From a virus: a stretch of DNA of 64,000 nucleotides. Positions within the stretch are counted from its first letter, which is position 1. Each line of letters begins with the position of its first letter. Location of the stretch: positions 1-64,000 of the IMG/VR virus record IMGVR_UViG_3300027749_000063; one strand, 5' to 3'. The notes below the pieces were generated by a model that saw only the letters and a program-made list of their open reading frames with translations, was not told the DNA's origin and did not search any database. This document shows, one piece after another, positions 1 through 64,000 of the stretch. Position numbers and translations under genes: made by a program.

Positions 1-113
1 TTGTTTGTAATACATGATTTTTAATATTAGAGGTTAAACATAAATTAAGGCAACAACTATGCCAATTGGTAATAATTAGAACCTAGGGTAAGATCTCTCC
101 TACCCTAGATTGA

Positions 114-560
114 TTAACGAACTACAACTTGATCTTTAGTAATAATAATACTACTAGTTCTCTCGATGTGAATGATAGTTCCGTGGAAATCTATCTTAAT
201 CATAGAATTAGCTACGTTTTCTTTGATTGTAGATAGTTTAGGAGCTACTGTAGGTGTTTGGATAGCTCCTAAAGCCATTTTATATGCTTTACGTGCTTTT
301 TGTTTCCGCAAGCGCCTTTTCGTTGCAACCATTCTTGCTGCAGGCTCACTCATTGGAATTAAACCTTGTTTAATCATTTCAGTTCTTACAAGATAAATAA
401 CACCTGCGTTTCTTAACTCAAAATACTGAGGATACTTAGCTTTTACCTCAGAAGCTTTTTTACCAGCTTTAAACTCTGTAAGTAACTCACTAATTGCCTG
501 CTCACTAAAGTTTAACTTGTGAAATGGCCTGTAATTGATTGTTTGTGTTTGGTTTTCCAT
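114..560 (-). CDS. hypothetical basic protein, possibly DNA-binding
   Basis: 148-aa ORF with a K/R-rich helix (KRRLRKQKARKAYK); A-rich leader; hairpin just downstream. Confidence 0.6.
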   Translation of the reverse strand: MENQTQTINYRPFHKLNFSEQAISELLTEFKAGKKASEVKAKYPQYFELRNAGVIYLVRTEMIKQGLIPMSEPAARMVATKRRLRKQKARKAYKMALGAIQTPTVAPKLSTIKENVANSMIKIDFHGTIIHIERTSSIIITKDQVVVR

Positions 561-590
561 AATTTTTTGTTTTTTGTTTTTGTTATTTTG

Positions 591-1121
591 TTATTTTTCA
601 AATGAATACACTATCATTGGGCTCTTGTTAGGGCTTAGATAGCGGTAGATTTCGGTTACTTTGTATCCACTAAAGTCTTCTAATAGTTTAGGAAATACAT
701 TGTAACGAAAGTCATCAAGGTCTTTAGCTCCATAGAATTCTAATTTGTTTCCAAATAATTCTCTTTTACCTTGAATGGTTAGACAAATAGTCTTAGCTGT
801 TGAATCTTGAAAGTAAGAGATGAAGGTATTTACAAGCATTGGACTTAGATTAATACATAAGTCTAGCCATACAAAGTCATATCTGCCCTTAAGGGTAAAG
901 ATGTCTCTGTTTAAATACTCTACATTTTGTGGTTTAAACTTTCTACCACGTTTGTAAGTTTCTGTGTCTAGTTCACAACAAGTGATTTTAGCATTAGGAA
1001 ACTTAGACTCAAAGAGAAAGTTGTCAGCAGGCAGGGATAATATATCCCCACCTGTATACTTTTGACTGATAATCTCTCTGACATCTTCTTTGACTGAATA
1101 GTCTTGAAAGTTAAATGACAT
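591..1121 (-). CDS. class I SAM-dependent methyltransferase-like protein
   Basis: Rossmann-like motif order: DILSLPAD, ITCCELD, NRDIF, YDFVWLDLC. Confidence 0.6.
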   Translation of the reverse strand: MSFNFQDYSVKEDVREIISQKYTGGDILSLPADNFLFESKFPNAKITCCELDTETYKRGRKFKPQNVEYLNRDIFTLKGRYDFVWLDLCINLSPMLVNTFISYFQDSTAKTICLTIQGKRELFGNKLEFYGAKDLDDFRYNVFPKLLEDFSGYKVTEIYRYLSPNKSPMIVYSFEK

Positions 1122-1141
1122 AATTTATCTGTTAGTTTGTT

Positions 1142-1516
1142 TTAGTCTTGCCAATCAATTACTGATACAACTTCAAGTCGCTCAATAAAAGTCTTAAGAT
1201 AGTTTTTACCTACTCTAATATTACCTAGAACAATGTCTGGTATTATTTCGTAGTCTTGAGGTACAACTACTTCTTCCCGTACAGAAATGATAGTTTGTTT
1301 AGTAGGAAGCTGAGTTAAGGTCTTTAAATACCTTTTCTCATCTAAGATAGAGTCAATGGTGAGATGTTTAAACATGTTACTGATTTCAACTTCTCTAACT
1401 CTCTCTAGTTTTTTAGAGATAAATCGCTTAGTCCTTCCTTGAATAGGAAGTACATTGATAAGAGACTCAGGACTAGCTGAATACACTTTTTCTGCTTTGA
1501 TAATTCTTTTTCTCAT
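1142..1516 (-). CDS. hypothetical protein
   Basis: 124-aa ORF in the co-oriented gene array. Confidence 0.6.
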   Translation of the reverse strand: MRKRIIKAEKVYSASPESLINVLPIQGRTKRFISKKLERVREVEISNMFKHLTIDSILDEKRYLKTLTQLPTKQTIISVREEVVVPQDYEIIPDIVLGNIRVGKNYLKTFIERLEVVSVIDWQD

Positions 1517-1559
1517 TCTGTATAGGTTTAATTATTAGGTTTGAAATAAATTAAAGCAA

Positions 1560-1591
1560 TAAAAAAGGGAAGCTCACACTCTTCCCTTTTT
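1560..1591 (-). terminator. intrinsic terminator
   Basis: AAAAAGGGAAG-loop-CTTCCCTTTTTT. Confidence 0.7.
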
Positions 1592-1937
1592 ACCCTAACA
1601 GATATGATTGCTTTAATATAGAAAATATGAAAAACTATAGTGTGAGTTCAGCAATAGTTTAAGATAACTAACGAGTGTTAGTTCTTGGTAGTCAAGATAA
1701 GCGCTAACTTACCTTGACTAATAAAGAAAAGCTTTAAGTTTTAAGGGTTACTGATTGAGTGCAATGAGTGACGCCTACCTACTATTAACCCTTTTTCGGT
1801 ATTTAAAACACTCTACTTCTCAATTACAGCTTAAATGCTTCTCTTTATAGTAAGAAGAAGCCCCAAAATCAGATCTTACGGTATGAAGTTGGGGACATTC
1901 TGTAGCCAAGAGATACTATCTCAAGGGGGGAACACTG

Positions 1938-1945
1938 CAAATATA
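1938..1945 (-). promoter_or_regulatory. Bacteroidota-type -7 promoter element
   Basis: TATATTTG (TAnnTTTG) upstream of a structured non-coding stretch. Confidence 0.55.
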
Positions 1946-1988
1946 CTTAAAAACTATAAATCAGAGAAGAGAAAAAGGAAAGAAGGGG

Positions 1989-2303
1989 TTAATCTTCTTT
2001 CAATATTGTAATCTCTGATCCTTTGTGTATATAGATAGGTCCTATATAACCGTCTTTGATGATGTATGTTCTTTCTTCTTCTGGTAACTTATAAGAGATT
2101 ACGTAGTTCCACTCAGAGAATTTAAAGACAAAGCAATCTAAGACTTTAGGAGAAGGATGTTTGCCTTCGCCTATCAGATCCTCTACAAATAATGTATCAG
2201 ATAAAGTAAGAGGCATCATACCCTCTAGACTTTTAATAGGGAATAGTTGGGCTTTCAGGTTACTGAAGCCACATACGATTAAGATTAAGAACAGTTTTTT
2301 CAT
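1989..2303 (-). CDS. secreted/periplasmic hypothetical protein
   Basis: Signal peptide MKKLFLILIVCGFSNLKA followed by Gln. Confidence 0.7.
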   Translation of the reverse strand: MKKLFLILIVCGFSNLKAQLFPIKSLEGMMPLTLSDTLFVEDLIGEGKHPSPKVLDCFVFKFSEWNYVISYKLPEEERTYIIKDGYIGPIYIHKGSEITILKED

Positions 2304-2306
2304 TAG

Positions 2307-2525
2307 TTACATGATATAATCTGTAGCTGCATGATGCAATTCTTTTAAAGATTGAGTTGCTTTCTCATACAATTCAATTAATTTAACTGAACTAGGATCG
2401 GGATTCTCATTGTTTGATTCTGTAAGAAACTCAATTCCTTCTTCTAAAGCACGTAATATTGAGCTAATCTCAAGATCTAGATTTAATACGTGTTCAAATA
2501 CATTTCCTGTTACCATTTTTACCAT
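2307..2525 (-). CDS. hypothetical helical protein
   Basis: 72-aa ORF tightly packed in the array. Confidence 0.6.
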   Translation of the reverse strand: MVKMVTGNVFEHVLNLDLEISSILRALEEGIEFLTESNNENPDPSSVKLIELYEKATQSLKELHHAATDYIM

Positions 2526-2550
2526 TTTATTTTTAGTTTAGTTTGTTTAG

Positions 2551-2622
2551 TAGCCTGTAGCGGATTCAAACCACTGTTGCCAAGATGAAATCTTGGAGTC
2601 CTAATCACTAGACGAACAGGCC
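2551..2622 (-). tRNA. tRNA-Glu (TTC)
   Basis: Acceptor stem GGCCTGT/ACAGGCT; anticodon arm CCAAG-ATTTCAT-CTTGG; T-loop TTTGAAT; no encoded CCA. Confidence 0.85.
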
Positions 2623-2636
2623 ATACTTAATTAAGC

Positions 2637-2813
2637 TTATCTATACTCTAGGAATTCTCCATGATAGTAACGCTTAGATTTTTTACCACAACCATGTGGT
2701 ACATTTTTAGAAGTTGCACAACCCTCTAAACAAATACAAATTGTAATTATTAAAGAGAACCATACAAGGGCTTTGAAGGCCGTACTTTCGCTAAAAGGAT
2801 TTTCTGGCTTCAT
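2637..2813 (-). CDS. small predicted lipoprotein (58 aa; not in the ORF track)
   Basis: MKPENPF...ALVWFSLIITICICLEG-C, a hydrophobic stretch ending in a lipobox-like motif. Confidence 0.6.
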   Translation of the reverse strand: MKPENPFSESTAFKALVWFSLIITICICLEGCATSKNVPHGCGKKSKRYYHGEFLEYR

Positions 2814-2905
2814 AGTCTTGAAATTACTAAGTAGTTAGCATAAGCATCTTCATAGGTCAAAGCCCAGATTCTGTAGCCGTCAATGATAAATAATTGTTTT
2901 TCCAT
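2810..2905 (-). CDS. 31-aa microprotein (not in the ORF track)
   Basis: MEKQLFIIDGYRIWALTYEDAYANYLVISRL; ATGA overlap with the next gene. Confidence 0.55.
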   Translation of the reverse strand: MEKQLFIIDGYRIWALTYEDAYANYLVISRL

Positions 2906-2908
2906 TTG

Positions 2909-3115
2909 TTAAGTTGTTAAAAGGTTAAGTTCGCCCTTAAGGGCATTAAAAGGATTCTGAGAGCCTACTTGATCCATTATCTCTCTTAGCTCTTGAGTAT
3001 GTTCTCTGAATTCTATTTCAGAAATAGCAGAAATCGCTTTGAGTACATCAAGTTGCATAAGTAAACGATAACCATTCTCTAGTTGGTTAATCTCTTCTTG
3101 AATTAAGTCATCCAT
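2909..3115 (-). CDS. hypothetical protein
   Basis: 68-aa ORF in the packed array. Confidence 0.6.
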   Translation of the reverse strand: MDDLIQEEINQLENGYRLLMQLDVLKAISAISEIEFREHTQELREIMDQVGSQNPFNALKGELNLLTT

Positions 3116-3118
3116 AGC

Positions 3119-3259
3119 TTATAAGAAGTGCCAGCTTTTAAAACCAGCAGAGTTAAGTCTTACCATAATTAATTTACCTTCCTTGTCATAAGCTCTTGCA
3201 AGGATTTTACCTAAAAGGATTTTAGGCTTCATAACGCTTAGTACTTGTTGATTAATCAT
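3119..3259 (-). CDS. 46-aa microprotein (alternative start at 3232; not in the ORF track)
   Basis: MINQQVLSVMKPKILLGKILARAYDKEGKLIMVRLNSAGFKSWHFL fills the gap between its neighbours. Confidence 0.5.
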   Translation of the reverse strand: MINQQVLSVMKPKILLGKILARAYDKEGKLIMVRLNSAGFKSWHFL

Positions 3260-3449
3260 TGCTCTTAGATTCTAAGTTATACAAATAAGCCATAACAGCC
3301 ATAAGACAAAGAGTTAAACACTCTACAGCAAAGATGTAATCAAAAGCATCTGTTCCTACTGCTCTAACTAAGTCAGGAATAGTAAGAAGAAATACAATAC
3401 CTGCACATACAGCGATGACAGATAAGAAAGTGGACGGTTTAATTTTCAT
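3252..3449 (-). CDS. small 2-TM membrane protein
   Basis: Two hydrophobic helices in 65 aa. Confidence 0.65.
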   Translation of the reverse strand: MKIKPSTFLSVIAVCAGIVFLLTIPDLVRAVGTDAFDYIFAVECLTLCLMAVMAYLYNLESKSND

Positions 3450-3473
3450 ATTTAGTTAGTTTTTGTTTTTAGT

Positions 3474-3755
3474 TTAGTTTGTTTTAAATTTAGATACTTG
3501 GTAAAGTAAATCTGCTAGTAGTTCTGGATCTAAATGATCCATAGAAAAGAACTGTTCGCTATCTTCTACATAAGTGATAGTCTTCCAAACATTATCTAGA
3601 GTTAACATTACCCAATCACCCTTAGAGTCCATAACAGTTAATTCTGCAACTTCGCTTTTATACTCACCTTCTTCATAGAATCCTAGTATTGCCATATAAC
3701 CATTTTTAAAATGTACAACAGTACCGTTTTGGTGTTTTTCAAATCCGTAATCCAT
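3474..3755 (-). CDS. hypothetical protein
   Basis: 93-aa ORF with an AAACT-repeat leader. Confidence 0.65.
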   Translation of the reverse strand: MDYGFEKHQNGTVVHFKNGYMAILGFYEEGEYKSEVAELTVMDSKGDWVMLTLDNVWKTITYVEDSEQFFSMDHLDPELLADLLYQVSKFKTN

Positions 3756-3856
3756 AAGTTTAGTTTAGTTTAAGTTAGTTAGTTAGTTTAGTTTATACTA
3801 GTTGGTATTATACCATTAGGTATAAAAAAGTTAAAAGAAGTTAAAAGAAGTTAAAA
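3756..3856. repeat. short tandem repeats: (T)TTAG array and AAGTTAAAAG x~3
   Basis: Visible at 3756-3797 and 3828-3856. Confidence 0.7.
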
Positions 3857-3909
3857 AAACTACAAGGTCCTCTAGACGTGTTAGTAGGATAAACCATACC
3901 TTGTAGTAG

Positions 3910-4026
3910 TAGTACATTTGGGATTCAAACCCAAGATAGTATCCATCAGCTCAACGATAAGCAGATACTCCCATTGGGGTGCCGTCATTCGTTGATTGGG
4001 AACGTGTGTCACCTCGCCTATGTACT
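3910..4026 (-). ncRNA. tRNA-like RNA with expanded anticodon loop and long variable arm
   Basis: AGTACAT/ATGTACT acceptor stem, TTGGG-TTTGAAT-CCCAA T-arm, TCCCA/TGGGA stem with 23-nt loop, GTATCT/GGATAC arm. Confidence 0.7.
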
Positions 4027-4540
4027 ATTTAAGATTATTTACCTACCAAGCCAAAAGTTCGCTTAGTCTTTGTAAGGACATCTTCTGGATAAAGAAGATG
4101 GTAATAAGAGAGAAGAGAGAAGACATAAGAATAAGGAAGAAAGGGAAAGGGTAATCCTTTAATGTCTTTTAATGTCTTTTAAGGTTATTTAACGTAAAGT
4201 CAACAATTTATATATAACGTACCATGTCAACCCCACAATTACCCACTTTTAAGTGTTAAATAGAAGATTGAAGGGAGTGGTTTCCCACTTTCTACCACTA
4301 CATATACCCCCCAATTGTCAGTAAAAAGTTAAACATTATGACAATTGTCTCCCAAAACACGGGGTTATGACTTACAAAAGTTAAACAAAACCTAAATCAG
4401 GTAGTTTGATGACATTAGACTGACAATATACCCGCAATATAAGAGAGAGATAAGAGAGTGATAAGAGAATTTAATTTCTCTTCTTCTCACTGCTGTCTGA
4501 TTACTGTCTGATTTAGGGGGTATTTCTACCCCCCTTCAGA

Positions 4541-5080
4541 TTAATCTTGCTCTACTGCTACGCTTTCTACCACATTCTCTGTGATAGCACTGAGGTCAGT
4601 CTTACGTACAAGGATGTCAAGCATCTCTGCATCGTAAGCACGAAGGAATGACTTACGGTAAATTGCTTTTCCGTTCTCGTCTGTTACCTTAGCACCTGAG
4701 CGGTCTTTCTTGTAGTTACTTTCGTAGACTACGGCTTGACCTTTGTCATTACCTACAACACCTAAAGCTACTGCTTCTGCAAGTGATGTTGTTTCGATTA
4801 CTTGAATACCATAGTTGTTGTTTACCAACTGTGATAGATTTACATCTAACTGAACAGGGGAGTCTTTGTCACCTGTAATAGTAGAAGCGTCCATTCCAAA
4901 AATCTTTGCGAACTTTTCTTCGCTAAAATTCTGAATGCAAGTCTTTGTCCATTCGCTACCTTTACCTGTAAAGACAGCCATAGGATTGTTGTTGCGAATA
5001 CCGCAAAGAACTGAGAGAGAGTTTGCTTTGTTGCGCCAAACGCTTAAAGCAATGATGGGAGAAATAGATGGGTTAAACAT
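4541..5080 (-). CDS. hypothetical protein (beta-rich, acidic tail; SSB-like function is speculative)
   Basis: 179-aa ORF, DENGKAIYRK motif, acidic C-terminus; terminator follows. Confidence 0.6.
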   Translation of the reverse strand: MFNPSISPIIALSVWRNKANSLSVLCGIRNNNPMAVFTGKGSEWTKTCIQNFSEEKFAKIFGMDASTITGDKDSPVQLDVNLSQLVNNNYGIQVIETTSLAEAVALGVVGNDKGQAVVYESNYKKDRSGAKVTDENGKAIYRKSFLRAYDAEMLDILVRKTDLSAITENVVESVAVEQD

Positions 5081-5155
5081 AGTAAGGTAGATAGGAGGAA
5101 ATCACAACGAAGCAAGGAAGGAGGAGACCACGTTAAATAAGCAAAAGAAGAAGCA

Positions 5156-5296
5156 TTACGCTTCTACCCAAATAATACCTTCGCAGGTCTTTATCCTTAA
5201 CCTTTTTACAATTCCGTTAAATGATATGCGACCTAAGATTGTTCCGTATGGTAGGCTTCTGCCTACGATAGGTAATGGTTTAAGTATATTGTACAT
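5156..5296 (-). CDS. 46-aa microprotein (not in the ORF track)
   Basis: MYNILKPLPIVGRSLPYGTILGRISFNGIVKRLRIKTCEGIIWVEA; preceded by the CTCTTCTC motif, followed by a hairpin. Confidence 0.55.
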   Translation of the reverse strand: MYNILKPLPIVGRSLPYGTILGRISFNGIVKRLRIKTCEGIIWVEA

Positions 5297-5332
5297 AGAT
5301 TAGAGAAGAGAAAAAGGGGCTTTAGCCCCTAA

Positions 5333-5707
5333 TTACGGATTACATGGGTCGAAAGTACTTATCTTTCTTACTGCCCAAGGATACTTTTCTTTCATCTTGT
5401 GTACAATGTGTTCAGACCAGTTTATTGCTAAGTTCTCATAAGCCCAGATAAAGTTCCTAGGATAAGTCTCAATACACTGCTCTACTGTAATTGAGTTAAG
5501 TTCAGGTTTCTTGAAGAACCAGCAATCATGACTAAGCATAGTTCTGTTACGCTTACCTGTTCTTTCTCCTTCACACCACCAATGGCTTATTCCTGTAGTT
5601 CTAATAGGTGCATTAGGTAGGTTTTCTTTAATCTGTTCTAAGTTTTGTTTTTGGTCTCTCTGAGCAATCATTGCTAGAGTTCTTTCTTGTATAGTTTGTA
5701 TATCCAT
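5333..5707 (-). CDS. hypothetical protein
   Basis: 124-aa ORF bounded by the CTCTTCTC motif and a terminator. Confidence 0.65.
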   Translation of the reverse strand: MDIQTIQERTLAMIAQRDQKQNLEQIKENLPNAPIRTTGISHWWCEGERTGKRNRTMLSHDCWFFKKPELNSITVEQCIETYPRNFIWAYENLAINWSEHIVHKMKEKYPWAVRKISTFDPCNP

Positions 5708-5749
5708 ACTAAGGAGAAGAGAAAAAACTACCCTGTTATGCAGGGTAGT

Positions 5750-5841
5750 GTAGGTAGTTAACCCGCTCTTGGTCTTACGTGAACAAACTATACGTTCACC
5801 GCACTGTGGCTTTGGTAATTATAGGAGTAGGATATACCTAC
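5750..5841 (-). ncRNA. candidate structured RNA or attenuator
   Basis: GTAGGTA...TACCTAC closing stem and GTGAAC/GTTCAC hairpin, between two terminators. Confidence 0.4.
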
Positions 5842-5867
5842 TAAATAAGAGAAGAGAAAAAAGATGC

Positions 5868-6191
5868 CTATTGGGCATCTCTTTCTGTTCCATAGTCTAT
5901 GTATCTACCATCAGGGTAAATCTCATAGTAATGCTCTACCTCACCCTTAGAGATAAGATAGATTTGGTCACAAGTCTTAGTACGTACAGTAAGTAACAAC
6001 TTACTATCAAGGTTAATCACACAATTCTTGATGTGATTAACACTCGCCAGTATGTTCTTACATACAGTACTATCGTCAGCAGTGATAGCACCAAAGGATT
6101 TAACTACGTTAATCTTTGGCTTAGTTGTCCTGCTTACTTGACCAGAAAGGGAAGCACACAACAGGAAGGATAGGAAGAAGAAGTATTTCAT
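5868..6191 (-). CDS. secreted hypothetical protein
   Basis: Signal peptide MKYFFFLSFLLCASLSG followed by Gln. Confidence 0.65.
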   Translation of the reverse strand: MKYFFFLSFLLCASLSGQVSRTTKPKINVVKSFGAITADDSTVCKNILASVNHIKNCVINLDSKLLLTVRTKTCDQIYLISKGEVEHYYEIYPDGRYIDYGTERDAQ

Positions 6192-6205
6192 AATAAAGAG
6201 AAGAG

Positions 6206-6229
6206 AAAAAGATAACCGAAGTTATCTTT
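6206..6229 (-). terminator. intrinsic terminator with cUUCGg loop
   Basis: AAAGATAAC-TTCG-GTTATCTTTTT. Confidence 0.75.
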
Positions 6230-6236
6230 ATTGTCA

Positions 6237-6461
6237 TTAGAAGCATCTTACTTGTTTGATTGAGATGTTCTTCATTTCATAGTACCATGATAACAACACC
6301 ACTCCAAATAGTCCTGCACATGCTACCACGAAGGCAGCAACCACAGTCTCTTCCTTCTCCAAGTATTGTACATCAAACATCATCACAACTACAATCATCA
6401 TGATTCCAACCAGAGACAACTTCTGCTGTCTCTTGTATTTTTTTACAAGTGTATCCATCAT
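6237..6461 (-). CDS. small 2-TM membrane protein
   Basis: Two hydrophobic helices in 74 aa. Confidence 0.65.
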   Translation of the reverse strand: MMDTLVKKYKRQQKLSLVGIMMIVVVMMFDVQYLEKEETVVAAFVVACAGLFGVVLLSWYYEMKNISIKQVRCF

Positions 6462-6694
6462 CTAGAGAAGAGGATACCCATAGGCAATCTTAGTAGGGGG
6501 TACCCTCAGCTTGTTTTTTAGGGTAGGGGGGAGCAATTATGTATCCCCCACCCTCTTATAACCATAAAGAAAAGTAGGGGTCTAAAAATTTTGGGTAAAA
6601 ATTTTGGGAGGAAAATCTGTTTCAGACTTACCTTTGGTTTATGTATATAAGTAATGAATTAGAGGAAACAGCTACCTGTAAGGTTTTGGTTAGT

Positions 6695-7381
6695 TTAATA
6701 GGTTCTAATTAGTTTAAGAATTGCTTCTTCTGTTTCTACCCAACTATGTTCTATTGCTTTGGTTACTGTATTTTCTATTTCAGAGATTAATCTAAGTTCT
6801 TTAGCCGAGGCTAAGTTACGCATTCCTTGGATGTGTTCTCCAAATACTCGTAAATTAATCTCTCTAGCGTACTTAGGGTAATCTGGTTTTTCTAAAACTC
6901 TAGATATTGCTCCGTTCATAGGTTTGAACTTATCTCCTGCTTCCATCCTATCAAAGATTAAACTATCAGTCAACCAAATAACAACCTTAGCATATAACAT
7001 AGGATTAAGTTCCATAGCAATTAGAGTCCAGATGTAAGAATCGCATACTACGTTTCTATTTTCTCCTCTTCCTGTGGTCTTCCAAACACCTAGTTTTTTT
7101 AAGTAGTTTATAAGTCCTTGACTTTCAATCATTTCGGTAAAAACGTGAAAAGACGTTTTTATGAGATCCCTCTCATTGAGTAGGTGATATACTTTCTCTT
7201 GGGTAAATCTGAATTGTAATATATCATTAACTCTTCTTTCATTCCAGCCATGCATCCACCTAGCTTTCTCATAGGCTTGTTGAAGGTCTGTTACAGACAT
7301 AAATCCATTTTTTGTTTCTTGTCTTACCTTAATCCCAAACACTTCCCTGTCTGTAGATTGCATTGTTACATTTGTTTTCAT
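6695..7381 (-). CDS. KilA-N domain DNA-binding protein
   Basis: KVRQETKNGFMSVTDL, TTGRGE..V, IAMELNPMLYAKVVIW match the KilA-N pattern; TATATTTG promoter at 7395-7402. Confidence 0.8.
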   Translation of the reverse strand: MKTNVTMQSTDREVFGIKVRQETKNGFMSVTDLQQAYEKARWMHGWNERRVNDILQFRFTQEKVYHLLNERDLIKTSFHVFTEMIESQGLINYLKKLGVWKTTGRGENRNVVCDSYIWTLIAMELNPMLYAKVVIWLTDSLIFDRMEAGDKFKPMNGAISRVLEKPDYPKYAREINLRVFGEHIQGMRNLASAKELRLISEIENTVTKAIEHSWVETEEAILKLIRTY

Positions 7382-7451
7382 AAGTTTATAAATACAAATA
7401 TATAAAGAAATTACTTTAGTTTATATTAGTTTATATTAATTTATACTTCTC

Positions 7452-7481
7452 TTGACTTAATTTCTAGATTCTCTACATTTG
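7452..7481 (+). promoter_or_regulatory. Bacteroidota sigma-A-type promoter
   Basis: TTG-N19-TACATTTG. Confidence 0.75.
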
Positions 7482-7486
7482 TAAAC

Positions 7487-7610
7487 GAGGAAGATCAGTG
7501 TTTGTGGAGTTACGATTTCTTTGTGACTAATTTCTTAGCCATTTTTTGGAGGGTAATTAGGTAGGGATCAGATCTTTCTCCTTCATTACCCTGCCTAAGC
7601 CCTCTTTTTT
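7487..7610 (+). ncRNA. candidate sRNA or terminated leader
   Basis: ORF-less stretch between the promoter and a GAGGG...CCCTC-T-run hairpin. Confidence 0.4.
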
Positions 7611-7635
7611 ATTTTATGATATCTTAAAATACTTT

Positions 7636-8013
7636 ATGATACGTGATAACTTCTTTCTAACCCCTGGCTACTCTCAAGATTTAATAGAAGCTATTATTAA
7701 AGGCTTCTCAGAGAAGACTTATGTTTGTCCTCATGATTGGCAACAGCTTTATCAATTTAAAGAAAGGTTAGGAGTAGTCATTAGGCGAGAAAATGAGAAG
7801 TGGTTTATGCTTCTTAGAGGAGGAGATAACTATGGAGGAGAATTTGAAACTCAAGTTATCGAAAGTAAAGCGATTCCGTGTTCTAAGCCTAGATTTGAGT
7901 TCCCCTACCAGAGACAAGGATTCTTAAGATACGAAGGACAAGTACAAACAGGCCACTATCTAGAGAACGGCTATATCCTAACAGAAGAAAATCAATACAT
8001 TGTTTTTGAATAA
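7636..8013 (+). CDS. hypothetical (tail-associated) protein
   Basis: 125 aa, directly before the tail fibre; C-terminal YILTEENQYIVFE. Confidence 0.6.
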   Translation: MIRDNFFLTPGYSQDLIEAIIKGFSEKTYVCPHDWQQLYQFKERLGVVIRRENEKWFMLLRGGDNYGGEFETQVIESKAIPCSKPRFEFPYQRQGFLRYEGQVQTGHYLENGYILTEENQYIVFE

Positions 8014-8036
8014 AATTAATTAAAATTAATTAAACT

Positions 8037-11000
8037 ATGAACTTTAAAGTATCCCAACTTAAATCCCTAACAGCAGGGCAAGTAGCAGTAGACGATTTGA
8101 TCTACGTTATAGACAGTAATCCTACAGATGGTTCTGTTAAATCTAAAAAAGTCACAGTAGGCGACTTAATTGATTCAAGGATCTACGGAATCAGTTCTAG
8201 TCAATTCGTTTTAATAACGGGTTACTATGCAGATCCTTCTTGGATCAGTTCGTTAGATTGGTCTAAGATAACAAACGCTCCTTCTTTCGTCACTTCTCTG
8301 TCAGCTTTAACAGACGTACAACTCTCAACTCCTCTTGTAGGACAAGCTTTAGTTTATAATGGAACTAAGTGGGTAAACCAAGGAATAGGAGAACTAGATA
8401 CTTTAAATTCGGTAACAACCAGAGGAAACACTACAACTAACTCTATTACTGTAGGTGGGTTGACAGTTGCTACCAGTCTAATCTACACAGACACTGTTAA
8501 TAGCAGGGTTGGTATAGGAACTACTAGTCCTTTATTTAAAGTAGACATATCAAATAGAGTAATGTTGGGGCAATACCCAGCCTCTGCAACCTATGGTGCA
8601 GTTTATTTGGGAAACATTACTCCTTCAAATACAAACTATAGTTTAACATCAAATAGTGTAGATACATACCTAAATGGAACAAGCAATATAAACTTTTCCA
8701 TAAACGATGTACTCAAGTTAAAATTAGCCTCTACAGGAAACTTTCTTATAGGAACCACAACTGACTCTGGTTACAAGTTAGATGTAAATGGTACAATCAG
8801 AAGTTCAGGAACAAACGGACTTATACTTTATGATGGAACGTATGGTGCAAAAGTTTCTATGTCTAGTTACATTTTTACCATAGAAAAAGAAGGAACTTAC
8901 GGTATATCAACGTATTTATTTAAATATAATGACGGAACTACTGCTCTATCTTTAACTGGCAACACTACTATTCTTGGAATAGGGGGCAGTGATGATGCTG
9001 TAATGCTATCTAGAAACGTATATGCAAGAGCCGATGCTGCATTTGGGTTTACTACTTACGGATCAACTACTAAGTACAAAGCAATACAAGCGATATTTAC
9101 AGACAACAGTACTAGTGGTGTAGCGTTCAACTATAAAACAGGAGGTACAGATACAGAGGCAATGAGAATTGCTTCTTCTGGAAACATAATAGTATCCAAA
9201 ACTGTAAAATCAATCTATGATAATTATTCTGACTTAGGAACAAGTGCTGAAAGATTTGCTAACTTATATTCTTTGACAGGTAGATTTACAAACGTTAGTA
9301 CAAATAATCTAGGACCTAATGGTGCAGCAACTTGGATAACTATTAGTTCAAGTGTATTTGCATTGGTTGGAGGACAATTAAACGTCAAGGGTTCAGGTTC
9401 CACATCTGCGACTACTTCTTTGTTAGTACAAAATAGTTCATCAACTCCATCTCTTACCGTATTAGACAATGGACTTGTAAGTGCAGGTACTGCTACTTCA
9501 GGAGTATTAATGAATAATAATGGAGGTTATCCTTCAATAGGATTCTGGGAAAGTATTGCAAGATGGACTATACAAAGACAAGGTAGTGATCATCTAGATT
9601 TTATAGCTGCTACTAATGGATATGCAAAAATATCTTTTGTTCCTAGCAACACTACAGGAGGAGTAGGAATAGGGAATGATCTTTACCAGTCGGCAGGTGT
9701 TTTAAAACCTGCTTCTGCTATTCTTTCCCTTTATGCGGAGTCACAAGGATTTTTACAACCAAGACTTTCTACTAGTCAAAAAAATTCTATAGCTACCCCT
9801 GCAACTGGTCTTCAAGTCTATGACTCTACATTAAATAAAAATAACTTATACAACGGAACTCTTTGGCAGAACATAGCAACAGAGACTTGGGTAGCAGCAC
9901 AAGGATACTTAACTACTGCTCCTACACTTGCTAGTGTAACTACAGCAGGGAACACCACCACCAATGCGATTACTGTAGGTGGAGTTACTAGTACTGGAAA
10001 CATAGATGTTGGAGGCAATTTTGTTGGAAACGGCACATCGCAGTACGTTCATTTTACTGGGGGTAGTGGTGAGTTTAGATTTAAAAATGGTTCTGGTGGT
10101 GGATGGTATTATACTTGGTGTCAAAATGGTTCTTTTGGAACAGAAGAAAAAATGCGATTGTCAACAAACAACAACTTGTTGATAGGCACTACTACCGATG
10201 CAGGATATAAGTTAGATGTTAATGGGACAGGAAGGTTTAGTAGTTCAATTACAGGTACTGTTTTAAAAATAGATGGTACTGGTGCTGCGACAGGTTTTGA
10301 GATTAATTCTCAACTTGACAGTGATCTGAGACCGTCTTATATGGTTTTTTCAAGAGGAGGTACACAAAAATATATAATTGGTCACAGTTATGGTAGAAGT
10401 GGGTTTTTTATATCAAATGGAAATGACACAGTCACTTATCTTAATATAAATTCAACCGGCAATGTTCTTGTAGGAACTACTATAGACAGTAATGCAAAAT
10501 TTGTAGTAGCAGGTTCAACAACTGCGGCTTCACTTATTGCAAGAGGAGTATACTTCAACAATACACTTGTAGCAGCAGCAAATAATGACGTATTAGTAGG
10601 ACTAGACATCAATCCTACATATACGTTAGGTTCATTTTCAGGAACACAGAGACATGGGGTAAGAATACAGAACTCTAGACTTTATATTACAGGTAGTTAT
10701 TCTGCTGCATCTAGTGAGGCTATTAACCCACAGTCTCTGGTCCATATTGATGCTACAATAAATGGATTAGCGGGTACTAGAGCTATTGCTGTAAGAATCA
10801 ATCCAACAATAAATATGAGTGATGCAGTTAGTCAAACTTTTGTTGCATTAGAAGTAGCTCCTACTTTTACGAACAATGCAAATAATTCTACTGCTTTAGC
10901 AATAAATAGTATTGGTCCAAACTACTTAGCTGGAGTAAATACTTTTGGTTATATTACAAATTGGCCTTTAACAGGAGGAACTTCTACATATCACTATATA

Positions 11001-12326
11001 GGAGCACCAAATGGTCAAGGATTTAGAGTACAAATAAACTCAAACATTGCAGGTTATTCTTATGAGTTTGATGGATCAGGTATTCCAACTTATACTCTTA
11101 GGAATAATAACATTGATGCACTAAAAGTTTACAGTACAGGAAATGTTGGCATTAATACAACCACAGACGCAGGATACAAACTAGATGTAAATGGTAGTGC
11201 AAGGTTTGGGGACTTAGGCAATGTGTATTACATGACATTAACAAGTGGAGGTGCAGATGGAGGTATATTGAGAGTTGGTGGGGCAAGTTATGGTTATGCT
11301 GAACTTAAGTCTTATGGGTTAACTCTTAATGGAGGACATTCTCTTTCTGGTACAGGTGGTGTCCCACAATTTGCTTTAACAAGTCAAGTATCTCCAAGTG
11401 CAGCGCAAAGTAACGCAGCTATTAAGTTTGTTGCAGATAATCCTGGCTCAGGCGGAGGTATTTGGGGAGCATACTCAACAGCACTTGCTTTTAACTTTTT
11501 GAAGAAAGAAACTGGAGGAACTTATACCTCCATACTTGCAATGAATGGAGGGACCAACTTTGTTGGTATAGGAACAACAACACCTGTCTCTAAATTAAAT
11601 GTATATGGTGGAGATATTATCTCCTCTAGTTCTACAGCAAACAGAACAACTAAGTTAAATGATACAGGACTTTACTTAAGTCGTACAAGTGATGGAACTT
11701 ATCCTAATTCAATTACTGCCGATGGTAGTATGTTTTACGATGCTCGTGGTAATCATATAATAAGAACTGATACAGTTACTATTTTTGAGTTGTCAAATGC
11801 TTATCAAAACGTAACAATTGGTTCTACCTCAATTTCGGGTGCACGATTAGTTGTTAGGGGATCTGGTTCTACTTCAGCTACAAGTTCATTGTTGGTGCAG
11901 AATAGTTCGGGGACAGAGTTATTTAAAGTTTCTGATAATCAAGTTACTTCTTTTAGAAATGGTCTTGTTCAAATAGGTGACGCAACGGGAGGAGGTCAGT
12001 CAGCACAAGCATATAAAGTTGACTTTGCCACGGGTTGGGGTTATGGGATTTCAAATCTAACAATGTCTGAATTTTATTTTGAAGTTAGAGCAACGGGTCA
12101 ATCAATTTTTGGTTCAGGTAATAATTCATACATAACGCTATCTCCGTCAGCAAAAGTTCAGATTGATTCTACAACTCAAGGATTCCTTGCTCCAAGAATG
12201 ACGACTGCTCAGATTAATGCTATTACGTCTCCAGCAGAAGGATTACAAGTTTATAATACAGACTTACACGTTATATGTTTTTATGATGGTACAGGTTGGA
12301 AAAGAGTTGTCCATCTTGCTATGTAA
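8037..12326 (+). CDS. long tail fibre / receptor-binding protein
   Basis: 1429 aa, G/S/T-rich; repeated GNxxIxTTTDxGYKLDVNG and QGFLxPR..I.xPAxGLQVY modules. Confidence 0.85.
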   Translation: MNFKVSQLKSLTAGQVAVDDLIYVIDSNPTDGSVKSKKVTVGDLIDSRIYGISSSQFVLITGYYADPSWISSLDWSKITNAPSFVTSLSALTDVQLSTPLVGQALVYNGTKWVNQGIGELDTLNSVTTRGNTTTNSITVGGLTVATSLIYTDTVNSRVGIGTTSPLFKVDISNRVMLGQYPASATYGAVYLGNITPSNTNYSLTSNSVDTYLNGTSNINFSINDVLKLKLASTGNFLIGTTTDSGYKLDVNGTIRSSGTNGLILYDGTYGAKVSMSSYIFTIEKEGTYGISTYLFKYNDGTTALSLTGNTTILGIGGSDDAVMLSRNVYARADAAFGFTTYGSTTKYKAIQAIFTDNSTSGVAFNYKTGGTDTEAMRIASSGNIIVSKTVKSIYDNYSDLGTSAERFANLYSLTGRFTNVSTNNLGPNGAATWITISSSVFALVGGQLNVKGSGSTSATTSLLVQNSSSTPSLTVLDNGLVSAGTATSGVLMNNNGGYPSIGFWESIARWTIQRQGSDHLDFIAATNGYAKISFVPSNTTGGVGIGNDLYQSAGVLKPASAILSLYAESQGFLQPRLSTSQKNSIATPATGLQVYDSTLNKNNLYNGTLWQNIATETWVAAQGYLTTAPTLASVTTAGNTTTNAITVGGVTSTGNIDVGGNFVGNGTSQYVHFTGGSGEFRFKNGSGGGWYYTWCQNGSFGTEEKMRLSTNNNLLIGTTTDAGYKLDVNGTGRFSSSITGTVLKIDGTGAATGFEINSQLDSDLRPSYMVFSRGGTQKYIIGHSYGRSGFFISNGNDTVTYLNINSTGNVLVGTTIDSNAKFVVAGSTTAASLIARGVYFNNTLVAAANNDVLVGLDINPTYTLGSFSGTQRHGVRIQNSRLYITGSYSAASSEAINPQSLVHIDATINGLAGTRAIAVRINPTINMSDAVSQTFVALEVAPTFTNNANNSTALAINSIGPNYLAGVNTFGYITNWPLTGGTSTYHYIGAPNGQGFRVQINSNIAGYSYEFDGSGIPTYTLRNNNIDALKVYSTGNVGINTTTDAGYKLDVNGSARFGDLGNVYYMTLTSGGADGGILRVGGASYGYAELKSYGLTLNGGHSLSGTGGVPQFALTSQVSPSAAQSNAAIKFVADNPGSGGGIWGAYSTALAFNFLKKETGGTYTSILAMNGGTNFVGIGTTTPVSKLNVYGGDIISSSSTANRTTKLNDTGLYLSRTSDGTYPNSITADGSMFYDARGNHIIRTDTVTIFELSNAYQNVTIGSTSISGARLVVRGSGSTSATSSLLVQNSSGTELFKVSDNQVTSFRNGLVQIGDATGGGQSAQAYKVDFATGWGYGISNLTMSEFYFEVRATGQSIFGSGNNSYITLSPSAKVQIDSTTQGFLAPRMTTAQINAITSPAEGLQVYNTDLHVICFYDGTGWKRVVHLAM

Positions 12327-12338
12327 TAGGCATCTCTC

Positions 12339-12368
12339 TTGACATTTTAATCTATTAAATTATCTTTG
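12339..12368 (+). promoter_or_regulatory. Bacteroidota-type promoter
   Basis: TTG-N19-TATCTTTG. Confidence 0.7.
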
Positions 12369-12397
12369 CAACGTATACAAAAAATTAAATAATAAAC

Positions 12398-12685
12398 ATG
12401 GCAACAAAAATTAAATCCGTTAACGTACCTGGTAAAGGTGCTGGCGAGTACTTGGACTTAACAGTTCTTTCTTTTTCTCTTTTCCCTAGCAGCATCTCTT
12501 TGTACTGGGCTATTAAAGCTGAATCTATCTCTACTGACACTGAAGGAGTTGAAGTAGTAAGCGTAGGTGCCACTTTGACAGAAGGTAACTTAAGCGTTCC
12601 TGAAGCAATTGTATCCACTTGGGGTACTGATGATTCAGTAATTGCTGATTGGGCTATCGAAGAATTGGGCTTAGAAAAAGCTTAA
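12398..12685 (+). CDS. probable tail fibre assembly/chaperone protein
   Basis: 95 aa after the fibre; WGTDDSVIADW motif; function inferred from position. Confidence 0.5.
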   Translation: MATKIKSVNVPGKGAGEYLDLTVLSFSLFPSSISLYWAIKAESISTDTEGVEVVSVGATLTEGNLSVPEAIVSTWGTDDSVIADWAIEELGLEKA

Positions 12686-12754
12686 TTGTTTAGACAATTT
12701 GTCATTATCTCAGCAAAAGGAATTATATTTGCATAAACCAACTAAAATAATATT

Positions 12755-13048
12755 ATGGCAACTAAGTTAACCGAACAAGAAATCGAAGCTATCAAAGGCT
12801 TCCAACAGAAAACCCAGAACGTGATTATGGATTTGGGCAAAATCGAACTTCAAATGGCTGATCTTGAGTCTGTAAAAGCTCAAGTAAAAGACGTTATGAA
12901 AGAAGTAAGCAAAGAACAAACAGAGTTCTTCAAGAACATTGAAGAGACCTATGGTAAAGGTCAAATTAACTTGGAGACTTATGAGCACATTGCTACAGAA
13001 GTTGAAGACCCTACTGTCTACCAAATGGGAGACGATGAAGTACTTTAA
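12755..13048 (+). CDS. coiled-coil hypothetical protein
   Basis: Heptad pattern; ETYGKGQINLETY near the C-terminus. Confidence 0.65.
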   Translation: MATKLTEQEIEAIKGFQQKTQNVIMDLGKIELQMADLESVKAQVKDVMKEVSKEQTEFFKNIEETYGKGQINLETYEHIATEVEDPTVYQMGDDEVL

Positions 13049-13089
13049 TTAGTATTACAAAGTATTACAAAGTATTAAGTAATTTATTG

Positions 13090-13118
13090 AGACCCTCAGA
13101 GAAATCTGGGGGTTTTTT
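13090..13118 (+). terminator. intrinsic terminator
   Basis: AGACCCTCAGA-GAAA-TCTGGGGGTTT followed by T-run. Confidence 0.75.
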
Positions 13119-13135
13119 GTTTTACAGTTAAGCAG

Positions 13136-13165
13136 TTGACTTATTTTTTTAAAGTTTTATCTTTG
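13136..13165 (+). promoter_or_regulatory. Bacteroidota-type promoter of the lysis/envelope operon
   Basis: TTG-N19-TATCTTTG. Confidence 0.7.
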
Positions 13166-13217
13166 CCCATAACCAACCTTTTCTCGCCTCTACTATCTAT
13201 GAAAGTCCGAAGTCGCT

Positions 13218-13340
13218 TTGAACATTTTCTCAGATATCACTGTATTGGTGAGTTTAACTGTTTTTCTCACTGTCCTACTTTCTAAGTGGGTCATAGAAGA
13301 CATTATTAAATTCTTAAAGAATAAAAAAGGTAACATATGA
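13218..13340 (+). CDS. 40-aa single-TM microprotein (TTG start; not in the ORF track)
   Basis: NIFSDITVLVSLTVFLTVLLSKWVIEDIIKFLKNKKGNI; ATGA overlap with the holin-like gene. Confidence 0.45.
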   Translation: MNIFSDITVLVSLTVFLTVLLSKWVIEDIIKFLKNKKGNI

Positions 13341-13585
13341 AACTATTAAACTTTATTGGCGGACTCTTCAAAGATGAGAAGGGTGTTGTCTCCATGAAAC
13401 GATTGTGCGGATTAGCATGCACAGTTACACTATGCGCTACATTGTACGCTAACTCTTTTACAGAGTCTCACTTTGCTCCTTCTGTTCCTTTGGTGGATGC
13501 AGTTGCTTTGTTGGCTTTTGGTTGTCTTTCTTTGACAAGCGCAGAGAAAATTATGAAAAAACCTGGAGCTAGTTCTGAGGATTAA
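13337..13585 (+). CDS. holin-like 2-TM protein
   Basis: 82 aa, SMKRL then two hydrophobic segments; directly before the lysin. Confidence 0.6.
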   Translation: MKLLNFIGGLFKDEKGVVSMKRLCGLACTVTLCATLYANSFTESHFAPSVPLVDAVALLAFGCLSLTSAEKIMKKPGASSED

Positions 13586-13627
13586 TTTACTATAAACTAT
13601 AAACTATAAATTAAAATATAAAATACT

Positions 13628-14185
13628 ATGAGTTTTACTAGAGAACAAATCGAAGCAGCTGTTAAAGCTAAAGGGCACAAATACTTCGAGAACGGAGAAT
13701 TTAATATCAATGTAATTGGTATTCGTAATAGTGCTACAGGACAAAAAGTTACCAATGCATTTGATGATTGGATGACTTTGAGCTATAAAGAAGGCGGAGA
13801 ATGGAAGTTCCATATCTGGCCTTGTACCACAGATAACGGTGGTGGAACTGCTCGTGTTAAACCAGGACAATATCCAGGATCACATGGTGTAGGTCTTCAC
13901 CAAGGTAAATACAAGTGTCTTAAGCAGAAAGCTCCTCTTACTGTATTCCGTGACTATACTAAAGACGGAGTATACCAAGAAGATAAAACTGAGACTGGAG
14001 TATTTGGTATCAACATTCACAAAGCAGGAGTTGATAGTCAGCAAGTTGGCGACTGGTCACATGGTTGCCAGGTATTTAAAAAGATTGCTGATTTTGATAA
14101 ATTTCTTGCAATCTGCGAGAAAGGTGCTAAATTACAGGGAGATTCTTTTACCTACACTTTAATTAAATCAGAAGACATTAAATAA
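13628..14185 (+). CDS. endolysin candidate, L,D-transpeptidase (YkuD)-like His/Cys enzyme
   Basis: GINIH...WSHGCQV (HxnSxGC) motif; position after the holin-like gene. Confidence 0.65.
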   Translation: MSFTREQIEAAVKAKGHKYFENGEFNINVIGIRNSATGQKVTNAFDDWMTLSYKEGGEWKFHIWPCTTDNGGGTARVKPGQYPGSHGVGLHQGKYKCLKQKAPLTVFRDYTKDGVYQEDKTETGVFGINIHKAGVDSQQVGDWSHGCQVFKKIADFDKFLAICEKGAKLQGDSFTYTLIKSEDIK

Positions 14186-14659
14186 ATGAAAGGACTTTTT
14201 GTAAGTCTTTTTCTAATTCTTTCTATTCCCTGCTTTTCTCAGATTAAAGTGATGAAGGCAGGGGATGGTTGGGATTTAAAGGTAGACTCAGCCTTAGCAT
14301 TAATTGCTCAAACAGATGTCAATGTATACATTAGATTAATAGATGTCTGCGACATAGTAGACTTTTGGATTAGTCCCTATTCTTCTAATAACATCTCTCA
14401 AGACGGAAACACTATTTACATAGCCGTAGGAGATGCAAAGATGAACTCAATAGCCAACTTAGCTTGCGTTCTAGTACATGAGAGTCTTCACTTAAACTAT
14501 TTGTTACATCCAGTAACTCAGAGTCTAGAAGAAGAAGAAGAACTTAAGTGCTACATATACGAGTTAAGTTTTATAAACAAACTACCAACCCCAGAGCCTT
14601 GGTTACAGGCAAACGCTGTAGAACAAATACACAAATTAAGTAAAATAAAAACAAAATGA
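14186..14659 (+). CDS. secreted zincin-like metallopeptidase
   Basis: Signal peptide ending ...PCFS-Q; LVHESLH (HExxH) plus downstream EEEL..Y..E. Confidence 0.7.
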   Translation: MKGLFVSLFLILSIPCFSQIKVMKAGDGWDLKVDSALALIAQTDVNVYIRLIDVCDIVDFWISPYSSNNISQDGNTIYIAVGDAKMNSIANLACVLVHESLHLNYLLHPVTQSLEEEEELKCYIYELSFINKLPTPEPWLQANAVEQIHKLSKIKTK

Positions 14660-16557
14660 ACAAATTAATTAAAATCTTCATCGGAGTGCTCACATTGTTG
14701 GTTGGCAATGCATCAGCACAATCTTCTGCTACCTCTCCAGGTACAGGTCACTGGGTAGTAATTGACTCAGGCTATCAAGTAGCTACTAACACTGTTGGTA
14801 AAACAGTTGCTCCTCTACATTTCTATAATACTTCTACTTCAGAGAAGATCACAGGTATGCAATTCCGTGTGTTCTACGATAAAACTGCTTTTACTGCAGT
14901 TGTTCCCTCTCTTAAGATTTCTACTACAGATCAATACCTTCAGTACGTAGATAGTAACACACAAGGATTCTTAACAGTTACCTTGGCTTATACAGGTACT
15001 AATTCTACTTACAACTATTCTAATGGAGCTACATTTGATTTGACTTTTACTCACGCTGCTGAGTCTACTTGGAATACTTTAGATTCTATCAAGACCTTAA
15101 AAGTTGCAGGTGTTAAGTCGTTCTCTAACAGAGCTGCTACTAACTGGGGTAATGATACTACTTTGGTAGTTTACTCATATGGTGGACGCTTCAACCAAAA
15201 GGTATTGAGATTTGCTACTAAGTTTAAAAACGTTACAGGATCTAACGCTAAGAATCTTACAGTTAGCTTAGAGAAAAGAGCTAAGGGTTCTTCTACTTGG
15301 ACTGAAATTGCTGCACAGAAAACTAACTCTAATGGGGTTACTGTATTCCGTAAGTTCTTAGATACTACTTATTGGGATGTACGTATTGTAGTTAAAGGCG
15401 ATACAATGACTCCAGGTAACGTATTCTCTACCGCTGATGCACAGAAGATCAATCAATCTATCTTAGGTCAATACACTCCTGCAGGATTTGATTACTACAC
15501 AATGGATGTAAACGGTACTACTGGTGATATTTCTATTGCTGATGTATACTCTGTATACGGACGTTTGGCAGGTAGATTCTCTGCTTGGCCTAATTCTAAG
15601 AAAGATGTAATGTTCTTTACAGTTGCTGAATATAATTCAATCAACGGATCTGCTTCTAACTTAACTGCTACTTACTCTACTGTAAATAACTTTACTTATT
15701 CTGTAGATGGAAGAGATTCTATTACTTACTATGTAGCTGTTAAAGGAGATGCAAACTCTACAGGATTTAAGATGGCTCGTTTGACTCCTATCAAAATTAC
15801 TAATCAAGCTAATGCTAAGAAATACATTATTGATGAAACTGTAACTTATGATTTCCCAGCAGAAACTATTGAGGTAAACATGCCTAAAGTATCTGTAAAT
15901 GAAGGAAACCTAGTTAACGTTCCTGTTAAAGTTTTGACTAACGGAAAGAACTTAGGTGCACTACAGTTAGATCTTAGGTATGACACAGCTTACTTAGAAT
16001 TTAAAGGTATTGAGAACACTGAAAAGATGATGAAGTGGACTACTTACATGAACCCTTCTAATGGTATTGTTTCTTGGGGAGGTGCGGACTTAACTAACGA
16101 AAACTTACTTAATGACGGAGAACAAGCATTTACAGTTCAGTTCATTGCTAAGAAGCCCCAAGATAGTTGGGCAACTGCAGCTTTATGGACAGGTGCTAAA
16201 TACGTAGGAGACAAGGACTCTAAGGATATGAACATCATTCCTGCTATGGGTATTGTAGAAGTACGTAGAGTTAACAAAGGAACTGTTTCGCTTAATGACC
16301 TTAACTCTATTATAGTATTCCCTAATCCTACAGAAGGAGATATTCAGATTCAATTTAAAATTAAAGAAGACTCTAACGTAGACATGGCTATCTCTGATGA
16401 GGTAGGAAGACGTATACAGACCATTCTAAAACAACGTATGCCTGCAGGTAAGTACAAGTATAGTGCAAACCTAGATCGTCTCTCTGATGGCGTTTATATT
16501 CTTTCTGTAACTACTGAGACAGAAGTATTACATTCTAAAATAATCGTACAAAAATGA
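14656..16557 (+). CDS. secreted cohesin-Ig-dockerin-cohesin protein with T9SS C-terminal sorting domain
   Basis: Signal ...NASA-Q; ITGMQFRVFYDKT and VNVPVKV...LGALQLDLRYDTAYLEF cohesin-like; DVNGTTGDISIADV dockerin-like; VFPNP...LSDGVYILSV...KIIVQK CTD. Confidence 0.75.
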   Translation: MNKLIKIFIGVLTLLVGNASAQSSATSPGTGHWVVIDSGYQVATNTVGKTVAPLHFYNTSTSEKITGMQFRVFYDKTAFTAVVPSLKISTTDQYLQYVDSNTQGFLTVTLAYTGTNSTYNYSNGATFDLTFTHAAESTWNTLDSIKTLKVAGVKSFSNRAATNWGNDTTLVVYSYGGRFNQKVLRFATKFKNVTGSNAKNLTVSLEKRAKGSSTWTEIAAQKTNSNGVTVFRKFLDTTYWDVRIVVKGDTMTPGNVFSTADAQKINQSILGQYTPAGFDYYTMDVNGTTGDISIADVYSVYGRLAGRFSAWPNSKKDVMFFTVAEYNSINGSASNLTATYSTVNNFTYSVDGRDSITYYVAVKGDANSTGFKMARLTPIKITNQANAKKYIIDETVTYDFPAETIEVNMPKVSVNEGNLVNVPVKVLTNGKNLGALQLDLRYDTAYLEFKGIENTEKMMKWTTYMNPSNGIVSWGGADLTNENLLNDGEQAFTVQFIAKKPQDSWATAALWTGAKYVGDKDSKDMNIIPAMGIVEVRRVNKGTVSLNDLNSIIVFPNPTEGDIQIQFKIKEDSNVDMAISDEVGRRIQTILKQRMPAGKYKYSANLDRLSDGVYILSVTTETEVLHSKIIVQK

Positions 16558-16904
16558 ACATAAAAAAAGCACTTGGTTTTACCCAAGCAGAACCAGTAGC
16601 AGTAGATTCTAAAAACAGGTTCTACTACATGCTACAACAAATGCAAGCCAATCGTTGGAGAATTACCGCTATCGTATTAGGTTTGTTTACTTTAATTATT
16701 CTCGGTATCAATGCAGCAGTATTTTTAGGAGCTTCTATTGGAGAAGACTGGAAAGAAATGCTACTTATTCTCTTAGGTGCTTTTGTAGGTAATTTAAACA
16801 AAGTAGTTGACTACTGGTTTAACTCTGAAGACAGAGACAAGATGTTAATACAGAAGGTCGATGAGGAAGACGGAGAATCACTATCAAACACAACTAATCC
16901 ATAA
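16554..16904 (+). CDS. 2-TM inner-membrane protein
   Basis: ITAIVLGLFTLIILGINAAVFLG and MLLILLGAFVG; VVDYWF motif. Confidence 0.7.
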   Translation: MNIKKALGFTQAEPVAVDSKNRFYYMLQQMQANRWRITAIVLGLFTLIILGINAAVFLGASIGEDWKEMLLILLGAFVGNLNKVVDYWFNSEDRDKMLIQKVDEEDGESLSNTTNP

Positions 16905-16908
16905 TATC

Positions 16909-17229
16909 ATGTCAGAAGAAAAAGAAGAAGGCGGTATGTCCGCTATCAAAAAAACAATCATTGGAGCAATCACTACTGCTGTAACAGCAGGAGGTGCTTG
17001 GTTTGCTACTCACTTAGGTGGTGGAGAAGATGAAAAGCCAGAAACTCCAACTGCTGTAGCAGCCCCTGCACCTGTGATTAACATCACTACGAACAACGAA
17101 CAAAAGCAACAAGCAAATACTGGTGGTGGTAACACTACTATTATCAGAGAGAAGACAATTGAAAAAGCTGCTTCTCCTGCTCCTGCTCCAGCAACTAAAC
17201 CAAAGCCAGATGAAGAAGATCCTTGGTAG
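16909..17229 (+). CDS. single-TM protein with Pro/Ala-rich disordered tail
   Basis: Likely start is MSEEKEEGG at 16909 (track ORF begins 16861); TM TIIGAITTAVTAGGAWFA. Confidence 0.65.
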   Translation: MSEEKEEGGMSAIKKTIIGAITTAVTAGGAWFATHLGGGEDEKPETPTAVAAPAPVINITTNNEQKQQANTGGGNTTIIREKTIEKAASPAPAPATKPKPDEEDPW

Positions 17230-17899
17230 TCTGTTATTGACTGTTGTATTGTTTGGTTGTGGTAGTATGAAAACAACCACAGATGATGAGCCTGTAGTAT
17301 CTAAGGACATCTCAAGTGTATCTGGTTATACAGATTCTATTAAAAGAACAGTTCAAGTAGTTAGTGTAGACATGACAAAAGTCTTAAGTTTGTATCCTGC
17401 TTTACAGGAAAAGAACGTAGGCTTAGGTTTTGCAGAATCCGTATTAGACTATTTAGATGAAACAAATCGTTTTGTATTTACTGAGGAGAAGAGTGAGATC
17501 AAGGAGAGGATGGTGACTCAGTTCAAAGCTTCAAAGAAAGGTGTATTTGATGAACCCATTGATGGAAAAGGTAAGATTAAACCTGCTCAATATTTTGTGT
17601 ATGTTACTGTGGCTGATTTTGCTGTTGATGAAGACGAGCAAGCTGAAGGTCTTAAGTCAAAGGTTGCTGTCACTACCTTTATTCGCTTACAAGTTCGTTT
17701 TGTTGACGCAAAGACAGGTCAGATATACATTGGATCTGGAGAAGGCGAATCACAAAAGATAGGCGAATCTTTCTTAAAGTCTCTTGACGATATGAAGTTT
17801 TCTCAAAGTACTGTCGGTAAAGCTACCAGAAAGTCTCTAGAAACTGCTTGTACTAATGTGATTCAAAATCTCATTAAGGCAGGTGTATTTAAAAACTAA
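17210..17899 (+). CDS. CsgG/HfaB-like outer-membrane lipoprotein
   Basis: Lipoprotein signal MKKILGSLLLTVVLFG-C (start 17210, not 17123); LDETNRFVFTE and IRLQVRFVDAKTGQI resemble the CsgG family. Confidence 0.7.
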   Translation: MKKILGSLLLTVVLFGCGSMKTTTDDEPVVSKDISSVSGYTDSIKRTVQVVSVDMTKVLSLYPALQEKNVGLGFAESVLDYLDETNRFVFTEEKSEIKERMVTQFKASKKGVFDEPIDGKGKIKPAQYFVYVTVADFAVDEDEQAEGLKSKVAVTTFIRLQVRFVDAKTGQIYIGSGEGESQKIGESFLKSLDDMKFSQSTVGKATRKSLETACTNVIQNLIKAGVFKN

Positions 17900-17960
17900 A
17901 ATATTATTAATCTTTTGCATACTAGCTCTGTCCCTAAAAGGTCAGAGCTTTATGTATTAA
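17883..17960 (+). pseudogene. orphaned 5' fragment (signal peptide) of the beta-barrel gene
   Basis: GTG-start 25-codon ORF YLKTKILLIFCILALSLKG-QSFMY-stop; mirrors QQFVY of 18584..20068. Confidence 0.55.
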
Positions 17961-17966
17961 AAATCT

Positions 17967-18608
17967 ATGGCAATTGTATACTCACATACTAGACTTGATA
18001 CTCAAGAATTGTTTTATATTGGTATAGGTAAAACAGAAAAACGAGCATATTCAAAACATGCTAGAAATAAGTATTGGAATCATATTGTAAATAAAACCGA
18101 ATATCAGGTAAAAATTTTGTATACAGATTTAACTTGGAAAGAAGCTTGTAAGAAAGAAATAGAATTAATCAATCAATATAAAAGAAAGATAGAAGGAGGA
18201 ATACTAGTAAACTTAACTTTAGGAGGTGACGGAAATACTTCTCCTTGTACAGAGGAAACTAAAAGAAGAATATCTGCATCTTGGAAGGGTAGAACTAGTG
18301 GTAGAAAAGGTAAAAAGTATGAAGATTGGTATTCAGAGAAAGAAATAAAAACTAAAAAAGAAGAATTAAGAGGTAGGATGGCTGGAACTAATAATCCTAT
18401 GTATGGAAAAGAAAGATCAGAACAAGTAAAAGATAAAATAAGAGAAAAATTAAAAGGAAAACCTGTATCTACAGAACAAGCTATTAGAAATAGAACAGTA
18501 TGTTTGGGTAGAAAGTATATAAGTAAAGAGGGTATTAAAAAGAAAGTTATACCTGAAGAAGTAGAAAAATATTTAAAAGAGGGATGGAAACTTGGACAAA
18601 AACACTAA
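17967..18608 (+). mobile_element. free-standing GIY-YIG-family homing endonuclease with NUMOD3-like motifs
   Basis: IVYSH...FYIGIG...R, E..LI, LVNLTLGGDG; EETKRRIS, NNPMYGKERSEQVKDKI. Confidence 0.8.
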
Positions 18609-20068
18609 GAGTTATTTTTATTTTAATTTTTTTAGTCTGTAGTCCCCTTGCAGCCCAACAATTTGTATACCAGTACACAGATCCGTGTACACAAGAGTTA
18701 AAATTTATTAACGCAAATATGTCTAGTCCTATAGTAATTGCTTACTATGGACAAGTCCAAACTTTCTCTTACACAGAATTAACAGACGGAACATTTGATA
18801 ATTGGATAAATAGTGTATATTTGAAGTATAAAAATACATCACCCTGTCAAGGAGTTGGAGTAACAACTACAACAACAACGACTACAAATGCAACCTTAAA
18901 CATTGTAAGTAATGTTATGAACTTAGGGGCTATATCAAATGTAGGAAGTGTTAACGTAGATGTAGGCTCTAGTACTTCTTCAGGAACTAACGTAGGAACC
19001 AACAATAAAACCAATAACAATGACAATCGAACTAACTCTCGGAATCGTACTAGCAGTAGCTCTAGTAATTCTAATTCTTCTGGCAGCTCGTCAGGAGAAA
19101 GTGGACAATCAAACGGTGGATCTAACTCCTCAGAAACCTCAGGAACCTCAAGTGGAAATTCCCCAGATCCCAATTCAGGAAGCAGCGGAGATGGTGCTTC
19201 AGGAAGCAGTGGCTCCAGCTCCAGTAGTGGAAGTAGTAGCGGAAGCAGTAGTGGAAGCTCCAGTGGTAGCAGTGGAAGCAGAAGTGGCTCAGGAAGTAGT
19301 GGTAAAACCGAAGAAAAAACGGAAGTACAAACCGAGAAACCCTCAGAACAAAAAGTAGAAGAAACTAAAACTGAGCAACAAAAGTCTCAGTCTAGTGGTA
19401 CTGCAAAAGCAGCCAATAAAGCTAAAGCCGAAGTTGCTAAGCCTGCGATCTTAGTAACTGGTGATTTAGTTGGTATTCAGACTAAGTCTGATGGAGCACA
19501 AGATGCAAGAGGTACTGCTTCCTTTACAAGAGTAAAAGGGGATGGTACTTCTTCTCTTGGGTTTTCAGCCGATTACATGCTTAATGCTAAGATCGGTAAT
19601 ATCTCATGCGTACGCTCGTGGATAGGGGCAAACAAAAAAGGCAACAAACACATTAGTGTAGTATCAGATGGAATGAGTCTGATGCCTAAAGCCTTCTCTA
19701 ACACAGCTCTGTTTGTTAGAGTAAATTCAGTCAAGAACTTTACAGCACTCTATGGAGCTGCTGGAACTTATGGTAAACTCTATGGAGAACAGATGATCTC
19801 TACTATTGTTATAGGAGGTTTTATGTATAAGGGAAAACTTACTAAGCATATAGACGCTACAGTTATTATGGCTGGTATCTATTCTCCTTACTCTAAATAT
19901 TATACAGAGTCTTTATTTAAAGCTAAACCTATTGTAATTCCTTTTGTAAACCTTACCTGGAAGATGACTAAGACATTTGGTATAGGAGTTACAGGAGGAG
20001 GAACCTATGTAGCTGGTCAAGACATTCTTAACTTTCAACTATTAATGGGAGCAAAGTTATTAATATGA
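18584..20068 (+). CDS. outer-membrane protein: signal peptide, N-domain, Ser/Gly-rich linker, C-terminal beta-barrel
   Basis: Signal ...SPLAA-Q; long SSG-rich tract; amphipathic beta-strands ending FQLLMGAKLLI. Confidence 0.65.
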   Translation: METWTKTLRVIFILIFLVCSPLAAQQFVYQYTDPCTQELKFINANMSSPIVIAYYGQVQTFSYTELTDGTFDNWINSVYLKYKNTSPCQGVGVTTTTTTTTNATLNIVSNVMNLGAISNVGSVNVDVGSSTSSGTNVGTNNKTNNNDNRTNSRNRTSSSSSNSNSSGSSSGESGQSNGGSNSSETSGTSSGNSPDPNSGSSGDGASGSSGSSSSSGSSSGSSSGSSSGSSGSRSGSGSSGKTEEKTEVQTEKPSEQKVEETKTEQQKSQSSGTAKAANKAKAEVAKPAILVTGDLVGIQTKSDGAQDARGTASFTRVKGDGTSSLGFSADYMLNAKIGNISCVRSWIGANKKGNKHISVVSDGMSLMPKAFSNTALFVRVNSVKNFTALYGAAGTYGKLYGEQMISTIVIGGFMYKGKLTKHIDATVIMAGIYSPYSKYYTESLFKAKPIVIPFVNLTWKMTKTFGIGVTGGGTYVAGQDILNFQLLMGAKLLI

Positions 20069-21267
20069 GATGGGTTGTTATTCTATTCTTCTTTGTGAAC
20101 TCACTGAGTGCACAATTCACCTATTCTGGATACTTGTATAGTGCAAATGGTTCAGGTGCCTCTAACGTCCCTGTAAAGCTTTATAAGAGTACAGCAGGTG
20201 CTACTACTAAGTCAGGTACTTTTGCTAAGATAACATCAGGTATTCCTTCAGATAGAGGAAGAGGAACCTCAGTACTTTTTTCTACTGCTAATACAGATGA
20301 AACATCTGTTGCTGTTACATTTCCTTCTGGATTTAGTCCTTCTTACGCAGGCACTACCTATTCATCAGGTCACGTAAATGCTAACTCATGGTTTACTTTT
20401 GGAACAGGTTCTAGTTCTGGATATAATGGAAATGCTACCAATCCTAACCAACCAACTATTCATATTGGTTCGGTAGATAATAGCTCTACAGATAATAATG
20501 TTTCTTATATTTCAACTGAAAGTTATACAGATGCAACTTACGGAGATGTGTTTAGAGTAAGATATGAAGGTAACTGTAAATATTCAGGAACTGGAGTGAA
20601 CTACACCTGGGATTTGTACTTTATTAAAAGCCAAGCTTCAAAACAAATAGTAGTTTGGAGAACATTCACCGCAGATGGTTCTAACCAAGAAATAATGGGT
20701 ATATCTACAGGTAGTGCTTGGTTAGCAAGTACACTAGTTACTTCAGGTTCTTTTTCTGGTACTAGTTGGGAAATAAATACATCCTCAAGTACTACAACAT
20801 CATCTACCTCATTAGATGCTACCTCAAATACAAACTCATCAGGATACTATTCTTTTTCAAGAACTACAGTAACCGGAGATCAATTTACAATTCAAGTAGA
20901 TGCTCCAACCAGAATACAGGCTTATACTACAACAGACATTCAAGCAGTATCCGACCTCATTCTTAATAAAACAGCTAAGACTGGTTTGACGTTTCAAATG
21001 TTTGATGTCAATGATGATTCTAAAATAACTGTGGCAGATAAATACTACGTAGCAGCAAGAAAGGCAGGAAGGTTTTCTAAATGGAGAATAGCTCCTGATG
21101 TGAGGATCTTTACAACTGCACAATACAATTCAATTGTAGCAGCAACGACAAATGTAAGAACAACTTACCCAGGAGTTACTAATCATACAACTTCTACTTT
21201 AACTAGTGGAGGAACTTTAAATCTATATCTAATAGCTCCTGGATACTCTGGAGCAGTAACTTATTAA
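20065..21267 (+). CDS. secreted dockerin-like protein with inserted passenger domain
   Basis: Signal ...SLSA-Q; FDVNDDSKITVAD; C-terminal part paralogous to the centre of 14656..16557. Confidence 0.7.
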   Translation: MRWVVILFFFVNSLSAQFTYSGYLYSANGSGASNVPVKLYKSTAGATTKSGTFAKITSGIPSDRGRGTSVLFSTANTDETSVAVTFPSGFSPSYAGTTYSSGHVNANSWFTFGTGSSSGYNGNATNPNQPTIHIGSVDNSSTDNNVSYISTESYTDATYGDVFRVRYEGNCKYSGTGVNYTWDLYFIKSQASKQIVVWRTFTADGSNQEIMGISTGSAWLASTLVTSGSFSGTSWEINTSSSTTTSSTSLDATSNTNSSGYYSFSRTTVTGDQFTIQVDAPTRIQAYTTTDIQAVSDLILNKTAKTGLTFQMFDVNDDSKITVADKYYVAARKAGRFSKWRIAPDVRIFTTAQYNSIVAATTNVRTTYPGVTNHTTSTLTSGGTLNLYLIAPGYSGAVTY

Positions 21268-21278
21268 CTATTAAAACT

Positions 21279-21725
21279 ATGAAAAAACTATTTATACTTT
21301 CCGCTTTAGTCACTATGATGACTTCTTTGAGTGCTCAATGCTACAAAATTGACACTGTAACTTCAATTGCTACTGTAACAGAGATAGGAGGAAGACCTAT
21401 AATCTTTGGAGCACAAACAACTCTAGAAGAGATTGCTTCTTCAAAGTACCAATTATGTAATGAGGGCAGTCCTATTTCAGGAACAATCAAATCCATTGCA
21501 ATGCCTGAACAACTTGTAAATATTGTAGGTTTACAGTTTCTGAAAAGAGAATATATTGTAAGTACAGAAATTAACGTAAATGGAATTCTTCTTCAAGGAG
21601 AAGCTAGTAAAGTAGTTTACGTTAATGCTATGTTTATTTCTGTAGAAGGTATTCCTCATAACAGAAAAGCTTATTCTAAGGCTTTAGAGAAGTCGTTTAA
21701 GAATGGGTTTGAAAGTTTAAAATAG
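21279..21725 (+). CDS. secreted protein, possibly a divergent CsgG-like paralog
   Basis: Signal ...SLSA-Q; IIFGAQTTLEE, GEASKVV and AYSKALEKS align by eye with 17210..17899. Confidence 0.55.
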   Translation: MKKLFILSALVTMMTSLSAQCYKIDTVTSIATVTEIGGRPIIFGAQTTLEEIASSKYQLCNEGSPISGTIKSIAMPEQLVNIVGLQFLKREYIVSTEINVNGILLQGEASKVVYVNAMFISVEGIPHNRKAYSKALEKSFKNGFESLK

Positions 21726-21729
21726 GATA

Positions 21730-22005
21730 GGTTCCTTCTCTCTTCGAGAAGTAGTCTATTTTGACTTTCTATTCTAACTTATATTACAGCAGTTTTTAAC
21801 CAAATAGCCTCTCAGAAGCTAAGTCTCTATTCTGTCCACTTATTGCCTACGGTCTATTAATTGTAGGTTAGAGCACTGTAAACTTTATTAGAACATTTTG
21901 ACACTATCGGAGAAACCTCTTTTCACCTCTGAGGGCTACTCATACAATCCAACTTCTAGCAGATTACTTTTTAATCCTCGTCTGCGAACACAAAGATGTG
22001 ATGTC
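21730..22005 (-). ncRNA. candidate ~275-nt structured RNA
   Basis: ORF-less; TAGCCCTCAGAGG/CTTCTGAGAGGCTA long-range stem plus hairpins; TACCTTCG promoter-like site at 22010-22017. Confidence 0.45.
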
Positions 22006-22063
22006 ACTACGAAGGTAATGTCACTTTTAGATAAGTAGTCTCGTGTGTTGATAAATTGTGGAA

Positions 22064-22336
22064 TTAAATTCCTGCTGACTTCTGAGCATGCATGTAGTCA
22101 GTCTGTTGCATAGGTTGATCTTCGTCTAAAAGTTCTGTTAAAGCCTCTTCAATGTAGTCAAATAGCATCTCTTCGTTATACTTCTTACGATAAGTAAATG
22201 CTTTAAAGCCATCATAGAGAGCTAATTTAAATCCTCCTATATCTCCTTCTAGCTTTACCTGCTCATCTTGGAGTGCTAGTAAGAAAATATCAAATACTTC
22301 CTGGGCATTTGGTTTTTTAATTTTATCCATCGACAT
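22064..22336 (-). CDS. hypothetical protein
   Basis: 90-aa ORF with its own TATATTTG promoter at 22354-22361. Confidence 0.65.
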   Translation of the reverse strand: MSMDKIKKPNAQEVFDIFLLALQDEQVKLEGDIGGFKLALYDGFKAFTYRKKYNEEMLFDYIEEALTELLDEDQPMQQTDYMHAQKSAGI

Positions 22337-22479
22337 AACAAATCCTCCTTGTACAAATATAATCTTTAATTATTTTTTGTCTAGACATAGTTTTTCACTA
22401 AAATAACCATAGGTGTTAAGAGTTGGGTTAACACGGTTAATATCTTAAGTTAAAAGTATTCTTTGAGTTAACATATAAC

Positions 22480-22509
22480 TTGACTTTTTTTGTTAAGATA
22501 GTATATTTG
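22480..22509 (+). promoter_or_regulatory. Bacteroidota-type promoter of the packaging/structural operon
   Basis: TTG-N19-TATATTTG. Confidence 0.75.
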
Positions 22510-22532
22510 TTCATGTTAAACCAAACCAACCA

Positions 22533-22886
22533 ATGAAAGTAGCACGTAAATACGAAGAAGGAGTTAAGTTACATCAGGCATACATTGATGTACTACTAAG
22601 ACTTGCGGGATATAGATTATCCGATCTATACACCAGTATATTAGCCCATAGTTCATTTTACGGTACTTTAGATAAAGTAGTAAAAGAAAGAATCGCCAGT
22701 GAGTTTGACACATCAATACAAGTTATCTCTAATGGGATAACGAAGTTAAGAAAGATGGGCATCTTAGAAAAGAATGCGGTCAACCCAAGATTGTGTCCTA
22801 CTAGCAAGCAAGGTGTCACACTTACTCTGGTTCTTTCTACTTTAGATCAACCTGTTCTTAAACAAGAAGCTCTAGCAACTGCATGA
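22533..22886 (+). CDS. winged-HTH DNA-binding protein
   Basis: IASEFDTSIQVISNGITKLRKMGIL. Confidence 0.65.
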   Translation: MKVARKYEEGVKLHQAYIDVLLRLAGYRLSDLYTSILAHSSFYGTLDKVVKERIASEFDTSIQVISNGITKLRKMGILEKNAVNPRLCPTSKQGVTLTLVLSTLDQPVLKQEALATA

Positions 22887-23428
22887 ACTCGATAAGAGAT
22901 ACATACGAAACTATTGAAATTAAGACTTACGCTGCTTACTCTGATGTAGCAAAAGAAATGGGTCTTACTATTGATAAGGTAAGTACTGTATACGAATGGT
23001 ATCTAAAAAAGACCATAGAGGATATAGTAGAACTACCTACAGTTAAAGTAAGATTATCTGGATTAGGAGTTTTAGTATTTAACCCTTCTAGAGCAATCAA
23101 ATTAATAGCTAAGAAACTTAAGTCAGAGTATCTGTTAACTTATGAAACAGAAAGACAAGGACTCACAGCAATCAGAGGTTATGCTAACTACTACATGCTA
23201 GAAGATTGGCTTAAACTATTTAAAGACAGATACGAAAGAGGACAATCCAAAAAACTCTACAACCAACAAACTATAGAGTATATGGACAGAACATATCAGA
23301 CACAATTATTAAACCACCAGAAATTATATGAATCCTTACAAAGAGTACATGGACCTGAGCCTGAAGGGGCTAAAGAATTTGAACAAAGTATTGGAGGGAG
23401 TAGCAACGAAGACAGCGAATCAGTTTAA
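22883..23428 (+). CDS. HU/IHF-like protein
   Basis: VAKEMGLT...VRLSGLGVL resembles the HU/IHF fold; IHF-like genes are typical of Crassvirales. Confidence 0.55.
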   Translation: MNSIRDTYETIEIKTYAAYSDVAKEMGLTIDKVSTVYEWYLKKTIEDIVELPTVKVRLSGLGVLVFNPSRAIKLIAKKLKSEYLLTYETERQGLTAIRGYANYYMLEDWLKLFKDRYERGQSKKLYNQQTIEYMDRTYQTQLLNHQKLYESLQRVHGPEPEGAKEFEQSIGGSSNEDSESV

Positions 23429-23705
23429 ATTACTAAGCAATGAAAAACAGAACATTATCGCAGACAGAATGGACATTTGTATTAATTGTCCCTACAATTC
23501 GAGAAACGCAGTCACTTCTACCGAGTATGTACAACTCACAGGCAAGCACTACAGCACTGACAGAAGTGAACTTCACTGTTCGTTTTGTGGCTGCATCTGT
23601 ACCTACAAAACGGCATCTCTATCTTCAGATTGTGGAATAGCAGATTGGAACGCAGATCATCCCTTACATAAAATAGAATTAAAATGGAAAAGCACAGAAA
23701 AGTAA
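23328..23705 (+). CDS. Cys-rich Zn-binding protein
   Basis: RMDICINCP...CSFCGCIC...C...W. Confidence 0.65.
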   Translation: MNPYKEYMDLSLKGLKNLNKVLEGVATKTANQFKLLSNEKQNIIADRMDICINCPYNSRNAVTSTEYVQLTGKHYSTDRSELHCSFCGCICTYKTASLSSDCGIADWNADHPLHKIELKWKSTEK

Positions 23706-23812
23706 CCATCAAGAATGGTTGCGACAAAAGACCAGGTAGCAAGTGTGGAGTTCAGATCTACTTCTTGCCTGCCGACAAACCTTTAACTAAGGTTTCTTCT
23801 AAAGCAAAATAA
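23684..23812 (+). CDS. 42-aa microprotein (not in the ORF track)
   Basis: MEKHRKVTIKNGCDKRPGSKCGVQIYFLPADKPLTKVSSKAK fills the gap. Confidence 0.45.
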   Translation: MEKHRKVTIKNGCDKRPGSKCGVQIYFLPADKPLTKVSSKAK

Positions 23813-23813
23813 G

Positions 23814-24017
23814 ATGATAGACAACCAACCAACCTCCCAGCCCTATGTAAACTTTACTTTGCAAGATAACTTATTCGAGACGTTTAAGATATTTTGGAAA
23901 GCAGGGTACTCATATAGTAAAACAGGCAGAGATGAAGACTTCTATGCACGTGTACTAGAAGACATCATGAATATGTCTCAAGAAGAATTTTTAAAGAAAT
24001 ACTCAAATGGCCGTTAA
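23814..24017 (+). CDS. hypothetical protein
   Basis: 67-aa ORF overlapping the next gene. Confidence 0.6.
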   Translation: MIDNQPTSQPYVNFTLQDNLFETFKIFWKAGYSYSKTGRDEDFYARVLEDIMNMSQEEFLKKYSNGR

Positions 24018-24324
24018 GAAAAATAGTTACGTAGAATTTGAATTAGATTGGCTTCAAGAAAAAGCTGATCAATTAAAAGCTTATGTAGACAATAATCCTT
24101 TTCATGAGTTAGTCGATAGACTTGCTTGGAAATCTACTGCTAATGGGGGACAAATGCCCTTAGTAGTGGCAACTATTGAAGCACAGATAAAATCTCTTAC
24201 ACAAGCTTTAAAAGACTATGCTCAAATTATTGAGGTAATAGATAAACTAAGAGAGAAAGAAGAGCAGAAAGCAGAAGCTAGAGGTTCTCAAGAGATTAAC
24301 GGTAAGATGAAACAATTCAATTAA
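24007..24324 (+). CDS. helical protein, candidate terminase small subunit
   Basis: Directly before TerL; coiled coil ending ARGSQEI; function inferred from position. Confidence 0.45.
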   Translation: MAVKKNSYVEFELDWLQEKADQLKAYVDNNPFHELVDRLAWKSTANGGQMPLVVATIEAQIKSLTQALKDYAQIIEVIDKLREKEEQKAEARGSQEINGKMKQFN

Positions 24325-24325
24325 T

Positions 24326-26335
24326 ATGCACGCTAATCTAGAAAGTCCAGAATTCTTTATTAATGTTAAGTCCTTCCCTGAGATTGGCTCAGAGGAGTAT
24401 GATGCATTTTGGGAGAACGAAGACAAAAAGATTACAGAAGGTGTAACTATTAATGGATTCTATTTCTCGCCTTTTATTTATTGGCATTTAAACTACTGGT
24501 CTATATACATAGATACAGTGGTAGGTAAGCGTCAAATTAGAAAGCTAGACAAACCTCAGCTTTGGGATACCTACTTAGCAGTAGACGAAACTATCCACAA
24601 AGCAGAAAATCACGTAGACGGAAAGAAAGGAGTTGTGATGGTAGGATCAAGACGTATCTCTAAGTCAGTTTTAACTTCTTCTTATATGGCTCACAAAGCC
24701 ATTACACAGAAAGGTTCTGACAATTTGATATCTGCGCTTAACCAACCTGACTTAAAAGTAATCACAGACTATGTAGACTTAGGTATTAGAAACCTTCCTG
24801 ACTACTTTAGATTTCCTCGTATTGAAGATGACTGGAAGAGACAGGTAACTTTAGGATTCAAAGACAAGAGAACTAACTCTCGTAATGAGTGGTCTAAGTT
24901 TCACGTACGTAACTTTGATGAAGGCAACAATACGGAAGCAGCGGCAGGTCTTACTCTATCTTCGTTTCTTTTGGAAGAAGGAGGAAAAGGAAAGATCCTT
25001 TCTTGCTTAGCGGCAACTACTCCTTGTTTTGACAGTCCTTATGGCTGGCGTTGTTCTCCTTTCGTAATTGGAACTTCTGGAGATATGACTAAGGCAGCAG
25101 ACCTAGAAGAACTCTTTAACAATCCTGAAGCCTATAACTTTCTTCCTGTAGAATCTAATGAGACAGGAAAGTCTTATGGACTATTTATTCCAGGTACACG
25201 TTCTTTGAAAGTTCCAAAGCAAGAAACTCCCCTAGGACTTTACTTAGGTAAGGAAGAAGCTTCTGAGTTAGATATAATTAAGATCTGGGTAGCAGACGAA
25301 GAGAAAGGAAAAGAACTTATCTTAAAGTCTAGAGAACAGACTAAGAAATCAAACGGATTAGAGGCTTACTTAAAAGAAGTAATGTACTATCCTTTGAATC
25401 ACGAAGAGTGTTTCTTAGAACTATCTCAGAACATATTCCCTGTAGACTTACTTCAAGAACAACTACAGAAACTAAGTGCTCAAGAAATTCAAGCAGACAA
25501 CGTAGAACTTTTCATTAACTCTGAAGGAAAGATAAGACACAAGTTTACAGACAAGAAGCCTATTATTAACTTCCCTGTTAAGTCCACAGATCCTATTGAG
25601 GGTTGTGTTCAGATTTGGGAATATCCTCTGTCAGAAGCCCCCTATGGACTTTATACAGCAGGAACGGATCCATACAAACAGTCACAGGCACACTACTCAA
25701 CTTCTTTGGGTTCTACTTATATTTATAAGAGGGTTCATAATCTAAGTGGAGAAGGATGGCAGAACATAGTTGTAGCTTGTTACACAGGTCGTCCTAAGAA
25801 GATTGAGACTTGGTATGAGATGACTAAGATGCTTCTTAAATATTACAATGCTAAGACTCTTTGTGAAAACATGGACTATGGTTTTATCCAGCATTGTGTA
25901 GATAAGAATGAATCTCCCAAAGTTCTAGAGAAGACCCCTAAGTTTCTGAATGACATCCACCCTAACTCTACAGTAAACCGTGACTACGGTATTCACATGA
26001 CCAAAGACATTAAAAACTATTTGATGTCTCTTATCATCGAGTACATAACCGAGGTAATAGAAGTAGAGAGGGATGAAGACGGAGCTATCATAAAAGAAAG
26101 ACTAGGTGTAACTAGAATACTAGATCCTCTCTTGATTAAGGAGTTAATTAAGTTTACTCCTAAGTTAAACGTTGACCGAGTTATTTCATTTGGATTAACT
26201 TTAGCTATGGCTAAAACTCTTACTACACAGGTTGTCATCTCAAACTCTAGTGACGACAATAGAATACAAGCTTACTTCAGAGAGAAGAAAGGAAACTCTT
26301 TATTCCGTACAACCTCATCCCCCTTCCGATACTAA
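24326..26335 (+). CDS. terL: terminase large subunit (crAss-like)
   Basis: Walker A-like GSRRISKS, Walker B LLEEGG, coupling GTSG, nuclease GTDPY and NVDRV. Confidence 0.9.
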   Translation: MHANLESPEFFINVKSFPEIGSEEYDAFWENEDKKITEGVTINGFYFSPFIYWHLNYWSIYIDTVVGKRQIRKLDKPQLWDTYLAVDETIHKAENHVDGKKGVVMVGSRRISKSVLTSSYMAHKAITQKGSDNLISALNQPDLKVITDYVDLGIRNLPDYFRFPRIEDDWKRQVTLGFKDKRTNSRNEWSKFHVRNFDEGNNTEAAAGLTLSSFLLEEGGKGKILSCLAATTPCFDSPYGWRCSPFVIGTSGDMTKAADLEELFNNPEAYNFLPVESNETGKSYGLFIPGTRSLKVPKQETPLGLYLGKEEASELDIIKIWVADEEKGKELILKSREQTKKSNGLEAYLKEVMYYPLNHEECFLELSQNIFPVDLLQEQLQKLSAQEIQADNVELFINSEGKIRHKFTDKKPIINFPVKSTDPIEGCVQIWEYPLSEAPYGLYTAGTDPYKQSQAHYSTSLGSTYIYKRVHNLSGEGWQNIVVACYTGRPKKIETWYEMTKMLLKYYNAKTLCENMDYGFIQHCVDKNESPKVLEKTPKFLNDIHPNSTVNRDYGIHMTKDIKNYLMSLIIEYITEVIEVERDEDGAIIKERLGVTRILDPLLIKELIKFTPKLNVDRVISFGLTLAMAKTLTTQVVISNSSDDNRIQAYFREKKGNSLFRTTSSPFRY

Positions 26336-26373
26336 TACTACTAATACTACTAAACTAAAACAAATATACTAAA

Positions 26374-28827
26374 ATGATTATTGAAGCATTTAAAGAGCAT
26401 GTAGATCCCGTTAATCATGCCTACTTCTACCCTGAGCAATTTGTAAGCCTGGAGTATAAGCAGTCTGAAAAATGGATAAAGTCTACTATGGACTACTTTG
26501 CAAATATTGCATTTGCACAATACAAGCAGAACGTAGAATTTAGAAAGAACTACCGTTTACTTAACGGTGAATTTAACTTTACTGACTATACAAACGTAGC
26601 AGATTATCAGGAGCTAATCAGCTACTTAGAAGATGTTCCTAACCAGGATCCAGATGTTCCTCAGCACTTAAAGCACTATCCAATAGTTAACCCTCCTATC
26701 AATCAGTTAAAGGGAGAGTTGATTAACCGTCCTCACAAATACAAAGTAAAAGCTGTAGATGATGAAGCGATTAACGAAACTATTGACTTTAGAACTGACT
26801 TAATCAAGGAACACTTCTTAAAAAATCTTCAAGCTCAGCTAGAAGGACAAGAGATTGATCCTGAACAAAGAGCACAGATGGAGCAAGACATTCAGAATAA
26901 AATCTTGGATTATACTTCAGTTGCTGAAGAGTGGGGTAACAAAACTCTTAATGCTCTTAAATATCATTTTAACTTTAAAGAAAAGTCTCAACAGTCATTC
27001 CTAGATTTCTTGGTAACAGGTAAAGAGTTTCACCACTTTTATCCTGATAACTCTCGCTTAGGATTTAATTATAAAGTAGAGAACCCTTCTAACGTATGGT
27101 ACTTAGGTAACCGTAATGCTCAGTACACTTCTGATTGTTGGGCATTAGGTCTTATTGAAGTTCTTTCAATGACTGAGATTGTAGATCGTTACAACTTAAC
27201 AGGAGAAGAAATAGAACACTTGAAAGTTCGTTCTCTTCAGAACTTAAGAAATAACGAATACTCTCCTATGGCTCCTGCACTTCCAGATCCTAATGATCCT
27301 TTGTGGCAGTTGACTTTTGAGAACGTAGGTGACTTTGCTAACGGGGGTATTGATCACAACGTATTTTCATTTAACTCTCAGCATGCTTATACCGTAATTA
27401 CCGCTTACTGGCAGTCTAAGAAAAAGATCTTTAAAAGAACTTACTTAGATGAAGAAGGATACCAACAAGAAATGTTTGTATCTGAAGATTATAAGTTAAA
27501 CAAAGATCTAGGAGATATTTCTATTGAAGAACTTTGGATAAATGAGTGGTGGAGGGGAATTAAAATTGGAGCAAATATTTACGTAAACGTAGAACCTCTA
27601 GAGTTTATTCAAGATTGTCCTCTAGTAGGAATTATTAATACTTCTCGTAACACTCAAGGTAAATCTCTTTTAGATCTTCTTAAACCTTACCAGGTTCTTT
27701 ATAACATTTGTATGAACCAGTTATGGGAATTACTAGAAAAAGAAATTGGAGTAGTGTTCTTAGGTGACCTTAAAGTAGTTCCTAAGAAAGACTCTCAGGA
27801 TCCTATTGAGACAATGTTGTGGAATGCTAAGAACAGAGGTACTCTCTTGATTGACACTTCGATTGAGAATACAGGAGGGGCTGTACAATTTAACCAGTTC
27901 TCTCGTATTGACCTTACACGTTCTCAAGAAATTCAAGCACGTATTCAATTAGCTCAACAACTTCGCTTAGAGGCTTATGAGTTAGTGGGTATTACTCGTC
28001 AACGTTTAGGTAACTCACAGGCATCAGATACAGCAACAGCTGCTAACAATGCTTTGATTCAATCTTTTGCTCAGACAGAAACTTGGTTTGCTTGGCATGA
28101 CAACGTACTTCAGAAAGTATATCAGTCTATTCTAGACATGTCTCAGTATATTGAATTGCAGAAACCTACTTCTACTCTTAATTACCTTAACTCTGAACTA
28201 GAGAGTGTATTCCTAAGAGTAAGCAAGAACGAACTACTTCATGAGTTGTTTGTATTTGTATCCTCTTACGCAGAAGACAAAGTAACCCTAGAACAGTTAA
28301 AGCAATTGGCTCAGCCTGCTATGCAGAATGGAGCAGAGCTTTCTGAGATGGTAGACTTGTTTACAGCTAACTCTGAAAGAAGTCTTCGTAAGACTTTAGG
28401 TGATGTACAGAAACGTAAAGAAGAAATTCGTCAACAAGAGCAAGCTCTTAAACAACAACAGCTGGATCAACAACAACAACAGTTTGAACAGAAGATGCAG
28501 ATGGATGCTGCTCAGAGAGCAGAAGACGCTAAACGTGATGACATGAATAAACAGTTAGATCGTGAGAACAAGATTCAGATTGTACAACTTCAAGGTATTG
28601 CTAACGAAGGTTCTTATAATCCTGACGTAGATACTACTGGACTTTTAATTGAACAAACTAAAATAGCTCAAGATATTTCTAAGAGTCAATTTGATAAAAT
28701 AACTAAAGATAAAGAGATGGGTTTGAGAGAGAAAGAACTAGCACTCAAGGAGAAAGACATAGATAACAAACTAAAAATAGCTCAAACAAATAAAAATAAG
28801 TACGATTCTGGCTCAAAAAAGCGCTAG
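26374..28827 (+). CDS. portal protein
   Basis: 817 aa after TerL; HYPIVNPPINQLKGE, EWWRGIKIG, GITRQRLG; Q-rich C-terminal coil. Confidence 0.88.
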   Translation: MIIEAFKEHVDPVNHAYFYPEQFVSLEYKQSEKWIKSTMDYFANIAFAQYKQNVEFRKNYRLLNGEFNFTDYTNVADYQELISYLEDVPNQDPDVPQHLKHYPIVNPPINQLKGELINRPHKYKVKAVDDEAINETIDFRTDLIKEHFLKNLQAQLEGQEIDPEQRAQMEQDIQNKILDYTSVAEEWGNKTLNALKYHFNFKEKSQQSFLDFLVTGKEFHHFYPDNSRLGFNYKVENPSNVWYLGNRNAQYTSDCWALGLIEVLSMTEIVDRYNLTGEEIEHLKVRSLQNLRNNEYSPMAPALPDPNDPLWQLTFENVGDFANGGIDHNVFSFNSQHAYTVITAYWQSKKKIFKRTYLDEEGYQQEMFVSEDYKLNKDLGDISIEELWINEWWRGIKIGANIYVNVEPLEFIQDCPLVGIINTSRNTQGKSLLDLLKPYQVLYNICMNQLWELLEKEIGVVFLGDLKVVPKKDSQDPIETMLWNAKNRGTLLIDTSIENTGGAVQFNQFSRIDLTRSQEIQARIQLAQQLRLEAYELVGITRQRLGNSQASDTATAANNALIQSFAQTETWFAWHDNVLQKVYQSILDMSQYIELQKPTSTLNYLNSELESVFLRVSKNELLHELFVFVSSYAEDKVTLEQLKQLAQPAMQNGAELSEMVDLFTANSERSLRKTLGDVQKRKEEIRQQEQALKQQQLDQQQQQFEQKMQMDAAQRAEDAKRDDMNKQLDRENKIQIVQLQGIANEGSYNPDVDTTGLLIEQTKIAQDISKSQFDKITKDKEMGLREKELALKEKDIDNKLKIAQTNKNKYDSGSKKR

Positions 28828-28841
28828 AATGATCTGAAATT

Positions 28842-28874
28842 GGGGGGTTTGTGAGCTACAAAATCCCCCTTTTC
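28842..28874 (+). terminator. intrinsic terminator
   Basis: G-run / CCCCC stem followed by T-run. Confidence 0.6.
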
Positions 28875-28963
28875 AACATATTGTATATAACGTATCATAA
28901 ATAATTAATCTCTTGTGTTAATTTTTTAAAATACTATTTTTGAATTAAACCAAACTAACCATT

Positions 28964-30121
28964 ATGACTAATGATAATCCATTAGAGAACTTAGAGTTCT
29001 TTGACAGTTTTTCCGTGGATGATCCTTTCGAGGATGCCCCAGAAGATCCCAATGCCAACGTCAAACCAGACATCTTAAATGGGGAAGATTACGATCCCTT
29101 AAACGAAGAAGAAGCAGAACCAGCAGGTTCTGAAGACCCCTTAGGAGATGATGATTTACCTTTACCTAAAAAGAAAACTACTCCTGCACCTGCAGAAGAA
29201 GAAGAGGAAGAAGAAGTAAACCTAGAGGATGACGAAGATGAAGAAGGAGAAGAGAATCAATTTGAGGTTTTTGCCAATGGTCTGATACAAGCAGGAATGC
29301 TTAACGTAGAAGAAGGCGAAGAAATCGAATGGAATGAACAAACCTTCTTAGCTAAGATGAATGATACCATCGAAGACAAGGCTTGGAATCAACTAGAGCA
29401 ACTTGCAACAGAGACCTACGGAGAAGCAGGAGTACAGATGATCGAAGATATCTTCATCAATAAAGTTCCAGTACAAGAATACCTACAGAAGTTCTCTAAC
29501 GAACAGATTGTAGAAAATGTAGACTTGAGTGTAGAAGCAAATCAGGAAAGAGTTTTCCGTTTGTATCTAGCTAAAACAGGAATGGACGAAGATGAAATCC
29601 AAGATCAACTTAACTACGCTAGGGACAATGATCGCTTAGAAGCCTACTCTCAAAAATACCACACTAAGTTGGTAGAGAAAATGCAACAGGAAAGAGCAGT
29701 ACTTGCTCAAGAAAGTGAAGCAAGGGTTCAAGTGATGAAACAGAAAGAAGAAGAAAGAGAACAGTTATATGCAGACGTATTAGATAAAGCAATTGCTTCT
29801 GGTACTATTGAAGGTTATCCTTTAAACGAACAAGCTGCAAACGAACTATTTGATTTCGTTTTATCTAAGCCTCACGTTCTTCCAAACGGACAACGTATTA
29901 GTGAGTTTGAATACAAACTAGCTAAAATGCGTCAAGAGGATCCTAGTAAGTTCTTAGCTGTAGCAAAACTAGTTCAAAGCAATTTGGACTTGTCTCCTGT
30001 AAAAAGAAAAGCAGTAACAGAAGAAACCAATTCTCTGTTCAATAACCTTAAAACTAAGAGCAAGAAGTCTTCACCGTCTAACAAGTCAAACGAAGATGCA
30101 TTCTCAAAGTATTTCAAATAA
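28964..30121 (+). CDS. acidic scaffold-like protein (crAss gene 77-like)
   Basis: D/E-rich disordered N-terminus; lies between portal and MCP. Confidence 0.7.
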   Translation: MTNDNPLENLEFFDSFSVDDPFEDAPEDPNANVKPDILNGEDYDPLNEEEAEPAGSEDPLGDDDLPLPKKKTTPAPAEEEEEEEVNLEDDEDEEGEENQFEVFANGLIQAGMLNVEEGEEIEWNEQTFLAKMNDTIEDKAWNQLEQLATETYGEAGVQMIEDIFINKVPVQEYLQKFSNEQIVENVDLSVEANQERVFRLYLAKTGMDEDEIQDQLNYARDNDRLEAYSQKYHTKLVEKMQQERAVLAQESEARVQVMKQKEEEREQLYADVLDKAIASGTIEGYPLNEQAANELFDFVLSKPHVLPNGQRISEFEYKLAKMRQEDPSKFLAVAKLVQSNLDLSPVKRKAVTEETNSLFNNLKTKSKKSSPSNKSNEDAFSKYFK

Positions 30122-30150
30122 ACAAAACAAAACAAAAATAAATTACTACT

Positions 30151-31680
30151 ATGCCTAATCAAAGTATTCCAAGGGTTAACGGGAGAGTTATAGCTAACGC
30201 CCACATGACCAGCTCATTCTATTCTAAGAATGGTTTGGGTAAATTGACTGACAAGAATTTTGTAGAAACTATGTTGCGCACTAAGCCTGACCAGTATGAC
30301 AAAATGATGATCCGTCTATTCACTGACACTAAATTGTATTCTAACGATTTGATCGACCTAGTTATGAAAAGCGGTAAGCCTTTCATGGTTAACGATCCTA
30401 ATGGTGTGTTCACCTACAAAATCAAGAAGCGTGCTGAATTGCCTAAAGTTATTGTTAACTTGGCTTCTAGCATTGCTAAACCTGGTATTGATGGACAAGA
30501 GTTCGAGATTGTGTTTGACAAAAATGTATTCGTTGTAAACGATATCATCACTGCACATCGTTATGAGCAAGAAACTCAGATCCAGATTGTGAGCGAAGGT
30601 GAGAAATATCAGAATGGCTTTAAGTTCCGTGCTCGTGCAATTGGTGCTTCTGGTTCTGATTTCGTTAACCAACGTTTCTTACAAGTAGGTACTGAGTACT
30701 TCAAGATTGGTAACATCTTGGGTGAGTACACCACTTCTTTCTCTAGCTTGGGATTGTTTGATGGTAACTTAGAAGTTATGGCTGATGTATTGCAACAGTA
30801 TGGTGTTGAACACACTATCACTGACTGGGCTGATGCAACCAAATTGGGTGTGCAAACTGACGCTTCAGGTAATCCTTTGGACATCACTTACTACTCTGTA
30901 ACTGATCCTATGGCTATGGGTGAAAAGACCAAGATTGTTGGTTGGGAGCCTACAGTATCTCGTTTGCTTCGTATGGAGATGATGCGTATGAAGGCCAACA
31001 CATTGATGTGGGGTCGTCAAGGTAACGCTAAAGATGAAAAAGGTCGTCCAACTCGTGCTAAGCAAGGTTTGTGGCAACAACTTCACTTGGGTAACGTTAT
31101 CTATTATGATCGTGGTCAGTTCTCTTTGAACTTGATTCGTGCTGCTGTTGGAGATTTGTTCTACAACCGTGTGTTGATCAAAGATCGTAGCGTTAAAATC
31201 TACACTAACCGTTCTGGTATGGAATTAGCAGCTACTGCTATCCGTAAAGATTTCAACGGTCAGAACTTCATGGTAGATGCAGGTAAGTTCATGGATGGTA
31301 AAGATCGTTTGAAGCAAGGTTATGCTTTCCAATTCGATCACTTCATGACTACTGAAACTGGTCCAGTTGAGTTCGTAGAACTAGAGCAATTGAACGAGCA
31401 TGCAACTTTCTTGGAATTGGGTCCTAACAAGAAGACTCCTCCTATCTTCATCATTTTGGATATCAGTGGTCAAGATGACGCTGGAATCCGTGAAGTGAAA
31501 TTGGCTACTCGTCCTAACATGTACTATCAGTATATCCCAGGTTCAGTAGGATTCGGAAGCCAACAAACTGTTGTTGCTAGCAAAGATCCTTACTCCACCT
31601 ACATGATGAAAGATTTCGCAGGTATCTTCTTGGAAGATCCTACTAAGTCAGTAATCATTAAAGAATTCCCTCGTCTTTAA
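30151..31680 (+). CDS. major capsid protein
   Basis: 509 aa, strong codon bias, LMWGRQG...GLWQQL, GIFLEDP; synteny; terminator follows. Confidence 0.88.
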   Translation: MPNQSIPRVNGRVIANAHMTSSFYSKNGLGKLTDKNFVETMLRTKPDQYDKMMIRLFTDTKLYSNDLIDLVMKSGKPFMVNDPNGVFTYKIKKRAELPKVIVNLASSIAKPGIDGQEFEIVFDKNVFVVNDIITAHRYEQETQIQIVSEGEKYQNGFKFRARAIGASGSDFVNQRFLQVGTEYFKIGNILGEYTTSFSSLGLFDGNLEVMADVLQQYGVEHTITDWADATKLGVQTDASGNPLDITYYSVTDPMAMGEKTKIVGWEPTVSRLLRMEMMRMKANTLMWGRQGNAKDEKGRPTRAKQGLWQQLHLGNVIYYDRGQFSLNLIRAAVGDLFYNRVLIKDRSVKIYTNRSGMELAATAIRKDFNGQNFMVDAGKFMDGKDRLKQGYAFQFDHFMTTETGPVEFVELEQLNEHATFLELGPNKKTPPIFIILDISGQDDAGIREVKLATRPNMYYQYIPGSVGFGSQQTVVASKDPYSTYMMKDFAGIFLEDPTKSVIIKEFPRL

Positions 31681-31695
31681 TTAACGATTCTATAA

Positions 31696-31719
31696 GGGAG
31701 GGGTTTAATAGCCCCTCCC
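31696..31719 (+). terminator. hairpin/terminator after MCP
   Basis: GGGAGGGG/CCCCTCCC stem. Confidence 0.6.
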
Positions 31720-31763
31720 AAATAGATAAAAATTAAAACCCAAAAAACCAAAAACCAAACCAA

Positions 31764-32702
31764 ATGAGTAACAACAACATCAAGGGTATGCGCATTATTC
31801 GCCCTTACAAGAAAGAACCCTCTAACATGCGTACGTTAGAAGGATCATTGTATCAGAATGGATATTCATTCATTCCAGGAACAACAAGAAAGTTTTATCC
31901 TCGTGTAGATTCACGTGGAGTTATTAGGACAGGATTAGATGAGAACTCTCCAAAAATCAGAGCCATCTTTGATCCTAAAGTAAAAGAAGCTGAGGTACAA
32001 CGAATCAAGCAATTGAAAGATTACTATGAGTCAATCCTTGACGAATCTTTAGAGCCTAATAGTACGTTCTATGACGAAATGAAAGAAAACGGAATTACTC
32101 TAGAAGATGGTGAAAACATCTTTAACATGGAGAATCCCCGTGAAGCTGTAAATTTCTATTGGGTTATGGAGACTGATATGGTAGCCAATTCATTAGATGA
32201 CATTGAAAGTGGAAAAGTAGACACCTCAATTGTAAAATTCTATGTTTACAATGGAGAAGTTGAAACAAAGGTAACCTTTGAACGCAAGAAGAAGATCAAC
32301 AGCGCTATTGCATCTCTTGATAAGATGACTGCAGTTAAGCGTAAGAAGATTCAGAAACTTATCGGCTTAGGATTGCCAATGGATAGTACAGAAGAAGAAG
32401 TTTACAATGCTATAGATGAATTCTTACGTACACCTGCTAGTGCAATGGACAGAGATCCTATTGAACAGTTTGCAAAGATCACTTCTTATAGTGATGACTT
32501 GCTTGATGTTAAGGCTCTTGTTAAAGACTTAGTAGATAAAAACATAGTAAGAATTAAAGGTTCTATTGTATACGAAGGTGAGCATGTATGGGCTAAGTCA
32601 ATTGAAGAGTTTGAACTTTTCTTAACTGACCCTAAGCACACTGAAGAATATGATTCCTTTAAGGACAAGTTAAAGAATAAAGCTAGAATTGACGCTCTCT
32701 AA
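31764..32702 (+). CDS. conserved virion protein (crAss gene 75-like)
   Basis: Synteny after MCP; RTGLDE motif. Confidence 0.65.
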   Translation: MSNNNIKGMRIIRPYKKEPSNMRTLEGSLYQNGYSFIPGTTRKFYPRVDSRGVIRTGLDENSPKIRAIFDPKVKEAEVQRIKQLKDYYESILDESLEPNSTFYDEMKENGITLEDGENIFNMENPREAVNFYWVMETDMVANSLDDIESGKVDTSIVKFYVYNGEVETKVTFERKKKINSAIASLDKMTAVKRKKIQKLIGLGLPMDSTEEEVYNAIDEFLRTPASAMDRDPIEQFAKITSYSDDLLDVKALVKDLVDKNIVRIKGSIVYEGEHVWAKSIEEFELFLTDPKHTEEYDSFKDKLKNKARIDAL

Positions 32703-32714
32703 TAAACACAAACT

Positions 32715-33431
32715 ATGATCTCAGTTGAGGAACTCATCTATGAGTTTAAACTAACCATAAACAAAGTCAACCGTCAGGATAACATTGATATCCCGATTGA
32801 AGACATTATGGTTTATCTCAACAAAGCTCAAGTTAGTTGGGTTAAAACTAAACTTAATCCTAACAACGTTTATAGAGTAGGGTATGATTCTATCAGAAAA
32901 CGGATTGACGACTTACAAGTCTTAAAACAATCTAATATTCTTTTACAACCAATTAAAACAAACGATCTCTTTCACCTTGGCTATGACTGCCCTTTGAAAG
33001 ATGCAGTAAACTATATGTTCTATATTTCGTCTTACGCTATAGCTAAAGAAAACAAATGTTCTGAGCCAATAACTATAGACTTAATTAGACACGGAGAACT
33101 TACTACTAAGTATCTAGATGATAATTATAACCCTTCGTTTAAGTGGAGAACTACAATAGCCACACTGGGGAACGATAATTTGACAGTCTATACTGATGGT
33201 AAGTTTACAGTTGACCAGGTCTACATTACATACTTACGTTATCCCCTTAGCATAGATGTCCAGGGTTACGTAAAGTTTGATGGAAGTAACTCTGTTAATC
33301 AAGACTGTGAACTCCCTGAATATGCTAAGTCAGACGTTGTCGACCTAGCTGTTAAGTTTGCTGCTCAATCAAATGACAATCAAGCACAAGCTGTGTTTGC
33401 CGAAGATCGTCTAACTAAAAACTCTGAATAA
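32715..33431 (+). CDS. tail ring/adaptor protein (crAss gene 74-like)
   Basis: YLNKAQ, RIDDL, YITYLRYP, CELPE...VDLAV. Confidence 0.7.
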   Translation: MISVEELIYEFKLTINKVNRQDNIDIPIEDIMVYLNKAQVSWVKTKLNPNNVYRVGYDSIRKRIDDLQVLKQSNILLQPIKTNDLFHLGYDCPLKDAVNYMFYISSYAIAKENKCSEPITIDLIRHGELTTKYLDDNYNPSFKWRTTIATLGNDNLTVYTDGKFTVDQVYITYLRYPLSIDVQGYVKFDGSNSVNQDCELPEYAKSDVVDLAVKFAAQSNDNQAQAVFAEDRLTKNSE

Positions 33432-33442
33432 AACATAAAATT

Positions 33443-35005
33443 ATGAATCACAAAATCACACAAATTTTCGTGCCTACAGCAGTATCTACTTCTGCTAGCA
33501 CTGATGCTTTGGCAACTCAACAGTTGGCCATTTATGACGGAAAATTGACTACTAACTTAGGTGCTACTCCTTCAGCTACTGAAGGTTACATCGTAATTGG
33601 TTCTGGTCAATCTAAGTTTGGTTCTTTCAAATCTGGTTTGATCAAAAAATCAAACGTTTTGAAAATTACTAAAACTGTTCCTGATAACACTACTAAACAA
33701 CAAATCACTTACATTGGTTTTGATGAAGTTAACGATGGTAAATCTCCTAGCTTCTCTTGCGATGAAGAGTATGTTGTTACTTTGAAAATCAGCGAATACT
33801 GGAGTAAAGGTATTTTCCAACCTATGATCCAAGAATCAGTAAGTGTTAAAACTGCTTGCTGTGCTGACTGTGCAGGTGGATGTGACTCTTTGGGTTGCTC
33901 TACTTACATGTCTACTTTGGCTGACAAAATCAATGCTTCCCCATTGTTGAGCAAGTATGTAACTGCTAGCTACGTTTACAAAGGTACTTTGCCTACTTAT
34001 AAGTACACTTTGACACTTCCTGATCCAGGTACAAACGTAGGTGGTGTTTCTACTTTCACTTCTTCAGGTGCTAGTACTACTAACGGAACTTATACTGCTG
34101 TTGCTGCTACAGGTGGAACAGGAAGTTCTGCTACCTTTACTGTAGTTATTGCAGGTGGTGTTGTAACTTCTATTACTAACGTTGCTGCAGGTACTGGCTA
34201 TACTATTGGAGATAGTTTGACTATCCCTTCTGCTAGTGTGGGTTCAGGTGGTGCTATCACTCTTGTATTAACTGCTACTACTGGTCCAGAAGGTACTTTA
34301 TTGAATGCTTTGAAAGCTTATTACCCAGCTGCAACTTATGGTGCAATTACTTTTACTGCTGATGTTGATGGTGATCCAGATGCAGATGCTTTGAATAATA
34401 GTATGTTTGAAATTGCAACTCCTTTGATTTCTGATATTACTTTAATGCCTGTTTATAATAACATTGCATGGGAGAAAGTATTGGTGACCGCTGCTGCTGT
34501 AACTGCTTGTGGTGTTAAAATTACTGGTAATACTTTGGATGAATTCGGAAACGCTTGTGTTCCTGATGCAGTTCCTTATGTATTCAACTTGGTACGTTTC
34601 AAGGTAAACATCCACGAAGGTCCTTACAACACTCAAGATTTCGACATTGAAAACTTCTGTTCTGCTATCCCTGTAACCACTACTCAAGAGATTAAGTATC
34701 CTATTGGTGCTGGTAAGGCTATGGCTGAAATGGAGCGTCACTACTTCACTAACAACTTGCCTGCTGTTGCTGAAGCTCGCTACTATTGGAATCCTATCTA
34801 CAACGAGGACGTTAAGTTTTACGTAGATAACACCAAATTGTACAATGCTTATGAGTTGACCTACGAAGAAGGTTCAGTTGATGGCTTTGAAAAGAAGACT
34901 ACAAATGCTCACTCTGTATTGGTTTTGGTTGACTCTACTGCTAGCTCAGTTATCACTGCTGTAGAAAACTTGTTTACCAACTTCACTGGGTTGTCATTCT
35001 CCTAA
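33443..35005 (+). CDS. abundant structural protein (crAss gene 73-like / auxiliary capsid)
   Basis: Synteny, MCP-like codon bias, terminator follows; inserted GTGY module. Confidence 0.65.
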   Translation: MNHKITQIFVPTAVSTSASTDALATQQLAIYDGKLTTNLGATPSATEGYIVIGSGQSKFGSFKSGLIKKSNVLKITKTVPDNTTKQQITYIGFDEVNDGKSPSFSCDEEYVVTLKISEYWSKGIFQPMIQESVSVKTACCADCAGGCDSLGCSTYMSTLADKINASPLLSKYVTASYVYKGTLPTYKYTLTLPDPGTNVGGVSTFTSSGASTTNGTYTAVAATGGTGSSATFTVVIAGGVVTSITNVAAGTGYTIGDSLTIPSASVGSGGAITLVLTATTGPEGTLLNALKAYYPAATYGAITFTADVDGDPDADALNNSMFEIATPLISDITLMPVYNNIAWEKVLVTAAAVTACGVKITGNTLDEFGNACVPDAVPYVFNLVRFKVNIHEGPYNTQDFDIENFCSAIPVTTTQEIKYPIGAGKAMAEMERHYFTNNLPAVAEARYYWNPIYNEDVKFYVDNTKLYNAYELTYEEGSVDGFEKKTTNAHSVLVLVDSTASSVITAVENLFTNFTGLSFS

Positions 35006-35012
35006 AATTAAC

Positions 35013-35041
35013 GGGGGAGTTAATTGCTCCCCCTTTATTTT
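35013..35041 (+). terminator. intrinsic terminator
   Basis: GGGGGAG/CTCCCCC stem followed by T-rich tail. Confidence 0.75.
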
Positions 35042-35064
35042 AACCTTAATTAAATAAAACAAAA

Positions 35065-35511
35065 ATGAAAGATATTATTCTAAAATCAGGTACATACCTT
35101 AAGGAGACTAAGACATCACATACAAACTCTATCCCAGGAGAATCTTTGGAGAACTTTGTAATAAGTGTATTGGCTAACCCTACTTGCTGTGTAAAAAACG
35201 TTTCTTTGACTAAAGGAACTGTTACTCAAGCTTCAAGTCGTTCTACTGCTGTTACTTTGAATGCACCTGCTGGAGTTATCACTACTGATACTACCAACAT
35301 TGCAATTGCAGGTAATGCTGTATTCACTGTAAACAACTCTTATGTAAAAGCAGATTCAGTTATCTTGTTGACTATCAACACTACTGGATTGGCTGCTTAC
35401 TCTATCCACTTGGCTGTGGAGAGTGTTGCTGCAGGCTCATTTGCTGTTCGCATCTACAATGCTACTGGTGCAACTTTGTCAGCAATTAAAATTAATTACG
35501 CAATCCTTTAA
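35065..35511 (+). CDS. small structural/head-fibre-like protein
   Basis: KGTVTQASSRSTAVTLNAPAGVIT...FTVNNSYV, beta-rich. Confidence 0.6.
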   Translation: MKDIILKSGTYLKETKTSHTNSIPGESLENFVISVLANPTCCVKNVSLTKGTVTQASSRSTAVTLNAPAGVITTDTTNIAIAGNAVFTVNNSYVKADSVILLTINTTGLAAYSIHLAVESVAAGSFAVRIYNATGATLSAIKINYAIL

Positions 35512-35517
35512 TTAAAT

Positions 35518-35542
35518 AGGGGAGGTAATACTCCCCTTTTTT
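35518..35542 (+). terminator. intrinsic terminator
   Basis: AGGGGAG/CTCCCCT stem followed by T-run. Confidence 0.75.
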
Positions 35543-35547
35543 AAACC

Positions 35548-36054
35548 ATGAATGTACAACTAAACATAGAAGCATTAAAAGCCAAAGACTGCGCTTTCTT
35601 ATCTATCTTGGATAACTCTTTATATCCAGTAGCTCCAACTAGTGCAGAAATCAATATCACTCTACCAGGGTTTTCGGATCCATATAATTTTGACTTTATC
35701 TTAGGCGAAGTAAATACATTTACCGCTTATTCTTTTGGTCTTACAGTAGAGGGAACAGATAGCTTTACTCCACTTCCTGATGGTGTGTACAGATTAGAAT
35801 TTGCTCCCTGCCCTAACGTAGGAGTAGCTAACAGGTACCATTTGCGTACTTGTAAAATTGATTGTCGTCTTGGAGTTCAGTGGGCTAAATATGTAGACTG
35901 CTGTGATGATGAGAAGATGTTATATTACTTAGACAAAATTGAGTTTTTGCTAAAGGGAGCTGAGGCACATGCTGATCTTTGCAACCCTGCAAAAGCTACT
36001 GAATTATATATAAAAGCCGATGACCTACTCAGAAGAATTGAGCTTGACTGTTAA
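35548..36054 (+). CDS. tail hub-like structural protein
   Basis: LPDGVYRL motif, Cys-rich helical C-terminus; synteny. Confidence 0.55.
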   Translation: MNVQLNIEALKAKDCAFLSILDNSLYPVAPTSAEINITLPGFSDPYNFDFILGEVNTFTAYSFGLTVEGTDSFTPLPDGVYRLEFAPCPNVGVANRYHLRTCKIDCRLGVQWAKYVDCCDDEKMLYYLDKIEFLLKGAEAHADLCNPAKATELYIKADDLLRRIELDC

Positions 36055-36208
36055 GAAGAAACTAGCTATGGCTGCCTACAAGGAACTACAGCATATCAAG
36101 TACTTAACAAAACCCTATTACAAAAAGTCTAGAGCATTAGCACGCTTTCTTAAGTATGCTGATTGTTTAGACTGCGATACACGTGCAACCCTAAAAATTA
36201 AATTGTAA
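36020..36208 (+). CDS. small hypothetical structural protein
   Basis: 62 aa, overlapping the previous gene. Confidence 0.5.
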   Translation: MTYSEELSLTVKKKLAMAAYKELQHIKYLTKPYYKKSRALARFLKYADCLDCDTRATLKIKL

Positions 36209-36234
36209 TTAAATTGTAATTAAATTGTAAGAAA

Positions 36235-36759
36235 ATGACTAAATGCTGCCCTACCAATAATTGTGTTGAGATCGTTCCTTCTGGGTGCGTCAAATACACT
36301 GGTACTCCTACAGTAGGAGGACTTATAGATTCTTTTGATTCTTGTGATCCTTACCTAAATGACTTGCTTAAGTTATTAGATGATAAGGTAGTTAACTTAG
36401 ATGCTCGTGTAGGATTAAATAAAACTGCATTTGACAATGCTAATACAGCATGTGGACTTACTTCGGTAATCTCTACAACAGGTCTTACAGTTACAGATGA
36501 TAAATATTACTCTTCTGAGGTTGTACTTAAACTTGTAGGAGTTATCTGCGAATTGCGTTCTCGCATGAACTACTTGTCTTCTGGAAATATTAACTCCAAT
36601 CTTGGAAATGTTTATTGGGAAGACTTAGCATTAAGTCCTGATTTTATACTTTACCTTAAAACTAAATGTTTAGGTGATGATCCTTGTGGTGGTGGATTAC
36701 CTACTACACTTGGAGGATTGCTTAGAACTATTATTAACAAACTTTGTACTTGCTGCTAA
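36235..36759 (+). CDS. Cys-rich structural protein
   Basis: CCPTNNC...CVKYTG; C-terminal CTCC. Confidence 0.6.
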   Translation: MTKCCPTNNCVEIVPSGCVKYTGTPTVGGLIDSFDSCDPYLNDLLKLLDDKVVNLDARVGLNKTAFDNANTACGLTSVISTTGLTVTDDKYYSSEVVLKLVGVICELRSRMNYLSSGNINSNLGNVYWEDLALSPDFILYLKTKCLGDDPCGGGLPTTLGGLLRTIINKLCTCC

Positions 36760-36762
36760 CCT

Positions 36763-38649
36763 ATGTCTACTTGTATTGATTGCTACGGAACTACTTCTAT
36801 TGACCCTTGTGGAACTACAGGGTGTATCTCTACCAACTATGGTAAGTGTATAACCTATTCAGGTGCAGATCTTTTTTGTGCTACAGGTGCTGTTAAAACT
36901 TTTAGTGTAACTGGAGTAGCAGTAAACCCTACTGTACTTACTGAGTACACTGTATCTCCAACAGGAGGAGCAGGAAGTTCTTTAAGTGTTAAGGTAACTC
37001 GTACTCCAGGTTCTACTACCTACACAGTGACTTTGGTTTCTGCAGGTTCAGGCTATGCTATTAATGACGTAGTAACTGTTGCAGGAGCTAGCTTAGGGGG
37101 AACTACTCCAGCTAATAACTTATCTTTAGTTATTACCGCATTGGTTCCTTTAATCTCTTCAGTAAATACTATTGACGAAGTTATTGCTAATATTAACTCT
37201 AGACTATGTACTTTAACTTCTGTAGGATTAAACTACTCAGGATTTAACTATGCTTGTCTACGTGTAGGCGGTAACTTAAATAGTATAGGAACTTCTATTA
37301 CAACTGCTCAACAGTTTGCTGAATCTACTTCTGCTGCTTTGTGTTCTTTGAATACTAGAACTCTTGCATTAGAAACTCCTACGTTTGTTGCTGCTTGTGT
37401 ATCTGGGATTACTTCAGGTACTTCTACTCTAAGTCAAATCTTGACTGCTTATGGAACTAAAATATGTTCTATTAACACAAGTGTAGATATGACTGGGGTT
37501 ACAAACAATCCTTGTATCTCGTACTCATTTACTACTAAGCCTTCTACCACTGTAGTTTCAGATTATATTAACTGGGTCACAACTAACATGTGTGGCATGT
37601 TCCAGACTTTAAATACAAGTATTGTTACTGTAACTACTGCAGCAGCTGCTCTTAAGACTTATATCTCAGGGGGGTCTGCTGTTCCTGCATCTATTAATAC
37701 TTCTTGTATTTCAGGAGGATCTGCTACAAGCACTTTGAGTGCAGCAGCTATCTTGTTTACTAGTCAGATTTGTGCAATCAACACTACTTTAGCTTCTATC
37801 CCTGCTTCTAGTTATGCTCTAACTTGGGCTACAAACTTTGGATCAACTCCTTACTATGGTTATACTTTTGGTTTTACTAACAGTTCAGATACTTTAGCTA
37901 ACCAGTTAGGTAAGATTGTTTCTACCTTAGGTAGATTAAAACTTAAGTTAAACTCTGGTGACTTTGTTGCTACTAGTGATTCAGATGGATTAAATGTAGC
38001 TTTGGCTTCAGGAGTAAGATTTGCTTGTTCTCAATTGAGTACTTGTTCTATCTCTGCTTTATCTGATGTAACTACAAGTTCTCCTGCAACCTACCACACT
38101 TTGTTCTGGAATGGTTCTGAGTTTGTAAACAAAGAACTTATCTTTACTTCAACAGGAGGAACAGTAACAGTTACTCGTACTGATAACGTAGGTAATGTAA
38201 CTATTAATTTAGAGTCTTCTGGATCAAGTGGAACAGCTACAGCTGCTACTTTGGTTGCAGGAACTTTGACCAATGCAGTAGTTGCTGCTTCGTTAAGATT
38301 CCCAAGTGGATCTTTACCTAGAGTATCTAAGTTTGGTAAAACAATAACAATTGTAGGAAGTTTGGCTGTTAATGCTACAGGTTCTTTTGCTTGGGCACAT
38401 GGTCAATCTTTAATATTTGCAACAGTTCCTGCAGGATATCTTCCTTTATACCTTCCAGTATTTAACGTATTGATTCTTAAGTATACAACAACTTCAGGTA
38501 CTAACTCGACTGTTGTATATCAAGGAGTAGCATACATAAATAGTAGTGACTTAAGTATAGAGTTGAATAACCCAGCAAGTCCAATATCTTTATCTGTTGG
38601 AGAATCTCTTGAGATATTTATCGGAGGAAATTCTTACGCAGCAATTTAA
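36763..38649 (+). CDS. Cys-rich fibre/spike-like protein
   Basis: CITYSG N-motif, repeated helical IC segments, LSDV...LFWNG knob, beta-rich C-terminus. Confidence 0.65.
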   Translation: MSTCIDCYGTTSIDPCGTTGCISTNYGKCITYSGADLFCATGAVKTFSVTGVAVNPTVLTEYTVSPTGGAGSSLSVKVTRTPGSTTYTVTLVSAGSGYAINDVVTVAGASLGGTTPANNLSLVITALVPLISSVNTIDEVIANINSRLCTLTSVGLNYSGFNYACLRVGGNLNSIGTSITTAQQFAESTSAALCSLNTRTLALETPTFVAACVSGITSGTSTLSQILTAYGTKICSINTSVDMTGVTNNPCISYSFTTKPSTTVVSDYINWVTTNMCGMFQTLNTSIVTVTTAAAALKTYISGGSAVPASINTSCISGGSATSTLSAAAILFTSQICAINTTLASIPASSYALTWATNFGSTPYYGYTFGFTNSSDTLANQLGKIVSTLGRLKLKLNSGDFVATSDSDGLNVALASGVRFACSQLSTCSISALSDVTTSSPATYHTLFWNGSEFVNKELIFTSTGGTVTVTRTDNVGNVTINLESSGSSGTATAATLVAGTLTNAVVAASLRFPSGSLPRVSKFGKTITIVGSLAVNATGSFAWAHGQSLIFATVPAGYLPLYLPVFNVLILKYTTTSGTNSTVVYQGVAYINSSDLSIELNNPASPISLSVGESLEIFIGGNSYAAI

Positions 38650-38658
38650 TAAAAATCT

Positions 38659-38731
38659 TGGCAGGATTTTTTGGTTGGTTTTCCTGTCATCTTGCTAGTA
38701 GGAGCCTGCGAAAGTGGGCTCTTCTAGTTTT
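38659..38731 (+). ncRNA. candidate sRNA (hairpin with U/G-rich loop plus terminator)
   Basis: TGGCAGGA/TCCTGTCA stem, loop TTTTTTGGTTGGTTT, then a GAAA-loop terminator. Confidence 0.5.
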
Positions 38732-38741
38732 AAAATAACCC

Positions 38742-38772
38742 TTGACTTAAACTTAAAATTAAATTATATTTG
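38742..38772 (+). promoter_or_regulatory. Bacteroidota-type promoter
   Basis: TTG-N20-TATATTTG. Confidence 0.7.
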
Positions 38773-38808
38773 TAATGAACCTTAAATTAACCCAAACTAT
38801 ATCCTGAG

Positions 38809-39450
38809 ATGTACACAAATTCAGAATTAATCGGTAGAGTTAAGAGTGCTAACAAGTTTGTTAGTGACGATGACTTAATAACTGATCGTTATATTTATGG
38901 TTTATTAAAAACAAAAGCAGCTACTTTACTACGTAGAGAGATCAATTTGAGAAGGTTGCTTACTTCAGATAATGTTTATCAATCGTATGAGTGTGTACAC
39001 TTGATTGAAGCTAAGGGATCGGAGTGTGATTTGAATTGTCCTATTCGTAGAACCAAATACAAACTACCAAACATAGATGAAGGTTTATATTCATATTTCA
39101 TTCAGGGGGTATTCAATACTTCGAACTCAGAAGAACTTTTCCCCACGACTATTAGAGATTACATCAATCATACCCGCTTACGTTTTAAGACCCCTAAAAA
39201 GTACTACACCATTCGTAATGGATATTTGTATGTTTTAGACCCTGACGTAGAATGTGTTAATATGTACGCTTACTTCACCGAGTCTATAGAAGACTTAGAT
39301 GGTACAGAATGCATGAGTATGTATGATAAACAATTTAAGTTTCCAGGTTATCTAACAGACGCATTAATTGAAATATGTACTCAGTCATTGATGAACTATC
39401 AAAGAATCCCTCAAGATTTGGAAGATAACAACAGAGACGAACCCAACTAA
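38809..39450 (+). CDS. tail ring protein
   Basis: Crassvirales tail-module synteny; KYYTIRNGYLYV. Confidence 0.6.
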   Translation: MYTNSELIGRVKSANKFVSDDDLITDRYIYGLLKTKAATLLRREINLRRLLTSDNVYQSYECVHLIEAKGSECDLNCPIRRTKYKLPNIDEGLYSYFIQGVFNTSNSEELFPTTIRDYINHTRLRFKTPKKYYTIRNGYLYVLDPDVECVNMYAYFTESIEDLDGTECMSMYDKQFKFPGYLTDALIEICTQSLMNYQRIPQDLEDNNRDEPN

Positions 39451-39452
39451 TT

Positions 39453-39944
39453 ATGTCGAAAGACTTCATAAGAAAAAACCAGCAACCCAAAGTAAGACAA
39501 AAAGAGAAAGACACAGCTTCAGATACGAACTATGTCTGTCTTGGTGCTTACGAAATGTTCTTAAGAGAAACCAAACGTAAAGATATCACCTACAGAGAAT
39601 TCTGTGGCATTCCTAAAAGGATACACTTAAAACTTATGGAGAGATTGTTACGTGGTAGATATGCAATTAGATTTCCAAACTTAGGTTCCATTAAAGTTGT
39701 AAAGACAGAAAATGCAATTCCAAAAGGTAAACATACGATTATTAACTGGAAACTCTACCACGAAACTGGTGTCAAAGTGCCTTATAGAAACACACATACC
39801 AATGGTGCCGTCTATAAGTTTCACTTGTATCCTTACTATAAAAGGGTAGTACAGTTTGGCTTCTACGATTTAAGAGTGTCTAACAAACACAAAGCAGTAC
39901 TAGCACAAGCTATAAGAGAAAACAAAATAGACATACAGTCTTAA
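39453..39944 (+). CDS. IHF-like protein (crAss gene 53-like)
   Basis: FPNLGSIKV, INWK, NTHTNGAVYKF; basic; synteny. Confidence 0.7.
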   Translation: MSKDFIRKNQQPKVRQKEKDTASDTNYVCLGAYEMFLRETKRKDITYREFCGIPKRIHLKLMERLLRGRYAIRFPNLGSIKVVKTENAIPKGKHTIINWKLYHETGVKVPYRNTHTNGAVYKFHLYPYYKRVVQFGFYDLRVSNKHKAVLAQAIRENKIDIQS

Positions 39945-39955
39945 AATATAAAAAC

Positions 39956-40792
39956 ATGAATTACGATAACACTAACTTTATTTCATCTGAGCCCTTAATT
40001 GCGGAAGTAAAGCAAGAGTTAAAGTCGTACTTTGAGGCAGGTGCAATAAGTGAAGTGATGATTCCTACTTACATAGATCAATCACTTCGTAAGCTTAGAG
40101 TAATGGTCTTAAAACCAGAAGAATTGGTTTTGTCTTTTCACGATTACAAGTCAGAACTTCCTTGCGACTTTGGGCTACTAGACTACGCTATATACTATGA
40201 CTCCGAGATTTTCTGGTCTCAAGGAGTTAACTCTGTTAGAGGTAGTTGGTATAAGTCTATTCAATGTACTAATGGTTGTACAGATTGCGGACTTAAAGAA
40301 GAGATGTATGAAACAGTATCTGTTGCTACTCCTGGCTTTAAGATTACAATGAAACAACCTACTTGGATTAAGGTTTACTATGGATCTAAGGCTCTCTGTG
40401 TAGAGGACTGTCCTAACCTTAGTACTTCTTCAAATGATGTTATTCAAATTCATCCTAATAAGACTGTCACATCTACGTTTGAAACTGGTTGCATATACGT
40501 TAGATATTTCTCACGTCCAATGGACGATGATAACCTACCTATGGTTCCAGAAATTCTTGAAGTTGAAGAGTATATCAAGTCTTATCTTAAGTTTAAGTTT
40601 TTTGAACAACTTTGGCATTCAGTAGTAGACGAGAGTCAACGTCAGGTAGAAGCTAAGTTTCAGTACTACAGACAAGATCAATTAAACAAGTTGCAAGCAG
40701 CTAACGGTTACTTGTTGACTTATACCAAACAACAGATGGCAGATAACGTAGCTAAGATGCGTAATCGCTTTATTAGATTCCATATTCAATAA
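39956..40792 (+). CDS. tail tubular (ring) protein
   Basis: STFETGCIYVRYFSRPMDDDNLPMVP; directly before the muzzle gene. Confidence 0.75.
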   Translation: MNYDNTNFISSEPLIAEVKQELKSYFEAGAISEVMIPTYIDQSLRKLRVMVLKPEELVLSFHDYKSELPCDFGLLDYAIYYDSEIFWSQGVNSVRGSWYKSIQCTNGCTDCGLKEEMYETVSVATPGFKITMKQPTWIKVYYGSKALCVEDCPNLSTSSNDVIQIHPNKTVTSTFETGCIYVRYFSRPMDDDNLPMVPEILEVEEYIKSYLKFKFFEQLWHSVVDESQRQVEAKFQYYRQDQLNKLQAANGYLLTYTKQQMADNVAKMRNRFIRFHIQ

Positions 40793-40797
40793 ACTTA

Positions 40798-43700
40798 ATG
40801 GAGAATAAAATTAATCAGAACATTGCTGGGTTAAATTTAGATTCAGTTAACTACCAGATAAAGGAGAACATGATTACGTTTGCTTTAAACGCAAATGTTC
40901 AATCTCATGATGGTAACTCAACTACCTATACTAATGAGCCTTCCAATCAGATCTGTTATAATTTTATCAATTTATATCCTGGATTTAAAATTACAGGAAC
41001 CTTAAGTATTACTGAGCAATCTAAGTTAGTTGTTTTTTTAGCACACCCTGATGGACGTTCTCTTATTGGAGTAGTTACAGATTTAAGAAAAGACTGTACT
41101 AGTTTGGTAGAAAGTGAAACAGACTGTGGTTGTGTATCAGGTACTGCACTATCTAGTACGGTAGACTTAGCTGAGGGTTGTTGTACTTTTACTCCTTTAG
41201 TTGTAGACAACTGTTGTGATTGTTCTGACTGTTACGAATACTCAGTAGAAAGCATTTCTAAATCTCCTTACATAGTAAATTATATAGACTGTTCTGGATT
41301 AGAAACTAATATTACTTTTCCTGCAGGACAGGTAGGAGTATTTAGAGCTAGAAAAGATAAGTACACATTAACTTCAGATACAAGTATTGTTTCAGAACGT
41401 TTTATATCTCAGGGAATCTGCGTACCTAAGTCTAGTAAGTGTTGTTTAGGTTTGAGTCCGGACTATCCTGTATACTCTGAATATCGTATAGATAATTGTA
41501 ATACTAAAATATATTTTATTGCTAAGAACATTACTCCTAGATTCTTCTCTTTAGAGGAACCTTATGGTAAAGATCAATGTGGAATATTGTCTGATTGTCT
41601 TTCTGATTCTTGTGAGAGACTAAAATTGTTTCCTGACTTCTGTCAAGCAGACATATATCCTACCTCAATTAACTCAGGTGGATCATTAAAGGGAGGAGTT
41701 TATTCCTTCTCTATTGCTTATGCAGATGAGAAAGGAAAAGAACTTACTGACTATGTAGATTTTTGTAATCCTATTCCAATTTTTGAGAGGTACATTACAG
41801 AACAAACTGAGTATGTAACTTCTAAATCTATTAGAGTTGCTATAGAACACAGTACTGCTATCTTTAATTACTTTAACTTAGTAGTAGCTGAAAACATAAA
41901 TGAAGTAACTACATACCAACTAGTAGGTACTTACAGAGTTAATCAGACTACTAACAAAGATTCTTTAATCTATACAGGAGAATACACTTCTACATTCTCT
42001 TCTATTGTTCCTCTTATTCGTACTCCTCATTATACTAGTGCAGGAATTATTGATAAGCAAACTGACATGTTAATGTTAGCGGATTTAACAGAAACGCCTA
42101 AGTATAACTTTCAGTTACTTGCAAACAATATTAAGTTACGTTGGGAAACAGTGGAGATGCCTGCTGATCAAAAGTTTGATTACTCTAATCCAGAGATTGC
42201 TTATTTCTTCCGTACATATCAAAGAGATGAAGTTTATCCATTTGGAATTAAGTTTAGATTAAAGAACGGAAAGTATACAGATGTATTCCATATTCCAGGA
42301 AGAGTTGCTTCTGGTTCTGATACAGCTACCTTATCAAAAGGATCTAGTTTAGATGTATTTACTGTTGCAAACGATTGTACTGTAGAGAAAGATCTTCCTA
42401 CTTGGAAAGTATATAACACAGCTACTGCAGGTCTCACACCTCCTAGTAATGAACCTTCTATACAAGAAGCTCAGTACAGTTGTAAGATTACTGTAAAAGA
42501 CTCAGGAGAGTTTGCTTATTGGGAATCTACTGAGACTTATCCTTGTTACACAGAAGTATGGGGAGCATTAGCTGAACAACCTATAAGATTTCATAAGTTT
42601 CCTGAGAATGCAATTTCTCACATACATGCAGACAGTAAAGATTTAATTTACCCTATTGGAGTACGTATCCTTGAGAGTTTGTTTGAAGCAGACTTAAATA
42701 CATTTACAGTATACGATCCTTTAAACACTTATGGTAATAATCAGATTCCTGTTAAGGAACTTATCTGTGGCTACGAGTTAGTAAGAGGTAATCGTGTAAA
42801 CAATAAATCAGTTATTGCTAAAGGTCTTATTTACGATGTCGGAACTTTTGAAGATGTTAAATCAGGTAAGAAGTTTTACTACCCTAACTATCCTTACAAC
42901 GATATTAGGGAAGATGGTTATATTAAATCTAACCCAGATTGGTACAATGCAGCAGATAGAGGAGAAAAGAATAATAGCATTCCAGGAATGAGTCTCCACA
43001 AAGGATTCAATACTATTGGATCTCGTTATACATTCCACTCTCCTGATACACATTTCCAACTTCCTAAAATTGGTACAGAACTTAAAATAGAAACTTTAGA
43101 GTTTGGTAAAGTACAGGGAAAGTTTGTTCCTGTATTAGATCATCCTCAATATAAGTTTTTAACTAAAGCTGACTATGCTTTGTCTGCTGTTTTATCAAAT
43201 GCACTTTCTTTAGCTTTTGAAAGCAAAGCTACGGTTGCTGACGCAGGAAGTATTATTAAGACAGATGCACTTTCAATTCTAACTAACAATCAAATATTTA
43301 TAGATCTGATTGAGAGACTAATTCCTAATACAAACTTTGCTTATCAGTTTAACTCCGTAGGAAAGTATACAAGTTTTAGACCTATAACTACTAGAGGAAA
43401 CAGAAGACGTTTCTTGGATATTGGACTTTATGCTAATGATAAGATAGTAGAGTTAAATGATGACAAACCTTTACATAATCGTCTAAGAGAAACTTCAGTT
43501 TATCTCAAGACTAGTGCTGGATTCTCTCAAGAGTTTACGTCTATCCAAGATAACACTCGTTACACAATAGGAGAAAAAGGATTAGAAGATAATCCAGAAA
43601 AAGTAACAGAAAGCGATACAAGAGCTTACTACGCTTCTATTAAAAGAGAATTCCCAAATCAGTATGGACAGATAGAAAACATTAGATATATTTCTACAGG

Positions 43701-45804
43701 TTATATCTGTGATGTAACTCTTAGTCTAGGAGGTACTGCAAAGATTCTTAAGAAGTATTATCCTGCTTTTGGTGGAGATACTTATATTAATAAGTTTGCT
43801 CTTAAACGTAAACACTCTTTTTTTACTCGTAATTTAGCTAATCTTCCTGCTAAAGTAAATAACGTTCCTTTTGATTATTGGTTGTTTCCTAACTTAGGAT
43901 ATCCTACTTACTACATAGGAGAGTCTCCAGAAGAACTGGATGCTGCTATTATCTCAAGTGCAGTAACAGGAATTGGAGCAGCAGCAGCTACCGCAATAGC
44001 TGCCGCACTTACAGGAGCAGCTAGTGGAATTGCTCTTAATGCTATTATTTCTGGAGCACTTGGTACTATTTATAGCTTGTTTGTAAAGAAAAATAACTTA
44101 GATGCAGATCCTCAAGAGTTCTTCTATCAGAAAGGATTCTTCTACACAGCATCTTATGGTATTCCAGTATTCTACGTAGAGTCTGACATTAACGTAGACT
44201 TACGTCATGGAAGAAATGACCTAGAAGAAAACTTCTACCCTAATGTAGGAGATGGTATTCCTGACGATTGGTTGCATGAAGTAAACGTACCTATTAAGTT
44301 TGATAACTTCTACAGCTACAACGCTACTTACTCTGCACAGAACTTAAGTCCTAACTTCCCTTATAGATTAAAGTATCCTTCTTTAGAGTGTCTTACTTAT
44401 CATCAGAATAGAGTTATCTATTCTGATCCTGCAAATGCTTCTAACTATCTTTCAGATGCTTGGAGAGTATTCCGTTCTGGTAATTTTTATGATTTTCCTA
44501 AGCAAGGAGGTCGCTTAATAGATTTGAATGCAGGAGAGAACGAAAGAGTATATGCTAGGTTTGAAAATACAACTAAAGTATACAACTCTCGTATTACACT
44601 AAGCACTACTTCGCCTTATCAGTTAGAGATTGGTAATGCAGAAATGTTTAAACAAAAACCTGTAGAACTTTCTAAGACAGACTTAGGTTATATAGGAACT
44701 CAACACAAAGCTTATGTTAAGTGTGAGTATGGAACATTCTGGGTAGATGCTAAGCGTGGTCACATCTATCAAATTACAGGAGATGGATTTAACGAGATTA
44801 AAACAGAGAATAACTTTAACTGGTTTAAAAATAATTTACCTTTTAATATCCTTAAGAACTTTCCTGATGCAGACATAGATAATCCACAGTCAGGATTAGG
44901 TATTGTAATGGGATGGGATGAAAGATACGAAAGAGTATTTATTACTAAGTTAGATTATTTAGTACGGAAAGATCTAGTAGGTATTATAACTTACGAAGAT
45001 AGAAAGTTTTACTACCAAGAAATAAACTTAAGGATAGAAGTCCAGTTAACAGATCCTACTTACTTTGAGAATAAGTCTTGGACAGTTGCCTACTCTCCTA
45101 AACTTAAAAACTTTATTTCATTCTATTCTTTCCTTCCTAACTTCTTTGTTCCTTTGTTAGGTCATTTCCAAACTATTATCAACACAGGAACAGGTTCAAG
45201 TCTTTGGAACCATAACCTTTCTGTTTATACTTATCAGACTTATTACGGAATCTTGTACCCTTATATTCTAGAGTATTGTGTAAACTCTTTTCCAGTAGCT
45301 TCATCTATTAACTCAGTAACTATCTTAGAAGATATCCAAGAGTACTATTCAGACTATGAGTACTATTCTTTAGGAACCACAAATAATACTAACTTAGCAA
45401 ACTTTACTAAGGCTATTATTTATAATAAAGAACAGTCTTCTGGAGTTATTAAGTTGATTCCTGAGATCTTTGGTAACACAAGACAAAAGATAACCTATCC
45501 TAGAATGACAGCAACAGGCATAGAAGCGCTTATCTCTCGTAGAGAACACGTGAGTACCTTCAATGGATTTTGGAACGTTGCAGCGCAAGGAAATGGACAA
45601 CCTTTATGGTCTACTCAGTGGAGTGACTTAGTAACTCAATATCCAATTGATAAAGTTCCTAATACAAAGAGTGTAAGACCTGTGTCTGTATCTTACCAGA
45701 AGAGTAAAATTAAATCAGACTTTGCTAGAATTAGACTAATACAAGATGCTTACTCTAGATTTAAGTTTATCAATACAATCCAAATAACACAAACCAATCC
45801 ATAA
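40798..45804 (+). CDS. tail stabilization / muzzle protein
   Basis: 1668 aa; GLNLD, YQRDEVYPFGI, FHIPGR, IRFHKFP, FGGDTYI, SWTVAYS...FISFYSFLP. Confidence 0.85.
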   Translation: MENKINQNIAGLNLDSVNYQIKENMITFALNANVQSHDGNSTTYTNEPSNQICYNFINLYPGFKITGTLSITEQSKLVVFLAHPDGRSLIGVVTDLRKDCTSLVESETDCGCVSGTALSSTVDLAEGCCTFTPLVVDNCCDCSDCYEYSVESISKSPYIVNYIDCSGLETNITFPAGQVGVFRARKDKYTLTSDTSIVSERFISQGICVPKSSKCCLGLSPDYPVYSEYRIDNCNTKIYFIAKNITPRFFSLEEPYGKDQCGILSDCLSDSCERLKLFPDFCQADIYPTSINSGGSLKGGVYSFSIAYADEKGKELTDYVDFCNPIPIFERYITEQTEYVTSKSIRVAIEHSTAIFNYFNLVVAENINEVTTYQLVGTYRVNQTTNKDSLIYTGEYTSTFSSIVPLIRTPHYTSAGIIDKQTDMLMLADLTETPKYNFQLLANNIKLRWETVEMPADQKFDYSNPEIAYFFRTYQRDEVYPFGIKFRLKNGKYTDVFHIPGRVASGSDTATLSKGSSLDVFTVANDCTVEKDLPTWKVYNTATAGLTPPSNEPSIQEAQYSCKITVKDSGEFAYWESTETYPCYTEVWGALAEQPIRFHKFPENAISHIHADSKDLIYPIGVRILESLFEADLNTFTVYDPLNTYGNNQIPVKELICGYELVRGNRVNNKSVIAKGLIYDVGTFEDVKSGKKFYYPNYPYNDIREDGYIKSNPDWYNAADRGEKNNSIPGMSLHKGFNTIGSRYTFHSPDTHFQLPKIGTELKIETLEFGKVQGKFVPVLDHPQYKFLTKADYALSAVLSNALSLAFESKATVADAGSIIKTDALSILTNNQIFIDLIERLIPNTNFAYQFNSVGKYTSFRPITTRGNRRRFLDIGLYANDKIVELNDDKPLHNRLRETSVYLKTSAGFSQEFTSIQDNTRYTIGEKGLEDNPEKVTESDTRAYYASIKREFPNQYGQIENIRYISTGYICDVTLSLGGTAKILKKYYPAFGGDTYINKFALKRKHSFFTRNLANLPAKVNNVPFDYWLFPNLGYPTYYIGESPEELDAAIISSAVTGIGAAAATAIAAALTGAASGIALNAIISGALGTIYSLFVKKNNLDADPQEFFYQKGFFYTASYGIPVFYVESDINVDLRHGRNDLEENFYPNVGDGIPDDWLHEVNVPIKFDNFYSYNATYSAQNLSPNFPYRLKYPSLECLTYHQNRVIYSDPANASNYLSDAWRVFRSGNFYDFPKQGGRLIDLNAGENERVYARFENTTKVYNSRITLSTTSPYQLEIGNAEMFKQKPVELSKTDLGYIGTQHKAYVKCEYGTFWVDAKRGHIYQITGDGFNEIKTENNFNWFKNNLPFNILKNFPDADIDNPQSGLGIVMGWDERYERVFITKLDYLVRKDLVGIITYEDRKFYYQEINLRIEVQLTDPTYFENKSWTVAYSPKLKNFISFYSFLPNFFVPLLGHFQTIINTGTGSSLWNHNLSVYTYQTYYGILYPYILEYCVNSFPVASSINSVTILEDIQEYYSDYEYYSLGTTNNTNLANFTKAIIYNKEQSSGVIKLIPEIFGNTRQKITYPRMTATGIEALISRREHVSTFNGFWNVAAQGNGQPLWSTQWSDLVTQYPIDKVPNTKSVRPVSVSYQKSKIKSDFARIRLIQDAYSRFKFINTIQITQTNP

Positions 45805-45807
45805 CCT

Positions 45808-46203
45808 ATGAGCTCCTTTAACATGAAAGAAAAAGAATTATTCACAACAATTAAGCCTGAGATCTTTATCGGCCAATTGTTCCAGTCACGTGATATGATG
45901 CACTTGACTCACCTTCAAACTGTAAACTATGCAGAACACAAAGCATTAAACGCTTACTATGATGGTATCCTTGATCTTACTGACTCTCTTACCGAAACTT
46001 ACTTTGGTACAATCGGAAAACGTCTTAACATCAAGATCCCTGCATCAGAGTACATGAACTCTAGAACCCACTTAACTTACTTGAAAGATTATATTTTCAA
46101 GCACAGAGGAGTATTGGGTATGGAGAACACTCACATTCAAAACATTATTGATGAGATCCTTGGTCTTATTACTGAGACTCTTTACTTGTTGACACTATCT
46201 TAA
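45808..46203 (+). CDS. ferritin/Dps-like protein (DUF5856-like)
   Basis: HLTHLQT..YAEHKALNAYYD..D.L.E; IQNIIDEI...YLLTL. Confidence 0.75.
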   Translation: MSSFNMKEKELFTTIKPEIFIGQLFQSRDMMHLTHLQTVNYAEHKALNAYYDGILDLTDSLTETYFGTIGKRLNIKIPASEYMNSRTHLTYLKDYIFKHRGVLGMENTHIQNIIDEILGLITETLYLLTLS

Positions 46204-46214
46204 AATAAAAATAT

Positions 46215-46598
46215 ATGAATCGTTTAAAAGAAGCTTACGCTGGCTGCATGAATTGCGGAGGTAAGGTAAAAATGAAATCTGGAGGTAAATGGATCCAGTC
46301 TGCAATTAAAAATCCAGGATCTTTTACAAAGCAAGCACAAGCTGCAGGTATGTCTGTTACAGGATTCCGTAATAAAGTACTTAGCAATAAAGGTGCTTAC
46401 TCTTCTACTACTGTTAAGAGAGCTAACTTAGCTAAGACTCTTTCTAAGATGCGTAAAGGAGCAGCAGGTATGTCTGTATCTGAGTATGGAGGCATGGAAA
46501 AATATGCTTCTAAAAGTGCTATGAAAAAACACGAGTCAAAGGAAAGTAAAAAAACGGAGGCTAAAGAAGAATCTAAATTTATTAAAAGAAGAAAGTAA
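46215..46598 (+). CDS. basic putative core/internal protein
   Basis: K-rich; KWIQSAIKNPGSF motif. Confidence 0.6.
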   Translation: MNRLKEAYAGCMNCGGKVKMKSGGKWIQSAIKNPGSFTKQAQAAGMSVTGFRNKVLSNKGAYSSTTVKRANLAKTLSKMRKGAAGMSVSEYGGMEKYASKSAMKKHESKESKKTEAKEESKFIKRRK

Positions 46599-46876
46599 TG
46601 TTTGTCCCAGGGGTTAACGGTTCTATAATTGCAAATTCTAATGCACTTACAGGTTCAAGACTTAAGGGTGCGTACAAGAATTCTAAGAAATTTGCTAAAG
46701 GAGGTAAAGCCTCTGACGATAAACAAATGGTTAATGGAGTAGCAAGTATTCTACGTAGAGTAAAAGATCCTAAGAACAGATTGCAATTAGCTAATCAACT
46801 TTCAAAGCAATTCAATAGAGAAAAAGTAAAGTATGACTTAGCTTCTTTTTTAAATAAATCTAAAGTAAAGAAATGA
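46598..46876 (+). CDS. basic hypothetical protein
   Basis: 92 aa, overlapping both neighbours. Confidence 0.6.
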   Translation: MFVPGVNGSIIANSNALTGSRLKGAYKNSKKFAKGGKASDDKQMVNGVASILRRVKDPKNRLQLANQLSKQFNREKVKYDLASFLNKSKVKK

Positions 46877-47445
46877 AACAGATGATAAAACGCAAAGATG
46901 GATCTTATTCACAACGAGGTTTGTATGATAACATCCGTGCAAAGAGAGGTTCTGGAAAGAAGCCTACTCCAGAGATGCTTAAGCAAGAACGTAAGATTAA
47001 ACGTGAAATGGCTGATGGTGGTAAGATGCCTACAGCTGTTGCTAAAGCAAGATTCGTAGCAGCTAATAAAGGAAATGTATCTGAAGCTAGACAAGATGCT
47101 TCTAAGTACGGATACAAGTTTATGTCAGGAGGAAGACTTAAGATGGCTTACATGGCTAAAGGAGGAAACATTTCTCACACAACTAAAGGAGCAGGTGCTA
47201 ACTACCGTCCTACTAAGTCAGGAGCAGGTATGACTCAAAAAGGAGTTATGGCTTATCGTAGAGCTAACCCTGGATCTAAATTAAGTACAGCAGTAACAGG
47301 TAAAGTTAAAGCAGGTAGCAAAGCAGCTGGTCGTAGAAAATCTTATTGTGCTCGTTCATTAGGACAGTTACGTGGATCTAAACAATCTACACAGAATGAT
47401 CCTAACAGCAGAATACGTCAAGCACGTAGACGCTGGAAATGTTAA
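46873..47445 (+). CDS. basic protein with DUF6321-like C-terminal domain
   Basis: GAGMTQKG..AYRRANPGSKL...RRKSYCARS...DPNSR...RRWKC. Confidence 0.6.
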   Translation: MKQMIKRKDGSYSQRGLYDNIRAKRGSGKKPTPEMLKQERKIKREMADGGKMPTAVAKARFVAANKGNVSEARQDASKYGYKFMSGGRLKMAYMAKGGNISHTTKGAGANYRPTKSGAGMTQKGVMAYRRANPGSKLSTAVTGKVKAGSKAAGRRKSYCARSLGQLRGSKQSTQNDPNSRIRQARRRWKC

Positions 47446-47470
47446 ACTAAAATAAACTAAAACTAAATAC

Positions 47471-47623
47471 ATGGCAGCTAAAGCATCTAAATCAAATACA
47501 TCTTCATCTTCAAAGTTTACAGTTAAACCTAAAGTAAAAAGAAAGGGAGTTGTAGCAAAGACTAAGGCATCTAGGTCAAAGTCTAGCAAAAATTACATCA
47601 AGCGAAGTAAGGGTCAGGGTTAA
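47471..47623 (+). CDS. 50-aa very basic microprotein (not in the ORF track)
   Basis: MAAKASKSNTSSSSKFTVKPKVKRKGVVAKTKASRSKSSKNYIKRSKGQG. Confidence 0.65.
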   Translation: MAAKASKSNTSSSSKFTVKPKVKRKGVVAKTKASRSKSSKNYIKRSKGQG

Positions 47624-47634
47624 GAAATCAACCC

Positions 47635-47664
47635 TTGCTTTTTTATATTAATCTTGTATATTTG
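47635..47664 (+). promoter_or_regulatory. Bacteroidota-type promoter of the cargo/ejection genes
   Basis: TTG-N19-TATATTTG. Confidence 0.7.
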
Positions 47665-47727
47665 TATAACTAGCTTAAACTCAAGCAGTTATTAACCTTC
47701 TATGTTAATAACATAAATAATTAAAAC

Positions 47728-50142
47728 ATGTTAAGAAATCGTTTATTCAAGAAATTTGGCAATGGTGGGGTAGACGATATCCCTAAAAAAGGTATTAGTA
47801 CTTCTACTGCTACTCCTACTTCTCCTCAACCTGAAAAGATTACTAATGAAGGAGGACTTAACATTCCTACAGCAGAAGAACTTAATTCGATATTACAAAA
47901 GAATATTGCTCAACCTAACTCTGATGTATTTGGAAAGCCCTTTGCTCCTAAGGGCAGTTATAGGAGTTCTTTAATGCCTGAGGGTACAATTACCTCAGAA
48001 GGAACTACTTATGAGCCTGGAACATTTAACGATGCTTCTAAGACTCTTAATTTTCTTTATAGTAATACAGGTACTAAAGCAAATGAAGGTCAACCTAAGC
48101 CTGAAGACAATCAAGACAACCAAACAAGAGATGCAGTTTCTTTAGGACTTCTAGGATTAGATGCAGGACTTGCATACAATCAAGACCTAAAGAATGAACG
48201 TACTCTTAACGAATCAATTCAACAACGAAAGTCAAAGCCTCTTTATGATTATAACTATATGTATGGTCGTACATCAAGTGGAGGTACAGAATATCAACCT
48301 ACAATTAAAGCAGAAATGGGTGCACAAATAAAAAAACGTTATGCTTCTAATGGAGCAAATGATGTAGAAATTGAAGGTGGAGAATTTATCCAACTTCCAA
48401 ACTTTGAAACAGAAATGGCTACAGGCCCTTCTCACTCTAATGGGGGGATACCTACAAACCTTCCTGACCAAACTAAAGTATACTCTAACAATCTAAAGCC
48501 AGAAGGTTCTAAAAAGACCTTTGCTCAGATTGCTAAGAAGTACGATACTACTTCTTACAAGAAGACAATAGATAATCCTTTTGCTAAGCAGGTAGACAAA
48601 GACACTGCTAGCATTATGATGCAACGTAATCAAAAAATCCTTGATGATTTATTTAATGATCAACAGGCTCTTAATGGAAATTCTAACGGAGAGGTGGAAG
48701 CAAAGAATGGAGCAAGCATTAACAATGCAGGCTTCAGAGCACTTCCCCAAAATGTGCAAGATAAAATACTTGCAGAAATGCAGTATGGAGGATATGCTAA
48801 AAGAGAAGCTGCATCATTAGAGATGCAAGATGGAGGTACTGATATAAATGATATAACTAATCCTTACGAAAAAGGAAACTTTCCTCCTAAGTCAACATAT
48901 CCTTATGACCCAAAGAAGGCTGGTATGCCTGCATACACAGCAGACGAAACTACATTTTTAACAGGTATGGATTCTAGGTTGGCTCCTAGTCAAGAGATGG
49001 TTCCTGGAATACAACCAGGATCTGCTAGTGGTGTTTATGGAGATCAAGATAATATGGCTACGTTTAATAAGAACTATGATTGGTATCTTAAAGATCTAGC
49101 TGCTAAAGGAGAGACTTACGATCCTAAAAGAAAAGGAGATTCTTACAAAGCACAGGTTGCTTTTAATGAGGAGGCTTACAATAGATTTAGAAAACAAGGC
49201 TTAGGAGAAGAAGATGCACGTAAAAGAGTAAACGAGATTGGCTTTGATGTTAAGACAGGATTACAAAACTCGTTAGATGACAAGTTAGGAAAGTATACAG
49301 CAACACGTATACTACCTGATGGAACTCCTGTTACTCCTGTTACTCCAATAGGTACTTCAGGTATACCTCCAGGTACAACTCCAGAGAAAGGTAAAAGTAC
49401 GACTCCTAATACAGAACCTAATAAAGAACCTATAAAAGATCCTGTTACAGGTAGAACTTTTACAGGAGTAGGAGAACCTAATAAAGGAAAGTATATTCCA
49501 GGACAGTTTCCTTTGTATCAAGCTATTCCAGAAGCTATGGGACTTGCTCAATCACAAGAAATTTATCCTTATGCTATTCCTGAGATAGATGCGCCTTATC
49601 TTCGCCCTCAGACTTTAAACATTCAAAGTCAGTTACAAGATATAGATAGTATGGCAACAGCAAGTCAAAGAGCAGGAGGAGATCCCCTAACTACTTACAT
49701 AGCAGGACTAGATGCTAAGCAAAGAGCATTTGGAGCTAAGCAAAACTATGATGCAAATGCACGTGCTGCTGCAGATCAAGCTAATGCTTCTATGCAGTTT
49801 AATGCTGACCGAGTTAACATGAATGCTTTTGATCAAGTTTATAATACTCAAATAGCTAATGCAAGAGATGCTCAGTCTTACGAAAAGAATAAACAAGTCA
49901 ATAGTTTAGTTAATAAGAAAGCTCAGTTTACTCAAGAAGAAAATAAAAAATCTGCTTACATTAACAACTTAATTGAGAACTATGATGTTGATTCTAAAGG
50001 TAACTTTACTTTGAAGCCAGGTAAGAATCCAATTATAAACAATACACCTAGTAAAAACGTAGATGCTTCTACTACAGCTATTCCTCCAACCAAAGCTAAG
50101 ACTAAAGGTAAGAACGGAATGTATAAAAAATCTAAATATTAA
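47728..50142 (+). CDS. virion cargo/ejection protein
   Basis: VEIEGGEF...GPSHSNGGIP motif; position after the muzzle gene as in crAss-like phages. Confidence 0.65.
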   Translation: MLRNRLFKKFGNGGVDDIPKKGISTSTATPTSPQPEKITNEGGLNIPTAEELNSILQKNIAQPNSDVFGKPFAPKGSYRSSLMPEGTITSEGTTYEPGTFNDASKTLNFLYSNTGTKANEGQPKPEDNQDNQTRDAVSLGLLGLDAGLAYNQDLKNERTLNESIQQRKSKPLYDYNYMYGRTSSGGTEYQPTIKAEMGAQIKKRYASNGANDVEIEGGEFIQLPNFETEMATGPSHSNGGIPTNLPDQTKVYSNNLKPEGSKKTFAQIAKKYDTTSYKKTIDNPFAKQVDKDTASIMMQRNQKILDDLFNDQQALNGNSNGEVEAKNGASINNAGFRALPQNVQDKILAEMQYGGYAKREAASLEMQDGGTDINDITNPYEKGNFPPKSTYPYDPKKAGMPAYTADETTFLTGMDSRLAPSQEMVPGIQPGSASGVYGDQDNMATFNKNYDWYLKDLAAKGETYDPKRKGDSYKAQVAFNEEAYNRFRKQGLGEEDARKRVNEIGFDVKTGLQNSLDDKLGKYTATRILPDGTPVTPVTPIGTSGIPPGTTPEKGKSTTPNTEPNKEPIKDPVTGRTFTGVGEPNKGKYIPGQFPLYQAIPEAMGLAQSQEIYPYAIPEIDAPYLRPQTLNIQSQLQDIDSMATASQRAGGDPLTTYIAGLDAKQRAFGAKQNYDANARAAADQANASMQFNADRVNMNAFDQVYNTQIANARDAQSYEKNKQVNSLVNKKAQFTQEENKKSAYINNLIENYDVDSKGNFTLKPGKNPIINNTPSKNVDASTTAIPPTKAKTKGKNGMYKKSKY

Positions 50143-50145
50143 ACC

Positions 50146-51882
50146 ATGCCAATTTCAGCTAACCATAATAGATTTGCAGACTCCCAGTACATATCTGCTT
50201 TACCTGCAGATGATCTTATTAACCTAGCAGTTAAGAAGCAAGAAATGTACACTGAGGGACTTACTAAAGTTCAACAGAGTGTAGACGCTTACGGACAACT
50301 TAGAAACAATATCAAGACTGATGTAGAACGTGAGTACTTTGATAAGACAATGGACAATCTAGTAAAGACTATTAACAGTAGTGCTGGATTAGACTTTTCT
50401 ATGAAGGGTAATGTACAAGCAGTCCTAAACATAGGTAAGCCTTTAGAAAGAGATCAGTACATTACTACTGCTATTTCTAACGGGAATGAAATTACTCGTA
50501 GACAGGAAACTTTAGGTAAACTTAAATCCGATGAAAGAAGTGCTGCTAATGATGCTGATTACTTTGAGGATGTACAAGACTACATGAAGAGTGGTAAACT
50601 AGGATACAAACTAGGAAGTAAAGAATATACTCCTTACATTGATATCTCAAAAGAAATCAATGAGCGTATGAAGGGGGCTAAAGAAAATGGTACAGTAGAT
50701 ATTATGATGGATGGCAAGTACATCAAAACAGAATCTACAAAAGGTTTAACTGATCTTCAAGTTGGTGCTAAAATTAGAGCAGGACTAGGAGCTAAGGAAA
50801 ATAATCAACTTCGTATAGATGCAATGTATGACCTCAAACAAAGGGGAGTAGAACAGGGCCATGCTGAAGTAGTTGGTTATTATACTAATCTTAAACAAAC
50901 AAGTGAGGCTATCCTACTTCAAAGTCAAAATCAGTTAAAAGCAGCACAAGACGCTTACGCTAAAACTCCTACAGAAAGTGCAAGACTAGACCTTGAAGCT
51001 GTTAGAGGACCGTTAGAAGAAGCAAGAGTTCAAGTAGAAGTTGCTAATAAGAATTTAACTACAGTATCTGATCCAGCTAACTTTAACCCTAATCAATATG
51101 TTAGTTTGTTTACTGATAAATTTATTGCTAATCAAGCTAATGCCTATGCTTATAAACAAGTAGAAACAAAGATTCAAGCAGATCCTTATGGAGTACAAGC
51201 ATCAGCTTCTAACAATGCAATGAAGTTGGCTTCATACAATAGTCAATTACGTAGAGAAGAGTTTCAAGTAAAGTCAGATATCGTAGGAACTAAGTTACCT
51301 ACTGATGCTCGTGTGCTTTCTGGAAATGATAATCTTCAGTTAAACTTTAAACCTACTCAAGGTTTAAATGATTTAGCAAACTATTACAAAGAGACTGGTA
51401 TTACTATTGACGGAAAAGATAATGCAAGTACAGTAGGAAAAGAAGTTAGAGAAGCTAACTCTGCTTTTACTAGTGCGGATATAAAAACTCCTGAAGGACA
51501 AAAAGCAATACAAGATGCAGTTAATAAACTTAATACTTCTTATAAGATTACTGGTGATACAAACTTAAGAGACGTAGCTGCTAAGGCTGCTTCTGTATTA
51601 CAGGCTTATAAAACATATCAAACTAAAACAACAGGAGAAAAAAGTGTAACTAAGGATGGAGAGTTTGTAGAAGTCAACACAGGAAAACGTTCTATGCCTG
51701 CAGATGAATTCTTTAATCAACCATTTAATAGTCTGTTAGAAACATCTCAGACACAAGTGTATAGTCGCCCAAGGAGAAGTATGAATCAATTAGAACAGAT
51801 GATGCAAATGAAAATGTTAGATTCTGATAATAGTTCTACTACTACTACTACTCCAACTGATAACACTGATAATCCTGGTTAA
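50146..51882 (+). CDS. virion cargo/ejection protein
   Basis: 578 aa, helical; synteny. Confidence 0.6.
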   Translation: MPISANHNRFADSQYISALPADDLINLAVKKQEMYTEGLTKVQQSVDAYGQLRNNIKTDVEREYFDKTMDNLVKTINSSAGLDFSMKGNVQAVLNIGKPLERDQYITTAISNGNEITRRQETLGKLKSDERSAANDADYFEDVQDYMKSGKLGYKLGSKEYTPYIDISKEINERMKGAKENGTVDIMMDGKYIKTESTKGLTDLQVGAKIRAGLGAKENNQLRIDAMYDLKQRGVEQGHAEVVGYYTNLKQTSEAILLQSQNQLKAAQDAYAKTPTESARLDLEAVRGPLEEARVQVEVANKNLTTVSDPANFNPNQYVSLFTDKFIANQANAYAYKQVETKIQADPYGVQASASNNAMKLASYNSQLRREEFQVKSDIVGTKLPTDARVLSGNDNLQLNFKPTQGLNDLANYYKETGITIDGKDNASTVGKEVREANSAFTSADIKTPEGQKAIQDAVNKLNTSYKITGDTNLRDVAAKAASVLQAYKTYQTKTTGEKSVTKDGEFVEVNTGKRSMPADEFFNQPFNSLLETSQTQVYSRPRRSMNQLEQMMQMKMLDSDNSSTTTTTPTDNTDNPG

Positions 51883-51884
51883 TA

Positions 51885-54800
51885 ATGCCAAACGATCCTA
51901 AATACCCTACACTTGCTCCTAACGTAGGAAGATTTTCTTCCAAAACAGTAAAGTTAGGAAATACTGCCCAGTCTCAAGCTTTGGCAAACGAAGGAATTAT
52001 TGCTCAAAATAATTCTATCTTTCTTGCTCAACAAAAACAACAACAGGAAGCACTTAGAAGTAAAGCAGCTAACGATGCTAAGATTGATGGAGCATTGACA
52101 ACTGCAGCACAAATTAATTTAGAAAGCGTAGGATCACTTAGACCAGGAATGTTCTTTTCTCCTCCGTCTACTAAAGGAACAATGGGTCCTCAGTTGACTA
52201 CAGAGTATCAGTTAGTTAACCAAGAGAAAAATAGATCTAAACAAATTCTTACAGAAAGCTTTGGAGAGAAAGATCCTATCTCAGAAGAGTTAGATAAAAA
52301 ACTAGGTCAAGCAGAAGATGAATTAAATACTTTTACTTCTAGAAAACAACAAGGTTCTGCTATTACCAGTGTAGGAGCAGAAGCAGGAGGAGGAGCAGGA
52401 GGATTTTTACAAGACTTTATTGCAGAGAAGGCTTTAGGACAAGACACTAGTTTAAATAAAGAACAAGAATTAAAGAATACTATTGCTAATCTTAAACAGA
52501 GTCAAGCAACTATAAACTCTTTTAAATCCGATCTACAACTAAAGAAATTTACTACAGATTATCTTACTGAGTTAAAAGGACAAGGTAAGAAGTTTGGAGA
52601 ACAAGAAGCAGCAACTCTAATGCAGAAAGCAAAAGAGATTACAGCAAACCAAAGACATCTTACCAGAGGAGACGATTTGTATGATGACAACACATACAAT
52701 ACTTATATAAAAGACTTTCAGGGAAAGAATGATTTCTTTGACTGGAGACATACAGACATAAGTTTAGGTAATGCAATAAACTCTGTTTACAATCAAGTAA
52801 AATCTGCACAAGGTCCTGAGAGAGAAGAGTTGGTAGGAGTTCTTAACCAATTACAAGGTTATAGTAAAAGACATGAGGGTTCTAACAAAGACGCTTACGA
52901 TCATTACTACGGGGGATCAAAACAATACTACAAAGAAAATACTCCTTGGAAAACTTATTTAGGTAACCAAATTGGAGGGGGAGTTGGAGAAGGATTATAC
53001 AATGCTTTAGGTACAATAGTTAGTACTTCTCAAGATCTACTAGGATACCACTCTGCTGCATTTGCTTCTAGACAAGCTAAGGATAAATACTTTTCAGCTG
53101 ATATGCTTCAAGCGGACTTAGATGGAGATGGTAGGATTACAGAAAGAGATCAAGACATTAATGGTCAATATCAGTACATTGGAAAGAATGTTACTTATAT
53201 AAAAGCAGGAGATGGACCAGATAAAAAAGGAAAGGGTGATGTAGGTTTTATTGGGCAATCTGTTTTAGGAGCTTCTGTAAGAACTCTTGCAGAAATGGCA
53301 CCTACTTTATTACTTACTAGGGGTATGATGGCAGCAGGTGCTGGCATGCGAATAGCAACCTTTGCTCCAGTTGCTTTAACTTCTACTATTCGTTCTTATG
53401 AAGAGAATCGTAAGTGGTTCAAAGATAAAGGCACTGCAGCTTTAGTAAGTGGTATTCAAGGAATTATTGAAGGAGCAACTGAATCTATTGTTCCAGACAT
53501 TAGTTACTTTATGGGTAACAAGTCTTTAGGAACAAAAGCTTTAAACAATAGTAGTAGAAAATATTTTACAGCTCAAACTTTAGTTCCTGAGTTTACAACA
53601 CTTTCTAATGCGGGTAAAAACTTTCTTTTAGGAACAGTCTATGCAGGAAAAGCTTTAGGTAAACAAACTTTACAAGAAGGTGCTGAAGAAGAACTTTCGA
53701 TGTTTGCTAACTATATCTTAGATAAACAACTTGAAACAAAAGATGATCTTTATGGAAAGAGAGAACAGGAGTTAGATGATAGCAGTGTAGAAGGATTCTT
53801 TAAGTCAGTAGCAAAAACATTTGTTGAGTCTGCAGCTGCAGGATTACTTATGTCTGGTACTGCTATAGGAAGTTCTCGTACAGAAGATAGGAACTATATG
53901 CGATTTAACATTGCAAATAATCCTGACCAATTTAAAACAGAACTAAAAAGCCAACTAGAAGCAAAGAAGATTACACAAGATCAGTATAATAAAGGAATTT
54001 TGGAGACAGGTCGCTTAAGTCAATTACAAGAACAAGCGACAAGTACTATGATGAATCTAGTAGACTCAGAAAATCTATTAGAAGATCATGACAAACAATA
54101 CGAATACTTTTCTAAATTACTTACTAGAGATGATCTATTAACTAAAGTAGATTACAATGCTTTGTCTGAAACAGAAAAAGCAGAATACGTTAAGAAAGTA
54201 GAGACTGTAGAAAAAGAGATAGATAGCTTTGAAAATTCAGCAAGACAGTATGCAAACATGCCTAAAGAAGAGAAAGAAGGCATACTGGCTAAAATGTTTC
54301 AGAAGAATCTTGAAACTGTAAAGAACACAAACAATCCTGCAGTACTTGCAAAAAACTTAAAAGCCATTACAGATGCAATTGAAATAGGAGAGAAAACAGG
54401 TAAAGGTTCTCAAGTAGCAATCTCAGGAAGACAGCAAGTAAGAGAAGCTTTAGTAGGACAGATAGAAAGACTTCAAACTGTAGAGGATAATGGGAACACT
54501 GTATATGAGAATCAATTATTAAATACTCCTATAGAATCTGCTGGAGAGTCTATGCAGATAAGTAATGCTGTTAAGTTAGAAAACCTATTGACTGAGAATA
54601 AAAACTTAGTCAGCCCTGCAGTAAGACAACAGTTACTTGGTAAGATTGCTCAGGCTTCTAGTGTTGCAAGAGAAAGACTTAATAGCCTTTCTAAGAAAGA
54701 ACAGAAGAAAGTTATTGCTAGAGAATTAGCAAGAGTAGAATTAATATACCCTGGTACTGCTTTTAATAAAGAAAGATTAAAGACATTATTTGGTCAAGAC

Positions 54801-56597
54801 TTAACTCAAGAAGAACACTCAGAAGTAATACAGCAAGCTTCAGTTATAACTGCTAGAGAGAAGGAAACTCTTAAGGACGAAGACATATTACAACCTCAAG
54901 ACGAGGATATAACATTAAACTCTTTACTTAAATCTATTGAAGCTACTCCTGCAGAGATTCAAGTAGAGAATGAGATGGGTAATGTAGAAACAAAAAGAAA
55001 TGAAGAAAGAGTTACTAGGGAGCGTAGAGCTGTTATGTCTATTCCTAGAGCTAAATCTAAAGAACAAGCAAGAGGTAGAGTTAAAGCTATCTTTAAGGTA
55101 CTAGGTTATGATACTGAACAAATAAATAAAGCTTTAGAAGATCTTAACAAAGTATTTGATAATCAAGAAGTTACAAGTCCAGGTGAAATCTATGAAGGAT
55201 TTCTTCGCTTCCTTGACTCAAACTTATTACGTTCTTTACCTGATAGAGCTATTACAACTTCAGAAGATATATTAGCTGAAGAACCTATAGTAACAGAAAC
55301 AGTAACTCCTCCTATAGTAACTGAAACACAGACTTCTGTTGTATCTGAAGAGGATGCTTTATTTGGAACTAATGAAGAGATTGATGCTCGTAGAGGAGCA
55401 GCAGAAGTTGTTGTAGAAGGTCCTACAATAGATGCAGCAGACGAAGTGATAACTGAAACTCCTATTCCTGTAGTGGATCCATTAGATGGTTTAGAAGTAG
55501 TTGCTGCAAAGAGTATAGATTCCCCTAATCTAGTGGCAACTGTTCCTACAGTATTTACAAATAGTAATGCAGTAGTACAAAGTTCTATTATGAGAACGAT
55601 CAGTCAATCCTTAGAGTCTTTTAATCTAAAAGTAGTAGATATGTTCTCTTTTATAAGAGAGACTTTAGGAGAGTCAGCTATGCCTACCTTAGAGAACATC
55701 TATAATAATCTAACAGAGGCGCTTAAAACAAACGACACAGAAGCTATTGCTAGACTTAAAGAAGAGTACTTAGCTGTATTTAGTGGTAGTACATTTGCTA
55801 ATGAGCAGTTAGAATATATCTGGAAAGCACAATACGTAAACGGAAAACCTGATGCTTCCATTCCTTTCCAAGACTTAGCTTATGTTACCAATGGACAGTT
55901 TGCTACAGCATACCAAGGAGACGAAGTAATTGTTACTGCAGTAAAAAAAGAGACAGGAGAAGTGTTTACTTATAATGCAACTGTAACAGGCAAAGTAAAT
56001 GAATCAAACCAAATCGAAGTAAAGACTCGTAAGGGTAATATAGTTTATATTAAGAAGAGCAACCTCCAAACTATTGCTCCTAGAACAATAAGTGTAAGAG
56101 CAAACTTTAATCAAACTAACTCTATTATGATGACTGCAGTAGATAGAACTACTGGAGAGATTGCTAAGTTTAATTCTAACGGAAAAAGAGATGCTCAAGG
56201 AGATACACAGTTAAATACATTTGTTCCTAGAGAGAATGACGCTATGAAAGAAGTAAGAAAAAGTCTTGCTTCAGGTCAACCTGTTGCTCACACTCTTCCT
56301 ATACATGCAGGAGCAAGAATCAATAGTGCTTTTGCTTATGAAAAGGGAAAGACTTCTGTTTACTTAACAGCTTCAGTTACAGGAATTAACACTGACATAC
56401 AAACAGTAGCACCTGTAGAATTAGATGTAGTATCTGAAGAAATAGTAGAACCACAAGTAACTTCTACCTTAAGTAAAGACGAATTAGACATTCTTTCTTT
56501 TGATACTAGTCAGATAGACAACCTAGAGATTTCTGAAAATCCTATAAATCAAAGTGATGCGAAAGAGATAGAGGATGCAGCAAGCTGTAAACTATAA
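51885..56597 (+). CDS. large ejection protein with membrane-interacting segments
   Basis: 1570 aa; Gly/Ala hydrophobic helices, EGAEEE motif; precedes the RNAP. Confidence 0.65.
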   Translation: MPNDPKYPTLAPNVGRFSSKTVKLGNTAQSQALANEGIIAQNNSIFLAQQKQQQEALRSKAANDAKIDGALTTAAQINLESVGSLRPGMFFSPPSTKGTMGPQLTTEYQLVNQEKNRSKQILTESFGEKDPISEELDKKLGQAEDELNTFTSRKQQGSAITSVGAEAGGGAGGFLQDFIAEKALGQDTSLNKEQELKNTIANLKQSQATINSFKSDLQLKKFTTDYLTELKGQGKKFGEQEAATLMQKAKEITANQRHLTRGDDLYDDNTYNTYIKDFQGKNDFFDWRHTDISLGNAINSVYNQVKSAQGPEREELVGVLNQLQGYSKRHEGSNKDAYDHYYGGSKQYYKENTPWKTYLGNQIGGGVGEGLYNALGTIVSTSQDLLGYHSAAFASRQAKDKYFSADMLQADLDGDGRITERDQDINGQYQYIGKNVTYIKAGDGPDKKGKGDVGFIGQSVLGASVRTLAEMAPTLLLTRGMMAAGAGMRIATFAPVALTSTIRSYEENRKWFKDKGTAALVSGIQGIIEGATESIVPDISYFMGNKSLGTKALNNSSRKYFTAQTLVPEFTTLSNAGKNFLLGTVYAGKALGKQTLQEGAEEELSMFANYILDKQLETKDDLYGKREQELDDSSVEGFFKSVAKTFVESAAAGLLMSGTAIGSSRTEDRNYMRFNIANNPDQFKTELKSQLEAKKITQDQYNKGILETGRLSQLQEQATSTMMNLVDSENLLEDHDKQYEYFSKLLTRDDLLTKVDYNALSETEKAEYVKKVETVEKEIDSFENSARQYANMPKEEKEGILAKMFQKNLETVKNTNNPAVLAKNLKAITDAIEIGEKTGKGSQVAISGRQQVREALVGQIERLQTVEDNGNTVYENQLLNTPIESAGESMQISNAVKLENLLTENKNLVSPAVRQQLLGKIAQASSVARERLNSLSKKEQKKVIARELARVELIYPGTAFNKERLKTLFGQDLTQEEHSEVIQQASVITAREKETLKDEDILQPQDEDITLNSLLKSIEATPAEIQVENEMGNVETKRNEERVTRERRAVMSIPRAKSKEQARGRVKAIFKVLGYDTEQINKALEDLNKVFDNQEVTSPGEIYEGFLRFLDSNLLRSLPDRAITTSEDILAEEPIVTETVTPPIVTETQTSVVSEEDALFGTNEEIDARRGAAEVVVEGPTIDAADEVITETPIPVVDPLDGLEVVAAKSIDSPNLVATVPTVFTNSNAVVQSSIMRTISQSLESFNLKVVDMFSFIRETLGESAMPTLENIYNNLTEALKTNDTEAIARLKEEYLAVFSGSTFANEQLEYIWKAQYVNGKPDASIPFQDLAYVTNGQFATAYQGDEVIVTAVKKETGEVFTYNATVTGKVNESNQIEVKTRKGNIVYIKKSNLQTIAPRTISVRANFNQTNSIMMTAVDRTTGEIAKFNSNGKRDAQGDTQLNTFVPRENDAMKEVRKSLASGQPVAHTLPIHAGARINSAFAYEKGKTSVYLTASVTGINTDIQTVAPVELDVVSEEIVEPQVTSTLSKDELDILSFDTSQIDNLEISENPINQSDAKEIEDAASCKL

Positions 56598-56640
56598 TAA
56601 TTAAGTTTTAAAAGTATCAAACTAAAGTATATTTGTAAAG

Positions 56641-59600
56641 ATGGCAAAAATAAACTGTCCTGATAGGGGTAATAAAGATTTCTTAGATTTAAGTAATGCA
56701 CTAGGCAGTGATGCTTTAGCTAAATTTATATGGTATAAGAATAGCAACCTTCCTTTGAATCAAACAGAGGACGCAGAAGGAAACATTGTACCTAGTGAAG
56801 TATATGATCGTATATTAAATGAAGTTGCAGAAGGTAATGAGGCACAAGCTTTAGCTATGGTCTCTACTATGTATCTTCCTAGTTTCCAAGAAAAGTACAG
56901 AGAAGAAGATCCAGCCTTTACAGTTGACTACATAAAACAAGAAGTACAAGATCATCAAGACAAAGCAGCTAAGAGACAAGGACAACTTATAGAGGAAAAG
57001 ATAATTCCAGGTACAAAAACTCTTTACATTCAAACACCTGAAGGAGACATTGTATACACTCAAGAAGAGGGTAAGGAAATCTTTGACAGCTTAGAGTATT
57101 TATTGGCTACAAAGAAAAGTTGGAAAAGTACTATTGATGCTTTGAAAGAAAGATTCGAAGACATTAGAACTAAAGTAAAAAACTCTACTGTAGATCCTAA
57201 TGTTATAGTTACACCCCAAGATACTCTAGTAGGAAAAAACCTTGTTAACATTTTAAAGAACTGGCCTCAAGTAAAAGCTTGGTATCTAAGTCAAGAATCT
57301 GTATTTGGATTAGAAGCAATAGATGATGAGGTTAATCAAGAGATAGGTAACAGTCCTTACAATAAGAATGCGCATGACTCAAGTCAGATGGATTTGGCTT
57401 CATCCCAAGTTATCAAACTAGTACAAGCTTTACCTAAGTACAATAAACTAACTACACAAGATAGAAAAGATATTAAGTCAGGTAAGAAAAGTATATCTGA
57501 CTTTCAAGTAATAAGTAACATTACTGGATTTCCTGTAGTAGGGAACTTCTCTACTAACTGGAATGTACTTACTTCAAGTCTATCAGGAATAACTGAATAC
57601 CCTAAAATTCTTGCAGAGTTAGCGGTAGTAGCACAAGAGTATCCACAGTTTAATGATATGGTTTCTTTGCTTCCTGAAGAGGATGTGCAAGACGTAGATC
57701 TAAACACAGCAAACTTTGTAGCTTCTTTTGTACAGACAGTCTCTATGCCAGAGATTCTTGCATACCAACTATCTGTTAAAAAACTTACAGGTTCTACTGA
57801 ATCAAGTAACTTGGTTAGTAAAGTATTCCAACTAGGTACTAGAACAACTGATAACCTAGTTAGATACTTTGATGAGGATTACTTTAAGTCTAATCCTAAA
57901 TACGGAACTGTAAATGACAAAGGTGAGACAGTTTTAAATGTACCTAAGTTATTAGAAGATTTTAGTTACATAAAGAACATCAAACAATTCTTTGCAGGAC
58001 GTAATAAACTTACAAATGAGAAGGGAGATTATACTCCAGAAGGCAAAGAGTTATTACAAGGGATACATAAGTTCTACAATGCCTTAGGTATTATTCCTAC
58101 TAATGCACTTTACCAAAAAGATAAGAAAGCGCTTTATGACTTTTTATCTGATACTACTTTTACTGTAAGAGAACTGTATGACAAATTAGAAGAGAGTATA
58201 GATAACACTTCTATTACTCAACCTTTACAATTTTTAGGTAAGTCACAAGGATCAGGTAAAGCACTAGGACCTAAGTTTGATGCTATTAATGCAGTTGTAG
58301 GATACTATGGTAAATTTGAAAGAGAGTTTGCTTCAGGTTCTTACTTTAACTCTGAAGATAAACTTCAGTACAATAAAGTACAGTACTTCTACCTTACTCA
58401 AGTAACTAATGCTTTAAACTCTGTAAAGAGTTATAACGAACTTATAGCTAAGCCAGAGTTTGCTCACCTTGATGTTAGATTGAATCCTAATATTATAGGA
58501 TCTCTTTGGTTAGAAAAAATGTTTGGTATTACTGTTAAGGATAAAACCTTACCTCAGTTATACAAAGAACTTAATTCAGGTAAACAGTTTCCTAGACTTA
58601 AAACACAGTTTAGTAAACAAGACTTTAAGATTAACATTGTAAACTTCTCAGGAGTTAAGGTTGAAGCAGATTTAAAAGACGGTGTAACTACTACCGAACT
58701 TACTTCTGAAGATAAAATTATACAGGATTTTGCTTCTTTCTTCCAAGAAGGTATGACAGAGAACATCCGCTTTGGAGACAAAGGAACTTCTTATGCTACC
58801 ATGACCTCAGGTAAAGTAGAAGAAAGAATGTACGTACCTTTAGATCCTGCAGTATTAGGTAGTAGTGAAAAGTCTACTGTAGTAGAAAAAGTACTAGCAG
58901 ACCAATTCAAGGCTTACCTAACTTCAGAGGTAGCAAGAGTACTCAACATTCTAAATAGCGATAAGAAGCACGTATACAATACAAAAGGAAAAGAGTTGTT
59001 TATATTCAAAGACATCCTTCCTAAAGAAGATTATGCTGACTTAACTAGTAACGACAAAGCAACTGTTATAGCAGCCTTTACTCGTGTTAGTGATCAATTA
59101 CCTACTCACTTGAGTAAGTACTTTGAAACACAAACTGCTCTCTACAAACAACGTCTAATAGAATCTACACTAGGAGACAAGAGTGCTATTACTGATAACT
59201 CTACTGAACAACAGAAGGATCAAGACTTAGCAAATATGTTAAATGCTTTAAACTTTGCTAATCCTGCCTTGTTTAAAAAGAATAAGATTACTCCACAAAA
59301 CTTAGACTACGTTATAGCTAACTACTTAAAGAATGATTTCATTCATAAGGTAGAGTTTATGAAAGTCTTTGTAGGAGACATTGCTAACTTCCAAGTTAAG
59401 GGAGACTTTCGTGAGGTATTTAAACGTATTCCTTTTACTTCTTCTCCTGGATTTGTATTCCAAGACAATGCTGCTGTAATGGCTTATTTAAATAATAGTG
59501 GGAACACTAATGGTTTATACAAAGCATTAAGAGGAGCAACTCAGAAGTTTCGTAAGACAGTTAGAACAGTTGTCTTTAATGATGTAAATACATTTAGTAA

Positions 59601-62600
59601 AGAAGACTGGCCTACTTACAGAGCAGCTTTAGGACTTCCTGATACATTAGAGTACCAAGAGTATGTCAACTCTCCTAAAGAAGCAGATGCTCAGGGTTTA
59701 GTTAGTTTAGATTTTTATCGTAACTACATACTAGGATTAGGTCAATGGTCTCAAGAACAAGAAAACGCTTACTTAAATGAGATTGAAATATTTAAAATCT
59801 TAAACAAGAAAGATAAAACTGAAGAGGACTATGCAAAGATGCAAGAACTCAAGGACAGTACAAACTATGTAGGATTTCCTCCACTTAAGTTAGGTCACTA
59901 CGGAGCTATTGTAGAGGATCCCAAGTTAACTGCCTTACATAAGTATTCTTTGGCTCCAATGATTCCTTCTATGATTGCAGGAACTCAATTAGAGGAGTTG
60001 AATAAGCAAATGATTGCTAAGCAAATTGACTATGCAACATTTAACTCAGGTTCTAAAGCTTCTAACTATGGAGATGCCTTAGACTTTTATGTACCAGATG
60101 CAGACAATGCAGGTACACTTAAAGTAAACCCTAGTATTAAAGGAAACAACATTACGTCTTTACACTTAAAGAATCTTAAACAACAGCAATACATTGCTCC
60201 TAAATTTAAGAATGAGGCTACACTTTCTACACAGATGGTTAAGCTTATCTTTGGTGACTTTTTTACTGCAGGAAACCTAAGCAACTTGAATGCAGGTACA
60301 GCTAAGACAGTCCAAGATTTATACAAAGAGTACGATCAAGTGCTTGGTAATATCATTGGAATAGAAGAAGCAAACTTATTTAATAAGATAGGTTTGACAA
60401 GAGATTCTAGTGGAGCTATATTAGGATTTGATAATAAGAAGTTCTATAACTTCCTAAAGAGTGAGATGGAAAAAAGAGACACTAGTCAGTCTCTTAGGCG
60501 TTACATCCAATTAGATGCAGCAGGAAACTTAAAATATCCCTTAGACGCTACTAAGAATAGAGCAGAGATAGAAAACATCTTATTGTCTATTATTAATAAC
60601 AAGATTATCTCACAGAAACTTCACGGAGAGTCTTACATCCAGATGGCTTCTACAGCTCAGGGAAGTACTAGATTTACTAAACCTACTGAAGAACAGATTA
60701 AGAAGTTTGGAATTAATGGCTTAAGATTCTATCGCAAAGGGGTAAATGGTACAGAGCCTGCAGATGTTAAGATTGCGTTTAATCCTAAGAAGCATGCTCC
60801 TCTATTAAACTTAACCTTTAAAGGACAAAAGATTGGTACAGTAGAAAGACTTAATAAAATTCTAAAGTCTAATAACAAAGAAGCAACTGATTGGGTAGAT
60901 CAACATACAAAACAACTTACTTTAGTAGGAGTACGTATTCCTGTACAGGGTTTAAATTCTATGGAGTATTTTAGAGTAAGAGAGTTCTTATCTACTAGTG
61001 CAGGTCCTGTAATTGTAGTTCCTCCTCAAATTATTGTTAAGGCTGGTTCTGACTTTGATATAGATAAGTTAACTATGTTTGAACCTAAATTGGATCAAAA
61101 TGGTCAATTAATTAATGATGCAGGTTTTACATTAGAAAATTATAATAAAGCATTACCAACTAAAGCTGAGTCTGTACGAATATTAAAAACTTTAAGAGCA
61201 GCTAAACAATCTCTAGTTGAGACCTTAGAAACTATTCCTTCTTATTTAAACAAGAAAGAATTAGAGAAAGAGATAAAAGAACTTAACGAATCTATGTCTT
61301 CTACCGAGGAGAACATAGGCAAGTTTGCTAATACAAAAATGAACTTAGAAGAACTTCAGGCTTTAATGTCAGAAGGATCTACTGAGAAAGAAGACTTGAT
61401 TAAACAAAAGATAGAAGAAGTTAAAGCGTTAAGTAAGTCTGGAGAATTAGCGGGTGCATTATCTGCATTGAAAGCACTCAAAAATGAAATTGGAGATTAC
61501 TCATCTGCTGTGTCTAACGTAAACAACTTTAAGGACGGTAACGTTAACAGACTTATAGATGTGTTTACTTCAGTTATCTCAATGCCTGAGAACTATAACA
61601 AGTTAGTTCTTCCTAATACAAACACAATCTTAACAGAGATCTCTGACAAGTTAAATCAGAATCCAATTACTTCTACTGGTTTGTTTAGTCCTCTTACATC
61701 TAATCGTGTATATGGAGACAATATCGAGTCTAAGAAAGCTTTGGGTATTGACGCTAAACTTAACACTATGCAGAAGGAGTTCCAAATTGCAGGCTTAGTT
61801 TACAATAACGAACTCTCTGGATTTTATCCTTTTGATGCAAACAGAGTAAACGGAGGTATTAGCTTAGGAGAACAAACTCTTACAGATGGAACTGTTATCT
61901 CTAGGGTAATCAGTGAAACAATTAACGGGCACGTAGATATTGCAAAAGAAGATTGGATTATTCTTTTAGGTTTAGATAAAGCTAAGACTCCTCTTTTTCA
62001 TGCTATGATTCTTGCAGGTACTCCTGTAAGAACTGCTTTAGATTTTTTGAACAAGCCTTTAGTTAAGTATGTACTTAAAGAATCTAACAGAGGTCTGTTG
62101 TTTAAACAAATTGGAATGAGAAGAGGAAGACCAGTTAGTATGACATTTAAGAATGTAATGGTGCAAACATTAAAAGACTTAAATGTATCCGACAACACTA
62201 AGTCTTACATTAATATTGCAATAGATACTTTTAGTAATAAAGATGTAGTTAAGTTTAAACCTTTGATGATGGATTTAAATCGTTTCATCACTGAAGGTGG
62301 AGTTAACAATGAATCAGATAAACAACAACTAGAAGATTTGTTTAACTTGTATATAATTAAAGAGTTACAAGGATCAGTTCAACAGTTAACTAGTTTAGTA
62401 GATTACAACACTAAGAGATTCCAAAACTCCTATCAAGTAAAAGCAGATGCAATTACTTACGGCAGAGTAGTAGAAAGTTTTAATAGAGACGGTTTAAATA
62501 AACTTACTCAACAGTCTGCTTTATCTAACTTTAACCAAGCAGGAACAGTTCTTTCCCTCATGCCACAAGTATTTGATGTATCTAATCATCCTTCAGTATT

Positions 62601-63756
62601 AGATGCTATTTCTCAATACACTAATAGAGCAGGAAAATATACTGACGATGACTTAGTAAAAGCATCTAAAAAGATTAAAGACAATTATCTAGTAGCAATG
62701 GTTCAACTTTTTGGTGTAGATCAAACAGGTACTAAGTTACAAGACAAGTTTTTCTCTGCTGCTGGATTGTTTAATAAAACCAATCCTAATAACATAGCAA
62801 AGAAACTTGCTGACCTTACAGAAAAGTATAGTGATCTATCTAAGAATCAGATAATTGCTAACCTTTACACTGCTGAGAATTCGTCAAAGAATATTATATT
62901 TAAGCTTAGAAATGCTAATCTAGATGCTTATCTAGTAGGTGAGTATGAGAAAGCATTTATAGAAGGACTTAATGATGTGAGAGAAGATGTAAGCGAGTTA
63001 TTTAAGAACATTGGTCTGGGTACATTCTTACAGTTTGGCTTTAGCAATAACTCTTATGGCTTATCTCAAGTAATTCCTTACGAGACTTACGTAGACCAAA
63101 CGACTAAAGCAGTAAACAAACTTAAGTTAATGCAGGGGAACAAAATAGTATCTGAACAACTCGCTGGATATATTTCTCAGATGACTTATTTTAATGACAG
63201 CAAAGATGTTCCTACTTTAGTCTTAGATAAGAACGTAGCTAAGAGAGAGCATGAGCCAGACTTTAATGTTAGATTACTTTTGATAGAAGAAAAAATAGAT
63301 AGTGCTCTTAGAGGAATTCTAACTTTCCAAACTAAAAACTATACAAATCTTGAAAATCTTAAGTCTACAAATAGATTCAGAGGACTTCGTATAGAGTTTG
63401 TAGACAAATTATCTACTAGTAAAAATACTCCAGTTGCTATGCGAAACTCTAACGGAGTTATACAAATAGCAGAGAAAGACTTACTTAATAAGTTTAACGA
63501 TAAAGCATGGACTAAGTCAGCTAAACAAAAAGATGACAGTTATTCTACTCCTTTAGCTTCAGATGAGTTTAAATCCTTTGAAGAGTTTTTAACTTTTGCT
63601 TTGATACATGAAGTAAAACATGAGACTATAAAGAAGTCAGAAGACCAAACAATAGGTCAGTACGAAGATCAGATCAATGAAGCAGCTTTAGTTGATCTTA
63701 GAAACAACTACAAGCAAGAAAAGTTTGATGATGTAGTAGATCCATTTAAATGTTAA
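56641..63756 (+). CDS. virion RNA polymerase (crAss-like two-barrel, single chain)
   Basis: ADAQG, PPLK, KYS, SGSK, RIPVQG and GSDFDIDKL (DFDID at 61051-61065); C-terminal HEVKH. Confidence 0.9.
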   Translation: MAKINCPDRGNKDFLDLSNALGSDALAKFIWYKNSNLPLNQTEDAEGNIVPSEVYDRILNEVAEGNEAQALAMVSTMYLPSFQEKYREEDPAFTVDYIKQEVQDHQDKAAKRQGQLIEEKIIPGTKTLYIQTPEGDIVYTQEEGKEIFDSLEYLLATKKSWKSTIDALKERFEDIRTKVKNSTVDPNVIVTPQDTLVGKNLVNILKNWPQVKAWYLSQESVFGLEAIDDEVNQEIGNSPYNKNAHDSSQMDLASSQVIKLVQALPKYNKLTTQDRKDIKSGKKSISDFQVISNITGFPVVGNFSTNWNVLTSSLSGITEYPKILAELAVVAQEYPQFNDMVSLLPEEDVQDVDLNTANFVASFVQTVSMPEILAYQLSVKKLTGSTESSNLVSKVFQLGTRTTDNLVRYFDEDYFKSNPKYGTVNDKGETVLNVPKLLEDFSYIKNIKQFFAGRNKLTNEKGDYTPEGKELLQGIHKFYNALGIIPTNALYQKDKKALYDFLSDTTFTVRELYDKLEESIDNTSITQPLQFLGKSQGSGKALGPKFDAINAVVGYYGKFEREFASGSYFNSEDKLQYNKVQYFYLTQVTNALNSVKSYNELIAKPEFAHLDVRLNPNIIGSLWLEKMFGITVKDKTLPQLYKELNSGKQFPRLKTQFSKQDFKINIVNFSGVKVEADLKDGVTTTELTSEDKIIQDFASFFQEGMTENIRFGDKGTSYATMTSGKVEERMYVPLDPAVLGSSEKSTVVEKVLADQFKAYLTSEVARVLNILNSDKKHVYNTKGKELFIFKDILPKEDYADLTSNDKATVIAAFTRVSDQLPTHLSKYFETQTALYKQRLIESTLGDKSAITDNSTEQQKDQDLANMLNALNFANPALFKKNKITPQNLDYVIANYLKNDFIHKVEFMKVFVGDIANFQVKGDFREVFKRIPFTSSPGFVFQDNAAVMAYLNNSGNTNGLYKALRGATQKFRKTVRTVVFNDVNTFSKEDWPTYRAALGLPDTLEYQEYVNSPKEADAQGLVSLDFYRNYILGLGQWSQEQENAYLNEIEIFKILNKKDKTEEDYAKMQELKDSTNYVGFPPLKLGHYGAIVEDPKLTALHKYSLAPMIPSMIAGTQLEELNKQMIAKQIDYATFNSGSKASNYGDALDFYVPDADNAGTLKVNPSIKGNNITSLHLKNLKQQQYIAPKFKNEATLSTQMVKLIFGDFFTAGNLSNLNAGTAKTVQDLYKEYDQVLGNIIGIEEANLFNKIGLTRDSSGAILGFDNKKFYNFLKSEMEKRDTSQSLRRYIQLDAAGNLKYPLDATKNRAEIENILLSIINNKIISQKLHGESYIQMASTAQGSTRFTKPTEEQIKKFGINGLRFYRKGVNGTEPADVKIAFNPKKHAPLLNLTFKGQKIGTVERLNKILKSNNKEATDWVDQHTKQLTLVGVRIPVQGLNSMEYFRVREFLSTSAGPVIVVPPQIIVKAGSDFDIDKLTMFEPKLDQNGQLINDAGFTLENYNKALPTKAESVRILKTLRAAKQSLVETLETIPSYLNKKELEKEIKELNESMSSTEENIGKFANTKMNLEELQALMSEGSTEKEDLIKQKIEEVKALSKSGELAGALSALKALKNEIGDYSSAVSNVNNFKDGNVNRLIDVFTSVISMPENYNKLVLPNTNTILTEISDKLNQNPITSTGLFSPLTSNRVYGDNIESKKALGIDAKLNTMQKEFQIAGLVYNNELSGFYPFDANRVNGGISLGEQTLTDGTVISRVISETINGHVDIAKEDWIILLGLDKAKTPLFHAMILAGTPVRTALDFLNKPLVKYVLKESNRGLLFKQIGMRRGRPVSMTFKNVMVQTLKDLNVSDNTKSYINIAIDTFSNKDVVKFKPLMMDLNRFITEGGVNNESDKQQLEDLFNLYIIKELQGSVQQLTSLVDYNTKRFQNSYQVKADAITYGRVVESFNRDGLNKLTQQSALSNFNQAGTVLSLMPQVFDVSNHPSVLDAISQYTNRAGKYTDDDLVKASKKIKDNYLVAMVQLFGVDQTGTKLQDKFFSAAGLFNKTNPNNIAKKLADLTEKYSDLSKNQIIANLYTAENSSKNIIFKLRNANLDAYLVGEYEKAFIEGLNDVREDVSELFKNIGLGTFLQFGFSNNSYGLSQVIPYETYVDQTTKAVNKLKLMQGNKIVSEQLAGYISQMTYFNDSKDVPTLVLDKNVAKREHEPDFNVRLLLIEEKIDSALRGILTFQTKNYTNLENLKSTNRFRGLRIEFVDKLSTSKNTPVAMRNSNGVIQIAEKDLLNKFNDKAWTKSAKQKDDSYSTPLASDEFKSFEEFLTFALIHEVKHETIKKSEDQTIGQYEDQINEAALVDLRNNYKQEKFDDVVDPFKC

Positions 63757-63767
63757 AATAAGAAGAC

Positions 63768-64000
63768 ATGGCAACTTGTAACGTAAGAACAACAAACAAA
63801 GAGTATATGGTTAGTAAGGGAGCCCTAGAGAATGGGTCTGCTAAAGTAAAAAATGAACGTCTATTTGATGTGCATAATGCAGAGATAAGAGATGCAGCAA
63901 ACCAACGCTATAACCTAAAGACTGAAGAACTTCCTTTCTCTAAGGCAGTAAGAGATATTCCTAGAAGTGGTAGAACAGCTTCTAATTATTTCATAGAGTG
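63768..64000 (+). CDS. next large virion protein, 5' partial
   Basis: ATG at 63768 (MATCNVRTT...), open to the end of the window. Confidence 0.65.
   Translation, partial: MATCNVRTTNKEYMVSKGALENGSAKVKNERLFDVHNAEIRDAANQRYNLKTEELPFSKAVRDIPRSGRTASNYFIE

What the first reader, a model, noticed from the sequence alone, without database searches (positions are those of the whole stretch)
3910..4026. 117-nt tRNA mimic with a 23-nt 'anticodon' loop that can pair with its variable arm
Seen on the - strand: perfect 7-bp acceptor stem, short D-like arm, TCCCA/TGGGA stem with a 23-nt loop, a 30-nt variable arm and a perfect T-arm. TCAACGA in the enlarged loop is complementary to TCGTTGA in the variable arm (kissing loop or alternative fold). 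A stem with a T-run follows at about 3853-3907. It cannot decode as an ordinary tRNA. Inference: a novel tRNA-like RNA, such as a decoy for anticodon nucleases, a ribosome/RelA modulator, or a precursor with a tiny intron.
Basis: partly seen in the sequence, partly recalled or inferred. Interest (0 to 1): 0.75.

Follow-up and report, generated by a model that had tools for sequence, protein, structure and literature searches.

The report
Oversized non-decoding tRNA-shaped phage RNA
An uncultured freshwater phage carries a conserved 117-base gene for an RNA that keeps a tRNA's outer frame but cannot read codons; it is a new family of a long-known but unexplained kind of phage RNA (like phage T4's 'species 1' RNA).

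Summary
On the minus strand, 4026..3910 has a 7-bp acceptor stem, a 3-bp D stem and a UCCCA/UGGGA stem with a 23-nt loop. It also has a 5-6-bp stem with a 20-nt loop in the variable-arm position, a perfect T arm and discriminator A. A hairpin with a U7 run follows.

ARAGORN and Rfam do not call it. I found relatives in 3 IMG/VR phage records and 5 further metagenome contigs, giving 5 variant types. All 24 modelled pairs stay paired, and 12 pairs change on both sides. In one relative the whole acceptor stem, 3 T-stem pairs and 2 variable-arm pairs are rewritten. The RNA fold is therefore under selection.

The 5' part of the big loop (UCAACGA) and its complement in the other loop (UCGUUGA) never vary. 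The rest of the big loop varies freely in sequence and length (23-39 nt). No single deletion turns all variants into a normal tRNA.

The gene is a sporadic, swappable unit in the early region, always near tRNA-Glu(UUC). Relatives carry other oversized, leucine-tRNA-type look-alikes.

Verdict: a real, non-decoding, tRNA-framed RNA. It is a new member of a known kind (T4 rnaC-like), which this scan has noted repeatedly in other phages. Its function is unknown; tRNA mimicry is the best guess.

The parts
3910..4026 (-). Gene for the 117-nt tRNA-shaped RNA, from acceptor position 1 to the discriminator A. No CCA is encoded; the trailer is CUA, as for the phage tRNA-Glu.
   Evidence: Sequence; homologues and covariation; model R2 scores it at 149.8 bits.
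4020..4026 (-). Acceptor stem, 5' strand (AGUACAU). It pairs with 3911-3917.
   Evidence: All 7 pairs change on both sides in L100 (GACUUUG/CAAAGUC). A1-U72 becomes G-C in L099. C-G becomes U-G in L002.
4002..4017 (-). D arm: 3-bp stem GCG/CGU and 10-nt loop AGGUGACACA, similar to the D loop of class II (Leu-type) tRNAs.
   Evidence: G-U becomes A-U in L100. The D loop resembles AGGUAGACAC of the relatives' tRNA-Leu(UAA). The GG is lost in L100.
3969..4001 (-). Arm in the anticodon-arm position: stem UCCCA/UGGGA and a 23-nt loop.
   Evidence: The CCC/GGG pairs are invariant in all 8 sequences. The stem register shifts by one base in the G001-type variants, which use CCCAA/UUGGG.
3989..3995 (-). 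Invariant UCAACGA at the 5' end of the big loop, complementary to 3951-3957.
   Evidence: It is conserved in all 5 variant types although my search pattern did not require it. The duplex energy is -8.9 kcal/mol.
3974..3988 (-). Hypervariable 3' part of the big loop (a linker).
   Evidence: Relatives have unrelated, A-rich sequence here, so the whole loop is 23-39 nt. The length differences of the element (+19, +14, +7 nt) are not multiples of 3.
3938..3969 (-). Arm in the variable-arm position: stem AGUAUC/GAUACU and the 20-nt loop UGCUUAUCGUUGAGCUGAUG, which contains UCGUUGA at 3951-3957.
   Evidence: Two pairs change on both sides in L100, giving GAUAUC/GAUAUC. Part of the loop was forced invariant by my search pattern.
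3918..3934 (-). T arm UUGGG-UUUGAAU-CCCAA.
   Evidence: Three of 5 pairs change on both sides in L100 (GCAGG/CCUGC). Loop variants are UUUGAGU and UUUAAAU. It has the same T loop as the phage tRNA-Glu.
3852..3907 (-). Terminator-like hairpin (9-bp stem, large loop) followed by U7.
   Evidence: Fold. It is identical in G001. Other relatives have a different small hairpin plus U run whose stem covaries (GGCA/UGCC, GACA/UGUC, GAGUA/UACUC). In G002 the same hairpin follows a different RNA motif.
4027..4100 (-). Conserved upstream block of this genome slot: hairpin at 4100-4079, CUAAGCGAACUUUUGGCUUGG at 4066-4046, and CUUAAAU at 4033-4027. It does not belong to the RNA.
   Evidence: The block is present in G002, G004 and G017, where small protein genes follow instead. 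It is absent upstream of the element in G001. There is one copy in the window.
2551..2622 (-). tRNA-Glu(UUC), the only ordinary tRNA of the record and the constant neighbour of the element.
   Evidence: ARAGORN; Rfam 47.7 bits. It lies beside the element in the contigs that hold an element and were scanned for tRNAs, except the short L096, and 5 nt upstream of it in L100.

Best explanation
Shown:
- This is a gene for a structured RNA descended from a class II (long-variable-arm, leucine-type) tRNA.
- It keeps the tRNA frame: acceptor stem, D arm, T arm and discriminator A.
- Its anticodon loop (23-39 nt) and variable-arm loop (20 nt) are enlarged, so it cannot read codons.
- The fold is kept by compensatory changes.
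- It is an accessory unit of the early region, exchangeable for other units.

Inferred:
- The RNA is cut out of a longer transcript that ends at the hairpin-U7.
- The host's tRNA-processing enzymes do this: RNase P at the 5' end, 3' trimming, and possibly CCA addition. The tRNA frame also makes the RNA stable.
- The invariant UCAACGA, which directly follows the CCCA stem, pairs with the invariant UCGUUGA in the other loop. The variable A-rich remainder of the loop acts as a slack linker. This would lock the lower half into a compact pseudoknotted body and leave the tRNA 'top half' exposed.

Most likely role (a guess): tRNA mimicry early in infection, meaning the RNA binds and occupies a host or phage protein that recognises the tRNA top half. 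It is not a decoder.
For: Not called as tRNA or tmRNA:
- ARAGORN and Rfam give no call, even at E <= 10.

Homologues:
- Found in 3 IMG/VR records and 5 further metagenome contigs, in 5 variant types.

Covariation:
- 24 pairs are 100% paired and 12 change on both sides.
- 0 of 500 shuffles reach this, and slid controls reach at most 1 pair.

Pattern of loop conservation:
- CCCAAUCAACGAA is invariant although the search did not require it.
- The next 14-30 nt are unrelated, A-rich and variable in length.

Not coding:
- Length differences of 19, 14 and 7 nt rule out a conserved reading frame.

Terminator:
- A hairpin plus U run follows in the window. A covarying small hairpin follows in most relatives; in L099 no clear U run follows it, and L100 has a different hairpin further downstream.

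Accessory and swappable:
- Present in 1 of 10 relatives that are at least 90% complete.
- In G002, G004 and G017 the same slot holds small ORFs and another RNA motif.

Ties to tRNA genes:
- tRNA-Glu(UUC) is always nearby, 5 nt away in L100.
- The 3' trailer (A-CUA) matches that of tRNA-Glu.

The same phage group makes other such RNAs:
- Six more oversized Leu-type look-alikes of 105-167 nt were found in relatives.
- One of 102 nt is in the cultured Leptolyngbya phage Lbo-JY46.
Against: - There are no expression data, so the ends, CCA addition, stability and charging are all unverified.
- The loop-loop helix has no covariation because both sides are invariant, and one side was forced by my search pattern. 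By chance it would occur in about 3% of cases.
- A nested alternative (7-bp helix plus a GAUGG-AUA-CUAUC hairpin) also fits all sequences. It is the minimum-energy fold of the window copy.
- Core tRNA tertiary positions deviate: A8 instead of U8, U56 instead of C56, and GG is lost from the D loop in L100. A true L-shape is therefore not assured.
- Most covariation comes from one diverged sequence (L100).
- No binding partner is identified. Neighbouring proteins have no family match.
Confidence: 0.55

Rival explanations
1. A trans-acting regulatory RNA carried on a tRNA frame. The two invariant loops are free and pair with a host (or phage) RNA. The tRNA frame only provides processing and stability.
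For: The loops are invariant while the helices drift, which is typical of a sequence-specific contact. In 4 of 5 variant types the lowest-energy fold does not use the loop-loop helix.
Against: Complementary sites in the phage genome are no more frequent than chance: 13 9-mers against 22 in shuffles, and one 12-nt site. The host is unknown, so host targets could not be searched. The mutual complementarity of the two loops would be an odd coincidence for a simple guide.
Confidence: 0.15
2. A cis-acting processing or stability element. The tRNA shape serves as an RNase P / RNase Z cutting point and as a 3' protective cap for the early transcript, and the freed RNA has no role of its own.
For: It sits at the end of a transcription unit, just before a terminator. 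No promoter close enough to start at position 1 was found (and reading of 4027-4100).
Against: This does not explain the strict conservation of about 40 nt of loop sequence in the central domain. A minimal acceptor/T-arm hairpin would be enough. In relatives the same slot works without the element.
Confidence: 0.1
3. A precursor of a decoding tRNA. Part of the central region is an intron, or is otherwise removed, leaving a normal anticodon arm.
For: With introns allowed and the threshold lowered, ARAGORN proposes tRNA-Ile(UAU) with a 34-nt insert at position 31/32. Lak megaphage tRNA genes with unexplained inserts have been reported (PMC6784885). The variable stretch behaves like an intron in evolving fast.
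Against: About 3000 deletions per variant were tested. Only weak, mutually inconsistent calls appeared (Ile, Asp, Leu, Thr, undefined), and none at all for L100. The insert position is non-canonical and the proposed stem has a mismatch. The region is too short for a group I intron, and no intron family matched. No RNA ligase, splicing endonuclease or similar gene was found among the ORFs scanned. Even without the big loop, the 20-nt variable-arm loop remains abnormal.
Confidence: 0.08
4. A decaying tRNA pseudogene with no function.
For: It is sporadic among relatives. Core positions are non-canonical (A8, U56).
Against: Twelve pairs show compensatory double changes with no broken pair, and long loop segments are invariant across diverged copies. 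Neutral decay would break the helices.
Confidence: 0.04

Closest known systems
Phage T4 species 1 RNA (rnaC, 139 nt) and species 2 RNA (rnaD, 119 nt)
   Same: Small non-coding RNAs encoded among phage tRNA genes (annotation of NC_000866). rnaC has a canonical T arm (CCGGG-UUCGAAU-CCCGG) next to a terminal helix formed by its two ends, around a large idiosyncratic central domain. Their function is still unknown (PMC9697503).
   Different: There is no sequence similarity; blastn of the element against 50,697 phage records found only chance hits. The element here has a perfect 7-bp acceptor stem, a D arm and a five-arm class II layout. It lies in its own unit with a terminator in the early region of a crAss-related freshwater phage. 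T4 makes rnaC late.
Class II tRNAs (tRNA-Leu type) of the related phages, for example tRNA-Leu(UAA) at L127:3117-3205
   Same: 7-bp acceptor stem, 3-bp D stem with a similar D loop, discriminator A, an extra arm between the anticodon arm and the T arm, and a 5-bp T stem with a 7-nt loop.
   Different: The anticodon loop is 23-39 nt instead of 7. The variable-arm loop is 20 nt instead of 3-5. It has A8 instead of U8 and no anticodon. It is not scored as tRNA by Rfam or ARAGORN.
Lak megaphage tRNA genes with 'enigmatic introns' (Devoto et al. 2019, PMC6784885)
   Same: Phage tRNA-shaped genes that are longer than expected and fail bacterial tRNA prediction, with highly conserved inserts.
   Different: Those were read as tRNAs with a defined anticodon once an insert is removed. 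Here no removal gives a consistent tRNA.
Engineered 'tRNA scaffold' RNAs, where the anticodon arm is replaced by a cargo RNA (from my own knowledge; not checked here)
   Same: The outer tRNA frame is kept and the decoding part is replaced by other structured RNA. The frame gives processing and stability.
   Different: Those are artificial constructs. Here the design is natural and its cargo is conserved.

Membership tests
Canonical tRNA (Rfam RF00005) | Scores above the family cut-off (29 bits) or is called by ARAGORN | tested here: not met
   No RF00005 match even at E <= 10 over 2300-4400, while the nearby tRNA-Glu scores 47.7 bits. ARAGORN default gives none.
Canonical tRNA (Rfam RF00005) | 5-bp anticodon stem with a 7-nt loop holding an anticodon | tested here: not met
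   The loop is 23 nt in the window and 27-39 nt in relatives.
Canonical tRNA (Rfam RF00005) | 7-bp acceptor stem, 5-bp T stem with a 7-nt T loop, and a discriminator base | tested here: met
   Sequence; all 12 of these pairs are kept, 10 with double changes.
Canonical tRNA (Rfam RF00005) | Conserved core positions U8, G18-G19 and C56 | tested here: not met
   A8 and U56 occur in all copies. GG is present in the D loop in 6 of 8, reduced in L097 and absent in L100. The phage tRNA-Glu also has U56.
Class II (long variable arm) tRNA | Extra stem-loop between the anticodon arm and the T arm, and a 3-bp D stem | tested here: met
   The stem AGUAUC/GAUACU lies 3 nt before the T stem and covaries. 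The D stem is GCG/CGU.
Class II (long variable arm) tRNA | Variable-arm loop of about 3-5 nt, and decoding ability | tested here: not met
   The loop is 20 nt and there is no anticodon.
T4 rnaC-type oversized tRNA-like phage RNAs | Encoded with phage tRNA genes; a T arm beside a terminal helix formed by the two ends; 100-170 nt with a non-tRNA central domain | tested here: met
   tRNA-Glu lies 1.3 kb away in the window and 5 nt away in L100. The T arm of rnaC was seen. The element is 117-136 nt.
T4 rnaC-type oversized tRNA-like phage RNAs | Sequence homology to rnaC or rnaD | tested here: not met
   No match of the element in the phage collection, which includes T4. The likeness is in architecture only.
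T4 rnaC-type oversized tRNA-like phage RNAs | Accumulates as a small stable RNA in infected cells | not testable with these tools
   No RNA run was listed for this DNA.
Intron-containing tRNA | Removing one segment gives a canonical tRNA in all members | tested here: not met
   Deletion scan: calls are inconsistent, and there are none for L100.
Intron-containing tRNA | A self-splicing core, or splicing and ligation enzymes, are present | tested here: inconclusive
   No intron family matched in Rfam. No such enzyme was found among about 40 ORFs scanned, but not every ORF was scanned and the record is only 84% complete.
tmRNA | tRNA-like ends plus a tag reading frame and pseudoknots | tested here: not met
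   ARAGORN tmRNA mode finds none. The length is 117 nt and no conserved frame exists.

The most novel reading that the evidence does not exclude
The RNA is a purpose-built tRNA mimic. A pseudoknotted lower body, locked by the invariant 7-bp loop-loop helix, presents only the acceptor/T-arm 'top half'. With it the RNA captures a host enzyme or defence protein that acts on tRNA ends or the tRNA elbow, early in infection. If so, the many oversized tRNA look-alikes of phages, including T4 species 1 RNA, would be a general class of RNA decoys, interchangeable with small anti-host proteins in the same genome slots.
Probability: 0.2. Interest if true: 0.75.

Novelty: new member of a known kind. Interest (0 to 1): 0.45.

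Why it matters
Oversized tRNA-shaped RNAs have been known in phage T4 for about 50 years without a function, and standard annotation misses them.

This family adds a clean case. It has clear compensatory evolution and two invariant, mutually complementary loops joined by a freely varying linker. It also has its own terminator, and it sits in an early-region slot that relatives fill with small proteins or another RNA.

That combination points to an accessory role in host takeover rather than in translation. It also gives precise mutations to test.

A cultured relative, Leptolyngbya phage Lbo-JY46, carries an unannotated look-alike, so experiments are feasible.

Tried and rejected
- **Rfam, gathering threshold, whole window:** nothing found. 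It even missed the tRNA-Glu that the E-value mode finds, so the blank is weak.
- **ARAGORN:** intron and tmRNA modes give no call at default thresholds.
- **blastn against GenBank phages:** no homologue.
- **Models R1 and R2 and blastn over 50 related phage records:** only G001, G018 and G048 hold the element.
- **Four looser DNA patterns in IMG/VR:** no further members; the three extra hits are chance.
- **Pattern in 185,579 prokaryote genomes:** none.
- **The look-up of sequencing runs, kind rna:** no RNA holder listed.
- **Neighbours of L100:** IMG/VR with the single protein gave none, and longer homologues gave none. An alignment-based IMG/VR scan gave 14 loci without this family, though with other oversized look-alikes.
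- **Intron hypothesis:** rejected by the deletion scan.
- **Coding hypothesis:** rejected by indels that are not multiples of 3.
- **Phage targets for the loops:** at chance level.
- **Pfam and PHROGs on the neighbouring small proteins:** no family.
- **Sigma-70 promoter scan:** no promoter placed so as to start at position 1.

Full report
**Setting**

The window is the first 64 kb of a 99-kb IMG/VR virus record, estimated 84% complete. Its terminase, portal and major head protein match PHROG families. By terminase, the nearest isolate is Leptolyngbya phage Lbo-JY46 (39% identity). Next come Cellulophaga phages and gut crAss-like phages, at about 30%. Genes 1-7400 run on the minus strand as an array of small genes with no family match. 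The record has one ordinary tRNA, tRNA-Glu(UUC), at 2551-2622 on the minus strand.

**Observation**

- a 7-bp acceptor stem, then AG at positions 8-9;
- a 3-bp D stem whose loop contains GG;
- UCCCA/UGGGA closing a 23-nt loop;
- (A)GUAUC/GAUAC(U) closing a 20-nt loop;
- three unpaired bases, then a T arm (UUGGG-UUUGAAU-CCCAA) and discriminator A;
- a 9-bp hairpin with U7 downstream.

UCAACGA in the first loop is the exact complement of UCGUUGA in the second. Neither ARAGORN nor Rfam (4227 families, E up to 10) reports anything here.

**Is it more than chance?**

The single-sequence evidence is modest. The fold z-score is -2.0, and a 7-nt loop complement arises in 3.3% of loop shuffles. However, a plain scan for a 7-bp acceptor plus T arm spaced 95-190 nt found 14 distinct cases in 610 kb of fetched phage DNA and none in shuffled copies.

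The decisive evidence is comparative. Pattern scans found the element in three IMG/VR records and five further metagenome contigs. These fall into five variant types. On the eight distinct sequences:
- all 24 pairs of the cloverleaf-like model are paired in every sequence;
- 12 pairs change on both sides;
- no shuffle of 500 reaches this, and slid controls collapse to at most 1 pair.

In L100 the whole acceptor stem is rewritten (GACUUUG/CAAAGUC). Three T-stem pairs change (GCAGG/CCUGC) and two variable-arm pairs change (GAUAUC/GAUAUC). L099 changes A1-U72 to G-C, and L002 changes a C-G to U-G.

Caveat: most double changes come from one diverged sequence. Also, my pattern forced GACACACGTT and TGCTTATCGTTGAG to be invariant.

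**The central domain**

CCCAAUCAACGAA was not required by the pattern, yet it is identical in all variants. The sequence after it is unrelated, A-rich and variable, so the whole loop is 23-39 nt. It differs even in G001, whose terminase is 100% identical to the window's.

This asymmetry fits a model with three parts:
- the 5' part of the loop makes a specific contact;
- the rest of the loop is a slack linker;
- UCAACGA directly continues the CCCA stem, so pairing with UCGUUGA (-8.9 kcal/mol) would build a continuous helix of about 12 bp and a pseudoknot with the variable arm.

This cannot be proven, because neither side varies. A nested alternative (the 7-bp helix plus a GAUGG-AUA-CUAUC hairpin) also fits all sequences and is the minimum-energy fold of the window copy. 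Only the cloverleaf's variable-arm stem explains the matching AG-to-GA and CU-to-UC changes in L100, so that stem is real.

**Not a tRNA precursor, not coding, not decaying**

I deleted every segment of 8-74 nt in the central region of four variants. ARAGORN then gave only scattered, mutually inconsistent calls, and none for L100. No intron family matches. No RNA ligase or splicing enzyme appeared among the ORFs scanned. Length differences of 19, 14 and 7 nt exclude a conserved frame on either strand. Compensatory evolution excludes neutral decay.

**Context**

The element is sporadic. It is absent from 47 of the 50 related records searched, including 9 of the 10 that are at least 90% complete. 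In G002, G004 and G017 the same upstream block is followed by small ORFs and another RNA motif instead. In G002 that other motif ends with the very terminator hairpin that follows the element here. The element is therefore one interchangeable unit of an early-region slot.

tRNA-Glu(UUC) lies near the element in the contigs that hold it and were scanned for tRNAs, apart from the short L096, and in L100 it is 5 nt upstream. Both genes have the same 3' trailer, A-CUA.

Relatives also hold six other oversized look-alikes of 105-167 nt. They have textbook Leu-type D arms, canonical T arms and unrelated central domains. Lbo-JY46 has an unannotated one of 102 nt.

**Comparison with what is known**

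The architecture matches phage T4's rnaC. That RNA is annotated among the T4 tRNA genes, has a canonical T arm beside a terminal helix, and still has no known function (PMC9697503). There is no sequence homology. Lak megaphage tRNA genes with 'enigmatic introns' are a second precedent (PMC6784885). A survey of IMG/VR also lists tRNA-like candidates in general (PMC10690425). Earlier notes of this scan report the same kind in many other phages, but none with this sequence.

**Mechanism**

I commit to a non-decoding, tRNA-framed stable RNA that host tRNA enzymes process and that acts by tRNA mimicry in early infection. The structure and conservation are shown. The processing, the loop-loop lock and the role are inferred. 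A free-loop riboregulator is the main rival. The phage genome shows no enriched targets for the loops, and the host is unknown.

**Verdict**

This is a new family of a known, still unexplained kind of phage RNA.

Noticed in passing
L058 minus strand about 2150-2040 and 1850-1730; L099 minus strand about 3010-2880; L067:2219-2320 plus strand; also L059, L075, L096: A second unannotated RNA motif lies next to, or in place of, the tRNA-like unit in relatives; it is not in the window. Its layout is: a small hairpin whose stem covaries (CTATC/GATAG, CTCAC/GTGAG, CCTAC/GTAGG); then CAGTTGTAA; then a variable insert of 45-110 nt; then TTACAACTGA(A/G)TGCAGA..GAAGT. It has a 9-bp long-range helix and no Rfam match at E <= 1.
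   Followed up: partly
L117:3489-3632, L117:4130-4234, L117:4488-4644 (plus strand); L061:569-685 (minus); L092:174-340 (minus); L097:10346-10468 (plus): Six other oversized tRNA-shaped genes (105-167 nt) occur in related phages. Five of the six have a leucine-tRNA-type D arm (L117:4488-4644 has a different one), and all have a canonical T arm, discriminator A and an unrelated central domain. Default ARAGORN calls none of them.
   Followed up: partly
PP438436.1 124040-124141, minus strand (L135:6541-6642): The cultured Leptolyngbya phage Lbo-JY46 has an unannotated 102-nt Leu-type tRNA look-alike beside its 21-tRNA cluster. Its extra arm has a loop of about 22 nt. It partly overlaps a 'hypothetical protein' CDS.
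   Followed up: partly
window 4027-4100, minus strand, and the same slot in G001, G002, G004, G017: The slot-specific upstream block has two hairpins. The 5' arm AAGCGAAC is constant while the 3' partner differs between phages: GCTT, CGCTT or GTTCGT.
   Followed up: partly
window 3807-3834, minus strand: A promoter-like site, TTAACT-16 nt-TATAAT with TG before it (10 of 12 matches), lies upstream of gene 3755..3474. It sits in a block (TATACCTAAKGGTATAATACCAACTAGTATAAA) conserved in relatives. This is a sigma-70-type signal, not the Bacteroidota type.
   Followed up: no
window 2551-2622: The Rfam scan of the whole window at gathering threshold returned nothing. The same tRNA-Glu scores 47.7 bits, against a cut-off of 29, in the E-value scan of 2300-4400. 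Blanks from the fast-filter mode should be read with care.
   Followed up: yes
G000 88525-88848, minus strand (L114:6525-6848), outside the window: A protein here has the N-terminal domain of dATP/dGTP diphosphohydrolase (PF18909, E = 2e-29). As far as I recall, this domain is linked to phage DNA base replacement. Nearby are family A DNA polymerase, DUF932, a LAGLIDADG endonuclease and a Toprim primase.
   Followed up: no
L099:1422-1493, minus strand: A tRNA found by Rfam (39.7 bits) that default ARAGORN missed on the same locus.
   Followed up: no
window 3757-3851, minus strand: Short tandem repeats lie between the terminator and the next gene: AACTTCTTTT three times, then a run of (A)CTAA(A) units up to the ATG at 3755.
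   Followed up: no

Follow-up and report, generated by a model that had tools for sequence, protein, structure and literature searches.

We confirm that several unrelated lineages of freshwater Bacteroidota phages carry a real, conserved, phage-borne multi-gene module encoding exported and membrane proteins. In the window, by which we mean the whole 64,000-nt stretch of viral DNA analysed (positions 1 to 64,000 of the IMG/VR record IMGVR_UViG_3300027749_000063), the module comprises eight tightly packed ORFs on the + strand, at 14186-21725. No description of it was found in the literature.

Gene content and arrangement

The module genes (g1-g5 and g7-g9), the insert between them and the adjoining genes are:

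13337..13585, + strand: holin-like small membrane protein (context), 82 aa, with two hydrophobic segments by eye and a charged C-terminus
13628..14185, + strand: g0, endolysin-like enzyme (context), with an SHGC motif of the YkuD (L,D-transpeptidase) type and without signal peptide
14186..14659, + strand: g1, small secreted HExxH protein, putative zincin metallopeptidase; accessory, 60/81 loci
14656..16557, + strand: g2, predicted T9SS cargo scaffold with Cohesin and type A sorting domains; 81/81 loci
16554..16904, + strand: g3, small predicted inner-membrane protein (sequence and hydrophobicity); accessory, 64/81 loci
16909..17229, + strand: g4, predicted inner-membrane anchored protein (alignment of 23 homologues); 81/81 loci
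17210..17899, + strand: g5, predicted outer-membrane lipoprotein of the CsgG/LpoB/FlgT-type fold (lipobox, profiles, AF2/Foldseek)
17883..17960, + strand: stranded original 5' end of g7, with GTG start, signal peptide, ...QSFMY and stop
17967..18608, + strand: g6, GIY-YIG/NUMOD3 homing endonuclease (phrog_314, NUMOD3), a mobile insert outside the module
18584..20068, + strand: g7, predicted outer-membrane protein with C-terminal beta-barrel (alignment, AF2, Foldseek)
20065..21267, + strand: g8, predicted secreted protein with exchangeable head and constant tail (homology to g2, head domains of relatives)
21279..21725, + strand: g9, small predicted secreted protein, linked to g5 via an intermediate sequence; 70/81 loci

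Adjacent genes overlap by 4 nt at g1/g2, g2/g3 and g7/g8 and by 20 nt at g4/g5, and are otherwise separated by gaps of at most 11 nt; the g4 ORF opens at 16861 and its homologues begin at Met17, giving the start at 16909. An earlier note on this DNA had described eight abutting or overlapping genes; the eight are present, but g5 and g7 are separated by a ninth ORF, g6, which was missing from its list. The holin-like gene is preceded by a terminator-like stem (13089-13116), g9 is followed by a weaker stem (21735-21751), and in the window the module and the holin and endolysin genes appear to form one transcription unit.

The endonuclease g6 (phrog_314, E 3e-20; NUMOD3, E 5e-10) is found in only 20 of the 81 loci, at differing positions. 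In L003 and L008, relatives that lack the endonuclease, the frame corresponding to 17883..17960 runs directly into g7, and an endonuclease-free allele (joint 17958->18674) occurs in the DNA runs X2 and X4. As read from these sequences, the original 5' end of g7 is severed by the endonuclease insertion and g7 now has a replacement signal peptide.

Conservation among phages

The module was found with its genes in the same order in 80 of 80 related IMG/VR contigs, and the core genes g2, g4, g5, g7 and g8 are present in fixed order in all 81 loci. The order is also kept in the unrelated, cultured Flavobacterium myophage immuto (27-55% identity) and in further, more distant phage lineages (23-37% identity), where g5 is 32-37% identical. 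The co-occurrence in other phages on which the earlier note had made its operon depend is thus borne out; the module is not specific to Crassvirales. Of the module genes g5 shows the highest conservation; together with g3 (conservation 74-98%) it is ~80% identical across unrelated phage backbones. Relatives of the g7 barrel are all close.

The earlier note had also considered that the block might be a misassembled host fragment. GC content is, however, even across the window, and the block recurs with flanks of phage genes in 80 viral contigs on at least three phage backbones. When 185,579 species genomes were scanned, the single match was to a phage contig in a MAG bin. Related sequence is indexed in freshwater and lake DNA runs from more than 20 studies, and the two runs compared cover the stretch.

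Predicted products of the module

Export signals were called with a script that scans sequences for hydrophobic segments and lipoboxes. The script and alignments place an N-terminal signal peptide followed by Gln in g1, g2, g7, g8 and g9, five proteins as counted in the earlier note, in keeping with the Bacteroidetes 'Q-rule', under which Gln is exposed after the signal peptide (PMC5837995). By the same script g5, with the lipobox LFGC, is the sole clear lipoprotein of the 99-kb genome; g4 has one hydrophobic segment and g3 one or two (two by eye, one flagged by the crude script). A signal peptide, lipobox or hydrophobic segment is therefore found in all eight products, as had been claimed, the second transmembrane segment of g3 being seen by eye only.

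The putative scaffold g2 matches Pfam Cohesin (50.7 bits, E 2.9e-13, best stretch 405-526) and Por_Secre_tail/TIGR04183 (41.9 and 40.5 bits, E 1.3e-10 and 2.1e-10), all above curated cut-offs; comparison of its cohesin region with solved cohesins gave E 0.005, and the motifs of its sorting domain are invariant across homologues. The predicted architecture consists of a signal peptide, an N-terminal domain with a cohesin-like motif only, an Ig/prealbumin-like region, a dockerin-like segment (~258-311), the cohesin and a type A C-terminal sorting domain (554-631). Of the domain calls in the earlier note, the cohesin, T9SS-domain and CsgG-fold assignments survive profile and structure searches; within its cohesin-dockerin-cohesin-CTD scheme for g2, the dockerin is sub-threshold and the second, N-terminal cohesin received no confirmation in follow-up comparisons.

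In g8 the head is inserted in an Ig/prealbumin-like domain, and the constant dockerin-like C-terminal part (~244-400) is homologous to residues 212-390 of g2. Dockerin_1 was matched below threshold by 10 of the 24 g8 members (best E 2.7e-4); the window g8 scored 13.9 bits against a cut-off of 22.9, with only one complete calcium-loop segment visible, and the dockerin-like motif occurs in the 99-kb genome only in g2 and g8. On the same tail, relatives carry heads matching Lectin_C (E 1.5e-17; EPN and WND motifs by eye), PA14 (E 6e-6) and GEVED (E 2.7e-14), and the window head matched no family. The head differs even among close relatives of the window that are 97-99% identical in g5, g7 and g9, with no clear coupling to the type of tail fibre. 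By these domain matches, the g8 family combines a constant tail with glycan-binding heads that can be swapped (C-type lectin, PA14 or GEVED), a feature that is new here. The 'passenger' of the dockerin-plus-passenger protein described earlier thus corresponds in relatives to an exchangeable head of lectin type, and the idea of an adhesin or binding function gains support, but the dockerin call stays below threshold. That a T9SS-targeted cohesin protein is encoded together with a dockerin-like one does suggest the cell surface as their destination.

Pfam CsgG was matched by 20 of the 42 g5 relatives, and the g5 profile matched CsgG in the PDB (E 4.4e-4). The AF2 model (pLDDT 82) had CsgG as its top Foldseek match (E 5.5e-7), with further matches to FlgT, PelC, GNA1162 and LptE. 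Aligned with CsgG, g5 shows a short, charged counterpart of hairpin TM1 and none of TM2, and it apparently has the CsgG fold without the membrane hairpins; the CsgG-like lipoprotein proposed earlier retains its fold and lipobox, and its role as a pore is not supported. Direct hhalign comparison of g9 with the g5 family was negative (probability 1.8%), but the same-slot protein of a distant module, L088, matches both families, that of g5 at 98% probability (E 3e-13) and that of g9 at 81% (E 1.2e-5). Linked through this intermediate, g9, earlier called a CsgG-like paralog, is probably a diverged non-lipoprotein paralogue of g5.

Behind its replacement signal peptide, g7 has a ~65-aa N-domain with a Cys pair, poly-Thr, a variable Ser/Gly/Asn-rich linker, a Glu/Lys-rich segment and, at 288-492, a conserved ~12-strand C-terminal beta-barrel (AF2 pLDDT 60-73, the rest low). 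Nearly all Foldseek matches are membrane beta-barrels (the TamA barrel, KdgM with TMt 0.64, NanC, PcoB, FapF), in agreement with the earlier call of a Ser-linker beta-barrel; structure-atlas leads were KdgM/OmpL, Tsx and Phage_OMP, and distant homologues end in ...GTNF or ...RVFF. Outside the barrel the model is of low confidence, and the stalk may face the outside or the periplasm.

Among the smaller proteins, g1 has no family in Pfam or PHROG, but 17 homologues all keep H98, E99, S100, H102, E118, E119 and E126, so that the HExxH motif behind the earlier call of a secreted peptidase holds and the peptidase is putative. Matches of g3 to SLATT and phrog_38564 are weak. The 23 g4 homologues share a short acidic, predicted cytoplasmic N-terminus, a Gly/Ala/Thr-rich membrane helix, a Pro/Ala/Asn/Gln-rich periplasmic stretch and an invariant C-terminal Trp, nearly all ending in ...E-D/S-P-W.

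Surface display and competing explanations

The explanation that we prefer, tentatively and with slightly less than even confidence, is lysis-timed display of lectins on the envelope of the infected cell via the host T9SS, the presence of which is assumed. Late in infection, the phage would target six to eight of its proteins to the host envelope, five via Sec with Gln-exposing signal peptides, g5 as a lipoprotein and g2 through the host type IX secretion system. The cohesin-bearing g2 would act as scaffold, on which g8 would dock by its dockerin-like tail, possibly already in the periplasm, and exit with it; the arrival of g8, which has no T9SS domain, at the surface is conjecture. The two would make up a multivalent assembly of lectins, exposed on the outside of the infected cell and on its debris, with g5, g9, the long-stalked barrel g7 and the periplasm-spanning g4 as an envelope-embedded part anchoring or timing the display. 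The most likely benefit would be that host-type surface glycans are bound around lysis and receptors are masked on the dying cell and its fragments, similar to the action of T5 Llp and lambda Lom; alternatively, the infected cell might be held next to fresh hosts. Phage-encoded T9SS cargo is known, including a PA14 protein and glycoside hydrolases (PMC7468147), as are phage outer-membrane proteins, among which Lom blocks LamB (preprint 10.64898/2026.10.24.761521).

Exit from the cell, one item in a list in the earlier note, becomes the main rival because the module sits against holin and endolysin genes in several lineages. These are of three non-homologous kinds, and the module almost always adjoins one of them. 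In crAss-like loci a holin-like gene and a YkuD-type enzyme lie 4-672 bp upstream; in a ~166-kb lineage phrog_199 or a holin-like gene and a phrog_181/GH19 endolysin lie 260-700 bp downstream. Locus L086 has the holin phrog_3427 (E 1e-30) directly upstream, and L057, L064 and L078 have a holin-like homologue beside a GH19-type endolysin 32-46 bp downstream of g9. In the window, where the holin-like gene had no match in PHROG, g0 matches phrog_3000 (E 8e-28), the endolysin phrog_33083 (E 2.8e-4) and Pfam YkuD (E 0.034), and its stop abuts the g1 start. In an extended lysis cassette or spanin-like device, which we consider rather unlikely, g4 and g5, perhaps with g7 and g9, would be a two-component spanin equivalent or lysis timer suited to Bacteroidota hosts, g3 would be holin- or antiholin-like, and the cohesin and lectin proteins would be passengers of the late operon. 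The gene of the only clear lipoprotein, g5, does overlap that of a type II membrane protein, recalling the 'overlapped' spanin architecture (PMC6139136), and CsgG homologues of marine myophages have been proposed from synteny to act in lysis (PMC9004378). Moreover, the g4 slot of L088 (7449-7853) encodes a protein with a membrane helix and coiled coil, the last module gene of L088 has a weak match to an Rz-like spanin (phrog_739, E 1.2e-3), in L064 a gene for a membrane helix and coiled coil is inserted just ahead of g4, and the endolysin of L060 is followed by no canonical spanin. However, the periplasmic part of g4 lacks a coiled coil, g5 (~210 aa) is globular whereas o-spanins are short and unstructured, the annotated endolysin of immuto lies ~6 kb from the module, and a lysis device leaves no role for the T9SS scaffold, the swappable lectin heads and the long-stalked barrel protein, all core gene products. 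Genes carried as morons or cargo, bor and stx for example, likewise adjoin lysis cassettes without a role in lysis. The lysis-gene link, the type II membrane protein overlapping the lipoprotein and the i-spanin-like proteins in distant g4 slots suit a lysis device at least as well as display.

Less probable still is a device for takeover or exclusion that stays undisplayed in the periplasm or outer membrane and would, for instance, engage or jam the T9SS/gliding apparatus or bind envelope glycoconjugates, removing receptors (superinfection exclusion) or stopping gliding. With Sec signals and, in a Pfam search, no T9SS domain, g8, g9 and g1 would stay in the periplasm by default; the cohesin and dockerin-like module of g2 might allow self-association into bulky cargo, and the ~80% identity of g5 and g3 across unrelated backbones suggests a conserved host partner. 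The T9SS is a plausible target because Flavobacterium phage resistance is reported to map to gliding and T9SS genes (PMC9804748). Exchangeable lectin heads, though, argue for variable external glycans and not a conserved machine, and the adjacency to lysis genes is left unexplained.

We regard as very doubtful an auxiliary role in nutrient capture, in which a cellulosome-like, T9SS-exported scaffold bearing carbohydrate-binding modules would aid infected cells in binding polysaccharide or taking it up as fuel for phage production. Complexes that degrade polysaccharides typically contain cohesin, dockerin-like and carbohydrate-binding domains, and glycoside hydrolases are among the phage T9SS cargoes cited above, but neither the module proteins nor the head variants gave a Pfam match to a catalytic domain of a glycoside hydrolase or lyase, and in most lineages the module lies with lysis genes and not with early or metabolic genes, a late position that leaves little time for a nutritional benefit. 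Hardly credible, finally, are a misassembled host fragment, given the recurrence and even composition described above, or virion structural proteins, which the position of the block between a tail-fibre-like gene and packaging genes in the same orientation might suggest, although such proteins, put together into virions in the cytoplasm, do not bear Sec, lipoprotein or T9SS signals.

The module is best read as an accessory envelope unit exchanged horizontally among freshwater Bacteroidota phages.

Gene content, setting and spread of the module

Positions 14186-21725 of the window, which an earlier note had described as a candidate phage trans-envelope surface-display operon combining cohesin/dockerin parts, T9SS cargo, a CsgG-like pore and a beta-barrel, contain nine + strand ORFs, and eight of the products carry export or membrane signals. 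The gene junctions are overlaps of 4 or 20 nt or else gaps of 0-11 nt, and the string begins upstream of the first module gene, g1, with a holin-like gene followed by the endolysin-like gene g0, the stop codon of which abuts the start of g1.

Features of the module and its borders in the window
13089-13116, terminator-like stem, strong
13337-13585, + strand, holin-like gene, 82 aa
13628-14185, + strand, g0, endolysin-like, with a phrog_3000 match, a weak endolysin PHROG match and a YkuD-type SHGC motif
14186-14659, + strand, g1, 157 aa, signal peptide, HExxH
14656-16557, + strand, g2, 633 aa, signal peptide
16554-16904, + strand, g3, 116 aa, one or two hydrophobic segments
16909-17229, + strand, g4, 106 aa counted from Met17 of an ORF opening at 16861, one membrane helix
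17210-17899, + strand, g5, 229 aa, lipobox LFGC
17883-17960, + strand, stranded original 5' end of g7, GTG start, signal peptide …LSLKGQSFMY, then stop
17967-18608, + strand, g6, GIY-YIG/NUMOD3 homing endonuclease
18584-20068, + strand, g7, 494 aa
20065-21267, + strand, g8, 400 aa
21279-21725, + strand, g9, 148 aa
21735-21751, terminator-like stem, weaker, just 3' of g9

The gene list of the earlier note lacked the endonuclease gene g6, the ninth ORF. The weaker stem lies in a stretch of about 280 bp without ORFs (21730-22005) between g9 and the next genes. The GC content of the window is even from end to end, and the crAss-type terminase, portal and major head PHROGs in the 99-kb IMG/VR record identify it as a phage genome. 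A sigma-70 promoter scan, using a model that is not informative for Bacteroidota, gave matches at the level of shuffled sequences. Metatranscriptome contigs from two libraries cover parts of g1, g2, g3, g5 and g7; because such libraries can contain DNA and the contigs give no expression level, we do not count them as proof of transcription. The HExxH motif of g1 and its downstream Glu residues are invariant in the homologue alignment, and g1 matched no family. PADLOC recognized no defence-system family in any protein of the module. Outside the module, three more small ORFs (1989-2303 and 5868-6191 on the - strand of the window and 80677-81036 on the + strand of the whole genome, G000) encode a signal-peptide-like N-terminus followed by Gln; such N-termini hint at further exported phage proteins, some of them encoded at the left end of the window, where the genes run in the opposite direction.

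Relatives of the module were found by protein-level searches only; a DNA-level search of the phage collection in 'distant' mode with the module and packaging genes gave no match. A scan of viral contigs with g5 produced 128 relatives, and in the 80 loci retained g2, g4, g5, g7 and g8 are all present in one constant order. The same order is found in gp013-gp019 of the cultured Flavobacterium myophage vB_FspM_immuto (27-55% identity to the window). Among the resulting 81 loci, the genes g9, g3 and g1 occur in 70, 64 and 60, respectively, and the endonuclease in 20 at varying positions, which marks it as a mobile insert. The loci span at least two unrelated backbones, namely crAss-like phages, with a 669-aa terminase about 2-2.6 kb downstream of the module, and a second lineage, its contigs reaching ~166 kb, in which genes for DnaB and ribonucleotide reductase precede the module. 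Queries with distant g5 relatives yielded further lineages (loci L084-L092) in which g5 is 32-37% identical and the order of scaffold, membrane protein, g5, g7 and a gene in the g9 slot is kept. Altogether, no fewer than four phage backbones keep the genes of the block in this sequence, and g5 homologues are also encoded on contigs of 250-390 kb. The module version of the distant loci L086, L088, L089 and L090 (e.g., L088:3733-11206) has a T9SS scaffold of 940-990 aa, a g7 without the long Ser-rich linker, a last protein that consists of a membrane helix and a coiled coil and ends in …KLWDWR, and an extra ~285-aa protein with a signal peptide and a …FGFDL or …FGFNF end, barrel-like by eye, that matched no family.

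When one prokaryotic genome per species (185,579 species) was scanned with the g7 alignment, a single match was obtained. This match, L083 (RFPL01000028.1), is a 16.5-kb contig in a Sphingomonadaceae MAG that carries g0-g8 (50-97% identity). Most probably this is phage DNA binned wrongly, and thus it is not to be taken as a host assignment. Related sequence is indexed in freshwater and lake DNA runs of more than 20 studies, and both of the two runs aligned cover the stretch. The observation is real and more than chance: the searches above show the composition and order of the gene set, and also that it is conserved and confined to phages. The co-occurrence in other phages that the earlier note proposed to check is seen in 80 of 80 loci, in immuto and in the distant lineages, and the misassembled host fragment that it considered is contradicted by the recurrence of the block in phage contigs and by the coverage in lake DNA.

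The module adjoins lysis genes of different kinds, a feature that had been overlooked. Upstream of the module in crAss-like loci, at a distance of 4-672 bp, are the holin-like gene and g0. The large-genome lineage has its lysis genes on the other side: 260-700 bp beyond g9 come a phrog_181/GH19-type endolysin and either a phrog_199 holin or a holin-like gene of the window type. Downstream of the module, a g0 homologue is found 345 bp away in L052 and L072 and ~1.1 kb away, with a GH19-type gene in between, in L067 and L070. The scaffold gene of L086 is directly preceded by a phrog_3427 holin gene (E 1e-30), and the last module gene of L088 bears a weak resemblance to an Rz-like spanin. The exception is immuto, in which the endolysin is ~6 kb away from the module.

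The lysis and module region also seems prone to insertion of homing endonucleases. In the window, g6 splits g7 directly after the signal peptide (17883-18674), and a replacement g7 start and signal peptide (METWTKTL…AAQQFVYQ) overlaps the 3' end of g6. The g7 frame is continuous in the endonuclease-free relatives L003 and L008, and two independent lake DNA runs contain the endonuclease-free allele, in which 17958 is joined to 18674. Other endonuclease-like ORFs of relatives (L003:4313-4999, L014:4236-4922, L005:5513-6115, L008:3634-4335 and L012:3694-4416) sit between g0 and g1, between g3 and g4, or upstream of g0, and one of 228 aa has a GIY-YIG-like N-terminus by eye. The g3/g4 junction is an insertion site. 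It holds a DUF2589 gene pair (E 1e-30 and 1e-13; without signal peptides) in L005:6349-7436, L016:6240-7327 and L034:6064-7151 and, in L064, genes for a 387-aa Ala/Glu-rich protein and a 94-aa membrane helix/coiled-coil protein. Between g8 and g9, genes with tail-fibre-like N-termini (by eye) are inserted in L052:7331-8426 and L057:3238-4950; one insert at this position is weakly similar to the 1429-aa tail-fibre-like protein of the window (E 0.012).

The cohesin scaffold and its putative dockerin-like partner

The C-terminal sorting domain of g2 scores above the curated cut-offs of two T9SS families, TIGR04183 (40.5 bits, cut-off 23; residues 554-632) and PF18962 (41.9 bits, cut-off 27), and its P556-N557-P558 motif is invariant in 21 homologues; the sorting-domain part of the T9SS cargo call made previously is borne out. 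A Sec signal peptide, MNKLIKIFIGVLTLLVGNASA followed by Gln, was recognized by inspection and with a hydrophobicity script, and the domain signatures suggest that g2 would reach the cell surface via the host T9SS. In the families of g1, g2, g7 and g8, and partly in that of g9, the residue following the signal peptide is a conserved Gln, in agreement with the Bacteroidetes Q-rule (PMC5837995, PMC10653852), a pattern seen before in Porphyromonas prophage proteins (PMC10367356). A Bacteroidota host is indicated by this pattern, by the sorting domain and by the presence of a homologous module in a Flavobacterium phage.

Pfam gives two stretches of g2 that match the cohesin family (PF00963; 50.7 bits versus a cut-off of 24.1), the best one located at 405-526, and the cohesin region is also similar to solved cohesins (phmmer, E 0.0046, 6kgc). 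The N-terminal region contains a cohesin-like motif by eye, GMQFRVFYD; it produced no PDB cohesin match either as a single sequence or as a profile, and an hhalign comparison of the N-terminal half with the cohesin half was negative. In addition, g2 and g8 have in common a region of ~150 aa with one DVNxDxxIxxxD loop and a helix. In the alignment of this region (A4), the single complete loop and its helix are preceded by a helix (T-x-D-A/I-Q...L-G/N) without a calcium loop, and the duplicated calcium-binding loop-helix pair of type I dockerins is absent. Dockerin_1 (PF00404) matches g8 of the window with 13.9 bits (E 0.064), short of the gathering score of 22.9 bits; 10 of the 24 family members match below the threshold, with a best E of 2.7e-4, and in a search of the PDB with the profile a dockerin chain reached only E 0.96. 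The label 'dockerin-like' suits the shared region, membership in the Dockerin family not being established. Accordingly, the cohesin-dockerin-cohesin architecture claimed for g2 retains one confirmed cohesin, with the other one unconfirmed by searches, and a dockerin-like loop and helix that remain below the Pfam threshold and have one calcium loop instead of two. We infer from this pair of domains that g8 may dock on g2.

The rest of g8, the 'passenger' of the earlier note, is an exchangeable head, lectin-type in relatives, which had gone unnoticed. On the same tail, relatives of g8 have a Lectin_C head (E 1.5e-17; EPN and WND motifs recognizable), a PA14 head (E 6e-6) or a GEVED head (E 2.7e-14), and gp013 of immuto is annotated as a C-type lectin; the head of the window g8 matched no family. 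Very close relatives, with g5, g7 and g9 97-99% identical, differ from the window in the g8 head. Identities are mosaic across backbones: the g8 proteins of L064 and L079 are 91% identical to that of the window, their g9 proteins 34-39%. Lake DNA contigs skip or replace 637-843 bp inside g8 (joints from 20185 to 21029 and from 20189 to 20827), which fits natural populations with alternative g8 heads.

Two further possibilities were considered for these domains. No clear sign emerged that the g8 head derives from the tail fibre or is coupled to it: the head has no similarity to any other protein of the genome, and the combinations among relatives are mixed, since L003 and L008 have a tail-fibre C-terminus and a g8 head that both depart from those of the window, while L043 combines the g8 head of the window with a different tail fibre. 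Virion decoration, in which the g2 cohesin would catch a dockerin on the virion, was dropped because within the genome the dockerin-like motif is confined to g2 and g8.

The CsgG-fold and predicted beta-barrel proteins

The lipoprotein g5, the sole clear lipoprotein of the whole 99-kb genome according to a lipobox script, scores below the Pfam CsgG gathering threshold on its own (PF03783; 14.7 versus 20.8 bits), and a single-sequence PDB search with it returned noise only. With profiles, the relationship becomes apparent: among 42 more distant relatives, 20 are recognized by Pfam CsgG (best E 3.7e-23), some also by LpoB, and the family profile retrieves E. coli CsgG from the PDB (E 4.4e-4). 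The AF2 model (pLDDT 82) has the CsgG structures 4uv2, 6l7c and 4uv3 as its top Foldseek matches (E 5.5e-7 to 1.7e-6), followed by FlgT, GNA1162, PelC and LptE, and g5 is thus modelled as a CsgG-fold lipoprotein. In CsgG, two amphipathic transmembrane beta-hairpins, TM1 and TM2, make a 36-strand pore. At the positions of these hairpins, the profile alignment with E. coli CsgG shows a shorter, charged TM1 counterpart (…AVDEDEQAEGLKSKVAV…) and stops before TM2, g5 being ~50 residues shorter than its E. coli counterpart. Hence, to judge from the sequence and a monomer model, g5 probably forms no CsgG-type pore, and of the 'CsgG-like pore' proposed earlier the fold survives but the pore is unsupported. 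None of the module proteins matches the curli partners csgE, csgF, csgA or csgB in Pfam or NCBIfam.

Direct profile comparison of g9, the CsgG-like paralogue of the earlier note, with the g5 family fails, but L088 encodes at the g9 position a 171-aa protein that matches both the g5 family (98% probability, E 3e-13) and the g9 family (81%, E 1.2e-5), and through this intermediate g9 is probably a diverged, non-lipoprotein paralogue of g5. A PDB search with the g9 family gave no match, and in the Atlas the family hits viral hypothetical clusters, with Lipoprotein_16 and DUF4410 as weak leads (below 0.9).

Four parts are distinguished in g7: an N-domain of 65 aa, conserved and with two invariant Cys; a poly-Thr stretch; a Ser/Gly/Asn linker of variable length; and a highly conserved C-terminal domain. 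No Pfam family matches g7. In the AF2 model, residues 288-492 form 12 predicted strands (pLDDT 60-73), and the Foldseek matches are nearly all membrane beta-barrels, mainly bacterial outer-membrane ones, including KdgM (TMt 0.64), NanC, PcoB, FapF and autotransporter barrels (E 1e-4 to 3e-2). The C-terminal domain is accordingly predicted to be an outer-membrane beta-barrel, in line with the Ser-linker barrel of the earlier note. Distant g7 homologues lack the long linker and have an aromatic last residue (…GTNF, …RVFF); a C-terminal aromatic residue is the usual signature of outer-membrane proteins. In autotransporter and FapF-like proteins, a helix threading or plugging the barrel defines the side that the N-domain faces; in g7, a helix is predicted at 255-283 with a pLDDT of only about 30-36. 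A word-based homologue search with the barrel recovered close relatives and fragments only, and no bacterial ancestor was found.

On the whole, the cohesin, T9SS-domain and CsgG-fold calls of the earlier note hold and its eight-gene block is real; the endonuclease was omitted, the pore is unsupported, one cohesin rather than two is confirmed and the dockerin is weak. The interpretation given in the note is partly supported.

Possible functions and known systems

At a late stage of infection, the module proteins might work as an ensemble in the host envelope, with g4, g5, g7 and g9 as the envelope-embedded part. Because the T9SS transports folded cargo, piggy-back export of g8 on g2 is conceivable, and the output would be multivalent glycan binding at the surface. 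Such lysis-timed lectin display, either masking receptors on the dying cell and its debris or capturing neighbouring hosts, is the reading that we put first, at somewhat less than even confidence.

A spanin-like or lysis-timing device, with g4 and g5 bridging both membranes, appears rather unlikely. As in spanins (lambda Rz/Rz1; Kongari et al. 2018, PMC6139136), a gene for a type II inner-membrane protein overlaps that for an outer-membrane lipoprotein near holin and endolysin genes, and the two proteins together could span the periplasm: g4 has one conserved helix after a 14-residue acidic N-terminus, consistent with the N-in, C-out topology of i-spanins, and g4 and g5 overlap by 20 nt, with g0 3 kb upstream in the same string. 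However, the periplasmic part of g4 is low-complexity and Pro/Ala/Asn/Gln-rich instead of a coiled coil, although in distant modules the g4 slot encodes a membrane helix and coiled-coil protein; mature g5 (~210 aa) is a large globular CsgG fold (modelled at the pLDDT already given) and not a short, unstructured Pro-rich peptide; and the pair is set among four other conserved exported proteins. Lectin display and a spanin-like device are compatible, not exclusive. A combined machine, in which an inner-membrane tether, the CsgG-fold lipoprotein pair and the barrel couple lysis to T9SS-dependent display of a cohesin/dockerin-assembled, lectin-headed agglutinin, is accordingly conceivable, but we entertain it only tentatively.

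Takeover or exclusion from within, with the T9SS or envelope glycans as targets, is improbable. Nutrient capture is very improbable, and an artefact or a set of virion parts is scarcely credible.

The module resembles several known systems in part. It shares with cellulosomes and non-cellulosomal cohesin-dockerin assemblies a bona fide cohesin scaffold and, in the partners, an EF-hand-like DVNxDxxIxxxD segment followed by a helix, but differs from them in the single complete calcium loop of its sub-threshold dockerin-like part, in payloads that are lectin-type binders instead of enzymes, in its putative T9SS export and in the viral origin of the genes. Among phage proteins that end up in the host envelope as lipoproteins or outer-membrane barrels, some with genes near those for tail fibres or lysis, are T5 Llp, phi80/T1 Cor and lambda Lom and Bor, which block superinfection or progeny loss on debris. 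These are single small proteins with defined protein receptors, whereas the module comprises at least six genes and has a putative glycan-binding output. In large phages, outer-membrane barrels are widespread, and Lom masks LamB (preprint 10.64898/2026.10.24.761521).

A further partial precedent is 'Cryophage' from cryoconite holes (Bellas et al. 2020, PMC7468147), a Bacteroidota phage that encodes proteins with type A T9SS sorting domains and whose cargo genes, including one for a PA14-domain protein, vary between phage variants; its authors suggested membrane-associated roles or superinfection effects. The 'Cryophage' cargoes are single enzymes or the PA14 protein, each with its own sorting domain, whereas in the module the single cargo is the cohesin scaffold g2, the variable head resides on the separate g8 without a sorting domain, and a fixed multi-gene set with outer- and inner-membrane parts lies beside lysis genes. 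CsgG and CsgF are described from pelagimyophages and the Methylophilales phage Melnitz (PMC9004378, citing PMC7029224), and lysis timing or 'sibling capture' was proposed for them from synteny. There, too, a lytic aquatic phage has a CsgG-family lipoprotein without curli subunits; those phages infect Proteobacteria and their CsgG and CsgF pore proteins are recognizable, whereas g5 is far more distant, seemingly without membrane hairpins or a CsgF partner, and belongs to another module in Bacteroidota phages. A literature search that covered few subscription journals found no description of this combination, nor of a phage cohesin/dockerin-like pair with exchangeable lectin heads.

The module is a phage-encoded host-envelope module assembled from known domain types; calling it a categorically new system would be justified if the components prove to be one machine. 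About 7% of a ~100-kb lytic phage genome is spent here on proteins leaving the cytoplasm. Two open questions become testable, namely how Bacteroidota phages, in which canonical spanins are often not found, pass through the outer membrane, and what phage-encoded T9SS cargoes are for, and experiments are feasible because one carrier of the module, vB_FspM_immuto (gp013-gp019), is in culture together with Flavobacterium sp. LMO8. If the combined machine holds true, it would provide the missing outer-membrane lysis step of these phages along with a receptor-masking or host-capture device, as a cassette traded among phage lineages and retargeted through exchange of the lectin head. With C-type lectin, PA14 or GEVED heads exchangeable on an otherwise constant docking tail, host-glycan specificity may have a second layer outside the virion, which would bear on phage ecology, superinfection dynamics and engineered phage-delivered surface display in Bacteroidota.

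Follow-up and report, generated by a model that had tools for sequence, protein, structure and literature searches.

The 633-residue protein P0001 is, on balance, probably a phage-encoded, non-cellulosomal scaffoldin that uses a secretion route of its host and displays a swappable glycan-binding partner on the infected cell. Its gene lies in a 64,000-nucleotide stretch of DNA (the window) from a freshwater phage that is crAss-like, and the protein contains zero cysteine residues in its 633 aa. It encodes, in order, a signal peptide, a cohesin (Coh1), a beta-sandwich (X), a dockerin-fold module (DocA), a second cohesin (Coh2) and a type-A C-terminal sorting domain (CTD) of the T9SS (type IX secretion system). 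Two layouts are thereby joined in one chain, a 'primary scaffoldin' in the N-terminal half (Coh1-X-dockerin) and an 'anchoring scaffoldin' in the C-terminal half (Coh2 plus a surface-targeting signal). A multi-module ORF had been described here in a first-pass annotation, and that overall observation is confirmed, with the cohesins and the CTD passing curated HMM cut-offs and matching solved structures. The features of P0001 in the window are as follows:

14656..16557, + strand: phage scaffoldin-like, putative T9SS cargo P0001, 633 aa (the ORF matches exactly)
14656..14718, + strand: Sec (SPI-type) signal peptide, aa 1-21, predicted cleavage after ASA (sequence inspection)
14743..15189, + strand: cohesin 1 (Coh1), aa ~30-178 (PF00963, structure alignments)
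15196..15396, + strand: beta-sandwich 'X' module, transthyretin/prealbumin-like, aa 181-247 (weak PF00576 and PDB matches)
15397..15609, + strand: dockerin-fold module DocA, aa 248-318 (structure searches, invariant residues)
15610..15795, + strand: beta-rich segment after DocA, aa 319-380, ending in GDAN.TG
15745-15765, + strand: near-invariant GDAN.TG motif, aa 364-370 (family alignment)
15796..15849, + strand: flexible linker of low confidence, aa 381-398 (pLDDT <50 at aa 381-391)
15850..16275, + strand: cohesin 2 (Coh2), similar to type-I cohesins, aa 399-540 (PF00963, structure)
16309..16554, + strand: T9SS type-A C-terminal sorting domain, aa 552-633 (PF18962, TIGR04183, fold match)

The entire architecture is kept in homologs as low as 22% identity and the gene is under purifying selection (dN/dS about 0.14 overall, 0.07-0.25 per module), which argues that it is not a product of chance. 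The slowest-evolving module is Coh1 (dN/dS 0.07), which together with DocA makes up the two most conserved modules of the protein, and evolution is faster in Coh2 and the CTD than in the N-terminal half, most of all in the CTD (mean p-distance 0.46, dN/dS 0.25). For a homolog at 45% identity, the BFVD model superposes on that of P0001 along the full length (TM 0.77), so that two independent models share one compact shape, and a PHROGs search with P0001 returned no family match.

Two cohesin-like domains had been claimed, and both exceed the curated cut-off of Pfam PF00963 (24.1 bits) when the modules are scanned one at a time, Coh2 at 40.7 bits and Coh1 borderline above the cut-off at 25.5 bits; the whole protein reaches 50.7 bits over two stretches. 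Coh2 superposes on CaCohA2 (6kgc_A) with Z 15.7 and rmsd 2.1 A over 136 of 144 residues at 22% identity, gives TM 0.73-0.79 against solved cohesins, in keeping with their nine-stranded jelly-roll beta-sandwich, and has a profile match to 2vn5_A (E 1.9e-6). For Coh1, a cohesin fold is supported, and shown indirectly, by the predicted structure, since both the CohI9-X-DocII region of CipA (4fl4_I) and the cohesin dyad 3l8q_B align to P0001 from residue 28.

Between the cohesins, DocA is predicted from its model to have a dockerin fold and may bind a cohesin. Its proposal as a dockerin-like segment held for the fold and failed in Pfam, where P0001 has no match to Dockerin type I (PF00404) even at E<=10; sub-threshold Dockerin_1 matches were found in 12 of 31 relatives (E<=1, best 0.0019). 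The predicted fold consists of three helices (aa 259-269, 279-283 and 294-304, pLDDT 83-93), and against 48,161 PDB representative chains its top 12 matches are all dockerins, with Z up to 6.0 and rmsd 1.4-2.5 A over 53-61 residues at 17-28% sequence identity; in Foldseek, ranks 1-11 are dockerins with TM about 0.70. Such a modest absolute Z is to be expected for a domain of 60 residues. Profile matches at this position include the dockerin chains 4uyp_B (E 0.2) and 2ccl_B (E 0.96), and a single-sequence search of the segment against solved structures returned no dockerin, with chance matches to aspartoacylase (E 1.1). The first F-hand loop, GDTMTPGNVFSTAD (aa 248-261), is degenerate, the ligands at positions 3 and 5 being gone, and the first repeat retains its helix together with the terminal Asp (D249, D261). 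The second calcium loop, DVNGTTGDISIAD (aa 284-296, 15505-15543), is close to canonical, with D296 invariant and D284, N286 and R303 near-invariant across the family, and it has 13 residues through a one-residue insertion in this lineage, as opposed to 12 in most relatives. The lack of a Pfam dockerin match, the outcome of the single-sequence search, the degenerate first loop and the insertion in the second were counted against the preferred explanation.

On either side of DocA, earlier assignments were corrected in part. What had been called an Ig-like domain is indeed a beta-sandwich (strands with pLDDT about 90), and no family can be assigned to it, its matches being weak and of the transthyretin/prealbumin type. 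The 'trailing KGDAN' of the proposed dockerin is likewise a real motif, the most conserved in the family (with G364 and D365 present in 90% or more of the sequences), and because it lies about 50 residues downstream it is not part of the dockerin fold. In other phages, the gene is divided in two at GDAN.TG.

The ends of the protein point to export. By eye, the signal peptide MNKLIKIFIGVLTLLVGNASA, followed by QS, shows a K-rich basic n-region followed by a hydrophobic core, and then an A-x-A site with predicted cleavage between ASA and Q, in agreement with the signal peptide that had been claimed; its 'AQ' end is conserved among homologs, and the model places a low-pLDDT helix at aa 2-14. At the other end, the CTD matches PF18962 at 41.9-47.9 bits (cut-off 27 bits; profile 1-75 of 75, aa 554-632 of 633) and TIGR04183 at 40.5 bits (cut-off 23 bits; profile 1-72 of 72, at the extreme C-terminus), in agreement with the original call, and the FPNP, GVYIL and KII motifs are all found in it. 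Profile matches among PDB sequences are 8glk_D (E 1.9e-5) and 8glj_D (E 1.6e-4), and the fold matches the PorU CTD (6za2_B) with Z 10.6 and rmsd 2.4 A over 84 residues. That P0001 would be exported by the host T9SS, as the first-pass annotation proposed, is well supported by inference from the Sec signal peptide, the full-length type-A CTD and its predicted fold, the Bacteroidota-infecting relatives of this crAss-like phage and the occurrence of the same modules in Flavobacterium phage vB_FspM_immuto, described below. A role as a virion structural protein was ruled out by the signal peptide and CTD.

The presumed partner of P0001 is encoded downstream in the same window, and the two genes lie between terminator-like hairpins:

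13089..13116, + strand: strong terminator-like hairpin, probably the start of the transcription unit holding P0001
20065..21267, + strand: presumed partner P0122, 400 aa, with a dockerin + beta module shared with P0001
21004-21039, + strand: calcium loop of the P0122 dockerin (DocB)
21735..21751, + strand: terminator-like hairpin after the last cassette ORF

P0122 consists of a signal peptide, a head without a Pfam family and a C-terminal dockerin + beta module (DocB), and it has no T9SS CTD. Its module is 35% identical to that of P0001 over 127 aa (E 5e-14), and our own HMM of the dockerin module recovered P0122 (E 5.8e-24) as the only other carrier in the 99-kb genome. A dockerin-bearing partner is present at 55 of 55 related loci, which represent one lineage and not 55 independent events, since the narrower alignment used yielded only loci at 66-96% identity; the partner is also encoded in a 254-kb phage-like contig (44% identity) and in immuto. 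The heads of these partners differ between lineages, being Lectin_C (C-type lectin), PA14, GEVED or unannotated. The remark in the first-pass annotation that free sites would serve 'the second dockerin protein' is its best-supported part, given the 55 loci and immuto. Covariation with Coh1, and none with Coh2, is seen for the dockerin of the partner (partial r 0.20, p 0.0035) and, at the same strength, for DocA (partial r 0.20, p 0.0015; with Coh2, partial r -0.02); these tests are weak, given the relatedness of the sequences and the recombination blocks that they may have in common. A complex prediction for the single pair Coh2 (aa 399-537) and X-Doc (aa 181-380), run without controls, gave a score of 0.14 against a mark of 0.32, which speaks neither for nor against binding.

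The closest known parallel is the C-terminal region of CipA from C. thermocellum (CohI9-X-DocII), which has the same order of cohesin, X beta-sandwich and dockerin. P0001 aa 28-307 aligns in order to 4fl4_I with Z 14.2 over 238 residues, and the relative domain orientation differs (rmsd 10.6 A). In PDB 4fl4 and 3kcp, which show CipA CohI9-X-DocII in complex with anchoring scaffoldins such as SdbA, the second protein parallels the C-terminal half of P0001, where a cohesin is joined to a surface-targeting signal and the T9SS CTD takes the place of SLH repeats; in both systems a dockerin-tagged passenger is encoded nearby. The two scaffoldins are kept as separate proteins in the CipA system and in immuto, as opposed to being fused in P0001, which comes from a phage of a Gram-negative phylum. 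The CipA cargo consists of enzymes, whereas the phage cargo heads are of lectin type (Lectin_C, PA14, GEVED) and P0001 lacks a CBM, and in contrast to the CipA dockerin, DocA is too divergent for Pfam and its first calcium loop is degenerate. Similarly, type-I pairs (CaCohA2-CaDoc0917, 6kgc; C. thermocellum, 1ohz and 2ccl; A. cellulolyticus, 4uyp) are matched by Coh2 with the Z of 15.7 given above and by DocA with Z 5.8-6.0, but type-I dockerins stand at a chain terminus while DocA, a putative cohesin binder, is embedded between beta-sandwich segments. A CipA-style pairing would set DocA against Coh2, and no covariation is seen between these two. A cellulosome was ruled out, since there are no enzymes and no CBM: a scan of P0001 found no CBM or enzyme family, the partner heads are not carbohydrate-active enzymes, and P0001 is scaffoldin-like only.

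A precedent for phage T9SS cargo has been described in 'Cryophage', whose genes carry type-A T9SS sorting domains and for which hijacking of the host T9SS was inferred (Bellas et al., 2020; PMC7468147). As in P0001, the content is variable and surface-active, including a PA14 protein, whereas the Cryophage cargoes are single enzymes or the PA14 protein, each with its own CTD, and cohesin has 0 occurrences in that paper (PMC7468147). In the searchable literature, this is the one precedent for phage T9SS cargo, and no description was found of a phage scaffoldin with a T9SS tag. Cohesins are joined to type-A CTDs in a further group of proteins from genomes and metagenomes (P0159, P0164, P0184, P0188, P0198, P0203, P0228, P0251), comprising multi-cohesin + Ig-repeat + CTD proteins and signal peptide-cohesin-CTD mini-proteins. 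These have three to six tandem cohesins or a single one, P0203 has a Pfam-detectable dockerin beside its cohesins and CTD, and they differ from P0001 in lacking the Coh-X-Doc unit. No paper was found on any of these proteins, and the presence of multi-cohesin + CTD proteins among the remote matches indicates that the cohesin/T9SS architecture is used elsewhere.

The cultured Flavobacterium phage vB_FspM_immuto (NC_055915) has the same modules at 28% identity on an unrelated backbone, that of a 160-kb myovirus. There the scaffold is split in two genes, each with its own signal peptide, gp014 encoding SP-Coh1-X-Doc and gp015 encoding SP-Coh2-CTD, and the partner gp013 (C-type lectin + dockerin) is adjacent and upstream. 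These proteins are annotated merely as 'cohesin domain-containing', 'hypothetical' and 'lectin C-type'. Further lineages have SP-Coh-CTD proteins that stand alone, as well as N-terminal halves with GDANGTG as their end.

In the explanation that we prefer, the signal peptide would carry P0001 into the periplasm, where the type-A CTD would pass it to the host T9SS; the CTD would then be removed and P0001 surface-attached or released, like other type-A cargo. One cohesin, weakly indicated as Coh1, may capture the dockerin of the second exported phage protein, whose head would be an exchangeable glycan-binding or adhesion domain, and DocA may bind whichever cohesin is left, in cis or in trans. Where the gene is split, this pairing of DocA would fasten the half that lacks a CTD to the one that has it. 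As a result, lectin heads of the phage's choosing would appear on the envelope of an infected Bacteroidota cell, and the likely purpose, as we infer it, is to mask surface glycan receptors or to make infected cells and debris sticky. Since the partner has no CTD, its crossing of the outer membrane is left unexplained by such display. It is possible, although we regard it as doubtful, that cohesin and dockerin pair in the periplasm and that CTD-less proteins 'hitch-hike' through the T9SS on the CTD-bearing chain, re-dressing the cell surface. The lectin carrier would then be a hitch-hiker, as would the Coh1-X-Doc half where the gene is split; to our knowledge, hitch-hiking has not previously been described for the T9SS.

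Bacteria and archaea are known to use cohesin-dockerin assemblies, chiefly to break down polysaccharides, and the cargo known for the T9SS is the surface coat of the host itself. Here, a virus has a compact, apparently T9SS-addressed scaffoldin and a partner whose sugar-binding head swaps between lineages. If binding and export hold true, Bacteroidota phages would remodel the surface of the infected cell with their own lectins, which would bear on superinfection exclusion, on the loss of progeny to debris, on the aggregation of cells on lake and sea particles and on the handling of protein complexes by the T9SS; protein engineering, too, would gain a new cohesin-dockerin pair of very small size. 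These ideas are directly testable in a cultured pair, phage immuto and its host Flavobacterium sp. LMO8.

The first-pass annotation had proposed instead that P0001 polymerises into a mesh, in which the dockerin plugs the cohesin of the next molecule to give chains or branches, and the lectin protein sits on the cohesins left over. A single chain with two cohesins and one dockerin, the high conservation of Coh1 and DocA and an 18-residue flexible linker that would permit binding in trans are consistent with such a mesh, as is the covariation of DocA with Coh1, which is equally explained by shared history or by cis contact between chain neighbours. Scaffoldins of the CipA type, which likewise combine cohesins with a dockerin in a single chain, are not self-polymerising: their dockerin differs in specificity from the cohesins of its own chain type and does not bind them. 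In immuto, a Coh1-DocA polymer would be untethered from the CTD half, and the split into Coh1-X-Doc and Coh2-CTD suggests a hierarchical or cis-closed assembly; the two independent models agree on a compact shape. We therefore consider a mesh unlikely, and a hierarchical or closed arrangement at least as likely as self-polymerisation. A rather improbable reading is that the cohesins bind host molecules, with DocA as a calcium-stabilised structural insert and P0001 as a secreted adhesin or blocker that binds proteins of the host surface. Coh2 and the CTD would then face the host and change quickly, and their evolution is indeed faster than that of the N-terminal half; Coh2 shows covariation with neither dockerin, and non-cellulosomal cohesins with unknown ligands are widespread, including in multi-cohesin T9SS proteins. 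Left unaccounted for, however, are the invariant and near-invariant residues of the calcium loop and the same unusual dockerin module at the end of a second, always co-occurring phage protein.

The gene neighbourhood bears on two further readings. The terminator-bracketed unit with P0001 also holds a holin-like and an endolysin-like ORF, 4-nt ATGA overlaps join P0001 to the ORF on either side, and the same neighbours recur in the 254-kb phage-like contig. P0001 appears to be co-transcribed with lysis-type genes; if its expression is late, there would be little time for surface display. A sigma-70 promoter scan, with Bacteroidota promoters outside its scope, gave 39 hits as against 36 in shuffles, which is no excess. 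P0001 might then belong to an apparatus inside the envelope for lysis or outer-membrane disruption, acting with membrane proteins, a 494-aa exported protein and a neighbouring lipoprotein that resembles CsgG/LpoB (from language-model features, as a lead only). This is improbable, as a T9SS CTD sends cargo out of the periplasm and the Lectin, PA14 and GEVED heads suggest binding of external glycans, and we know of no lysis system with cohesin-dockerin modules. Finally, a bulky cohesin-dockerin-lectin complex could serve as a decoy or plug that jams the translocon; gliding adhesins would no longer be secreted, and other phages that depend on them would be kept out. Flavobacterium mutants in gliding or the T9SS are resistant to many phages, and a partner lacking a CTD could travel only in complex with the chain that has one, but no module is less constrained than the CTD, which would be strange in a plug that binds tightly, and we regard this as very improbable.

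The possibility of a host gene on a mis-assembled contig was ruled out, as the contig is crAss-like, with the P0001 gene placed between the terminase and a tail-fibre-like gene, and as the gene recurs on 345 viral contigs. Relatives identified through the terminase are crAss-like and infect Bacteroidota, and among isolates the nearest by this protein is a cyanobacterial (Leptolyngbya) phage at 39% identity, which weighs against the preferred explanation. A genome scan gave two loci, both phage-like, one of them in a 'Sphingomonadaceae' MAG that is probably mis-binned; the scan used a single peptide pattern and so says little on cellular homologs. Among metatranscriptome contigs from three freshwater studies there are fragments 85-99% identical to the P0001 gene and its neighbours, which, at shares of 0.05-0.10, on contigs and with DNA carry-over possible, are not proof of transcription or habitat. 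At least three phage backbones that are unrelated to one another carry this cassette, and it occurs in hundreds of viral contigs from fresh water.

The open reading frame at 14656-16557 (+), lying exactly where the first-pass annotation had placed a phage scaffoldin, encodes a protein of 633 amino acids with zero cysteines, and that observation is confirmed overall. Both proposed cohesins exceed the Pfam cut-off (PF00963, 24.1 bits) when scanned as single modules, with Coh1 (aa 45-157) scoring 25.5 bits and Coh2 (aa 405-526) scoring 40.7 bits, and the proposed type IX secretion system (T9SS) C-terminal sorting domain (CTD) is borne out by a full-length Por_Secre_tail match (Pfam) at aa 554-631, a TIGR04183 match (NCBIfam; type-A T9SS sorting domain) that scores 40.5 bits where 23 are required, and superposition of its model on the PorU CTD (Z 10.6). 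Solved structures matched by a profile of 26 homologs include cohesins (2vn5_A, E 1.9e-6) and T9SS CTDs (8glk_D, E 1.9e-5). The AlphaFold2 model from this alignment is confident (mean pLDDT 82, pTM 0.65), and in it Coh2 superposes on 6kgc_A with Z 15.7 and rmsd 2.1 Å over 136 of 144 residues; the type-I cohesins that superpose on Coh2 had been crystallised with their dockerins. Two multi-module chains match the model from residue 28 onwards, which identifies a cohesin at the N-terminus as well. The region earlier described as Ig-like (aa 181-247) is indeed a beta-sandwich, but its similarity is weak and of transthyretin type.

The dockerin was the least secure element of the first-pass annotation, since Pfam Dockerin_1 gives no match in the protein even at E<=10, yet conservation, fold and weak sequence signals together identify a dockerin-fold module (DocA). 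The consensus GDTM..GN..STADAQK.N..VLG..TP.GFD.Y..DVNG...ITIAD.Y.VFGR.AGRF holds in homologs with as little as 22% identity. Within it D296 never varies and D284, N286 and R303 hardly do; D284, N286 and D296 correspond to the first, third and twelfth positions of an F-hand calcium loop, which has the canonical 12 residues in most relatives and is one residue longer in this lineage. In the first repeat the helix and flanking aspartates (D249, D261) are kept, but positions 3 and 5 no longer carry ligands. When aa 240-400 were modelled in isolation (pLDDT 77; helices 83-93) and compared with 48,161 PDB representatives, all 12 top chains were dockerins (4fl4_A, Z 6.0; 4dh2_D, 5.9; 2ccl_B, 5.8, rmsd 1.4 Å over 53 residues), with most of each dockerin chain covered by its match, and an independent Foldseek search placed dockerins at ranks 1-11 (TM ~0.70). 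These absolute scores are modest because the domain has 60 residues; the fold is persuasive because the top matches contain dockerins alone. Sub-threshold Dockerin_1 matches occur in 12 of 31 relatives (best E 0.0019), and the family profile touches two dockerin chains exactly at this segment (E 0.2 and 0.96). The trailing KGDAN that had been counted with the dockerin is real, belonging to the most conserved motif of the family, GD(A/V)N.TG (aa 364-370; 15745-15765), but it lies outside the dockerin fold and resembles the beginning of a third F-hand loop.

The layout is scaffoldin-like. Residues 28-307 align in order with CohI9-X-DocII of Clostridium thermocellum CipA (4fl4_I; Z 14.2 over 238 residues), although the relative orientation of the modules differs, and the remainder, a cohesin followed by a surface-targeting signal, is laid out similarly to an anchoring scaffoldin. 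Among deposited phage genomes the only relatives (28% identity) are found in three "immuto" myoviruses of Flavobacterium sp. LMO8, where the counterpart is two genes, preceded by a lectin gene:

gp013: directly upstream of gp014; C-type lectin whose C-terminal end is the same dockerin module
gp014: Coh1-X-Doc, with the C-terminal end GDVNGTGLN
gp015: Coh2-CTD, with its own signal peptide at the start, MKSWIVILLLSINSLYSQ

Other lineages have stand-alone signal peptide-cohesin-CTD proteins of ~245 aa and N-terminal halves that terminate at GDANGTG. GD(A/V)N.TG marks the exact split point of the gene and is retained in both fused and split forms. The presence of a CTD-less dockerin half beside a CTD-bearing cohesin half argues, in Rosetta-stone fashion, that the two halves bind each other.

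When module HMMs were run on the 99-kb genome, the combined dockerin and beta module was found in one other ORF only, 20065-21267 (P0122, E 5.8e-24), which has a signal peptide, no CTD, and this module at its C-terminus. The full scaffold architecture is present in 78 of 80 related viral loci, and wherever the downstream sequence extends for 5 kb or more (55 loci) exactly one such partner is encoded, 2.3-4.9 kb downstream, which represents conserved synteny and not 55 independent events, since these loci come from one lineage. The same set is found on independent backbones, namely the immuto myovirus and a 254-kb phage-like contig (44% identity). The partner head is exchangeable, being a C-type lectin, GEVED, PA14 or, as in P0122, a domain without known family, with no enzyme families among the partners listed. 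In one related locus (L003) the partner at 16901-17881 carries a C-type lectin head while the scaffoldin is 96% identical to that of the window, which indicates that heads have recently been exchanged while the dockerin stalk stayed constant.

The scaffold gene is under purifying selection overall (dN/dS ~0.14), with the strongest constraint on Coh1 (0.07) and DocA (0.095) and the weakest on the CTD (0.25), values that are approximate because dS is near saturation. At the protein level the mean pairwise distance is 0.15 for both Coh1 and DocA, 0.24 for Coh2 and 0.46 for the CTD, and 0.41 and 0.55 for the dockerin and head of the partner. In partial Mantel tests, which are weak given the shared ancestry of the sequences and the chance of common recombination blocks, the partner dockerin tracks Coh1 (r 0.20, p 0.0035) and DocA (r 0.31) and not Coh2 (r 0.04), a hint that Coh1 may be the socket for the lectin carrier. 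DocA, too, tracks Coh1 (r 0.20) and shows no such relation to Coh2, leaving a CipA-like DocA-Coh2 pairing unconfirmed by these tests.

Type-A T9SS cargo loses its CTD and is then attached to the surface or released. The scaffold would be exported via Sec, after which the host T9SS, whose involvement is well supported, would recognise and remove the CTD, leaving the protein surface-attached or released, and cohesin-dockerin pairing would hang a lectin-type head on it. The self-polymerisation suggested in the first-pass annotation is unsupported but conceivable; the scaffold dockerin may close in cis on a cohesin, tether the halves or link molecules into chains. An independent BFVD model of a 45%-identical homolog superposes over the full length (TM 0.77), so the predicted chain is compact, unlike a string of separate modules, and contacts in cis are mildly favoured. 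The most natural purposes would be sticky infected cells or masking of glycan receptors, which would block superinfection or spare progeny from loss to debris.

Cohesin-dockerin scaffolds are textbook systems, as is T9SS cargo, and sequence databases hold proteins with several cohesins and a CTD. The GenBank labels for the immuto genes are only "cohesin domain-containing", "hypothetical" and "lectin C-type". Full-text literature searches found no description of a phage cohesin-dockerin system or of one linked to T9SS; phage-encoded T9SS cargo has been inferred once before (Bellas et al., 2020, PMC7468147).

The window is phage DNA, with large terminase, portal and major head protein genes downstream of the scaffold gene and a 1429-aa fibre-like protein encoded upstream; the whole IMG/VR viral contig is 99 kb, with estimated completeness of 84%. 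By terminase (24326-26335), the phage is related to crAss-like phages that infect Cellulophaga, Flavobacterium and Bacteroides. The best isolate match of the terminase is the Leptolyngbya (cyanobacterial) phage Lbo-JY46 (39% identity), with Bacteroidota crAss-like phages ranking behind (~30%), an order that conflicts with the T9SS tag, which implies a Bacteroidota host.

The scaffold gene belongs to an 8.6-kb unit delimited on either side by a terminator-like hairpin (13089-13116; 21735-21751). The unit encodes two small membrane proteins and includes:

13337-14185 (+): small membrane ORF of 82 aa, then a 185-aa protein, at the head of the unit
14186-14659 (+): 157-aa ORF with signal peptide MKGLFVSLFLILSIPCFSQ and an HExxH motif (HESLH)
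17210-17899 (+): lipoprotein, MKKILGSLLLTVVLFGCGS..., its start overlapping a 122-aa membrane protein ORF (16861-17229)
17967-18608 (+): homing endonuclease (phrog_314, E 3e-20), its gene an insertion midway through the exported-protein cassette
18584-20068 (+): exported protein of 494 aa; its long middle is of low complexity and rich in Ser, Gly, Thr and Asn, and its C-terminal part is beta-rich

The first two ORFs are a probable lysis pair, the 185-aa protein (phrog_3000) having a weak endolysin match and an SHGC motif that recalls YkuD-type enzymes. ATGA overlaps join the start and stop of the scaffold gene to both neighbouring ORFs, which suggests translational coupling; the upstream overlap is with the stop of the 157-aa ORF, which has no Pfam or PHROG family and may be a small secreted metalloprotease-like protein coupled in this way to the scaffoldin. 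The lipoprotein has no sequence match in Pfam or PDB, and its language-model features, like those of CsgG/HfaB/LpoB proteins (score 0.95-0.96), are a lead only. The 3' end of the homing endonuclease gene overlaps the start (18584) of the 494-aa protein, which has no family match; its counterpart at the equivalent cassette position in the 254-kb contig (L084, CAIWBA010000291.1) has 553 aa, and immuto gp018 (474 aa) is probably another. The cassette gene order recurs in that contig, where the whole cassette, in a Bacteroidetes MAG bin, lies beside topoisomerase, tail-collar and PG-binding lysin genes, which makes it probably a jumbo phage. A 90%-identical copy on a 16.5-kb contig (L083, RFPL01000028.1) is binned as a "Sphingomonadaceae" MAG and is probably mis-binned phage DNA.
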